A stretch of 60,650 nucleotides of DNA, filler included, from Rhabdomonas costata (lineage: Eukaryota), in assembly GCA_019059605.1 (NCBI GenBank). It is 17 parts of 17 records of this genome, joined end to end, with 100 filler letters (N's around TTAATTAATTAA, not from the genome) between each part and the next. Parts side by side here need not be neighbours in the genome. Positions count along the whole stretch, not along the records: positions 46,495 to 49,959 come from JAHMHO010000816.1; positions 50,060 to 53,523 come from JAHMHO010000817.1; 15 more parts are not named here. One strand, 5' to 3'. Below are positions 1-60,650 of the stretch, piece by piece. A program made the translations under genes and the position numbers. A model generated the notes under the pieces. The model searched no databases. It was given only the letters and a program-made list of their open reading frames with translations, and was not told where the DNA came from. The stretch's first letter is position 1; each line of letters starts with the position of its first letter.

Positions 1-1350
1 GGTGGGGGTGTGGTGTGGCTTCCTCTCGGTACGTCGCTGATGACAAGGGCGTCGAGTTAGGCCTTTCTTCTTCAGTCTTGCCACCAATCCAACGCATGGT
101 TCATACTAATTGAGATAACAACTCCAACTCAGCAGAAGCGAGAATTTGGCCGCTCTCAACGTCTATTTTTCCTCTTTTTTTATTCGTCCTCATGCCACCG
201 CCACAATCGCGCAAATCTGTTGTCGCCTAAAAAACCCCGATCATTACGACTTGTTGGTAGCTTCGAGGAAGTGGGTAGGATAGGAAAGTGTCCCGGGCGC
301 ACAGAGTTCCGTAAAAAGGTTCGCGTTTAGCGGCGATGGCATGCATGCATATTATTATGCTTTCAAACACCGGTATACCCAGGTTCTTTCCACCTTCCTT
401 TTCGCGTTGTTTTCCGCCATTGAACCGTGTGCAAAACCGCCGCGTATTTACCTTTGTTAACAATTCCAAAGGCTGGGTGGGCCGAAATGAAAATTCAAAC
501 ATTTATTTCCAGGTGCCCAGGGGCGCAGAAAGCATCGAACTGAGGCGCGTGAAGCGTAAAATGCCCGCCCAAAGTGGCCAGTTTTTAGATGGCTAAAAAT
601 ACCAATTTTCCTCGCCTACTCCTCCGGGTAGAGCCCTTTCAAAACAAATACCCGTTCACCCTTTTGGAATGTCCAAAAAGGGGACGTTATGTTCTGAAGG
701 TGCGCAATTGGTTGGCAATTTCATGGTTTCAACGTAGCATCTGGCTTCAACAGAGAAAAGTGGGCAACCGGATACTTGCCCACCCTACCATAATATTATG
801 TTGCCCGGAAGCATTTTTATGCAGGATGGCCTTTCCAGCGCGGAGGGAAAACACCCGGCCGACCTCCACTGGTTCCATTTAAAGTCTCCACCTGCGGGTT
901 TTACTCTGCACGTGGCCCGGGTTACGTCGTGGTAGGTGGTACTATGGCGCGTATTTTTGACTTCTCAACCGGGGGGTTTTTGGCTTAGGTTTCGAGGTTG
1001 GGTTTTATTTTCTTCTGAAAGCCATGCTTTCTTTTGAAGCTCCGAATATGTACTAAGTGGGTGGATCTTGTGTCCTTTGCCATTTTTTTTGCGTCAGTAT
1101 TTGTTGTTGTGCGTGTTCTACGGTTTCCGCCCACTTGGCGGTGATGAGTGGGGACTCACTCCGGTATTATGGTATGGATGCGTTGCGGTGGTAAGCTTGC
1201 GCGTGTATTGGGGTTCATGGTTTCCTTGTTAGGGTTTAAGTTTCGGCCTTCGGTTCGTGTCTTCGCCATGCTGGCTTCATGTAGCGGTGCCTGTCGTCGT
1301 TGTATTGGGCATTAGGTTCGGAATTCTGAATTCGGATTCGGCATTTGTGG

Positions 1351-1374
1351 TTCGGGGTTCGGGGTTCGGGGTTC
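1351..1374 (+). repeat. Short tandem heptamer (GGGGTTC)x3 inside a G/T-skewed region
   Basis: ttcggggttcggggttcggggttc read directly. Confidence 0.75.
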
Positions 1375-2640
1375 AAATTCGCTTCTCTGGACATGAAAGT
1401 AGGACTGGGGCTTGGGTTCGCTTCTATGAATATGATTTTGGAACCGTTTTTCCGGTGTCGAGTTAAGCTTTTTGGTTTATGGTTCGCGTTTCTTGCCCAC
1501 GGGGCAGTTGTGCTGTTGAGGTTCATGGTTCATGATTCTCGCATGGCTCGGGGTCCTGTTTAGGACTTATGTCTTCGGGATCGGCCTTTGGGTTGCTGGC
1601 TTCGGGTAGCGGTGCCCATTGTTGTGTGGTTGGGCCATCGCTTTCTGGGTTATGTCTCCAGCTTTGCGTTGTTATCCTGGTCTCCTTCGCTACGATGGTT
1701 CCTTTTTCTGTGCCAATTCGTGCTTCTGTGTTTTTGGTGTGGGTTTGTGTGGTGTCATTGTCCTTATTGGTCTTGGTCCCTCTGTTGCCTTGTTGTTCGG
1801 GGTTGGCGCGCAAGTGTAGGGTGCGGTGTCGGGTTCTGGTTTTGGCCACATGGCTTTCGTTGTGTTTCTGGGTTCCCCCGCTGTGGTTTATTCTTCATTT
1901 TTGGACGTACGTGCTTCTTGGTTGCTTGCGTTAGTTGTTGTAAGTTTCTTGGGTCTTAGGTTAGTGGTTTTGTGGTTTGGTCTTTGCGTTGGTGGTGCTG
2001 TGTAGGACTTGAGTGTCGGGTTGGGTGTCCGATTGTACTGAGTTTTGGGACGGATACTATGGGTGTGTTGGTGGAATCTTGCTCTGGTGGTGATTTTTTA
2101 TGGTTGGGTGCAAATGGTGTAGATGGTGCTTTGGGTATTTGCGGTGTATGGGTAGATTTTGGCGACGTACTGGGTTAGTGTTCCGCTTCGAATTCCGCAT
2201 TATTTGGGGATGTAATAGAGTGAGGGAGTGACACCGATGCCTAAGGGTAACGCTAAGGGTAAAGGTACGCATTCCACCACCACCGCTACATCATCCATGG
2301 AGTAGAGAGGAAGGGATGGCTGTAGATGCTGATGCTAAGGCTGATGCAAGACTGATGTCGATGCTGATGCTACGGTAGATGCCACTACACCATGCTAATC
2401 CTCTGTGTGGCTATCCTGCTTTAAGGAAGCAGCGTAAGAGATAGCGTAAGAGAGTGGAGGGGTGGATGAAGGGCCCGAACGAGAAGCGTGAGTGACCGAC
2501 CGACACGTTAAGCCATGTATCAACGATGGGGATACAATGCATAGAGTGTAAGCGTAAAGGCCCCGCAGGGACAGAGGGTGCGATTCAGTCTTCACATTCG
2601 ACACTCGCGATTCTCGTGTCTCCTGTTCCTCTTTCTGTCA

Positions 2641-2914
2641 CTCTGTCGGTAGTCGCTACGCTCCTCCCTCCTGGTCAACATTCAATGTCACTCACTGCGT
2701 TTGTTCGTATTCATGTATCCAGTTGGTGTCCTGGTCGTCGTCACTCACTACGTTCATTCCTCCTCCTGACGTCACACTCGGCTCTCACTGCGTTCGTGCC
2801 TCCTGTTCCTCTGCGTGTATTGTAAAGGGTTGTATTCTGTCGGTCGTCACTGCGTTCCTCCCTCCTAGTCGACATTCGTTCTCACTCACTGCGTTCGTTC
2901 GCATTCATGTCTCC
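2641..2914 (+). repeat. Degenerate direct duplication of about 80 bp
   Basis: 2641-2720 (ctctgtcggtagtcgctacgctcctccctcctggtcaacattc...ctcactgcgtttgttcgtattcatgtatcc) matches about 2835-2914 (ttctgtcggtcgtcactgcgttcctccctcctagtcgacattc...ctcactgcgttcgttcgcattcatgtctcc). Confidence 0.7.
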
Positions 2915-3475
2915 ACGGTCGTCACATTTGTTCACTCTGCGCTCGTACTCATGCTCCTCTATCCCCATGTACTCTCACTGCGTTTGTGTCCATGGGGCCC
3001 CTTCTTGTCTTTGCTGGTCGTGAGGTCGCTGCGCTCCCTCACTCCATAGATGTGATGGTTCAGTCGCCCCCCGCTACGCGGTACGCTCCTTCACCTACTC
3101 CATACGGTCGTGTCTTTCTTCACTCCACACTCATACTCGCTATGCTCGTATGGTGGTGGCGTGACGACAGGTAAGAGTGGTGCAAAGGATGCAATGTATC
3201 GTCCATGAGCCTTCATCTTCTACTCCGCTACGCTGCGTGACTCCTACGTCTTACTCCTGCTCCGCGATGGCCTTCGACCATCGCTACGTACCCTTCACCT
3301 CTTTTGTATTCATATTTGGCTATGCCCGGACGGAGCACTCGATAGGACGTGAGAGTGTATAGGTGATGCTACTACGCATGATGCCCCTTAGGTGAGATCA
3401 TGCTACGTGTTCTTGCTTCCTACTCGCCCCGCTCGTGACAGATACCCCAATCATAATCCTTACCTCCCCAAACCC

Positions 3476-3575
3476 NNNNNNNNNNNNNNNNNNNNNNNNN
3501 NNNNNNNNNNNNNNNNNNNTTAATTAATTAANNNNNNNNNNNNNNNNNNNNNNNNNNNNNNNNNNNNNNNNNNNN
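3476..3575. other. Artificial contig-joining linker N44-TTAATTAATTAA-N44 (first of 16)
   Basis: Identical 100-nt linkers, with stops in all six frames, start at 3476, 7049, 10626, 14197, 17794, 21358, 24927, 28496, 32064, 35641, 39209, 42827, 46395, 49960, 53524 and 57091. Contigs between them are all about 3.46-3.52 kb, so adjacency across a linker has no biological meaning. Confidence 0.98.
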
Positions 3576-5631
3576 CCCAATCCTGCACAGCAGGGATCCG
3601 CACCGCCAGCCTTATGTTCAACAAAGAAGTGCGGGTGTGCAGTTCAGCAGCTCACAACCGCACGTTGAATGCCAGCAGGTTGCTTCCATCATTTCGACGC
3701 ACAGCGGAAGGCCAATTAGCGTCCAGCGCCCAGAACTACACGGTACTTACCACACAGATATTGATCGTTCCATAGACCAACGGTGGAAACCACAGGGACC
3801 GCTGATGCACGGCTGTTGGAGACACCCAGCGCCCAAACCGCATGTGAGTGGTGGCGCGAAGCCATCAGTTCCAACACATACGCATGGGACTCCTGGGGAT
3901 GCACTGGGTGGAATGCACATGCCTGTCATCCTCTGAAGGGAAACTGTGCCTAAGGCCTAGGACGCCAGTACGTTTTTGCGGACCAGGGATGCTGCTGCCA
4001 CAGCAGTTCCAGCCGGGAAGCTGCGGAACCGTCTCCACCGGTTCGTCACCCACTTTTTTGGGCGGCTACCCGGGTGACTTGGCATTGGTCGTAAGGATCA
4101 TGCTAATGTTGGGATGCAGTTCGATTAGGCTGCCGCGGTGGCTTTTTGTGGGCTGCTGCTGGAGGCTCCGAGCAGCACATTTACCGAGAAGCCACTGGTT
4201 GCCCACGGCTGCGATCTCTGATGGCGCGACATTACTGCAATACCACCGAACGCGTCACTTGTGTAACACCGCTCCGCTGCGCCGCGATTATTCTTCCTCC
4301 GTGCTGGAAAGTGCGTAAAGTTCCAGCTTCTTGGCTTGCAACAAGAGCCATCTCAGGTCACAAGATTCCCACATGAACTGGCCATTATGGACAACAGTAT
4401 GACTAGAGCTGCTGCGTTGCGTGCACTCATAGCAGCCATGCCACGACACACAAAATACTAACTCCTCAGCCGCAACTCCCAGGCTCTGATACTGCCCCAC
4501 CAGTGGAAGCCCACGCCACCCGTAATACTGTAGCTGCGTGGTTACTGCTCATGCTGCTGTCATTATATGTCTCCACGCACAGGAAAGAAAACTGTCTAGT
4601 GCAGTTACCAAACCGGGACATGAAAATGAATCGATCACAGGCTATCTTTATAGTGGTGGGTACTCTTGAGTTTCCACAAAGGTTGCTTTAAACTATGTGG
4701 TGCGGTATGCACAAGGCGTTGCTTCAAATTTGTGTATCTGCACTAAACTGCAAAAGCTAGCAATTGAGAAAGTGAGCTCTTTTGTGTCAAACGTTGTCCC
4801 AAAGCGTTCATCGTGTGCCTGAGCAACCACAATTGCCATATTTGGCTTATACAAAGCAGATTATTTTGTAATCTGTGCTACATATAACAAAATTTGCCAT
4901 CATCAAAGTGAAACCACAACACATTCTACAGTTATAATTCAGCAGCTTACAGATTCACCAGTGAACACAAATAATTCTACTTGTAACCGCTCGTGTGTTC
5001 CTCAGATTAAATCTGTGGAAAATGGAAGAGCGTACATGTCAAATTACATCCACGCTGATAATTTTGGTGATTGTTTTACACCAAGCTCAGACTAGGCTGC
5101 AGCTGTATACACTAAATATAAATTATTGTAATTGACATTGCCACACGAGCTGCATAAATCTACTGAATAATCTACGGCTATCAATATTGGCAAACAACGT
5201 GGTTTCATGACACCTGGCCAATAATTTAAGTGCATCCGCTGTGAGATAGGAAGTTTTGGTATCGCTCTTTCAGCAATCTCTGACAATTTGGAACCAGATA
5301 TATGAGTTTCAAAGTTGCAAAGTCTGTATTTTTCCTCAACGCAAATGTGCAGCGAACTAGTCTTTAGCTGCAGACTCTAGCTCATCGAGCTTTTATTTTC
5401 CCTTTCTGGTACAAAACTGTATCAACTCAACAGTTCTTTTGTTTTACGGTAAGTTCGCATCCACGACTATTCCAGTTGACTTGTTGATTTACACATATAT
5501 AGTGTTTTGTATATAATATATATTAAAGGCGCTGAAGTTATTCCTTCTCAGTTACTTTCGCTTTTTTGCATCTAGCAAGCAAAACAAATTAGTTTCTCTT
5601 TTCTCCAATGCTGTTAGGTTAGGTTCACTTT

Positions 5632-5670
5632 GGTGTTAGGTGTTAGGTGTTAGGTGTTAGGTGTTAGGTT
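5632..5670 (+). repeat. Telomere-like heptamer array (GGTGTTA)x5
   Basis: Five exact copies, preceded by gttaggttaggttcact and ending in gttaggttcact. Confidence 0.9.
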
Positions 5671-6146
5671 CACTATCTAGAATGGTGCAAAATAACATGT
5701 GGAATTTATGAATCTCTGGAAGCAGTTTAAATCGGTGCATTGTAATGGCAAAAATGCTTGCATAAGTTAAGTGTGCCAACGTTTTTGTTATGCGTATATT
5801 TTATGACATTTGTTTATTCAATACAGTTATTAAAAACAGCCGGAAAATAATCGGTAACAATTTCTCCTTTCACTTTCGCCGCCGCCGGATCCCCAGGCGT
5901 CTTCAACATTCTCTTTGATAGCCCGTCTCATTCTTTCAACCTTTTTTGAACTGCTTGATAAAATTATTTGTCAATTTTGAGCGCAAAAGCGATCAATTCA
6001 AGCGAGGTGACCAGTTGTCAGAAACAAATAAAGTAGTAGTTCTCTTTGGCTTGCGTACAGAAACCGCTAGAATACCAATAATTAAGGACGCATTGTTACA
6101 TTCGAACGAACGACGGAACAAACTCCACTTATGCTGAGCCCTGACG

Positions 6147-6928
6147 ATGCCGCCGACTTGCACACCCACGTCGACTCCCACATCCACACCTTCGGCGACT
6201 CCCACGCCAACGCCCACACTAACATTGACCCCAACTTCATCTCCAACCCCTACGCCGACATCTACCCCAACATCGAGCCCGACTCCAACACCGACCTCCT
6301 CACCTACGTCGACTCCCACTAGCACTCCGACATCCACTCCAACACCCACACCGACGTCTACGCCAACTGCGTCACCAACTCCCACTCCAACCGCGACACA
6401 CACGCCCACACCGACACCGTCGCAGACTCCGACTTCCACCCCATCTTCGTCTCCCACGCCGACACCCACATCCTCTGCAACGCCCACACCTACGCCTACT
6501 AGTACGCCCTCGACGACACCCACAGCCACTCCAACTCCAACTCCAACCAGTTCTCCGACCTCCACCCCATCGCCTTCTCCCACATCGACTCCTACGTCTT
6601 CACCGACGCCAACTCCCACGCCGACCCCAACACCAACCCCCACAAAAACGCCAACCCTAACTCCATCTCGCTCGTCCAGTGATTCCCTGTCAACCACTTT
6701 TTCACTTAGCCCTTCATTCGCTCTCTCCTCTTCCCTTTCACACAGCTCAACCGTGTCTTCCTCTCTTACTCTAAGCTCCACGGTGTTTCCTTCGACGTCT
6801 CTGTCCATTAGCGAGACTGTCAGCACCAGCATGAGCTCCTCGATGACAAGCACCCCTACTTTGACATACACCCCTGTCCCGGATCAGGACCAGCCCGAGC
6901 CAGTACCCCTGCTTCTGATCCGCACAGG
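6147..6928 (+). CDS. Pro/Thr/Ser-rich mucin-like exon (partial gene)
   Basis: Open frame of PTPTPTS repeats with varied synonymous codons, so the repeat is kept at protein level. A Ser/Thr stalk follows. Likely GT donor (ACAG|gtgtgt) near 6929. True start is uncertain. Confidence 0.6.
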
Positions 6929-7984
6929 TGTGTTTTTGTCTTCCCCTCCCTCCAATCATACTCGAGGTTGATGTTTCCCTTCTGGTCCCTGTCACACATA
7001 ACTTTCCGCTGAAACCGGAGTGCTTCGATAAATAAGTGCCCAAAACCCNNNNNNNNNNNNNNNNNNNNNNNNNNNNNNNNNNNNNNNNNNNNTTAATTAA
7101 TTAANNNNNNNNNNNNNNNNNNNNNNNNNNNNNNNNNNNNNNNNNNNNGTGGTTGTTTATAGAAAAGCGCACAGACCGCATGAACTCTTGAAAAGGGGCA
7201 CGTATTTCTCCATCGCTGTCTTTTCAAGAGTTCATGCGGTCTGTGCGCTTTTCTACAAACGAACAACGTCGGCTCCCGTGAAGCTTAGGAGAGACCCCCT
7301 ATCAAAAGTGACGCACATTACTTCCAACTTTCCATTTGGACATCGTGAGCATGGAAAATTACCACTCTCTTCGTGGAAAAGTACCACTCTCTTCAAGGCA
7401 TTTTCTAAGCACAATCCACAGCACAGGGTGAAAAGAAAACACGTAGCACGCACGATAAAGACTCAACGTGCACTCATAGGGCAGCAGCAGCAGGTATCGA
7501 TGCGGCATGCAGAAACTCCGAATCAGCACGCACCCCAACTGTGAGCTTTTAGGTGTGTAACTAATTCTGGTAATGTTTTGCAACAAGTCTCAGGCTATTC
7601 TGGGCCCCTGCTTTATCAACGTTTACTCCATGCCTCCCCTCCCCCGTGTCTGGGGCGCCTAGCGTGGCGAGGTGCAAGAATGAGGGGGGGGGGGGGGAAT
7701 GGGTGAGGTTTTCCTTTGATAGTTGGGGCGGTTGGCCTGGAGCATTGCGAATTGCGAGACCGTTTCATGAGTTTTGAAAGAATTAGAAAATCATGGCCAA
7801 GCCCCTCTAGGCACTGTAGCTACTTTCCTGCTCTGGATGTGGGATTGGCTTGGGATTGTCAATTGCGCTTTCAGTAGACTTTGAAGGGGGACCGGGCCGC
7901 AGGACCACCAGTCCTTTGCAGGGCCCCATAGGAACGTGGGACACCGTCGTATTTCTTCGCGCACACCCCAACCTGACGCCTCAG

Positions 7985-8836
7985 GTTACTGCTGAGGACG
8001 TGGCCAAGCACAACACGAAGGAAGACTGCTGGGTAATCATTCAGGGCAAGGTGTACGACATGTCGAAGTTTATTGACAAGCACCCAGGTTGAAGTTCTGC
8101 CAGCTTCCACCCACGTTAAGCTCCCGTCATATCGCCTGCACTCCTCCCCTATACGCTACTTTGTTTTGCATCACTTGTTCCTCTTTTTAGCAATCTGGAG
8201 AATCCTTCGATTTCAGGCCGGGCAATGGGATTGCGTTGCACAGCGATCCCACTTTTTTTTGCTTGCTTCACATGAAATTGCAGCCTCCCCCTCAGGACTC
8301 CAAACGCCTCATCTTATCACTGCGGAGCGATGAGCTTCCACATCCCATCGAGTTTTGTTCGCCTTGGGACTTCCCCTATTGTGGGAAACCAGCTAAACTC
8401 GGTCGTTCTTTAAAATATGGGAGGTCCTGGACCCCATCAATCGGGAGACGGTCGGGTGCACCGCAGCGTTTTTTGTTTTTGCGTTGTTCGCCTTCAGTCA
8501 TGCATCGTCCGTAAACTTTTGCCGTCAATCGTCTGTCGGTCCCACCGATGATAACACACGCTGCTCCTCCGTTTCTCCGAAGAAAGTGACGAGTCCGTGT
8601 TTAGTTGTTGTCTGACGAAGATCAACGCTGTAAACCGATCCGATCCCGTGGGACGGACCCACAACCCCAGCGGAGGGTCGAGAGAGCCGCACGAACCACG
8701 AGCGGCGGGCGGCTTCCTTTTTTTGTGGGGTTGGCTGACGCAGGCGGGGTGAACGCGATTTTGGGGAGTGCGGGAAAGGACGGCACCACGATTTTCCTGG
8801 AGAAGCACGGCGCCATCCAGAAGATGATGCTGAAGG
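7985..8836 (+). CDS. Cytochrome b5-like heme-binding domain protein (partial; exons 7985-8087, 8744-8836)
   Basis: Spliced translation [57 protein letters not shown] contains the HPGG motif and the second heme His. The GT-AG intron is phase-compatible. Confidence 0.93.
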
Positions 8837-8886
8837 GTAAGGCGGTGGCCGTACTCGCTGCATAAGCCCGCAAACGATTCTCCTGC

Positions 8887-8912
8887 GAAAAGAAAAGAAA
8901 AGAAAAGAAAAG
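8887..8912 (+). repeat. (GAAAA)n microsatellite
   Basis: gaaaagaaaagaaaagaaaagaaaag read directly. Confidence 0.85.
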
Positions 8913-11900
8913 GGAGAAATCATTCGGGAGCTGAACACCTCGTTCCCGTTCCCTTTCTTCCCCTTTGCTGTGTTTTTCCTTCCGCTGTGTTTCGATATGG
9001 CAGTGATTTCACTCTTTCACAGGGAGTGCGCTGGAAGGTCTAAAGACACAAGGGGGTCACATGGGAAGGGGATACCTTTAAATCTGTTCAACATTAATTG
9101 CGTTTTGCACTTTTTTAATTACAGCAGATGACCACCACGAAAATTGCATCTCCTTGGACTAGAAAACAGTGCTAAATGCGGAGGCTAACTCCGGGGCTTG
9201 GCTGCAGCCATCCTTTGTTTTTTTTTGATGGGCAACTCCCTGCCTTTCCAGACACCCCCCCCCCCTCAAGCGAATCGGATATCTAGTATAAATAAAAGAA
9301 CAGCCTTCGGGTGGGTGTATTACACTCATGGTGCCTTTTTGCGCGATAGCCCATCACCACAGGGCAAGCAGAACAGCTGCCGAAGTGGGCTGTGCTTAGG
9401 TACACCCCAGGACCAAAGGTTGGCTTTGGTTGTGCTGAAGTGGCGATCACAGCAAATGGCTGTTCGGTTGGCGGGCTTCCGCTCAAAGCGTTATTTTTGC
9501 ACTTGCCTTCGCTCTTCAATGTGACTGCACTGATCAGGTATATTTTTTCCATCTGAAAAAATGCACTACAATCGATACCTTGCAGGCATGCAATACCGGT
9601 TCACATTGTCAACAAGTGCATGCAATCGTGAATACGTATCAGCGATAGCTTATTATAGCTTATATCATATATATATTATAGCTTATTATCACCAAACTGT
9701 CTATAGCGAAATCGCGATTGCGGGTGCGCACCCTGTGAGCCCACCCCCATCCCACCCCTTTGTGTTGTTTCCCTTCACGCTTTTGGCACCGATTGAAAGT
9801 CTCGGTGGTGTTATGGGCACACCCTGTCACCTCTGCGTGACACTTAGTGACCATATATGTGGGTATTATTCCTCCCTGGTTGGCTGCCCTGCCGCCCAAC
9901 CACCACTTTTTCTTTCTTTCTTGACTTCCAAGTTGATCTGTGCCCCTCCTTACCCTAAGGTTTCTTCCATTGCAGAGGCCACGGGAACCGCAGCGGCTGT
10001 ACAGCGATGCGTGCCTCTCTTTTTCCGCTGTTGACTGTTCTTCTCTTCATTCTCTGATCCCACTTAGCACGAACCTTTTTGCCGAGCCCAGCTGCTTGTA
10101 CTGTGTTGTATGTGCGTGTGATGTTTACTTGGCTCCTGCTGGATTCCCTTTTTGCAGCACAGCAAGAGAAGAAGTCCGAACTGGCTGACTGGTCCCTGCA
10201 GGTCTCCACGATAGAAAACGATCGGGCCATCGGGGGAGATTAGGGGTAATTTTTTTTGCAAGGGTTGTTATATTTCAGACTTCGGCAACCCGAACTCGCA
10301 AGACCTGCTTGTCTCTCTTATTTCTCACGAGCGCGCGCATCTGATTTGAGACTCGAGAGTCAACTCCTCTTTAAAAAGGATTGGATGTGTCTCTCGATCT
10401 CACGAGCACACAACCACACAATTATATTTAACGTCAGGGGGATCAGCGGACGTTGCTGGTCATGTACAGGGTCCGAATTCGGGAGGAGCCCAATTACTGG
10501 CCTTCAGCCTAGCGTCTTGAAACCGATTGGTCCTCATAAGGGAGCTCGAAAATGGGAGAGAAGGGCTCGGAATGGCAGCACGTTTCCGGTGTTGTCCAGC
10601 GTTTTTTCTTTCCACACCCCCCCACNNNNNNNNNNNNNNNNNNNNNNNNNNNNNNNNNNNNNNNNNNNNTTAATTAATTAANNNNNNNNNNNNNNNNNNN
10701 NNNNNNNNNNNNNNNNNNNNNNNNNGTTGTGGTTGTGCTAATGCAATTGAAGGAAACTATTAATTTTGATGCGCATCTTTCGTCACAGTTTTGACTGTTT
10801 AATGTCTGCATGGGAAACTCTCACTTTTGAGATATAAACAATGTAGTAAAAAGAAAAAATATTCCAAAAATTTATAGAATATTATCGTGTCAAGATTGGA
10901 TGACAGCAGTGGAGGTTCACAGATTTCTTTTGGAATGGGAAATTGGAAAGGAAAGAGGGATGGCTGAGCAGGACACCAACCTCCTCTGAAACGAGTCCAT
11001 CTGGGTTGGTGGAACGGCTGAACATCGTGCAAAACTGCCCCAGCAAGTCCTGAGCAAATTCGGAAGAAGGGTGCAAAAGAAGGGTGCTTTCAACGATAAT
11101 TTCGAGCATGCCGTGGGTCAGCTCTCTTCGTTTCTGATCGCATCACGGCTCATCAGTTCGGCGGGGTTTTTGAGATCTTCTAAGTGTGTGTGTGGGGGTA
11201 CTTTCGGGGAGGCCACCTGTAGGAGGTTACCCCTGCTGTGAGGAGAGTATGAGTGAGTTTGGTGGGTCCGTTTCCAGCCAATTCCCTGACCCCTGGTCCC
11301 GCATTGCTGACCTGGCACGCCAGCAGAGCACCCAACCGACCCCCTCAACACCCGCACGACTCAACCTCTCCGTGGCTAGAAGCTTCAAGGGTCTGCCAAG
11401 ACAGAAGCCGTATTTCAGCTTCGGGTCGGTATCAGACTAAGACAGGTCTGTCAGACGAAGACAAGCTCAGTATTGAGAAGGAGCCATTTTGGCTTCGCCG
11501 TACAAGCACAGAAAGATGGCGGAAAGATGGAAAGGTGTGCAAGCTCGGTGGGCCTACCGCATCTTATCGCTGTTCACAGCAAAGCCACTGACAAAAAGTG
11601 CAGACTAAGTTGCTAAAATCCAGAACAAGAAGTGATTGTCCGACATACAAATGCGGTTTTTTTTGACTCGCAAGCATAAAAGCGTGTGACGAACAACGGA
11701 TTAGGCAGGTTCCAGGTTCCAGCTTGGCTGTCACACCCATTAAAGAAGGCGCGACCGCTCGAACTGAAAACCACAGATGCTTCGCATACAGAGGTACCGC
11801 CTGCCGAACCAACGACGAGACCACCGGACGACGTCGCGGGGCTCTTTGAGTATCCTTCTCCTTCAATGAACGGAATGCAATGTGCGAGGAATGTTCCGTC

Positions 11901-11944
11901 AAATCAGCCATCCAAAGGCAGTTTGTGTTGGTGCCCTGGGTAGA

Positions 11945-12918
11945 CTACTGCAGAGCACTGCAGATAACAGCAAGGTGGTCAGCTTTCCTAGGGTTGAAGC
12001 CGATCTTCGCAGGAATCACCTGGGACGTTCCACATCTTGGTAATGCTTGGTAATGCATTCATTCGTGTTTCTGTTCAGTGTCAAGAACACGCAGGAGTGC
12101 AGTTTGGATGCAAAGTCTCCTGCATCCAACAGTTCCATGTTCCTGTAACATGAGAAGCTAGCCACACACCTTCGCGGCCGTTCTTTTTTCAAGTACCCAA
12201 GGGTGTCCATCCGCGTTGTAGGAGCTCAGCAAAAGGTCCAGGCCTGAACAAATGAGGCAAAAGAAACACAGGAGCCGTCCAGGGGTGGCATCCGAAAAAG
12301 AAATTGCTAAGTCGCTGGGTGCGGGAAGAAGACCGAAAAAGAAAAAAGCACGGGCGAAGGAAAACGAGTAAAGCGGTGGGTCCAGGGTCCCCACGAGAAG
12401 GGATCATCGGCAAAAATTTCTTCATGGGGCCATACCAGGGCCGCCTTCCTTGCACAAAGGTTCTTTTGCTTTTTTTGTGCAATGTTTTGCACATATTTTG
12501 CAGCTTTAACCATGCCAATACGATAAGATAAAGGATAAGCAAAAAGATTAGCAGATCGGCTGCCATCTCAAAGTCACAACTACTGCAAAACAACTCAATA
12601 ATACTCACTTCTGGGAGGAAAAAACGGAAGGCAGCACATGGAAATTGTGGGAACCAAGGACCCCGCCACGCAGCGTTTCGGGAAGCCCATTAACAACAAA
12701 AGATCCAGAGCCTGCTTTGCTCACAGCATTTTGTTGTGTGTGGTGATGAAGCCTGCAACGTGTTTTTTTGAATAAATACAAGCCACCGTAAAAATTCAAG
12801 AAACCAAAGGGGACGCCAGCCCACACCCATACATACTGAGGCTTCCTGAGAGCCTGTCCGGAGAAAGCAGCTCGTATGCTCTGTTAACAGCGTCAAGACG
12901 AGGCCCCCGCAACGTGAG
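11945..12918 (-). CDS. Multi-exon hypothetical protein C-terminus, possibly a degenerate NDK-like domain
   Basis: About six phase-compatible GT-AG exons can be chained: LTLRGPRLDAVNRAYELLSP...LPETLRGGVLGSHNFHVLPSVFSSQKKAALVWP...FASKLHSCVFLTLNRNTNECITKHY...ICSALQ*. The first part loosely resembles the C-terminal half of nucleoside-diphosphate-kinase-like domains. Confidence 0.35.
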
Positions 12919-25396: not shown

Positions 25397-27390
25397 GAAG
25401 CGGCGTCCGAGGTAGCGCTCTTGTTGAGTCATGTTCGGCTGCTAGATGATACGTCGGAGCAGCTTTTACGGCGAGTTGCTCAGAGCGAGGCCGCTGTTCA
25501 GCAGCTATCGTCCCTGCAAGGCTTATTTCAGCAGGCTCGTATTGCGAGTGAGCGTGAGACCACCCTCGCCGCCAACCCTTCCCGGTTTGCTTGATTGCTG
25601 TCAACCGTCCGTCAATTCGGCGCCCATCGGTGGTACCTCTTTGGGCCAACCTATATATCCAACACACCAACAGGTGAGCAGGTGAGCAAAGGAAACAACC
25701 CGCTGTTCCCCAGGTTTCAAGTGCCGCATCTTATCTTTACCCTGCAGACCGGAGGCAAAAAAGAAGCCACAGGCACATGTCCATGTCCAGCCGCCAAACA
25801 ACAGCTCCGCGGGACTTGGTGAAGCTTCTGCAACCCACCAAAACAAAAGTAATTGTGTCAAGTTGAAACAGTTTGGTGCAATGCCGTGTCCACCCACCAA
25901 AAGTTATTCAAAGCTGTAATCACCACAACTAATGCGATAGCAGCTCAACGTAACCTAACATCACAGACTTACCCAGAGCCTGAAAGGAAGAACTCATGAA
26001 TTTTAGTGATTTTCTTCTTTTCGCTCTGGTCTTTATACCCGGGTGCATTGGGGAGTCGGATTAAAAACGGATTAAACAGCAGTTTGATGCAGGGTTTTGC
26101 AATCCGCGCTCCCGCTGTCGACTACTCGTAACGCGGACTGTTTGATTTTTCCCATTATTCTTAGGTGGTGGCAGTGACGTTTCGTTTTTTTGCCGCAGAC
26201 TTCGGATTGCAGAGCATTGTGCTGTGAATTTGAGGTCTCGAGTAATCTCTCGGGCAGTTCCGCTGAGTCCTTCGACTCTTCACTTGACCATCTGGCCTGC
26301 TTGTCGGGAGTAACTTCGGAGGTTGATCTTGACGTGGGACAAGACTGCATTTGTCAGGTGACGGTGCACAACGATACCTCTCACGAGCTGAGCTGCGGCA
26401 AATGGTGGCTTGTGGTGAAATTGGAGGTTCACGGGCTGCCCTATGATAGTTCCGATAGCCCCGTTTGTGGTTTGCCATCGAACCTCCCGCCCACGTCGGA
26501 TGCTTGTTTTTTTTTGTGTGTGTGTGTGGGGGGTTTATGTTCAGACGTCCCGTTCATTTTGCGCCGTTGTGTTTCGCTGATCGAACGTTTGCGAAGTTGT
26601 CCGTTCTTGCAATTTATATGGATTTGTGCCTTTTTTTTGTGCCCTTGCGCCTTTTCATTTTTTTTAGTTCGGCCTGAACCGAAACCTGAATCTGAAAAGC
26701 CAAAGACCGCCTTGTCGAACGAAGCAGGCTTTGCGGCGCACTTCATAATACACAAAACGCTTGTCCCTCCCCCTTTTTTGGCAACGGAAAAAGGTTAAGG
26801 GACGACCGTTTCTCTTCTGAAGTGTGGTTAACAAAATGCATTAGCGTGATCACTGCACTCCGAGCGGGCAAGGGGTATTTTCACCCTTCTATCAGAAATC
26901 TCACAATCATGATCACAAGGGCAAACAAAAAACGTGAGAAACAAGCAATTGGAAGTATTTTAACCAAAGAGCGAATGAAGAAACACGGATGATGACAGAA
27001 CGCATTGTTCGTTTGCAATCGGCATTGCACGCAACAACATTGCCAATTCCATCAGAAAGAGGATGCCCAATTGTTTTTCTGGGTGGCATGGGGCCAGATT
27101 TCACCTCCTCGAGATCCTGCGACCCGCCTGTTTTTGTGTACACCTTCCCACTTGAGCTGAAACCGAGCTCCCACAAGACCTTCGGCGTGCCCTTCTGCAC
27201 GGCGAGCGGCTACCTCCCATTTTCCCTCAGTGCCTCCGCGGCCTTTCCCATGGATGACGTTCCCTCCCCGTGCACCCGCTCACCGCCCAACTCGGGGGTG
27301 TTCCCAGGGTGGACCCTGTCATCCATTTCTGGGGTTGTGGCCTTCGAGATCCCGCTGGGCTCGCGGGTGATGCATTCCCTCGAGCTTCTG
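25397..27390 (+). CDS. Multi-exon protein resembling FAAP100 (coiled coil plus beta-sandwich region)
   Basis: Segments EVALLLSHVRLLDDTSEQLLRRVAQSEAAVQQL; ALCCEFEV...CQVTVHNDTSHELSCGKWWLVVKL; VFVYTFPLELKPSSHKTFGVPF...LPFSLSASAAF...EIPLGSRVMHSLELL are collinear with remembered FAAP100 motifs. Exon phases are not fully resolved. Confidence 0.45.
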
Positions 27391-28735
27391 GTTGGGGTCT
27401 GGCCCGCTGGGTCGACAATGGAAGGGCTGTGGCGTTGCTGTGAGGAGAGCTCGTCAGTGCGGCCCATGTCGCGCCGGGGCGGCAAGGAGGCAGCTGTGCT
27501 TCGCTGGAACAGGTCAGAGAACAATCATCCTGCCGCAGACAGCCGGTTGAAATCGAAGTGGTTAAATGGTTGAGGATCGCCTGGAGTGGAGTATTGAGCT
27601 TCGTGACAAACGTAATTATTGGGTTTGTGCAGCAAAAGCATTGTGGCCTGCCCATCGGGGGTTTGGTGCGTCGTTCCTTTTGCTGCGGCGAAAGTTCGGG
27701 TTACCTCGAGAAACGCTCAACGCCATGTTTTTCGTGCGGTCCATTAGCCACTTGGTGTGATATAGCACCCAATTCAATTGAGACCGTGGCGTACAGCATA
27801 TGACACCCGGTCATTCATCGATTGATGGGGGTCGTTCGATGGAGGCGGTGTTTTCGGTGCTGCAGGAACTTCGGAGAGGTTGGGCCTCAGTCCCGGCTTC
27901 AGGCCGCGTCACAAGGCAGCGGGAGCCCCGGGGTGTCCTTCTGTGCGTGGGTCCCTGGGGAGGCGTTGACCTCACCCGCACTGGTGTGGGCCTGCCTGCT
28001 GAGCCGCCCTTTTGCGGAAGCCGTGGGGGCGGAGGCTCGACGCGGAGGGAGCGGGCGTTCTCCCCTACCCCCGTTGGCTGTGGCCAGGCTGCTGACTTCC
28101 GCTGATGGGGTGGGGTACGGGTGCGGTTGCTTTATGTTTGTGTATTTTTTCTTTGGGTTTGTATATTACCCTTCAAATCAACGCCTCCCCAAAGACGGGT
28201 GTTGCTGCATGGTAAGGGTGAAAATTTCCTTGCGATGCAAGGTCACCCTCATGATGGTCGCTCACTGCTGCTGTTTTCGCGTGACACCATCAGCTGCAGA
28301 ACTCTTTCTCTTGCTCTTCCTCTACAAGCTCTTCGTGTAATTTCCAGCGGCTCTATCTCGGAAAATTATCCCAAGTCCATGCATCCGCAGGGCCCATATC
28401 AAACCTTGGAATGCACTCACACTGTACCCACACCTGCTTCCTACTGTCCCCAACCAGGAGCTCTCTCGCGCTGCATACCCACCTCCACGACACGGNNNNN
28501 NNNNNNNNNNNNNNNNNNNNNNNNNNNNNNNNNNNNNNNTTAATTAATTAANNNNNNNNNNNNNNNNNNNNNNNNNNNNNNNNNNNNNNNNNNNNGGGGT
28601 TGTTGCCTTGCCACTGTCTCTGTATAAATAATTTTTACTGCATGCTTTCTGGTGAGCAAGTGCTTGACCACAAGAAATCGCAAACGAGACATTTTGGAGT
28701 CCATGATTGAAGAGCAGTGAACGTGAAGGGTGCAC

Positions 28736-29219
28736 CTGCAAAGGGAAGCCCCAGCAGGGCATTCACAGTGCTGCTTTTGCCCACCCCGCAGCACCCTAGA
28801 AGCATCACCCTTCGTGGAGGGCCCGGCCCACCGCGGCATGGTGGCGCTGTGGGGGTCCTACAGCCGGAGGGACAGACTGGGGCCTCCCTCTCCTCGCCCC
28901 CGTCGCTGGGGCACTCCTCAGAGGCCGTGAACGATCGAGAGGCCTCCGTGAGATAGTCCGTGCTGGGGTGCGGGGTCAGCGAGAGCGATGCCGAGGAGGA
29001 GGACGACGAGGAGCTGGCTGCCCAAGAAGTGACTTTGGGAGGCAGGTGCGAGACTACCCAGGACCCAAGGTGCTGCACAGGAGAGGGGACCAAGGATCCT
29101 GCTACGGCCACCGCGACGTCCACCGCTGCCGAAGGGAGGCGAGTTGGGGGAGAGGGTGCTCGCCCTTCCCTTTTCTCAGGGGAGGCCTTTCCGGCAGTGC
29201 GATCTGCAACGCTTGTCAT
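28736..29219 (-). CDS. First exon of a P-loop GTPase (AIG1/Toc34/septin-like G1 motif) with a Ser/Pro-rich N-terminus
   Basis: RVMLLGCCGVGKSSTVNALLG Walker A motif. ATG at 29219 follows a pyrimidine-rich tract; GT donor at 28735. Confidence 0.7.
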
Positions 29220-30922
29220 GAAATAATGGGAGGGATTCAGGAGCGAAGAGATGGGGAGATGGAAAGAGTTGGTATACTGTTCGAATCGTTCCCACCGGCT
29301 GTTTCCAAAAACAGCCCGATTCCAAAAATGAACGCTGGGAAGAAGGCAAACAAAATACTCCTTGCAGGGAAGAGGAAGGAGCAATGAACAACGAGCAAAT
29401 CATACAACACAGAGAAAACGACAGACCCCCGGACAAATGAAAAATCCAATTCCAAGTCGTAGCGTTCTGTTAGTAGCAGCTCCGGACCTTCCCACATGTA
29501 CATTCAAACAAAAACACTCGGACTCGTATTGACTTTCCGCGTCGGAAAATCCACGAATCAACATAAAAGCACTATATTTCAATCCGGAGAAATTCAGGCG
29601 CCGTTTCTGTCAGTCTAAACCAGACACGGACACAAGCAGAGACATGAAGTATTTCACCCCATCCATGCATCATCCCTCGTTGATGTGCAAGCCTGACCCC
29701 TCTGAATATTTCCAAGACTATGTGGTGCAATGCAATCGATTGAAGAAAAAAGTTACAACGCTTGCCCTCATTTCAAGAATGTGACCATCGTCAGTGCTAC
29801 AGCAGATAAGCTGCACATCCTGTACGTGGCAGAACGGGCCCCTTTAGTTCGCGGCGGGCTTCACGCGCAAAAGGGCGCCAGCCGGCTGGAACAAAACCTC
29901 TGCTAAAGGTACTCGCTTGTGTGAATGAAGAAGGGTTCGCAGAACTGCTGATAAAAGATGTGCAGCACTTGCCCCCAGGTCAGCCCATGCGCCTGGGAAT
30001 GTGCAAAACAACCACGGCAGGATAGCGAAGCAAGGAGAGGAATTAGCAGAAAGAAGCACTCGTGATATGCGTGACATCACTTCAGCGAGGGGTCGAACAG
30101 AGCAAAGGAAACGGAGGGCACTCGTCGAGCGGAGGGAGAGCTTCCAGGACAAAATCAAAGGATAAAGGGAGAGGAAGTCGCGAATTCAAGGTGGATAATG
30201 CAGTCATCACCCATAAGAAAACAACCTAAAGAGAGCGTACCACTTTGCATATCCACAAAGTCATCACTGTGACCACCAAAAAGGCTTTAAACCACAGCCC
30301 AAGGTAATGCTCCGGCGGTTCCTGAGGGAGGATGGTGAGAAACGGGGGGAGGGGTGTGTGTAACAAACTGAAATGACCAGGAACAAACTAAGTGTCAACA
30401 AAGCACACCTCCTGGCTCATTTTTTTTTTGCTGAGCGTCTCCAGAAACTTGAAGCGGCGTATTTTTAAGGATGGAGGCGAGGGAGAACAGCACACAGATT
30501 GCGGGGCTGTATCATAAAAGGGAGAATGCAATTTCGCGGGGGCACCTGGAAAGCTGTAGCCCCAACTGTCAGCTCCAGTTCATGACTTGGGAAGCTTCTG
30601 AAAAAACTGGAGGCCACAGGTAAGGGACTTTGTTCTCTTTGGGACGATGCGTATAAACTGCGTGCTTTGAAATCAGGCTGGGGCGAAAGCAGGTTTATTA
30701 GGAACGGTGCACACTTCTCTGCAGCAGGAAGCGGACAGCAAACCGTAGCATTTGTAAACCGAAAAACGGAGTGAGACTAAACATCGCCGACCACAATATC
30801 TTCCAACGACGGTTTGGGCAAAAGGGCGCACAGATATTTCTAGGCAGGTGGCAACCCACAACCGGGCAACCTGGACCTTGAAGTAAGGTTGAAATCGACC
30901 CGCAGAGGGGAACTGGGATACT

Positions 30923-32063
30923 TCAGCAGCCCTTGCGCATGCAAAGGCCCATGAAGTCACACTTCGGTCTGCTTTGGATACAACCACAGATCACGGGGCA
31001 GTGCTTCAAACACCGGCAGGGCCGGCCACTGGCTCGGAAGCACAAATTGGCGCACTTAGCGCGGGGAATGGTTGCCTGCGCCTCAACAGTGGGCAAGGGC
31101 TCGGCGTGTAGCCTGGTGTAGTTTACTATGTAATCCAGCAGCCCTTCCGCAGTCCACAGGCGATGTTGCTCCCGAATATACCGCTGCATCGCAAGAATTC
31201 GGGAGGGAGGGAACCTCCGAATAATGCCTGAAAGCAAACCGCAGCTCAGCACAAGCCGAAAGGAAAGTTTGCATCGCCCCCCTTGATCGTGCATGCACGA
31301 AGCGATAACTCCTAGGTTCTTGTGCGGAAGAGCGCATCCCAGACATTCTGACATCTTGAAAACAATTGGAGGAACGTTCACGGCTACTAGCACCCCTGCA
31401 GCACCCCTGTTGGAGCTCACGTGGAAATGGTATCACCACCTTCGTAAACACCTCCTTCCCAGGAATTTTGCGTTTCGCCATGTCGGAACACAACTTTAAA
31501 ACAGAAATCTTCTGGGCAGGGTGGGGTGGGGACTGAAAAAAAGTTGCGCCTTTAAATCAGTCCTTTCGTCCAAGTACGTCCCAGCACCTCTTCAATTAGT
31601 CTCCTCACCCAATAGAGCAGCTGTCCAGAAATTCAAAGAAAAGGGCACCGTCTACTGAACCAAACGGAAGCACCGCTGGCGAGGGACCTGCAAACTCCGC
31701 GGAGGACAACCCATGTGTGCACAGCTTCGCAAATAATTGACATCCCTAAGAAAATCTGCCGCACAAAAGGAGTGGTGTGGGATTCACCTTCCAGAGACTT
31801 CAGCTGCCTTACAGAGATCAGAACTGCGGCGTCCTCCCAGCGCAGGATCTCCCGGTACGGGAGCCACGGCAGGTCACTGTAAATGTAAATCGGGATGACC
31901 CCGACCTGCAGCAGCTCCCACATCCGAATGCTACTCTGGGTGTTGCCCCGGGGGGCAAGCCCGAAGACCGACCGACTCAGCACACTCCAGTAGCCCCCCA
32001 GCCCGCGGCACCCCACCTTGTCCCGGATCACAAACACCGGGGGCCTCAGCATCCGTCGCATGT
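30923..32063 (-). CDS. Exostosin-family (GT47) glycosyltransferase, 3' part (exons to 31788, then 31227-30923)
   Basis: YWSVLSRSVFGLAPRGNTQSSIRMWELLQVGVIPIYIYSDLPWLPYREILRWEDAAVLI is the exostosin C-terminal signature. It continues IIRRFPPSRILAMQR after a phase-1 GT-AG intron. Confidence 0.85.
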
Positions 32064-32329
32064 NNNNNNNNNNNNNNNNNNNNNNNNNNNNNNNNNNNNN
32101 NNNNNNNTTAATTAATTAANNNNNNNNNNNNNNNNNNNNNNNNNNNNNNNNNNNNNNNNNNNNAATGGTGCGTCAAGAGTGAAACAATGGGCAGATGAAG
32201 GTCAGCCATATGCGCGTGGTTCTGAACCAAACAACTCCGGTGGTCACAAAGTGCGCGATTGCACGGAAGCACTGATGAAGGGGAAATGTGAGTGGAAGAT
32301 GGTAGCCAGATGGTGGTGGTTCCGGGAAA

Positions 32330-35300
32330 TGAGTAGAGGGGTCTGATGGACTCCAGGTATGTGTGAAGTGTGACGAGGCCATGCCAGCTGCCACAAAGTG
32401 CAATGGATAGCAGAGATGCACCGAGCTGGAGAATGGTGGTGGCTCCAGCCCGGAGTAAGTCGTGCCACGTGAAGGCGGTGCGAATATACAAAAGGATGAT
32501 GGCGTATTGCAAGATGTTTTGAAAATGAGAAGTGAAGAAAGATGAAAGAGGAAAGAAAGAGTGCGCAGGGACGCAGGGCGTCTGACAGTTGTCACAAAAA
32601 TTCTGCCAGGTCATAGTTTGCAGGGTATATGCGGACATGGGTGTGAGAAAAGTCGGAAGGGCAGATGCGGCGGAGTTCTGAAAAACGTAGGAGATAAACA
32701 CATGATAGAAAGCGGCAAAATAAGGGCCGTTGCAGTGGTAGTGAAGGTGTGTCGTTAAGCCAAGATGGATCGAACCAAACGCGAGTGCTGCGGGGAGCGT
32801 GTGAGTGCAATGAAGAAAGTGCCTTGACCGCGCTTCAGTGGGAACGGGATGGACCAACCGGAATGTATCACAAGGTTAATATGTGCTCCCACTACGAAAC
32901 GCAAAGGCGTTTTGTGCTGGAGCATGGAGGAAATGCAAGGTGTAGAATGTATGCTTCAAATGCTTGAATGACAGCGGATGCAGTGGAGAGACGCGTGGTA
33001 TTGTTGATCCAATCGATGAGGTATTGCATTGGAGAGGCCGGGGCAATGGACAGAGGCACGAAGTGAAGAAAGGAAGACGGAGATGTCTCTGCGCTGACGA
33101 TGGAAAAGGATGAAAATGGGAGTTGTGCTTCAACGTGCTATAAAAGTGTGCTGAGCGTGGAGTGTAAGGAAGTGGTGAAAACAGAGGATAACGGAAATGG
33201 GTTAATTCTGGTGGCTTTTGGAGGTGTTGATTAGACTGCGCGCTTTTTGAAAGCATGGTTTGTGTTGGAGACGAAATAGAAACCACTCGTTCGTGTTCAG
33301 CAAACTCCATTTCATTCCCTTTTGCATTGCCGAAGAACGTGCGTTTTGACGCATTTACTGAGGAATTGGGTGGCAACGTTAGCCCTGTCGCACCCACGCC
33401 TGCAGCGCGTACTCTGTAGCTGCTGCTGCATGGCACTTTCGTTGCAGTCCTGCATGGCAGCATCCTCAGCAAAAACATGGCTGTTCCTCCCCGCTTTTCT
33501 TTCCTCTGAGTTTCCTTCCGGGTACGGTAGGCAGCCGCCGTGGCGTGTCCGTGACCTCAACCACAGGAACCAAGAGCTCTAATTACTTGTTATAATCATG
33601 GCAGACAACACCGATATTGCATTGCATAAATCAATGTTGCTCTAGCTCATCCGTGCATCATCGCTGATCAAACGTGAGTTGCATGGTATTCTGGAACTGA
33701 TCCTGTTCCGCGTCCTCCGTGATGCGCGCTATGGTTTTCTGGACATACAGGTGATGGAATGGCTAAGGTACCACGTTTGGAGCTCTACAATTCTATGGCA
33801 ATAACTAGCACAGGCGCAGCTGTGCCTAAGTCAAAGAATATGTTCTCCAAGTGGACGGTTGTAGCCGGTTGTTTTCACTTCGTTCCGCAATTCAAACCAC
33901 ACTCATAGATGTCNNNNNNNNNNNNNNNNNNNNNNNNNNNNNNNNGCTGTGCCTAAGTCAAAGAATATGTTCTCCAAGTGGACGGTTGTAGCCGGTTGTT
34001 TTCACTTCGTTCCGCAATTCAAACCATACTCATAGATGTCACCATGCCATCACCGAGGACTTTCAGAAACAGAATATTCGCTTTAAGAAAAGACATGAAA
34101 TCTCAAAGCCAATTCAGAAAAACACCAACAACGATTGCTCCCAAGCAACCCAAATGTGTGAGGATGTACCAACACTCAGAAGCGCCACTACGTCGTTCCA
34201 TATGCAATATCGTATCCAATTGGACGTGCTCGTCTGGTAAACGGCACACAGCCTTAGATGATTTTGGCGTTTGATGACTCCAAATAGAGATTGAAAATAA
34301 AAATACATAATTGTTGTTTCCACGACTAGACGGGGTATCAGTTGGTGAGGTACAGCACAGGGCTGTGGAGGAGAAATGCTACCGTTTCAGAGTGGTGAAA
34401 AATGTCGGAAAGAAGTATTTTATAAATAGTGAAAGGTCTGTATATTGACAGCCGCTAAGTAGGCGGTTGGATGAAGCGTCAGGTGTTTTTTGTTTTGGAA
34501 ATTTACGCTTTACGCTTGGCAAGGCAAGAGAATGCAGACACGCAAACATTATTCTTCCAGGACCGCACTGGAAACAACGACACAAGAAAGAACTTCGAGA
34601 TGGAAACAGGCAATGTGACAGAAGCTGGCTATGACATTGCACACATTGAATGGAAGCGTGAGTGTTGGATGAGCTCCGGACAATCTGAGCATGAGAAAAG
34701 ATTAGATGTATGCTAGAAGCCGCATGTGCTGCGTTATCTTTCATAAAAAACAAGAGCCAGGACAAGACTAAGGCGATACTGTTGTGTGGTTCGCCATATG
34801 CGACGGATGATGTGCAAGAAAGAGTGGCGACGGTAGGAGTTGCGACCACTGAGGGTCGCGAAGTATTCCGCAGTGGATTCAGTAATTAAGCACAGATTGC
34901 TGAACTTACGTAAGCATGCCTGCAAGCTGCCTGCAAACAGGGCATAAACTTCCGCCAGTTTTTGGCTACGTACCCAGCGTGTCAGCACAGAGGTAAGATG
35001 GCAACAGTGTTGATTGGATCCGAAAGAGGGGATAGTCGTGTGGAAAGATGAGAGGGTGAGGAGGGGAACGCGTATTGGCAGGACCCAAACAGAGCAAGAG
35101 ATACTGCAAGAGGGGTTTCCAAAGTGGTAAAGGAATGTAACGAGGCACTCGCGAATGTTGAGCGACAGAGAAAATGTGGGCTATGAAGATTCCAACTTCT
35201 GAAGCCGGCCAAAAGCCATTGGATGAAACCTAGTTAGCGTGCGAAGCCAGCGGAGTGGTGTGAGCTGGCGGAGAAAGATATCAGTGAGGGAAGAAAAGAT

Positions 35301-35640
35301 GGTTGAGATGCTTGAGGATTGATTGGAAATTAAGTGCACTGGAGAGGTGTGAAGAACTTTTCCCAGCCATTGCAATGTATGTGCGGGTGTGAAAATGCTC
35401 TTGTTATTAAGCAGGAAGCCCACTTTTTTAAGCAGAAATGCGGCGTAGTGAGTACACAAATGAGAAAGAAAGGGTCTGTGTTGCATAGAAGAAGATCGTC
35501 AATAATTGAAACGCGGATGGAAGGATGGTGCGTAGAGACCAGCCTAAGGGCAGCAGCCGTAAAGCAGGTATTCCATGAGAGGTCTGAAGCGTGAAGTAAC
35601 CAGATACAGATTGTGGTAGAGCGATGGACCAAAAACATTT
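32330..35640 (-). mobile_element. Decayed DIRS-type (tyrosine recombinase) retrotransposon
   Basis: In minus-strand order: RT (IRVSIIDDLLL; LKKVGFLLNNKSIFTPAHTLQWLG), RNase H (QKLAEVYALF...LCLITEST...GR...IIRRIW) and tyrosine recombinase C-terminus (FTWHDLLRAGATTILQLG...IALCGSWHG...HTYL). Many stops and frameshifts. Confidence 0.8.
33819..34040 (+). other. About 95-bp duplication flanking an internal N gap (scaffolding artefact)
   Basis: gctgtgcctaagtcaaagaat...catagatgtc occurs on both sides of the gap at 33914-33945. Confidence 0.85.
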
Positions 35641-35742
35641 NNNNNNNNNNNNNNNNNNNNNNNNNNNNNNNNNNNNNNNNNNNNTTAATTAATTAANNNN
35701 NNNNNNNNNNNNNNNNNNNNNNNNNNNNNNNNNNNNNNNNGT

Positions 35743-35869
35743 GTGGGAATGCATGAATATCAGGTACACATGTCCATTATATACCATTACAACGGCAACC
35801 CCGGTAGTACCTGAAGCCGTTGTAATGGTATATAATGGACATGTGTACCTGATATTCATGCATTCCCAC
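35743..35869. repeat. Perfect 54-bp inverted repeat (19-nt loop) at a contig start
   Basis: 35743-35796 is the exact reverse complement of 35816-35869. Confidence 0.92.
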
Positions 35870-37682
35870 TCCTAAAATTTCCAGTACCACAAGGACCGGT
35901 GTCCGCCAACTGGCTTGTTGGAGGCGGACCGATATTGCGTCGAGCGGACGTGGGGCAGCCCGGATCTCAGCGTGATATTTTCTAGCCATTGGTAAATAAA
36001 TTAGCGCAGAAGGAATAAGTGCCCGCGGAGGTCGTTAGGGGGGCGCGCAATGTAAACCAACCAAAGTGGAAGAAAGTTGTCTATTTTGATGAAGCGCCGG
36101 CAAAGTTTGACGAGAAGGCGCAGCGCCTATGTTCACAGGTATGAAATAGAAAGGAGCGAAAGTTAAGAGAAAGGATTTTTTAAAGCGAGCAGTTTAATGG
36201 TTAAAAGTCGGGAAAGTTGGTTCCAAGGATTAGGAATAGACGCACGGGACTCGGGAAACTGACGTCGGATGCTTTTGGCGGAGTTTCATCTGCCTCTGCC
36301 TTGGTTTCTGGGCCGCTTTTGATTGTGGTTAGAAAGATTTCCACCCATATCACAAGTCTCGGCAAAAAAGCGCAGCGGAGAGCCCGACGCCACCAACGCC
36401 CAATCCTGAAAGCCAAGATTTTTTGCCCACGCGGCGGCCCTGCCCTGCACTATTCTCGCGCACCGCTCGGTGGAAATGTTCTAAAGGAAAGCCGAAATGA
36501 GATGAAAACAACGGGGACGGAAGGATGCCTGATCTTGATGTTTCTGCCGGGCCTGGGCGAGGCAGGGCGCGCGCTCCTATTCTTCTTTTTCTTCCTTGCA
36601 AAGTGCTCAACGTTATGTTTTCCTTTATCACACGAACCGAAAGAGGGCACTTTTCGTGTGAATGTAGCGACAATAGCATCACAAATCTGATGGGTTTTGC
36701 GAGGATCTCCGAGGTGTGCGGTGAGACAACCGAGAAACTAGTAAAGCGTGAAATGTGTGCAAGCAATCTGGGGAACAAGCCATGCAGTTCAAACCATTTG
36801 GACGTCCATATGCTGCCATGCCAGGAATGGGACACAATCAACCCCACACGTTTGAAGGCTTCCCACACCCCTCCACAGGGTACACCACAACAGGTCCATG
36901 GGGATGGAGCAGGAAGGGCTATCTGTGCCCCCGAAAAGGGGGAAGCAGGGGCCCGCAATGCGAGCCGAACCACCGCTCTGGCTGCCCACACGGTGCGGGC
37001 AAGAACGCACCGATGTTTCGGCTTTGAGGGACCTGGGAAGGGGCGCACCCCCGTGGAGGGGAGTCATCCGCCTCCTCGCGGGGGCACATATAGGGACAGC
37101 AGGGTGGCGGCAAAGCTCAAAGCAGAGGTTTCACGAAGGCAGGAGTGGGGGGGGGATAGGGGGAGAGGGCTGCACCCTCAAGAAGGAAACGCTTGAACTG
37201 GGGAAGGGGTTCCCCACCCCGGGGATGGAGGACAGACAGGGCGGTGATGTTTCTTTGCCTCGGTTGGAAGAAAAAACGGGTTCGTTTGGGATTCAGGGCT
37301 CAGCTCAGTAACCAAGCTTGTCCATAGGACCCAATCCATTTGAGGTAGGGCTACCATATGCCATCGTTCAGACCCCCCCTTCCTCCCCATATCTAGAAAT
37401 TAATCTAGCTGTTGCGGTTCCAGCTTTCTCACCAGCATCAGCAAAAGGCTCCAGTCTGCAAAAATCCGGCGCCTCCACGGAAAAGCGAAAACTGCCATCC
37501 TCTTCGTGCCTGCTTTAATTCGGACGCTATGAAGCAGTTTATTGAGTTTCAGAGCAGAGAAATCAAAGCTGAGCCGTGAAGGAGAAGAAACGGCAGGCAG
37601 GGTGGGCACGGTGGGGTGGATCGTCGTTTCCTTTTTAGAAGGGGGTTTTCAAGCGCGGGGCTTTCTCCGTCAACGGGAGAGG

Positions 37683-38897
37683 CTAAAACCCATGAATCTG
37701 CAGGTTCTCTTTGCCAACGAGACCCTCCTCCAGGAGGAACTTCTTGACGCAGTCCCGCTGGTCGCCCTGCAGCTGCACGATGGTACCGAGCTCCTTGTCC
37801 TCGACAATGCTGCCGTTGCAGTTGAAGGACTTCTTCAGCTCCTAGCCATCCACAACCCAAACGAACACGTGCAAAGAATAAGACATCACAACATGGGGCA
37901 ACATCGGAACACACACCATGGGGCAAGGCTTTAATTGCTTTTTTAATTGAATTTTTTTTTTTGCTGCAGATTGTTGAGTTGTTTGCTGAACTCGGTGCAA
38001 TCCCACGAATCGCTGTTGACACGACGTACCTATCGAAATCAAAATGGATGGATTATATTCAGTGCGCCTGAGATTGCGAATCGCGAGGAAATAAATCTAC
38101 CAACGGACGCCTCTGAATGGAAAATTGAAAATGCTTGAAAACAGAAAATGGAATAAAAAACGAAAAAAAAACTCACACACGGGAATCGAATCTTCGAAGC
38201 GGAAAACAGAGTCGATCGACAAGCGCACAGGCACGGCAGTTATTGTTCTCATGGGCGAGAATCGTTTTTCGATTTTCAGCAAATGCAAAAAAAGACCGGC
38301 GCTGTAATGTGGTGTATCTGATCTAGAATGCCGCATTTATCAAGATGAATTTTCGGGCTGCGTCTGAGCCGATGGTAGTGAAAGAGTGGCGCTGCGTTGG
38401 TGAGAGCAGCTCCAGCAGCCACGTAGCAGGAAGAAGACGACGACAGTGATGCGACCAGAAGGCTGAATCCATCAGGTGTGAATTAGAGAGAGAGAGAGAA
38501 AGCGAGAGAGAGTGTATGTGAGGTGAAAGGGGTGAATTGTGTGAGTTGGCAGCTGAATGATCTGAGAGTGTCTGGCGTTTCGACCCTGGCGGAGTGGTTG
38601 GGTCATCATCACCGCCTTGGACGCTCTTCGTCGGGTACTTTGCGACTGTGGGGAGGAGGTCGACTTTTTGTGGAATGCTTTGCATCTGAAATCGGAGGAT
38701 GGGCCGGGTTCTGGGTGTGCGAGGTTTGGGGTGACGGGATGATGGCTGCAATGGGGCTGTGGTTGAGGTGGCGGGTTATGTGCGAGAGTATGAGGGAGAG
38801 AGAGAGACGGAGGGGGGTGTAGGACCTTGAGAACAAGCTTCAGGTCAAGGTCCGAGCTCAGGCCCTGGATCGTGGTGATGCTCTTGCGGCCGTTGCG
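37683..38897 (-). CDS. SUI1: Translation initiation factor eIF1/SUI1, 3' part (exons 38897-38826, 37841-37683)
   Basis: RNGRKSITTIQGLSSDLDLKLVLK/ELKKSFNCNGSIVEDKELGTIVQLQGDQRDCVKKFLLEEGLVGKENLQIHGF* carries canonical eIF1 motifs. Phase-0 GT-AG intron. Confidence 0.96.
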
Positions 38898-39478
38898 CTG
38901 CAAAAAGCCCTAACAGCACCCACCTAACCTGCATACCCATACAATAGCCCAACCAACTTGTGTCCAACCATGCTAGAATACCTGGAAAACCATGCCCCAA
39001 TGGCACCAAACAACGAAGAATAGGATAAAATGGTAGCGAATGAACCCCAAATACAACAGAGACAGGAACCCAAACCCGAACCTGGAGACAGAACTCAACT
39101 CCAGAATTCCAACCCCAGAACGCAAGAACCCAGCACAAGCACAGCACAAGCCCAACCAACCCCGAATGCCAAACCTGACCCCGAAGACAGAAAATGCAAC
39201 AAAAAAAANNNNNNNNNNNNNNNNNNNNNNNNNNNNNNNNNNNNNNNNNNNNTTAATTAATTAANNNNNNNNNNNNNNNNNNNNNNNNNNNNNNNNNNNN
39301 NNNNNNNNAGTGCGCATCTTTTTGCTCTTGTGGCGACGTTCTTTCTTTGACTCGCTTCAGACGACGTGAGATGAACAGATCTTTGACAACCCCATCTAAA
39401 CATTGTCCCGGTCCCACCTATTCTTGGGATTTTCCCCACCTTTCTTCTGCATTTTTAATGATCCTTTTTCCTTATCAG

Positions 39479-40971
39479 CTCGAGTCTCAGCTTTCCGCGG
39501 CGATTATAGTCTCCGATGTGCTGGAAGAGCTTGGATACTACGCCAACCTTCACACCACGGAAGCGGGCCAGCAAACGGCCGCCCAGGTCTCCGCCCGTTT
39601 GGTGGATGACCTCTTTCGCACCTCTTCCCTGGACCATGTCCTCACCCAAGCGACGCTTCTGGCGGGCACCCTTACCGAGGCAGCCGCGGCGTACCCCGAT
39701 GTCTTTCTGGGGAACCTTGTGGATCTGGTGAACGGCAACCAGCTTGACTCCGGGCACGAGGCCATTCTGGTGCAGCGCAACTCTTCCGTCAACTCCTCAG
39801 GAGGTTTTACGGTGGTTTCGAAGCTGAGGGATTGCCCCAGTCGAGAGTGTGCCCTTGGCCCAGCTATCACAGGAGCCGTGATGGATGCACTGCAGGGCTC
39901 TGGAGGAAGTGTTATGGGGCACACGTATACTTCAGAGTCTTCTTTCATTGGTGTGTGTGTGTGTGTGTGTGTGTGTGCTTTGTGCGTGCGCATGCCGAAC
40001 ATGCCAGGCATCTGCAGGATTACAATAGCAAGCAGAAAGGATCCGCCGCTACATCGTTACCTCGTGGGTGCAATTTTTGTGTATGTAAGTGCTCACTGGC
40101 GTGTCCTTATCTATTTTGTATGCTGCTTTTGGAAAGTTGCCCTTTGGGTTCTGTGGGAGTCACCTACTTTCTCATTTACCTTACCCCTGGCCTTATGATG
40201 CCGGCGTTTTTCTTCCCCTGTTCTCGCCGTGTATCATTGCTTGCCATTGTCCCGCTGCCTCTCTTTCTGTTTTCAGCGTACGTTCCCGTCAGTCAGCAAA
40301 GTCCTGCGACTGCCCTGATCTTCGTGGCCCCCACCGCGGCGATGCAGACTAAGTTCCTGCAGCACACTGTCTCCGCCGCGAACGCCATCAACACACCCCC
40401 CCGCCTCTCTGGGAAGACGTCCACCGAACTCTTGGTGTTTCCGGCGTCCCAGCCGCAGCTCGTGCTGACGACTCTGGATCCGAGCATTTGCCCCGGCAGC
40501 GCCTGTCAGGCAGACCTCGCCGCGGCTGCAGCCCTCTCCGGGAGCATGAAAAATAACCACAGCTCGATTCTTCTCAACTACAAGGGGGTAGAAGTTATCG
40601 CGGTGAGCGCAGACCTTCCGAGTCTGAACGCCAGCTTCGTGTTGAGGTCACTGTGGAAGAGGTGAAGCGGAACGTCATCACGCAGCTTGGGGTGGCTAGC
40701 TCCGTGATCAACAGGGAGCTGAACGGCACTCTGGAGCTGCAGTTTGGGGAGCGAGTAGCAGGCAATGCCACCACGGCACCTTCCTTCCGGGTGCTGGGGA
40801 CGCCTCGATTTTCGTCGGAGTGTGGGTCACAGGGCTGCTGGTCTAATCCGCTATCCTTGGATTCGATGACGACCGCTGCAGTTTTATGCACGAGCGGCTC
40901 TGGGGCGACGGTGGACTACCGTGCCAAGAATGTGCTTGCGGCCTACGCCTGTGCACCCTCCCTGGGAATCG
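39479..40971 (+). CDS. Hypothetical protein, two long exons (39479-39950, 40277-40971) with an apparent frameshift near 40640
   Basis: Coding-like GC3 bias, pyrimidine-rich AG acceptors and phase-matched GT donors. No family recognised. Confidence 0.55.
39951..39977 (+). repeat. (GT)n microsatellite beginning at the predicted 5' splice site
   Basis: ATTG|gtgtgtgt... read directly. Confidence 0.88.
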
Positions 40972-42099
40972 GTATGCGTGTACACATGCATGGAGCGTTG
41001 ATTTGCCTTCTTTCGGCTTTCCATGTTACATTGGCCATGTTTCAGTCTTTAACGTAAGTGCACTGCGCACTTTGCCTGTGCTACTACGATGGCTTTTGGC
41101 TTATTTTGAGCCGCTTTTGTCCGCCCATCGGTCGGTTCGTGACGCTTCACCCAACACCGGGCTGCGTACAGTGTTGAAGCAGGGCGGTTGGAGTTCCCAT
41201 CGGTAGAGGCTGGGTGTGTTGCACACCACGCCGGAGCAGGGCGCAAGTCTTGTTTTGTCAGAGAACTTTGGAATTCGGGCTATTTTGAAGCCTCTTTGGG
41301 AGAGGTATTTTTTATTTATCCATTGGTGGCTGAGGGGTGGCTTTATTTTTGGTTAAAGAAAGCTAACCCTACTCATCGTTCGTCATTTGATGAACGCAAA
41401 GAGATAACAATAATTTGAAAAAGCAAGCCTCACTGGAGAGCTAGAGGGCTCCTGAGGATTGGGGGAAAATGGAAATGAAATGGCCGTGGGGCAGAGGACT
41501 GAGACGAGAGCACTTTATGGCGCCCCTGCAGTCCCCTCAGCGTGCGTTGGAACCCACTGCATTTTTCGGGGGGGACGGCCCATTGCATTTTTCTCGCCCC
41601 CCCCCCCCTGACCACGTGCGCCCTCTCTGCACTGGTCCATCATTGTCACAGTCCTCTCATATGTTCTTGTGGGCAGGTTTTGTTCTTTCTTTTGTGCGCA
41701 ACTTATGTCAATTGTTCCTGTAGCATTTGGCCGATGTGTCATGGGAACCTGCCTCCATGATCAAGGGAAGCATGCAGCCCCTGGCATCCTCCTCGCAGTG
41801 CGCAGAACTCAGTCAAAGCCTCTTCTCGAAGAACTGCCCCTTGGCGCACGCCGACGAGGCCAGACCTCCGCTCTCTCGGCACCCCCAAGGCAGTTTTAGC
41901 GTTTAGTTTATTGCGTAGCAGGATAGGTGGATAAATTTCTCTGGAGTACATGGGGAATTCTTTGAATTACTCCGTAAACTCATCCCTACTCTCCTGCTCT
42001 CTGTAAAGGGGATCTCTCGAGTGCTCTTTTCAAAATCGGCCTTCTATTTCTTTCAGCCTCAACTCGCTTAAGTGGAACCCGGGCCCTACACTGCGAGCT

Positions 42100-42480
42100 T
42101 GAAGGCAAGCACACACCAAGGTTCCAAACGTCAAAAATGCAGACTGAGTGCCATAAGAGCACGCAACCATGAAGGGTGACTGGTGTACGTCACGCGTCCC
42201 TGAAATAATCCTGGCTGGAGCCACCTACCCTCCTCAGGCTCCAAAGTGAAGTGTCAGCGCAAAGCAAGACAAGCTGAAGAGTAAGGAGTGTAACGAGTGA
42301 CCAAGACAAGTGATGGGGGTGCGGGACAAAGCAATACTTCTGTGGGAGGATCCTGTACGCTCTTCTCATCCACCCAAAGCTGGGCTGGTGAGTGGTGTTG
42401 GCATGGAAGTACACCAGCGCGTAGCCCCCTCTTTCGCAGATCGGGTCGACTACCTTTGGGTTGGGAGGTGCTGGAGCGTT
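42100..42480 (-). pseudogene. Possible tyrosine-recombinase relic
   Basis: LVYFHANTT...TSLWSLRRVGG resembles the KT and HSLRRGGA motifs of DIRS-type recombinases. Heavily decayed. Confidence 0.3.
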
Positions 42481-42926
42481 AACGCAGACTTGAACAACCC
42501 CTCCGAAACAGAGTGATTCTCACTTTTATTGACTTGACCAACTGTCCTTCCGCTCCCCAAAAGTGCACACAGGGCATACCTTTATGAAGTACAGTAGCAA
42601 CGACTCATAGAAGGCCACGGAGGGTACCCGACACCCCACCAGGGCTACCGTCGGCCGCCTCAAGTAGTCCAGGCCTAGTGCACACAACCGGTCCACACAC
42701 ACGGACTTTCCGCCCACCCTTATTTTCGCGCTTATTTTTCCCCGTTTTTTTTTGCCCGGGCCACCATGAACCACCACCGGACATGACCCGCTCGGGAAGG
42801 GGGCTTCGAGTAAGCTAATGGAGCTTNNNNNNNNNNNNNNNNNNNNNNNNNNNNNNNNNNNNNNNNNNNNTTAATTAATTAANNNNNNNNNNNNNNNNNN
42901 NNNNNNNNNNNNNNNNNNNNNNNNNN

Positions 42927-42943
42927 GTGGTGGGTGTGTTTGG
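42927..42943 (+). other. Probable whole-genome-amplification primer remnant GTGGTGGGTGTGTTTGG
   Basis: The same 17-mer occurs in reverse complement at another contig end (17777-17793). Both are followed inward by G/T-only bases. Confidence 0.7.
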
Positions 42944-43412
42944 GTTGTTGTGTGAACTCCATTTGCCTTCCCCCGGGATCCCGCTTTTCGTATTGTATAC
43001 TCATCATCTAATTATTCTATAAGTAGTTGACGAATTTAATCCCTATAGGTATGGTAGGTCACGGGGTTCAACCCAGCAAGGAGAGCAAGGACAGGTAAAC
43101 GTGTGGGCGAGCGCCAGAGTGCTCAGTACAAACCGGACACTCCCTGGAGCTCCCTGGAGAGGGGATAGCTCTGAGCTGTAGTTGTAGGCAGATTATATGG
43201 TTTGTTGGTGATTTTTTTTGCATCATATGCTGCGTTTGCGTTTTCTCCAGCCAAAGGCCCCAAAGACCGTAACCAGTGAAAACGGCAACCTGTACGTCAA
43301 GAGACACGCATGATATTTTCTGTCGTTTCGCTGCGATGTCGCGGGCCATTCACAACGGAAAGTCGAGAACCATGCTTCACCCAATAAGAAAAGAAAGGAA
43401 AGAATCCCCGAC

Positions 43413-43698
43413 CTTGGATCGCCGAGAGGGCTTCCGTGGGGTTCCGAAACCGCACCAGCCCAAAGCACTGGCTGCGGCCTGTCAGCTTGTCTACCCACAG
43501 TGTGGACTCCAGGATAACCCCATAGCTCTGGAACAGCAGCGGGAGGTCCGCAGCGGTGTAGTGTCGAGGCAGGTTTCGCACAAACACATTGCATGCAGCC
43601 GAGCAAGACGAGGGGGTGACGGTGGAGGTGGGGGTGTTTCCGGGTGGGCCCCCCACCGCGAAGGGAAGCGCCGGAAACGCAATGACGCGCACGCTCAT
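43413..43698 (-). CDS. RRM-domain RNA-binding protein exon (partial)
   Basis: NVFVRNLP (RNP2)...LFQSYGVI...VDKLTGRSQCFGLVRF (RNP1)...EALSAIQ; GT donor at 43412. 5' boundary uncertain. Confidence 0.85.
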
Positions 43699-46600
43699 AA
43701 TGGAAGTCGCAAGAAAAGCAGTGCAGTGTACACTGTGCAAGAATGCCCTTCGATGAGATGAGATGTCCAGTTTGGGCAGAGGGTGTGTGCACCGAGTCCA
43801 AGGGATGTTTTTGATATAATGACAATGTAACAGTGTAACATATCTCAATTGCTCAGCGTTTGTTCGCTTTGCGTGAACAAAAACAAAACGTTTCGACAGA
43901 AAATTAAATTTCTGACAACCATTAAACCACCAGCAACAGAGGAAGAACGCTGTAAAACCAGCCTATTGCTGTGAATGGGGTGGAGTGGTGGACCAGCACA
44001 GATGCATTAGTTCAGGGAAAAGAAGCCAGGCGCGGCTCGGCCCTTCGTCGTGGACGAGCTCTTGCTTGGACTCTTCTTATATTTTTGTCATGAAATGAGG
44101 GGAAGCGAAGGATAAGAATGAATGCCCGAAATGGGACGTATTTCAAAGCCGAAAAGCTTCAACGGTCATCCACCCCTCTGCGAGACGTTTTGGCGATTGC
44201 CTGCCACCAACCACAATCCTAAACTCCCCAAGCCTCTAAATGCAGCAACAACAACACAGCTTCCAGCAAATAAGAACCACAGGATTCTCGAAGAAACCAG
44301 CAGAGAGCATGCGCGCGTGCAGCAAGGCTGCAAGGGCGGATGAACTTGACCCTCACAAGAGTTGGGGGTGTAAACTACGTCAACCGCAAACTCAGAACCA
44401 GGGTAATTCCTGGCTTTTTACTTCGAAAGTTTTACCACCCTTGTGATTGTGACCCGCATACCTCGCGCGGCCTTCTTGAACCATCTGGTGGCATTCCCAT
44501 TTTCAGAAGTCGAATTTTTTCTCGAGATTTTGGCAGGTAAAACACAAAACAAGATCAGTGATACATGGGTGCGAATACTATACGGAGCCTTTTCCAATGC
44601 GCCGAACCGCTGGCCTGCACCAAATCGGGTTTCTGCCTGAGCTTCTCTCCCCACCGACGCAACAAGACTGCACCTCAGGGCGTTGGAAGCAAAACAACAC
44701 GTTGTGCGTCGCTGCTAGCATACCAAGGTCCGTGAACGAGTAGTCCGTCAGAGAATGAGGAGAAGGGGGGGTGGGGGTGGCTTACCCAACTCTTCTCCAG
44801 AGTTTTCGCAGGTGCTCCCCCTGTGGAGATCTGCGGAGCACTTGATTTGTGTTGGCTGCGTTGGGCATCGTGGGGTTAGTCAGGTTGTGCGACGCGAGCA
44901 ACTCACCCATTCAGTTGCCGTGTTTGCCAGCGGCGTTCTTGTGACGTTAAGATGGTTCACTGCACTTAGAGGCGCGCTGACGCTCATCGGTTCTTCTGTG
45001 GAACTGATGCTCTTGTTTTTTGTGGGGGCCCACCGCAGATTCTGCGCCAGCTGGTGTCACTTGCAAAAGAGGTTTTTAAAAAAATTCCTTATCTTTACTG
45101 TGACATGCTGATTTGGATTTGCGCAAGCCTGTCGAAAACATGTGCAAACACGGCACCAATTGGGTTTTCACCTAACTGTTAAGCCAGTATCAGAACTGGT
45201 GGAAATGTTCCTCCGCTCCAAATATAACACAACAAACGCTCCCTTTCCTTTCCACCACAAAACCTAGTGTGCCAAAACATGGCTCATCACTGTTGCCCTC
45301 AAGCGCAGTAGGCGTGACCTCATTTCCGGTTCGCAATCGTGAGGAGGGAGGGTGGGTGGCCGCAAAGAATATATATGAGAATATATGGCATAGGTATAGC
45401 AGTGTTCCTTTTTTAGAGGATAAGTTCCGGGAGGTTCCGGAGGTTCCCCCCGGACTCCCCTCCAGTTTTAAGTCTCCCTAACCCTTTTAAACTGATTTTA
45501 AGACATCTCCGAGGAAGACACAACGCTTTCTAACCCTGCAAAACAGAAATAAAAACACCGATCTACTGGAAATGTCCATCACGAATGTGTTCCATCACAG
45601 GAATAAAAACACCTGGGAGAAAAAAGGAACGCTGCTATACCTGTGCCGAATATATATGTACGCATATGCGTATATATACTATGGTTGTGGTTTAATTGAC
45701 AATAGGACATACAAATACAAGACCACACCAGCAAAAATAAAATCTACAGGTACATATCGGCGGGTCTCTTTAATGGTTAATTTCTCGGTTTCTGGCGGTG
45801 GTCTCGAAAATCAGGCAATTTTTAACGTAAAAGACACCTGTCTTAGACGGTGGTATCAAAAATTACGCGCGATTTTGTCCAATTTTCCAAGGCGCCCGTC
45901 TTAGACGGTGGTCTTGGAAACGGTGATTTTGTCCATTTTTATGGCAATTGGACAAGACGCGCTGGCCTCGGCGATATACAAATGTGTTAATAAACATGTA
46001 TATGTATTTTCGTATTACTCGTATTTCTTGTGTGGTCGCTACTACTTGTTGAGAAGACGCGGTGGGATCTGCGACAGGATGCACCAGTCGTGCCTCTCGT
46101 CTCGCATGGTCTCGCCGTTCCTTAGCATGCAAATTTTCCCTACTTTTCGCCGTGCTTTTCTTGCTACGCCCAATTGTCAGAGTTGACGGAAAATCACTGT
46201 GTTTTTGGCACAAGTCGGGACACTTTAGGAGTGATTTGTCCTTAACTCCGTGATTTAAAATCTGGCCAAATTCTATCAGAAACATGCATTTCAAGGCATT
46301 CCATGACGTTCCAAAAGCGTTCCAGGAGCGTTCTATATGTAGAGCAGGGCACCTTCTCCCTGTTTCCCTTCGCGATGAACCAAGCACAAACAAANNNNNN
46401 NNNNNNNNNNNNNNNNNNNNNNNNNNNNNNNNNNNNNNTTAATTAATTAANNNNNNNNNNNNNNNNNNNNNNNNNNNNNNNNNNNNNNNNNNNNGTGGGG
46501 GTGGGCTGCCTCGCGTCCCGGCGGGGAGTGCATGTGCTGTGTTGGGGTGCGCCAAAACGACGCGCTCCCCCCAGAGGGGCAGGTAGCGATGTTCTAATGA

Positions 46601-48656
46601 GAGGGGTGGCAGCGGAAGGAGACTGGGGTGCGCAGCTCTTGGATGCAGGTGGGTTAGTGTCCGGTTCGAGTTCACCCGACGTTTTTTATTCCCGATTTTG
46701 ACATCCAACTTGGATGGAGAAGGTGATGACCCAGATTATCGCTTCTCCCAGCCTTCAGTGGAGGTGTGGAGGTATGAATATGAATAATACCTGAACGGGC
46801 ACTGGTACACCGGGACACGGAACCGAGACAGAGTGAGAGTTCGGGTGCAGCATTGCGAGAAAAAGCCAGTGACGTGGGGTGAGGTGGGGCGGGGTGAGGT
46901 GAGTAGTAATCATCCACAATGGGCGGGTTTATACACTATAATAACAGGACTTCTGGTGCCAGAATGGCTGAATAATCGATGGGAGGATGGGAGAATCTCA
47001 TTGTCTCACTGACTGCTGTCAGCCCAATAAGTGCATGGCTTCATCATGCGCAGGTTCCTCTGCAACCCCCCGAATTTTTCCGAGGGGCAGAGGGTAGTCC
47101 CAATGACTGCCTGGGCACACGGGACATTGCTCAAGAAGGTTTGGCCTCATCACAGCGGAAACCAGCGGCACAACGACAAGGTGGTGACCGCAGCACAGCA
47201 CAGACTGTACAAGCAGGCAAGCCCAAAAATGGGCAGAAAGGTTCCCTCCGGTATTCAGTACGCCTGTGGAAAAACACGACCGTGTTGAGTGGAAAGAGAA
47301 GACCAGAAGAAGGCCAGGAGTTCGATGATCCCCACCTCTCCCCATAGCAGCACAAAGGCTAAGCTCAAGGCAAACAGTGTGCACGGGTCCTTCGTGCGGG
47401 ACAGAAAATGTAGGTCTTTTTCGGCGGAAACTCAAGCTCTCTCTTCTAACGCAATCACACCAGACAACATTGCGTGGAGAATTTTGAGGAGCAGGGAGGA
47501 TCTTAGTCGCAGCTGGCGGGTGGTTGGGACACGCACTATGAATCGGCATGGAGTCTCACATCGGTGACCCCACTCTCATCCCTTAAATGCTCAGAATAAC
47601 CTTTGTCTGGCCAGCCCGGGAGCTTCTTTTCAACCCGCAAGCAATAGCATAGCAGTTGGGCCCAGGACCTGGCCTAACACAAGACTCACACATCAAATGC
47701 ATACCACCAAGGAGGAGGAAGAGGACGAGGAAGAGGAGCCTTGTGGCTTCGCCGGCTTGCCCTGTGGGTGCCGTACCAATCAAACGACTTCAAAACATTA
47801 CCATCGCTAACGTGATGATTCTCCCAAAGGTCGCGAGCATTCAAGACGGCCAAGCGAAACAAAGGGGAAAAGCAAACAGCGAACAAACAAGCAAGCACGG
47901 TGAGAGCATACGTAGCACAAAAGTGGATGAAGGAATGGGAACAAATGCACTGGGGGGGGGGGCATGAAATCCAGCACCACGGCAGGGTATCAAGAAAAGT
48001 GCGACGCAGTCCAATTGACAATCATTCCGAGGAAACGCAAAGGCAGTGCCCTCCCTTTCCTGCGCTTGCTTTAATCTCTCAAAAGCTCAACTGAGCAGGG
48101 AAACTCGGAGCCCATGCTTTGCAGCTCTGGTTATGCCAGAGGGGAAAAAACCCGTGTTGCGCGCAAGGTAAAGCCCAGCGGCAATTTGGAGCAATGACTA
48201 GAATGAAAATTTGCAACAAATTTTGAGTTTCAGGATACCATTACAACAAGATGGAACGGGTTAAAACCCAATACCACCGATATTCGGGGATACTACTTCC
48301 CAACACCGAAGGGGAAATTCAACATAATGCACTTTACCACGAAGGCGCAAACGATGCAAAGGAACGGTGCAAAAGAGTGCAGAAGCACCGCGTTCAATTT
48401 GTCGACTTTCCCGGAGCAAAAAGGGCTCCAAAGGTGCATTGAGGGGGGGGGGCGAGTTCCATCACATAAACAAACGAATAAACTACGTCCGCCCCATGGG
48501 AGGGGCGACCTGTCCTGCGGTCGGTCTGGTGAAACGGTCCGCTCTGCCCTTTCCTGGGGGAGGGCCGGGATGAGTCATTGTACCCACATGAAAGGTAACT
48601 GGGCGAGCACGCGGCTACCTCCCCCCGCTCCCCCAAGCTACTCTGCCGAGACATAC

Positions 48657-48771
48657 CACAATGCGCTGGGTGCTGGCCAGAAGCTCCACCTGCCTGCCGG
48701 ACTGCTTGGGCTTTTCCACGAGGCAGTACTGGAAGCCAAGCGTGGTGGGCTTGGTAAGTGCCATTTGTACG
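48657..48771 (-). CDS. Unidentified internal exon
   Basis: ttctag|...VQMALTKPTTLGFQYCLVEKPKQSGRQVELLASTQRIV|gtatgt. Other small minus-strand candidate exons lie nearby. No family recognised. Confidence 0.3.
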
Positions 48772-49691
48772 CCTAGAAATAAATGCAATCCTTAGCGGAG
48801 GGGGCTGCAGGGAAAATACTTTTGTGCCGTGCGATTTCGAGTGCTGCTGGTTATGTGCTCGCTCGGTGCAGGGCGAACATCCACATCGTGGGTCGGTTCG
48901 TCATGGTCGGAGACGGTTCTACATCTGTCAGTTTACACTTTGGTAATTCTCTTTGCGACATAAATGCACAACTCAGGGGTCAACTCTGGTCGGCAACACC
49001 AGTAACGCATTCATTTTTAGCAATGGGGAATAGAGTGGTATACCGTGCTACCCTAGGCGGCCCTATGCATGTAAGGAATTTTAAGCGTTGAAGTGCCTAC
49101 CCCCCCCAAAAAATAGTTACGACGGAGCTGAACCGGTCAGGACAGACCATCCGTGTGCCTACCCGCGGTGTAGCGGGCATGGACGTTTTGCCCATTCCGC
49201 ATGCCCTGGGGAAAAGAGGCGAAGAGATGGTACATGCGACCAGCGCACCTGCCCCGACACAATTCCCCCGGCTGATCAATGGCCGAACTTTCAAAACAAC
49301 GTTGCCTCCGCTAGAGCTGCCACACTAATGTACGCACTATCCCAGGGTGCTCAAATAGTCCAACAACCTAGTCCCTCCCGCAATATGGGTTCAAAAGGGT
49401 TCAGGCGTTTTTTTGGGTTGAAATCAACCTCCCTGAAAACAAAGGGCCCGAGGCTGACTTGCACAATGCACCAAAACGCGGCAGCGCACAAACTCACAGC
49501 AAGGCTTCAGCGTGCAACTGAAAACATAAGCGACAAAGCGGTGACGTCCAGGGCTAACTGTCCAAGGTGAAGCGAAGAAAAGAGATGCAATGCACCGCCG
49601 CAAAGCGAACAGTGATAAGAAGGGGAAAAGAAAGCGTTCTTCTCACCATTGTGGTGAGGGAAACGGAAAACGGAACACCCATGACAGACAT

Positions 49692-49740
49692 GGCAAGGCA
49701 AGGGAAGGCAAGACAAGGCAAGGCAAGGCAAGGCAAGACA
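49692..49740 (+). repeat. Imperfect (GGCAA)n pentanucleotide microsatellite
   Basis: ggcaaggcaagggaaggcaagacaaggcaaggcaaggcaaggcaagaca read directly. Confidence 0.88.
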
Positions 49741-50061
49741 TTGCAACGCTGGAACACGTCCGCCAGCTGGGGTGAGAGGAAAACTGAGACATCACCGTTT
49801 GCCCCCTAAAAGGAATGCGACTTCGAAGAGAAAAGCGACGATCGGGGCATGGGAAGGAAGGGTAGGGGCATGCTCGTGCGCGACGGATAGGTGCAGTTCA
49901 AGCAACTACACTGCTCACAAAGACCACCTGACGTGCGGGGGCGGCTGTCCCAAAACCCCNNNNNNNNNNNNNNNNNNNNNNNNNNNNNNNNNNNNNNNNN
50001 NNNTTAATTAATTAANNNNNNNNNNNNNNNNNNNNNNNNNNNNNNNNNNNNNNNNNNNNAG

Positions 50062-51504
50062 GCAAAGGAGGTTTATGATTACGCAATGCTTTTATCCTCA
50101 GAGCTAAAGGGTAGGCACTTTCAGTTCACGGAAACTCAGGCCAAGGCGATACTCGACATGCGCCTCGCCAGGCTTACAGGTCTGGAGAAAACGAGGGTGG
50201 AGGACGAGCTTGCGGAGATTGCGAGCAACATCAGGGAATATAGCGCGATACTAGCTTCCAGTACCAAGCTTGTACAGGTTTTAAAAGAAGAGCTATTAGA
50301 GTTAAAAGAACAATTCCCTAGGCAGAGGCTAACGAAAATCGAGCTGATCGAGGAGATGGAAGTAGAAGATGAAGAACTTATACCAGAAGAAGAAATGGTG
50401 GTCACCTTCACTGCTACAGGATATGTCAAAAGAGTTCCGCTGAGTGTCTATAAGGCACAAAGGAGAGGGGGAAAAGGTAGGTTAGCCCTTCAGATGCACG
50501 CGGAGGATGCTCTGTCTGAAATGGTGATAGCGAGCACGCACGCTGATGTCCTGTTTTTCTCTGATCTAGGGCAAGTTTATAGACTGAAGCTATACAAACT
50601 TCCACTCGCCAGCGTGCAGGCCCGAGGTAAGCCTGTGGTGAACCTTATTGCAATTAAACAGAGCGAAAAGATAAGCAAGGTTCTAACGATTCCTCGCGGA
50701 GAGAAGCTAGAAGCGCTAGACGTGGTATTCAGCACCCAGCTTGGTCAAGTGCGAAGGAATAAGTTGTCTGATTTTGGTTACATACCATCTAATGGCAAGA
50801 TCGCCATAAGGCTCGAGGAGGTGGATAGGCTTATATCAGTAGACTTTTGCGGAGAGGGCTCAGACCTCATGATTGGAACCAGGGGTGGAAGATGTATAAG
50901 GTTCCCTGTAGATGATTTGAGGATCTTTAAGAGTAGAAGCTCTGACGGCGTGCGTGGGATAAAGCTTCCTGATGTTGATAAGGTTGTGGCAAGTATAGTC
51001 CTCAGGGGAAGCAGATATTCTCAGGCAGAACGTGATGCTTATCTCTCTATCCCGCTTGAGTATCGTGACAAGTTGCGAGATGAACAGCCAAGCCTTGAGC
51101 TTTTACGGTTACTGCAGAAGAGGAACATCTCCAAGCTGGGAGCCGAGGCTATGGAAACGATGGCGAGGGAGGAGATGTTCATACTATCGGTCACGGAAAA
51201 CGGATACGGTAAATGCAGTTCTTCATACGAGTACAGGACCTCTGGTAGAGGTGGGGTCGGTGTTTTAAACTTTGCTGTGTCTAAAAGGGTAGGAAGCGTT
51301 ATAGGCATGGTCGCGATTTCAGGCCGCAGGGGTGAGGAAGTTATGTTGATCACGAATTTCGGAAGGACTGTTAGATGTAGACTAGGGGAGATACGTGTCA
51401 CAGGGCGGAACACGAGGGGGGTCATCTTGCTGAGGCCTTCCGAAGGTGAAAAAATAGTGTCTGTGGCCTTGATTCGGGAGGAGTTTGTGGATGACCAGAG
51501 GTGA
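50062..51504 (+). CDS. gyrA: Bacterial DNA gyrase subunit A, C-terminal part (5' truncated at the contig edge)
   Basis: Intronless. QAKAILDMRLARLTGLE, GyrA-box QRRGGKG and beta-pinwheel repeats (GRNTRGVILL). The insertion ERDAYL...MAREEMFILSVTENGYGK is of the alphaproteobacterial type. Confidence 0.97.
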   Translation, partial: AKEVYDYAMLLSSELKGRHFQFTETQAKAILDMRLARLTGLEKTRVEDELAEIASNIREYSAILASSTKLVQVLKEELLELKEQFPRQRLTKIELIEEMEVEDEELIPEEEMVVTFTATGYVKRVPLSVYKAQRRGGKGRLALQMHAEDALSEMVIASTHADVLFFSDLGQVYRLKLYKLPLASVQARGKPVVNLIAIKQSEKISKVLTIPRGEKLEALDVVFSTQLGQVRRNKLSDFGYIPSNGKIAIRLEEVDRLISVDFCGEGSDLMIGTRGGRCIRFPVDDLRIFKSRSSDGVRGIKLPDVDKVVASIVLRGSRYSQAERDAYLSIPLEYRDKLRDEQPSLELLRLLQKRNISKLGAEAMETMAREEMFILSVTENGYGKCSSSYEYRTSGRGGVGVLNFAVSKRVGSVIGMVAISGRRGEEVMLITNFGRTVRCRLGEIRVTGRNTRGVILLRPSEGEKIVSVALIREEFVDDQR

Positions 51505-51651
51505 GTTTTGGTTTGATGGCGGCCATTAAGTTAGTGTGCGTGGCGCCTTTCTACTTCAGGTGCTATATTGTTGCGCTGTGTGATGTAGTGGTCATCTCAT
51601 AGTCTCTGGAGCTTAGTGGGAGTAGTTTAGGAAACTTGATGTTAATTGTTT

Positions 51652-51837
51652 ATGATAGTTGTGAATTATTTGGGAAATGTAGATGCTGCCATACGTACCT
51701 TGAAAAGGAGAATGCAGCAGGAGCTTCTCTTCAGCAAAATGCGCGAAGTTAGGGCATATGAGAGTCCATCGGAACGCGCCAGGAGAAAGCAGGCCGAAGC
51801 TTTCAAAAAGCGCGGAAGATTCAGGAGGGGGAATTAG
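51652..51837 (+). CDS. rpsU: Bacterial 30S ribosomal protein S21
   Basis: MIVVNYLGNVDAAIRTLKRRMQQELLFSKMREVRAYESPSERARRKQAEA matches the bS21 pattern (LKRKMQRE...YEKPS..R.RK..EA). Confidence 0.92.
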   Translation: MIVVNYLGNVDAAIRTLKRRMQQELLFSKMREVRAYESPSERARRKQAEAFKKRGRFRRGN

Positions 51838-52086
51838 TGGTTGTATCCTCCTATAACAGCGTGCCATATGTACCAGGTGTTGCCTATTTCTCCTGGGTAA
51901 TGTTATAGATAGCTATTTTCTGGTTAGTTTTCTGTTGAACTTGCGAATTTTTCGGTCTTTAGTTTCAACTGAGGATAAAACTTTGATAGAAACCATTAAA
52001 ATAGTAAAGTGTACACTCAAGGCTACCTTAAGCATTTGGGTAGAAATAAAAAAATCAATGTTGACAACTACGGGGGAGGGGAAGAC

Positions 52087-53100
52087 CTTATCGCCAGACT
52101 TTCCCCTCTTCTTGGAGAAGGTCCTGGCCTCCTCGTTGTAATAGATGTCCCCCCACAGCCGCCGGGCGAATGCAGAGTGGTCGAGCCCAGGGAAGTACCC
52201 CGCGTACAGCTTCGCAAAGGACTGCACCGTGAAACTCCACCCGTGCCGCGACGACGCGAACGCCACGTTGCCCAGCTCCGGGGAAAGCTTCTGCGGAACC
52301 CCTGCGAAAGTGGGCAAAAGAGCACAACAAGGAATGTACTGCCCTTCGATGAAAGGCTGCCTTCAGAGTGGCTTCGAATAACGCATGCGCTTTGGCAAGA
52401 GCACGTTGTTTTGGAAAGGAATATCGGAACATTGCCCAATTGCGCAGCAATCCGTTTTTTCAGGGAAGGGCACGCCCACTCAGCCCCACCTTTGAGGTGG
52501 GGGCACTCGGCGATGACGTTGTTGACCTCCTCGATAGTGTGCCGAAGCTTGATGTATGCATCATCCGGGGGAAGCTTGAGCTCCAGAATCAGCCGATCCA
52601 CTTTGTTCACCACCAGGCACAAGGGTAGCTGAATCCCACCCCCCGACAAACACAACCGTTTCATGTCTCCTAATGCAACCCAACTGCAAGCACAGCAGCA
52701 TTACTCCACTGTAGTATGGATGCCCACTACGGCATCTGCCAACCTTTTGGATTCAACTCCACAACTCCACGCACCCAATGCGGCTGCATGAACAATACCA
52801 AAGAAACATATTAAGATGGGCGGACGACCCCTTTCATATTGCGTGCAAAAAATGACCCCTGAAAAAGCCAGATCACGGCACGGGGACCACCATAAACCTG
52901 AAAATGCAGCCACGGGGATTGCTTCGCTGGCTGCAGCTCAAAAGGAAAACGATGCCGCGTGCAACGGACCTGCTCGGCGATCGCGTGCTTGATGAGCTTC
53001 TCCGTGTTTACCATCACTCCCTCAATCGCGTCGACGACGATGCAGACCCCGTCGCACAGCCGCACCGCGGCGCTGACCTCGTCGACAAAGTTCACATGCC
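52087..53100 (-). CDS. EFTUD2: U5 snRNP GTPase EFTUD2/Snu114, internal part (exons 53100-52970, 52628-52490, 52301-52087)
   Basis: [85 protein letters not shown]...[15 protein letters not shown] and LILELKLPP...LRH point to Snu114 rather than EF-2. Introns are phase-consistent. Confidence 0.93.
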
Positions 53101-54215
53101 CTGCAGTGTATCAACGTCATATTGGCACTCCCACAAGCGATACCAGGAAAATCTTGGGCAAAGTATCGGGTATATCCTCACCACACAGCAATTACATCGG
53201 AAAAATAGCGCCCCCGCTATATAAACAAATGCATCAAGTCTCAAACCACTTGATTAAGTCCACCCATTCCCGAAAAATTCAGCAGACACATTACGAAACG
53301 TTAAAAAAAACCCTTTGTTTAAAAAGTTGAGAAAAAGTTGGACCCAATTCTGTGAAACCCAGGCTTCACTTAGCATCCCACCCAAAAACGCGTCCCTTAA
53401 ATCAGCAACGTTGGCATTCTCGAGCACTTCTACAAAAACTCCCCGCTTACCGCATGTTCCAAAGCCGTCACAGGGTCAGAAAGTGATCCAGTCAACAACC
53501 CTCAGCAAATGAGACACCCCCCCNNNNNNNNNNNNNNNNNNNNNNNNNNNNNNNNNNNNNNNNNNNNTTAATTAATTAANNNNNNNNNNNNNNNNNNNNN
53601 NNNNNNNNNNNNNNNNNNNNNNNCACCACTGTGGCCGGATGCCCCGTGGCACCCGTTGCTAAAGGATCTCACGGTTAGAAGTGTGGAGTGGAAAGGAAGG
53701 CTATATTTGGATAAATCTGGGAAGTTGAGACCCAGACCCAAGTGGGCTACACTGTTCACTTACGTGGTTGGCAAGGAGGTACAGGGTTTGTGACCTTGTT
53801 GCTAATTCTTTTCTGTTGTTACTCTCGCAGGCGCAAGAGAATACTTTTGACGAAGAGCTTCCCCGTGCACGTGGCATGGTTATACCGGGTACCTGGTTAT
53901 ATCCTCCCCAACCCATCCCTGCGCATCACAAGCCCAGCTAAAGAGGAAGAAGGCTAAAAACAGGATAAAAGGGGGTTCTCCCCCCCCCCTCATTCTCAAG
54001 GTAGCTGCAAAAAAAAAAGCAAGCGCCTTCGTTCTTTCCTTCCTTTTCCCCACCAAGCTAAACTACTTCTTTCTTCCGGCCTCGTTGGACCAAAGCTGCA
54101 GCTTAGCTCTCGAGCTTAGTACCAGCGAGTCGAGAGCTCGGTGGTGTGCTTCAGCCTTTTCAAGCTCTCCGCTACTTTTCAGTGTTTCCTTTGAGGGGGA
54201 TAGCGTGTCTCCAGT

Positions 54216-56810
54216 ATGGCCACTCCCAGCCTCAACAACGAGAGCTATATGTCCAAGCTAAAGACGTTTATGCTACACCACACACAGCCTGCGTTCGATA
54301 AAGTGGTGACGTGGCTTGAATCTTTAGGACAAGCAGGGGAGTTAAAGAGGAGACAGGAGATTCAGCAACAACAGCAGGCGCTTGTGCGCGTGATGGGAAA
54401 TTGTGAGAAGTGGCTAAGGGCGGCGACGCAGATGCTCACGTTCCTTGCAGGTGCAGCAGAAAGAAGGACCCCAGATATATGTGCGTTGATGGGTTTGGTC
54501 GAAGCAGGTTGCAAGGACATGGAGGCTGCGAAGAGAGCATTAGAGGTGTGGAACGAACTAGCAGTGGAGACGAAGGATATAAACCCGTGGACAGCTATAG
54601 CTCCAGTATTCCAGGAGCACGCAGTAGCCACGTACGTGCTGCAGGTGGTGGAAGAGCTGAATAACCCAGGTTCGCCCTTGATACATGAGAGGGAGCGGAT
54701 AGAGTCTCTGCTAAATGAAGTGTTGCGGTGGAAGTTCCAGGGTCAACCACATCAACAGTACCTTCCGGAGACCAGGCGATGGATAAAGACACCACCCCCA
54801 CAACCTAAGCCAAAAGCCCCAGTTTCAGAGTTGTCTAAAATCCTTGCAGACTTCAAACAAGCACGAGAAGAGCCCACCTCGAGGAAAGATGGGGGCGCAG
54901 TCCACAGTGAAGCTAAACCCAGAGGTCAATCAGAAAGCTCAATGGTTGCGGTTGGTGAACATGTCCCGAGGGTGAAGCCTCAACCCGTTGATGTGGGAGC
55001 TAAATCAGCGGTTATACCCACAGCTGGAAGGCCGCAGCGAACACAGTCAGTTCCCAGAGAAGGTGATAGGGTCAACCGAGTGCAGATAAAAGTACCACCG
55101 TCATATACGGTTGCGACGAGGGCAGAGGCCACAGACGTAAGAACTTCCGTAGAAGGGTCTTGGGGTCCAGATCCCTCACTGATGCAAGTGGATCCCAATA
55201 CGCCGGCGTGGGGAGCCGCTCCGAGACAGTCAACAGCAGGTCGTAGAGGCCAGGCAGGAGCTATAGCTGCACAGCCAGAGGTTACACTTGCGAGAAGGGT
55301 TGGGATATATGGAGATTTGGAACCAAGTGCAACACAGTTGGTACATGACGGATGTCCCTTGCCGGAGGGAGCGTTACCCAGGATAAAGGACAGATACTAC
55401 TGGGAAGCGATGGGAGTTGGGATTCCCGCGGATATATTGTCAGGGACTGGAACTATATATCCCGACAGGTATCACCCTCGTCCGGAAGTAGAATACGAAG
55501 TAGAGACCAGGTTCATAGGGCTAAAGAGACTGAGAACCCACCCACATCGGGCGATGGACAGTCAGATAAGTATGTTCTTCAACCACCAGAGTGGATATAA
55601 GGAGTCGGAGTACCCCGCAGAGATAAAGCCGCACACGTTTCTGGCCACCGTGTTGGAGCTTCGAACGTTCTATGAGTCGTTCCAGAAAGAGTTTAAACAA
55701 TACCAAATGAGAGCAGAGTTCGGCAGGCTGATAACACTGATAAAGGTGATGGCACCTGAAACCATGATATACTACTCTGCCAAAGTCCCAGCTTACGAGG
55801 TGGTGTCGAGATTTGTGGGGTACCCCGAGCAAAATGGAGATATATTATCGCGTTTTGAGTGCAGTCGTGAGGATAAAATTGAGTTGTTGTACGCACTGAC
55901 ACCTCGGTTAACGGTGACGGGGGATCCGGGAAAAGGGCCGGATGCGTATGCCTTCTGCAGAGAAGCCATACTTGTGATCCCACCGTCCTGGATAAAAAAA
56001 GCGGAAAGTTTCCAGGGAGAGGGAATTTTAGCCCTGGAACGTTATGAAGAGCGTGAACCGATAAATTCGCCCCTGTACCAGTGGCTCTTCAGGTTTGCAC
56101 TGACGGTGGATATTGTGAGGAACAAGTTGAAGTTTGTCAAAGAGAATGAAGAGGATGAGCTTGTGGAGATGGCCATATACGCGTTCAAGCTGTTGAGGGT
56201 CAGAGGTTCGTATGACGACCCAAAAATTCACGAAGATCCAGTGGCATTGGCCAGATATATGCGGGAGTACGTGCTTGAATCGTGGATTCAGTCGGGGTTT
56301 TCGTCTAAGGAAGTGGTCTTGAAAGTCCATGGGAGGCTGGACGAGATATACCAGGTGGACCCGGACGAAAACGTTGCGGATATACGGACAACCATACCAT
56401 ACCCTTTTGCTGACGGAGTGGTGTATCCCGATGGATATAATGACAGGTCCACGCTACGACCAAGGAAACGTGTGTTTGTATCGAGGATGGTCACGGATAA
56501 AGAGTGGATAGAGAGCGCACCACGTGGATCGTATCTTTTCCACGGGGATGACTCGACCAGGGACGACAAGGAAGACAGAGGTGACCCCTCACCCCCACAA
56601 GAAGATGGAGATGAAGAGGGTCCGGACACAGCCGGAACGACTGACAAGGGGGACGACACCGGGCCGCCAGGTGGTATGATGGATATGTCAGGAGGGGATG
56701 ATGAACCAACCCAAGGTGAAGGTCTAGATCCGGAAAAAGAAGGACCGGGGGGACCATCAGAAAAATTTATCGATCTGACAGCGGTAGTGTCCCAGTACGA
56801 CCCTCTTTGA
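54216..56810 (+). CDS. 864-aa intronless orphan ORF, probably from a mobile element or virus (gag/ORF1-like)
   Basis: 2.6-kb uninterrupted frame in an otherwise intron-dense genome, with a purine-rich coding strand. Helical N-terminus, Pro-rich linker, globular core and acidic tail. No catalytic motif recognised. Confidence 0.75.
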   Translation: MATPSLNNESYMSKLKTFMLHHTQPAFDKVVTWLESLGQAGELKRRQEIQQQQQALVRVMGNCEKWLRAATQMLTFLAGAAERRTPDICALMGLVEAGCKDMEAAKRALEVWNELAVETKDINPWTAIAPVFQEHAVATYVLQVVEELNNPGSPLIHERERIESLLNEVLRWKFQGQPHQQYLPETRRWIKTPPPQPKPKAPVSELSKILADFKQAREEPTSRKDGGAVHSEAKPRGQSESSMVAVGEHVPRVKPQPVDVGAKSAVIPTAGRPQRTQSVPREGDRVNRVQIKVPPSYTVATRAEATDVRTSVEGSWGPDPSLMQVDPNTPAWGAAPRQSTAGRRGQAGAIAAQPEVTLARRVGIYGDLEPSATQLVHDGCPLPEGALPRIKDRYYWEAMGVGIPADILSGTGTIYPDRYHPRPEVEYEVETRFIGLKRLRTHPHRAMDSQISMFFNHQSGYKESEYPAEIKPHTFLATVLELRTFYESFQKEFKQYQMRAEFGRLITLIKVMAPETMIYYSAKVPAYEVVSRFVGYPEQNGDILSRFECSREDKIELLYALTPRLTVTGDPGKGPDAYAFCREAILVIPPSWIKKAESFQGEGILALERYEEREPINSPLYQWLFRFALTVDIVRNKLKFVKENEEDELVEMAIYAFKLLRVRGSYDDPKIHEDPVALARYMREYVLESWIQSGFSSKEVVLKVHGRLDEIYQVDPDENVADIRTTIPYPFADGVVYPDGYNDRSTLRPRKRVFVSRMVTDKEWIESAPRGSYLFHGDDSTRDDKEDRGDPSPPQEDGDEEGPDTAGTTDKGDDTGPPGGMMDMSGGDDEPTQGEGLDPEKEGPGGPSEKFIDLTAVVSQYDPL

Positions 56811-57190
56811 GACCATTGGGAAGATGACCCAGAAGGAATAGATGAGGACTCGAGACGGGGCAGAGCGTTAAAGAGAGGACGGTCGGTGCAGTCTTCCATA
56901 TCCGCACCCCCTGCGCAAGTTAAAAGGGTGGAAAGAGGCCCTATAAAGCCAGACTTTCCGTTTCGGATCCCAACCGCCCGGATAAATGTGATGAGAACCG
57001 CTGCTGAGAGAGGAGCGGAGGTGAGCGAGTTGGAAGATTATACTGATGGAAAAAGTGGTCGGAAGATAGATTTCAAACCCACGGATAAATNNNNNNNNNN
57101 NNNNNNNNNNNNNNNNNNNNNNNNNNNNNNNNNNTTAATTAATTAANNNNNNNNNNNNNNNNNNNNNNNNNNNNNNNNNNNNNNNNNNNN

Positions 57191-57213
57191 GTCACCCGTC
57201 ACCCGTCACCCGT
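57191..57213 (+). repeat. (GTCACCC)x3 heptamer at a contig start
   Basis: gtcacccgtcacccgtcacccgt read directly; the array is probably truncated by the contig edge. Confidence 0.8.
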
Positions 57214-58571
57214 GAATGCCCTATTAACGTCTCCTTAACATCTCCTTACGTCTATTAGCGAACGCTGTTCTTAGGCAAACTGGCCCTGGATGACCGTTGC
57301 CAACATTATCAACACTAACCTTCTTTTTTACGACATTCTTGGCTTCTGGTCTGCAGCTGTGAAACCACTGTGTCCAACAATGCATCTCATAGCAAACACA
57401 AGGGGCTTTTTAACGCTCTTTGTTCAAGAAAAAGAAAGGCAAGGGGCATACGCGAACATCGGAAGATGCTTTGGCTTGATGGACAGCTGCTGGTCAAACG
57501 ACCTCCGGCACTTAAATGGGAGCCTGGCCTGGACAGCGCGCCCGCCTCCATCGCTTTCCAGGTTGTGGCCCACACAACTCGGAATACCGCCCCAGCACAA
57601 TACGAGGACAACCCCAACAACAACCCACCTCAAGGGTACGTTCATTTGTCAGAAATCGTTCGCTGAGGGGTAGAAGAGCACAAAAAGAGTGCCGCAAAGG
57701 ATGACATGACAGGCTCCAGCACTATGACCCGCACGTCCTGTGGGCGACGGGAGATTCGTTCGGGATTTCAGCTCCTGTAGTCAGGAGCTCTCTGCTTCGC
57801 GATGTGTTAATAATGTTAATGGTTCTTTTTGGAGTGGGGGCATTCTTTTCACAATACGGACCTCTTAAGAATCGAATCCTGAACACGCACAGCTGAGCAG
57901 CTTCTGCTTCTTTGATTCTGGGTCTTTGATCCACAAACATACCAAAGTACTGAAAAAGTCTCTTTGAAGCAACTGGCTATTTTTGGGAACGAGGGAGGGG
58001 GGTTGCGTGTCTCAAGAAACCACCAAAATAGGAAAAAGGTTATTTTAGTGGGGTTCTCCGGTTGAGTACATTTGTACCTAGTCAAAGTGCATATGTTCAG
58101 GACTGCAATGAGTCCACTGGGCCATCCAACAGCTGGGATGGGGATATTTCAGTTTGATGCAACTGCCACGTACTGGCACATTTTCCGGGCGACCGATCAA
58201 CGACAAAACCCCAGGAATGTTTGTATTGTTCTCCCCCCTCCACATTCAGTGCGAACCACCAAAGGCAGAGAATTGAGTAAAGGGCAGGCACAGGTGAAAT
58301 AGCAGGATGCAGTCGCGACGAAAAGAAATACAAGGGAACCGGTGCAAAAAAAAAAGCGCTTTGCTAACGCGCCAACACGATGCAAAAAGCATTTTTGCCA
58401 GCGCGCCAACACCAGAAAGAAGAAATCCAGCGGAGTGACGGGGTAGGGGACACTGAAGTAACATCAGTCCCCCTCCCCCGGATTGGAAATGACGTGGTCG
58501 GGCTTCATGCTGAATAGCAACGAACGCAGGGCACTTGTTGAGTGCAGCTTCTGCTCCCATCGCGGCAAAGA

Positions 58572-60358
58572 TCACTTCTTAGTCTTCTTTGTGAAGCCAA
58601 ACCCGTAGAATAGGTAGTTTGCGTTGGAAATCGGGTCCGCCAGCTTGGGAACAGCGGGCACGCTCCCCGGGGGGTCCTCAAACTTATCGAAATAGTGCGT
58701 GTCCAGCTCGTGCTCCAGCACGGGCCTGGGAAGACAAAAGAAAAAACACTCCGTGGAACTGATTTGCTGCACAGCTGGGATGCACGATTGACTTGAAAAG
58801 TCGGCGACCAAAAACTAACCCGAGAGCAGAGCGGCACCAAGCGGAAATATTCCTCTTCTTTTCTTTTCTTCCTCAACCGGATTTTCGTCCGTATTTTTTT
58901 GTCGATTGCAGGCAGTAGTGCTTTTGCTGTCTCGAACCTTAAGTACCGTCATCGTTGCTTTGAAAAACGTCGTTCCATCACATCATGCCTTCACTTTCTC
59001 TTCCCCACAGTAGAAGGCCTCCACCTGCAAAAAGGTCCGTTCCTGCGAGCAGAATGTTTTCATCCTGTACAATGGAGAAGTGAAATGGTGAGGAAAGGCA
59101 AACCTGTGAGTGGTGCAGAACGTACAGGCAACCATATCGCACCACCGTACCAACGGGTAGCTCCAACAAAAACGCGCCCCCCCCCCCGCCCCCTCGTTGT
59201 GTCCCGGGGCAACCGGAATGGCGCGTGGGTGTTGCGGATGTTCTTCCAGTCGATGCCCGTGAAGAAGGGGTGCAGGGTCAGCGCCTCGAAGGTCAGCCGG
59301 TCCTCGGGGTCGCACAGCAGGCCCCGGATCAGGTCCACCGCAGGGGCGCTGAGGCGGGACTCTGCCGGGAAGTGCAGATACTCCGCCCACCGCACGATTT
59401 TGTGGCAGGACTGCAAGGGGTCCTCGGAGTAGAACGGGGGGTACCCCACCAGCATCTCATACATGATCACCTTTGGAGCGGTGGTGGTGGTGGTGGGAGA
59501 TGTTGAGGCATTGGGCCCGGCGTCACTCGCTCGTTACGCAGCGCCATCCTCTTGCCGGGGGAAGGGAGAACTTTACACTGTGACTCTAACTATTTACGCG
59601 CGGGGCGCGTGTCTGTGGATGCTTGCAGGCGTGTGCTTTTGAGCAGTGAGGGCGCACCCGCGTCATCGGAATAGCATTTTTCCTTTAATTTTCCTTTTGC
59701 ATGATTGCTGTGTACAGTTTCTGGGGCAGGAGTTTCTCTGCGCAGGTTGCACGCTGTTCCTTTTCGTGCCCAATTACGATGAGCACAGATGTGCGGACAG
59801 ATGAACGTGAAGCGAGAAAGGAAGCCTTTCCTGTTATTCAAGGTGTAAAATTCAGGGTGGAGGAATCCAAGAATAAAAAAAATAAACCGAACGGAGCGGG
59901 GCGCAAGCAATACGTACCCCGACGCTCCACCAGTCGCACTCCGGGCCGTAGCCCTTCTTCAGCAGAACTTCAGGGGCAATGTACCTGTTTCGCGCAGCAC
60001 CACAATGGCGAGGGCTCGCGGTCAGCGAGTGGGGTCGAGGAAGCCAAAACGATGAGCCTCACGATCCTCACATTATTCGGGTCAAAGTGGTGGCCAAGGC
60101 ATCCCAGCACCCCATCAAAAATCCAAAATCGTTCTTGTTCAATCCCACGAGAAATGTGAATCAGAAGAGAGAGAAGTGGGAATAAAAACAGAACACTTTG
60201 ACGCGACCAAAGCTGTGGCAGCTTCTCAGCAGTTTGCAGGAAAAAGGGTCAAAGGAAAGAAGGAAGAAGGCCTACCCTGGGGAGCCCACCGTGGAGTAGA
60301 ACATCTTCCGCCTGTTCTTTTGCCACTGCAGCTGCTTGTCTCGAAACGACATCGTCTC
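58572..60358 (-). CDS. NDR/LATS-family AGC Ser/Thr kinase, 3' part (exons 60358-60276, 59984-59918, 59470-59214, 58725-58572)
   Basis: [67 protein letters not shown]...[13 protein letters not shown]...[19 protein letters not shown]...LFYGFGF. All introns are GT-AG and phase-consistent. Confidence 0.93.
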
Positions 60359-60650
60359 CTGAAAGACACAGTATTGGCAGCAATGGAGTATAAAGAGGGT
60401 GTGCTGGGCAGTCGATGTCGGATGCTGGTGGAGGGGAGAGCTAACACATGGGTTATGGACTCTTTTGTCCCACCCCCGCTTTATTCACTTTTGCGCAGCG
60501 GAGCGAGTCACGCTATTCATGAACAGTGAACGCTACTCAGCCACACGCACAAAATTTCTTTCCACCTCTTCACCACAACCGTTCTCTTCCACCATCTAAC
60601 AGCCTTGCACAGGCGAAAAATAGCAAATGAGAGCAACTTGACACCAACCC

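What the first reader, a model, noticed from the sequence alone, without database searches (positions are those of the whole stretch)
50060..53100. Rickettsiales-like bacterial DNA joined without a gap to an intron of the host Snu114 gene
Seen: within one contig, about 2 kb of intronless bacterial sequence (intact gyrA C-terminus and rpsU) meets three spliced exons of eukaryotic EFTUD2. The switch falls near 52070, only about 15 nt past the exon donor (AAG|gtcttcccctcccccg). Inference: either a very recent endosymbiont-to-nucleus insertion inside an intron of an essential spliceosomal gene, or a chimera from amplification or assembly. The undecayed bacterial ORFs and signs of amplified DNA elsewhere make a chimera at least as likely.
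Basis: partly seen in the sequence, partly recalled or inferred. Interest (0 to 1): 0.75.

Follow-up and report, generated by a model that had tools for sequence, protein, structure and literature searches.

The report
Bacterium–host join, probably an amplification chimera
One short contig joins intact genes of an undescribed Rickettsia-like bacterium to an intron of a splicing gene of the euglenid Rhabdomonas costata, but the DNA was clearly amplified before sequencing, so the join is more likely a laboratory or assembly chimera than a true gene transfer.

Summary
The window is 17 unplaced contigs of about 3.5 kb joined by N/TTAATTAATTAA linkers. The contig 50060-53523 carries, on the + strand, the last 480 codons of gyrA and a complete rpsU. 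On the - strand it carries three GT-AG exons of Snu114/EFTUD2. These exons match a Rhabdomonas costata transcript-derived protein exactly.

GyrA falls in a Rickettsiaceae-related clade with Ca. Sneabacter namystus; its nearest relatives are 58-63% identical. Composition switches near 52071/52072, 15 nt past the exon donor.

The window shows amplification directly. The whole-genome-amplification primer sits at 4 contig ends, 22 of 34 ends start with G/T-only runs, and 3 of 17 contigs end in fold-back repeats. The bacterial genes are undecayed.

No independent copy of either locus was found.

Verdict: an artefactual chimera is about 0.6 likely and a true recent endosymbiont-to-nucleus insertion about 0.33. 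Either way, the contig shows an unreported, unusually GC-rich Rickettsiales lineage associated with this euglenid.

The parts
49960..50059 (.). Artificial linker (N44-TTAATTAATTAA-N44) between unplaced contigs
   Evidence: 16 identical 100-nt linkers split the window into 17 contigs of 3460-3518 nt
50062..51504 (+). 3' part of bacterial gyrA: 480 codons plus stop, open at the contig start
   Evidence: Pfam DNA_gyraseA_C 7e-50. 58% identity to P0001 and 52% to Ca. Sneabacter namystus GyrA. Ends where its relatives end.
51505..51651 (+). gyrA-rpsU spacer, GC 0.435
   Evidence: The same gene order occurs in L001 with a 105-nt spacer.
51652..51837 (+). Complete bacterial rpsU (ribosomal protein S21, 61 codons from the ATG; a TTG at 51646 is also possible)
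   Evidence: Pfam Ribosomal_S21 1.1e-11. 65.5% identity over 58 residues to the rpsU that follows gyrA in L001.
51838..52071 (+). AT-rich stretch (GC 0.35) after rpsU, read as bacterial intergenic DNA; no gene recognised
   Evidence: GC and k-mer profile. Six-frame translation shows nothing recognisable. No terminator-like site.
52060..52086 (.). Switch zone. Best estimate of the join is 52071|52072 (...CAACTAC|GGGGGAGGGG...). No primer or pure G/T-only decamer at the join.
52072..52086 (-). First 15 nt of the host intron after exon C (gtcttcccctccccc)
   Evidence: The donor is confirmed because P0121 continues with the next exon.
52087..52301 (-). Snu114/EFTUD2 exon C (215 nt; ..GVPQKL...KSGDK)
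52302..52489 (-). Host intron, 188 nt, GT-AG, GC 0.51
52490..52628 (-). Snu114/EFTUD2 exon B (139 nt; [13 protein letters not shown]...ECPHLK)
52629..52969 (-). Host intron, 341 nt, GT-AG, GC 0.51
52970..53100 (-). Snu114/EFTUD2 exon A (131 nt; GHVNFVDEV...HAIAEQ)
   Evidence: Pfam GTP_EFTU 3.5e-10
53101..53523 (-). Part of the upstream host intron (>423 nt). The contig ends in ACACCCCCCC, which read inward is a G/T-only decamer like the primer-derived ends of other contigs.

Best explanation
The join near 52071/52072 is an artefact. DNA of an intracellular Rickettsiales bacterium and nuclear DNA of Rhabdomonas costata were in the same whole-genome-amplification reaction. Inferred mechanism: a nascent strand copied from one template switched to, or primed on, the other, possibly at the G5AG4/C-run that sits exactly at the switch. 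That one hybrid molecule was then amplified. With very uneven coverage, the assembler ran a contig through it instead of through the true continuations. Both halves are real DNA. One is a living or very recently living bacterium's gyrA-rpsU locus. The other is the host's Snu114 gene. Only their adjacency is false.
For: Shown:
- The amplification primer TGTGTTGGGTGTGTTTGG matches the window 5 times at <=3 mismatches, against 0.05 expected. Its design, primer plus K10NN, is quoted in PMC10781638 (passage). The 4 best matches all lie at contig ends and point inward.
- 22 of 34 contig ends begin with a G/T-only run of >=7 nt, mostly exactly 10 nt. Only 1.9% of 20,000 random interior positions do. 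This includes the host-side end of this contig.
- 3 of 17 contigs end in perfect or near-perfect fold-back inverted repeats, at 35743-35869, 7150-7265 and 21266-21355. Artefactual joins are therefore built into this assembly.
- gyrA (480 codons) and rpsU (61 codons) have no stop or frameshift.
- gyrA-rpsU order matches L001, a 53%-identical Rickettsiales MAG and the closest genome-collection locus.
- The bacterial part has no introns, while the host gene has exons of 131-215 nt.
- Coding GC is 0.48, against 0.35-0.44 in the bacterial spacers and 0.56-0.63 in the host exons. The bacterial piece looks like a working bacterial genome, not resident nuclear DNA.

Context:
- The one published draft genome of this species that I found was made from sorted cells amplified with a commercial single-cell WGA kit. 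One sample was 16S-PCR positive for bacteria. It was assembled with SPAdes, with N50 1194 nt (PMC8219788, passages and sections 16-17). I did not establish that the window comes from that work.
- A preprint on symbiont-bearing diplonemids reports no recent endosymbiotic gene transfer (abstract only).
Against: - There is no primer sequence and no pure G/T-only decamer at the join. GGGGGAGGGG contains an A. It is therefore not a simple end-to-end fusion of two amplicons.
- The join lies in an intron and leaves the GT donor intact, a place where a real insertion would be tolerated.
- In the 17 contigs, bacterial DNA occurs only on this junction contig. Of the 20 other long ORFs tested, none gave a bacterial family. 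The only hits were RRM_1 and a sub-threshold AIG1. If free bacterial DNA were plentiful, pure bacterial contigs should outnumber chimeric ones. This favours a real insertion by a small factor.
- The species paper says its cleaner, microdissected sample gave no 16S product. That does not fit an abundant endosymbiont in every cell.
- No uninterrupted copy of the intron or of the bacterial locus was found. The collections searched may simply not hold this organism.
Confidence: 0.6

Rival explanations
1. A real, very recent insertion of at least 2 kb of endosymbiont DNA into the intron that follows exon C of the host Snu114 gene, 15 nt downstream of the donor. This would be a nuclear insert like those known from Wolbachia hosts. 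The intron is still removed normally, so the insert is neutral and has not yet decayed.
For: - The contig is gap-free across the join, with no primer remnant there.
- The join is intronic and spares the donor. The transcript-derived protein P0121 shows normal splicing to the next exon.
- Rickettsiales of this clade live inside cells. Ca. Sneabacter namystus is an endosymbiont of a diplonemid (10.1101/719211, passages). Euglenids are known hosts of Rickettsiales (PMC8061765, passages; locus L052). The opportunity for transfer therefore exists.
- The only bacterial DNA among the 17 contigs is on the junction contig.
- The cleaner sample in the species paper was 16S-PCR negative. That would fit bacterial DNA that is nuclear.
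Against: - The DNA was amplified, and the same set of contigs carries clear artefacts.
- The bacterial genes show no decay at all over 541 codons and no shift towards host features.
- This intron would be over 2 kb, while the two complete introns of the gene are 188 and 341 nt.
- There is no independent support of any kind for the join.
Confidence: 0.33
2. A purely computational misjoin. No hybrid molecule ever existed, and the assembler connected two graph paths through short shared or low-complexity sequence.
For: - Fold-back contig ends show graph-level artefacts. So does a 32-N gap flanked by a 95-nt duplicate (33819-33913 and 33946-34040).
- A G-run lies at the join.
Against: - The shared sequence would have to be as long as the assembler's k-mer. 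Nothing repeated is seen at the join.
- The 23-mer across the join is unique in the window.
- No repeat family touches 52040-52100.
Confidence: 0.04
3. Transfer in the opposite direction: a piece of the host Snu114 gene, with its introns, was taken up into the bacterial chromosome downstream of rpsU.
For: Only that the two sequences are contiguous.
Against: - The host part is identical to the host transcript over three exons, has host-like composition, and ends in an amplification-type contig end.
- To my recollection, uptake of over 1.4 kb of intron-bearing eukaryotic DNA by a reduced endosymbiont has hardly any precedent.
Confidence: 0.02

Closest known systems
Nuclear insertions of endosymbiont DNA (Wolbachia-to-host transfers in insects and nematodes; recalled from general knowledge, no paper read here)
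   Same: Rickettsiales donor. A raw, intron-less, multi-gene piece of bacterial chromosome is contiguous with host nuclear sequence, lying in non-coding host DNA.
   Different: Those cases were confirmed by junction PCR, FISH or long reads on unamplified DNA. Here the only support is one contig from amplified DNA. The host is a euglenid, for which I found no such report.
Bacterial DNA sifted from the Trichoplax adhaerens genome project (PMC3641634; abstract in search listing only)
   Same: Rickettsiales-like sequences turn up in a eukaryotic genome project. The same three-way question arises: contamination, symbiont or lateral transfer. They point to an unrecognised endosymbiont.
   Different: That study surveyed a whole assembly. 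Here only 60 kb could be seen, and only one bacterial fragment.
Chimeric molecules and primer-derived ends from whole-genome amplification with the universal primer plus K10NN (primer quoted in PMC10781638, passage; chimera formation recalled, not read)
   Same: Primer remnants and G/T-only decamers at contig ends, fold-back ends, very fragmented assembly.
   Different: The join itself carries no primer remnant. If it is a chimera, it arose by template switching inside the inserts, which is inferred and not shown.
Candidatus Sneabacter namystus, a Rickettsiaceae endosymbiont of the diplonemid Namystynia karyoxenos (10.1101/719211, passages; taxonomy)
   Same: Closest named relative of the GyrA fragment (52% identity). 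It falls in the same SH-aLRT-100 clade. Its host is also a euglenozoan.
   Different: Its chromosome GC is 34.9%, while gyrA here is 48% GC with GC3 at 52%. Identity of only 52% means a different, undescribed lineage. gyrA-rpsU adjacency was seen only in the MAG locus L001 (1 of 80 loci).

Membership tests
DNA gyrase subunit A (bacterial GyrA), C-terminal half | Repeated GyrA C-terminal beta-propeller blades after the end of the topoisomerase IV/gyrase A core domain | tested here: met
   Pfam DNA_gyraseA_C 7e-50 in 5 stretches. The core domain's last 58 positions match at 30.5 bits, against a cut-off of 31. The fragment aligns end to end with the C-terminal 480 residues of 890-912-aa GyrA proteins.
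DNA gyrase subunit A (bacterial GyrA), C-terminal half | GyrA-box motif (Q-R/K-R-G-G-R/K-G; motif recalled, not from a call) | tested here: met
   QRRGGKG is present in the translation. R135, G136, G137 and G139 are invariant in the 12-sequence alignment.
Bacterial ribosomal protein S21 (rpsU) | Match to the S21 profile above the curated cut-off, in a small basic protein | tested here: met
   Ribosomal_S21 at 44.7 bits, cut-off 27. 65.5% identical to the rpsU downstream of gyrA in L001.
Rickettsiales (Rickettsiaceae-related, Sneabacter-like clade) | Phylogenetic placement of a marker protein inside the group | tested here: met
   Quick IQ-TREE tree of 36 GyrA C-terminal halves. The window falls in a 10-row clade (SH-aLRT 100) with Ca. 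Sneabacter namystus and the Rickettsiales MAG L001, sister to a Rickettsiaceae MAG. Limits: one gene only; the careful search did not finish; I chose 26 of the 80 loci and 9 proteins for the tree.
Snu114 / EFTUD2 (U5 snRNP GTPase) | Closest to Snu114 rather than to eEF2, and part of the host's own expressed gene | tested here: met
   Exon C's best PDB matches are SNU114/EFTUD2 (3.5e-19 to 1e-15), ahead of eEF2 (1e-12 and weaker). The exons are identical to the R. costata protein P0121, whose neighbours in the search are about 1000-aa Snu114 proteins.
Endosymbiont-to-nucleus DNA insertion | The join is present in unamplified DNA, or in many independent reads at host-like coverage | not testable with these tools
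No assembly is held.
Endosymbiont-to-nucleus DNA insertion | Signs of residence in the nucleus: decay, introns, or host-like composition of the bacterial part | tested here: not met
   ORFs are intact and have no introns. GC is 0.48 in coding and 0.35-0.44 in spacers, against 0.51 in host introns and 0.56-0.63 in host exons. This does not exclude a very recent insertion.
Amplification / assembly chimera | The template DNA was amplified, and other artefactual joins occur in the same assembly | tested here: met
   Primer at 4 contig ends. G/T-only runs at 22 of 34 ends, against 1.9% of interior positions. Fold-back ends in 3 of 17 contigs.
Amplification / assembly chimera | Separate, uninterrupted copies of both parental loci exist | tested here: inconclusive
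   None was found in the window, in two contig collections or in the protein collections. These may not contain the organism at all.

The most novel reading that the evidence does not exclude
The join is real. A euglenid has been caught with a fresh, still undecayed piece (at least 2 kb) of the chromosome of an undescribed, unusually GC-rich Sneabacter-clade Rickettsiales. It lies inside an intron of its essential Snu114 gene, 15 nt from the splice donor, and the intron is still spliced out. This would be the first endosymbiont-to-nucleus DNA transfer documented in Euglenida. It would also show that Rhabdomonas costata hosts, or very recently hosted, such a bacterium.
Probability: 0.33. Interest if true: 0.65.

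Novelty: not a real feature. Interest (0 to 1): 0.33.

Why it matters
**If the join is an artefact.** It is a clean, well-documented example of how amplified single-cell-type assemblies can mimic lateral gene transfer. The primer-derived contig ends give a simple way to flag such assemblies.

**If the join is real.** It would be a snapshot of endosymbiont DNA entering a euglenid nucleus. A preprint on the sister group, the diplonemids, reports no recent transfer (abstract).

**Independent of the join.** The contig shows that Rickettsiales DNA with intact housekeeping genes travels with Rhabdomonas costata.
- The species paper does not contain the word Rickettsia at all (0 hits).
- Only 2 papers in the library hold both 'Rhabdomonas' and 'Rickettsiales'. 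One I read in passages and it does not link the two. The other is a classification paper that I did not open.
- The bacterium's closest relatives are only 52-63% identical in GyrA. Its gyrA has GC3 of 52%, against 19-28% in its closest relatives.

A dedicated look for this symbiont would be worthwhile.

Tried and rejected

**Search for the bacterium's own genome.**
- Single-protein scans of genome contigs found pattern matches in 106 stretches, none confirmed.
- The same scan of metagenome contigs found 194 stretches, none confirmed.
- Exact look-ups of 4 proteins (three forms of the bacterial proteins and the unrelated 864-aa ORF) found none in the collection.
- Homologue searches found nothing closer than 58% among longer proteins and 63% over 75% of the query among near-length proteins.

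**Search for another version of exon C with a different read-through.** There were 21 hits and none was more than 61% identical. P0121's other exons are not in the window.

**Primer signature at the join.** An A/C-rich octamer followed by a G/T-rich decamer does occur at 52072. The pattern occurs at 52 of 57,690 interior positions, and I chose it after seeing the sequence. The decamer is not purely G/T. I therefore give it no weight.

**Other checks around the join.**
- The fifth primer-like match, inside a contig at 44848-44865 (3 mismatches), has no G/T run after it and looks like chance.
- No tRNA, no Rfam family and no terminator-like site after rpsU were found.
- No convergent gene is recognisable in 51838-52086, although L001 has one 184 nt after rpsU.
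- No repeat or microhomology is visible at the join.
- The k-mer log-odds profile was trained on only 1.8 kb of bacterial sequence and is noisy. It agrees with the switch but does not sharpen it.

**Earlier findings.** The index held nothing for this genome, this sequence or these words.

**Amelioration.** I considered whether the high GC of gyrA is amelioration in the nucleus and rejected it. The shift reaches the protein sequence while the frame stays intact, which needs long evolution under selection, that is, in a living lineage.

**Supplements.** The species paper's supplementary tables were not seen. They may list contigs or contaminant taxa that bear on this.
Full report
**What the window is.** The 60,650 bases are not one piece of chromosome. 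Sixteen identical 100-nt linkers (44 N, TTAATTAATTAA, 44 N) divide the window into 17 contigs of 3460-3518 nt, in order of size. The finding's start, 50060, is the first base of one such contig, which ends at 53523. That contig has no internal gap.

**The bacterial half.** The frame 50062-51504 (+) is open for 480 codons and runs off the contig start.
- Pfam finds five GyrA C-terminal blades (E 7e-50) after the tail of the gyrase/topo IV core (30.5 bits, cut-off 31).
- The frame ends where full-length GyrA proteins end.
- After a 147-nt spacer comes a complete rpsU at 51652-51837 (S21, E 1.1e-11).
- No stop or frameshift interrupts either gene.

Among 7,985 longer homologues, the best are unnamed proteins at 58% and 57% identity. 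The best named one is Candidatus Sneabacter namystus at 52%. Tisiphia and Rickettsia follow at 46-49%. Near-length proteins gave at best 63% identity over 75% of the query.

I built a quick maximum-likelihood tree of 36 C-terminal halves, from 26 of the 80 fetched loci, 9 proteins and the window. The window falls in a 10-row clade with SH-aLRT 100. That clade holds Sneabacter and the Rickettsiales MAG locus L001, and it lies next to a Rickettsiaceae MAG. The careful search did not finish.

A tblastn search with the window's rpsU, at E<=1e-3, found the gene in only 1 of the 80 loci, L001. There it lies 105 nt after gyrA, as it does here. In L001 a convergent gene follows 184 nt after rpsU. In the window, the 234 nt after rpsU (51838-52071, GC 0.35) hold nothing recognisable.

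The window's gyrA is 48% GC with GC3 at 52%. The five closest loci compared (L001, L002, L003, L006 and L012) are 35-37% GC with GC3 at 22-28%. Sneabacter's chromosome is 34.9% GC (10.1101/719211, passage). This shift reaches the protein and leaves the frame intact. It must therefore have happened in a living lineage, so it says nothing about residence in the host nucleus.

**The host half.** On the - strand, exon A (53100-52970) matches GTP_EFTU at 3.5e-10. Exon C (52301-52087) matches solved SNU114/EFTUD2 chains ahead of eEF2.

A search of 1.84 billion representative proteins with exon C gave one near-identical hit, P0121. Its source label is EukProt Rhabdomonas costata. P0121 is identical to all three exons, and after ...KSGDK it continues with EDSRSFVHFVLSPLYK. 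This gives four conclusions:
- The host is this osmotrophic euglenid.
- AAG|GT at 52087/52086 is a genuine donor.
- The gene is expressed with this intron removed.

**The join.** GC is 0.29-0.40 in 51840-52060 and 0.55-0.66 from 52060 on. Host introns are 0.51. The best estimate is a switch at 52071|52072 (...CAACTAC|GGGGGAGGGG...), which leaves 15 nt of intron. The exact base cannot be fixed without a parental sequence. Nothing is repeated at the join.

**Is the DNA amplified?** Yes, and this can be read in the window itself.
- The universal whole-genome-amplification primer matches five times at up to 3 mismatches, against 0.05 expected. Its design is quoted in PMC10781638 as the 18-mer followed by ten G/T positions and NN (passage).
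- The four best matches all sit at contig ends and point inward: 14180-14197, 17777-17794, 24909-24926 and 42926-42943.
- 22 of 34 contig ends start with a G/T-only run of at least 7 nt, most often exactly 10. Only 1.9% of 20,000 random interior positions do. The host-side end of the target contig is one of them. The bacterial-side end is not.
- Three of the 17 contigs end in fold-back inverted repeats with arms of 41-54 nt that are 93-100% complementary and 8-24 nt apart.
- One contig has a 32-N gap flanked by a 95-nt duplicate.

These are artefactual joins that made it into contigs.

For context, I found one published draft genome of this species (PMC8219788). I read passages and sections 5, 7, 17 and 28 of it. 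It was made from sorted cells amplified with a commercial single-cell WGA kit. One of its two samples was 16S-PCR positive for bacteria and the cleaner one was negative. It was assembled with SPAdes to an N50 of 1194 nt. The paper does not mention Rickettsia (0 hits). I did not establish that the window comes from that work, and its supplements were not available.

**Weighing the two readings.**

For a chimera:
- Amplification is proven, and artefactual joins occur in the same contig set.
- The bacterial genes are completely undecayed, with bacterial organisation and composition.
- The intron would be over 2 kb, next to introns of 188 and 341 nt.
- There is no independent support for the join.

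For a real insertion:
- There is no primer remnant or pure G/T decamer at the join, so it is not a simple end-to-end fusion of amplicons.
- The location is intronic and spares the donor.
- The only bacterial DNA among the 17 contigs is on this junction contig. Twenty other long ORFs gave no bacterial family.
- The species paper's cleaner sample was 16S-negative.

The G5AG4 run at the switch is the kind of sequence at which polymerases stall and strands re-anneal. It is equally compatible with microhomology-mediated end joining in vivo.

I put an artefact at about 0.6 for a physical hybrid molecule, plus 0.04 for a purely computational misjoin. A real recent insertion is at about 0.33 and transfer in the opposite direction at 0.02.

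**What could not be done.** No near-identical copy of the bacterial locus and no alternative continuation of the intron was found:
- Two contig collections held no close relative of the bacterial GyrA. A wider scan with an alignment found only distant relatives, the best at 53% identity.
- Exact look-ups of four proteins found none.
- Homologue searches found none.

These blanks may only mean that the organism is not in those collections.

**Comparison with what is known.** If real, this would be a new case of a known kind, endosymbiont DNA inserted in the host nucleus as in Wolbachia hosts (recalled). I found no such case in print for a euglenid. The searches for 'Rhabdomonas' with 'Rickettsiales' and for euglenid, Rickettsiales, endosymbiont and lateral gene transfer turned up none. 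A preprint on diplonemids reports no recent transfer from their symbionts (abstract).

Rickettsiales are known from other euglenids: Petalomonas and Eutreptiella (PMC8061765, passages) and Peranema (locus L052 title).

Whatever the join is, the contig shows an undescribed Rickettsiales lineage travelling with Rhabdomonas costata. That is the more solid and still modestly interesting result.

Noticed in passing
window 1-60650 (linkers at 3476-3575, 7049-7148, ... 57091-57190): The window is an artificial string of 17 unplaced contigs (3460-3518 nt, sorted by size) joined by N44-TTAATTAATTAA-N44 linkers. Neighbouring contigs say nothing about each other.
   Followed up: yes
window 14180-14196, 17777-17793, 24909-24926, 42927-42943, and 22 of 34 contig ends: Untrimmed remnants of the whole-genome-amplification primer and its G/T-only decamer sit at contig ends. 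The first 10-30 nt of many contigs are therefore primer-derived, not genomic.
   Followed up: yes
window 35743-35869, 7150-7265, 21266-21355: There are fold-back inverted repeats (arms 41-54 nt, 93-100% complementary, loops 8-24 nt) within 2 nt of three contig ends. These are amplification or assembler artefacts.
   Followed up: partly
window 33819-34040: A 32-N scaffold gap (33914-33945) is flanked by a 95-nt direct duplicate at 99% identity, that is, an unclosed overlap.
   Followed up: no
window 54216-56810 (+): An uninterrupted 864-codon ORF lies on a host-like contig (GC 0.51). It has no Pfam family, no usable protein-atlas hit and no exact match in the protein collection. It is odd for a host whose genes are cut into short exons. 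It may be a mobile-element or viral gene.
   Followed up: partly
window 6141-6971: About 0.8 kb of degenerate 12-nt repeats, A/C-rich on the + strand (33 copies). It reads as PT/ST-rich protein on one strand and GV-rich on the other, with no Pfam hit. It is either a real low-complexity gene or related to the G/T-only primers.
   Followed up: partly
window 1000-2100: About 1 kb is strongly G/T-rich on the + strand (AT skew -0.59, GC skew +0.26), with short GGTTCGG-type repeats. The cause is unknown.
   Followed up: no
window 50062-51837: The bacterial genes are far more GC-rich (gyrA 48%, GC3 52%) than the closest loci compared (35-37%, GC3 22-28%; L001, L002, L003, L006, L012). The GyrA tip branch is long (0.78, against 0.2 for its sister rows). 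This is an unusually GC-rich member of an AT-rich clade.
   Followed up: partly
window 5620-5670 and 49690-49740: Short tandem repeats are present: (GGTGTTA)n and (CAAGG)n-like runs.
   Followed up: no
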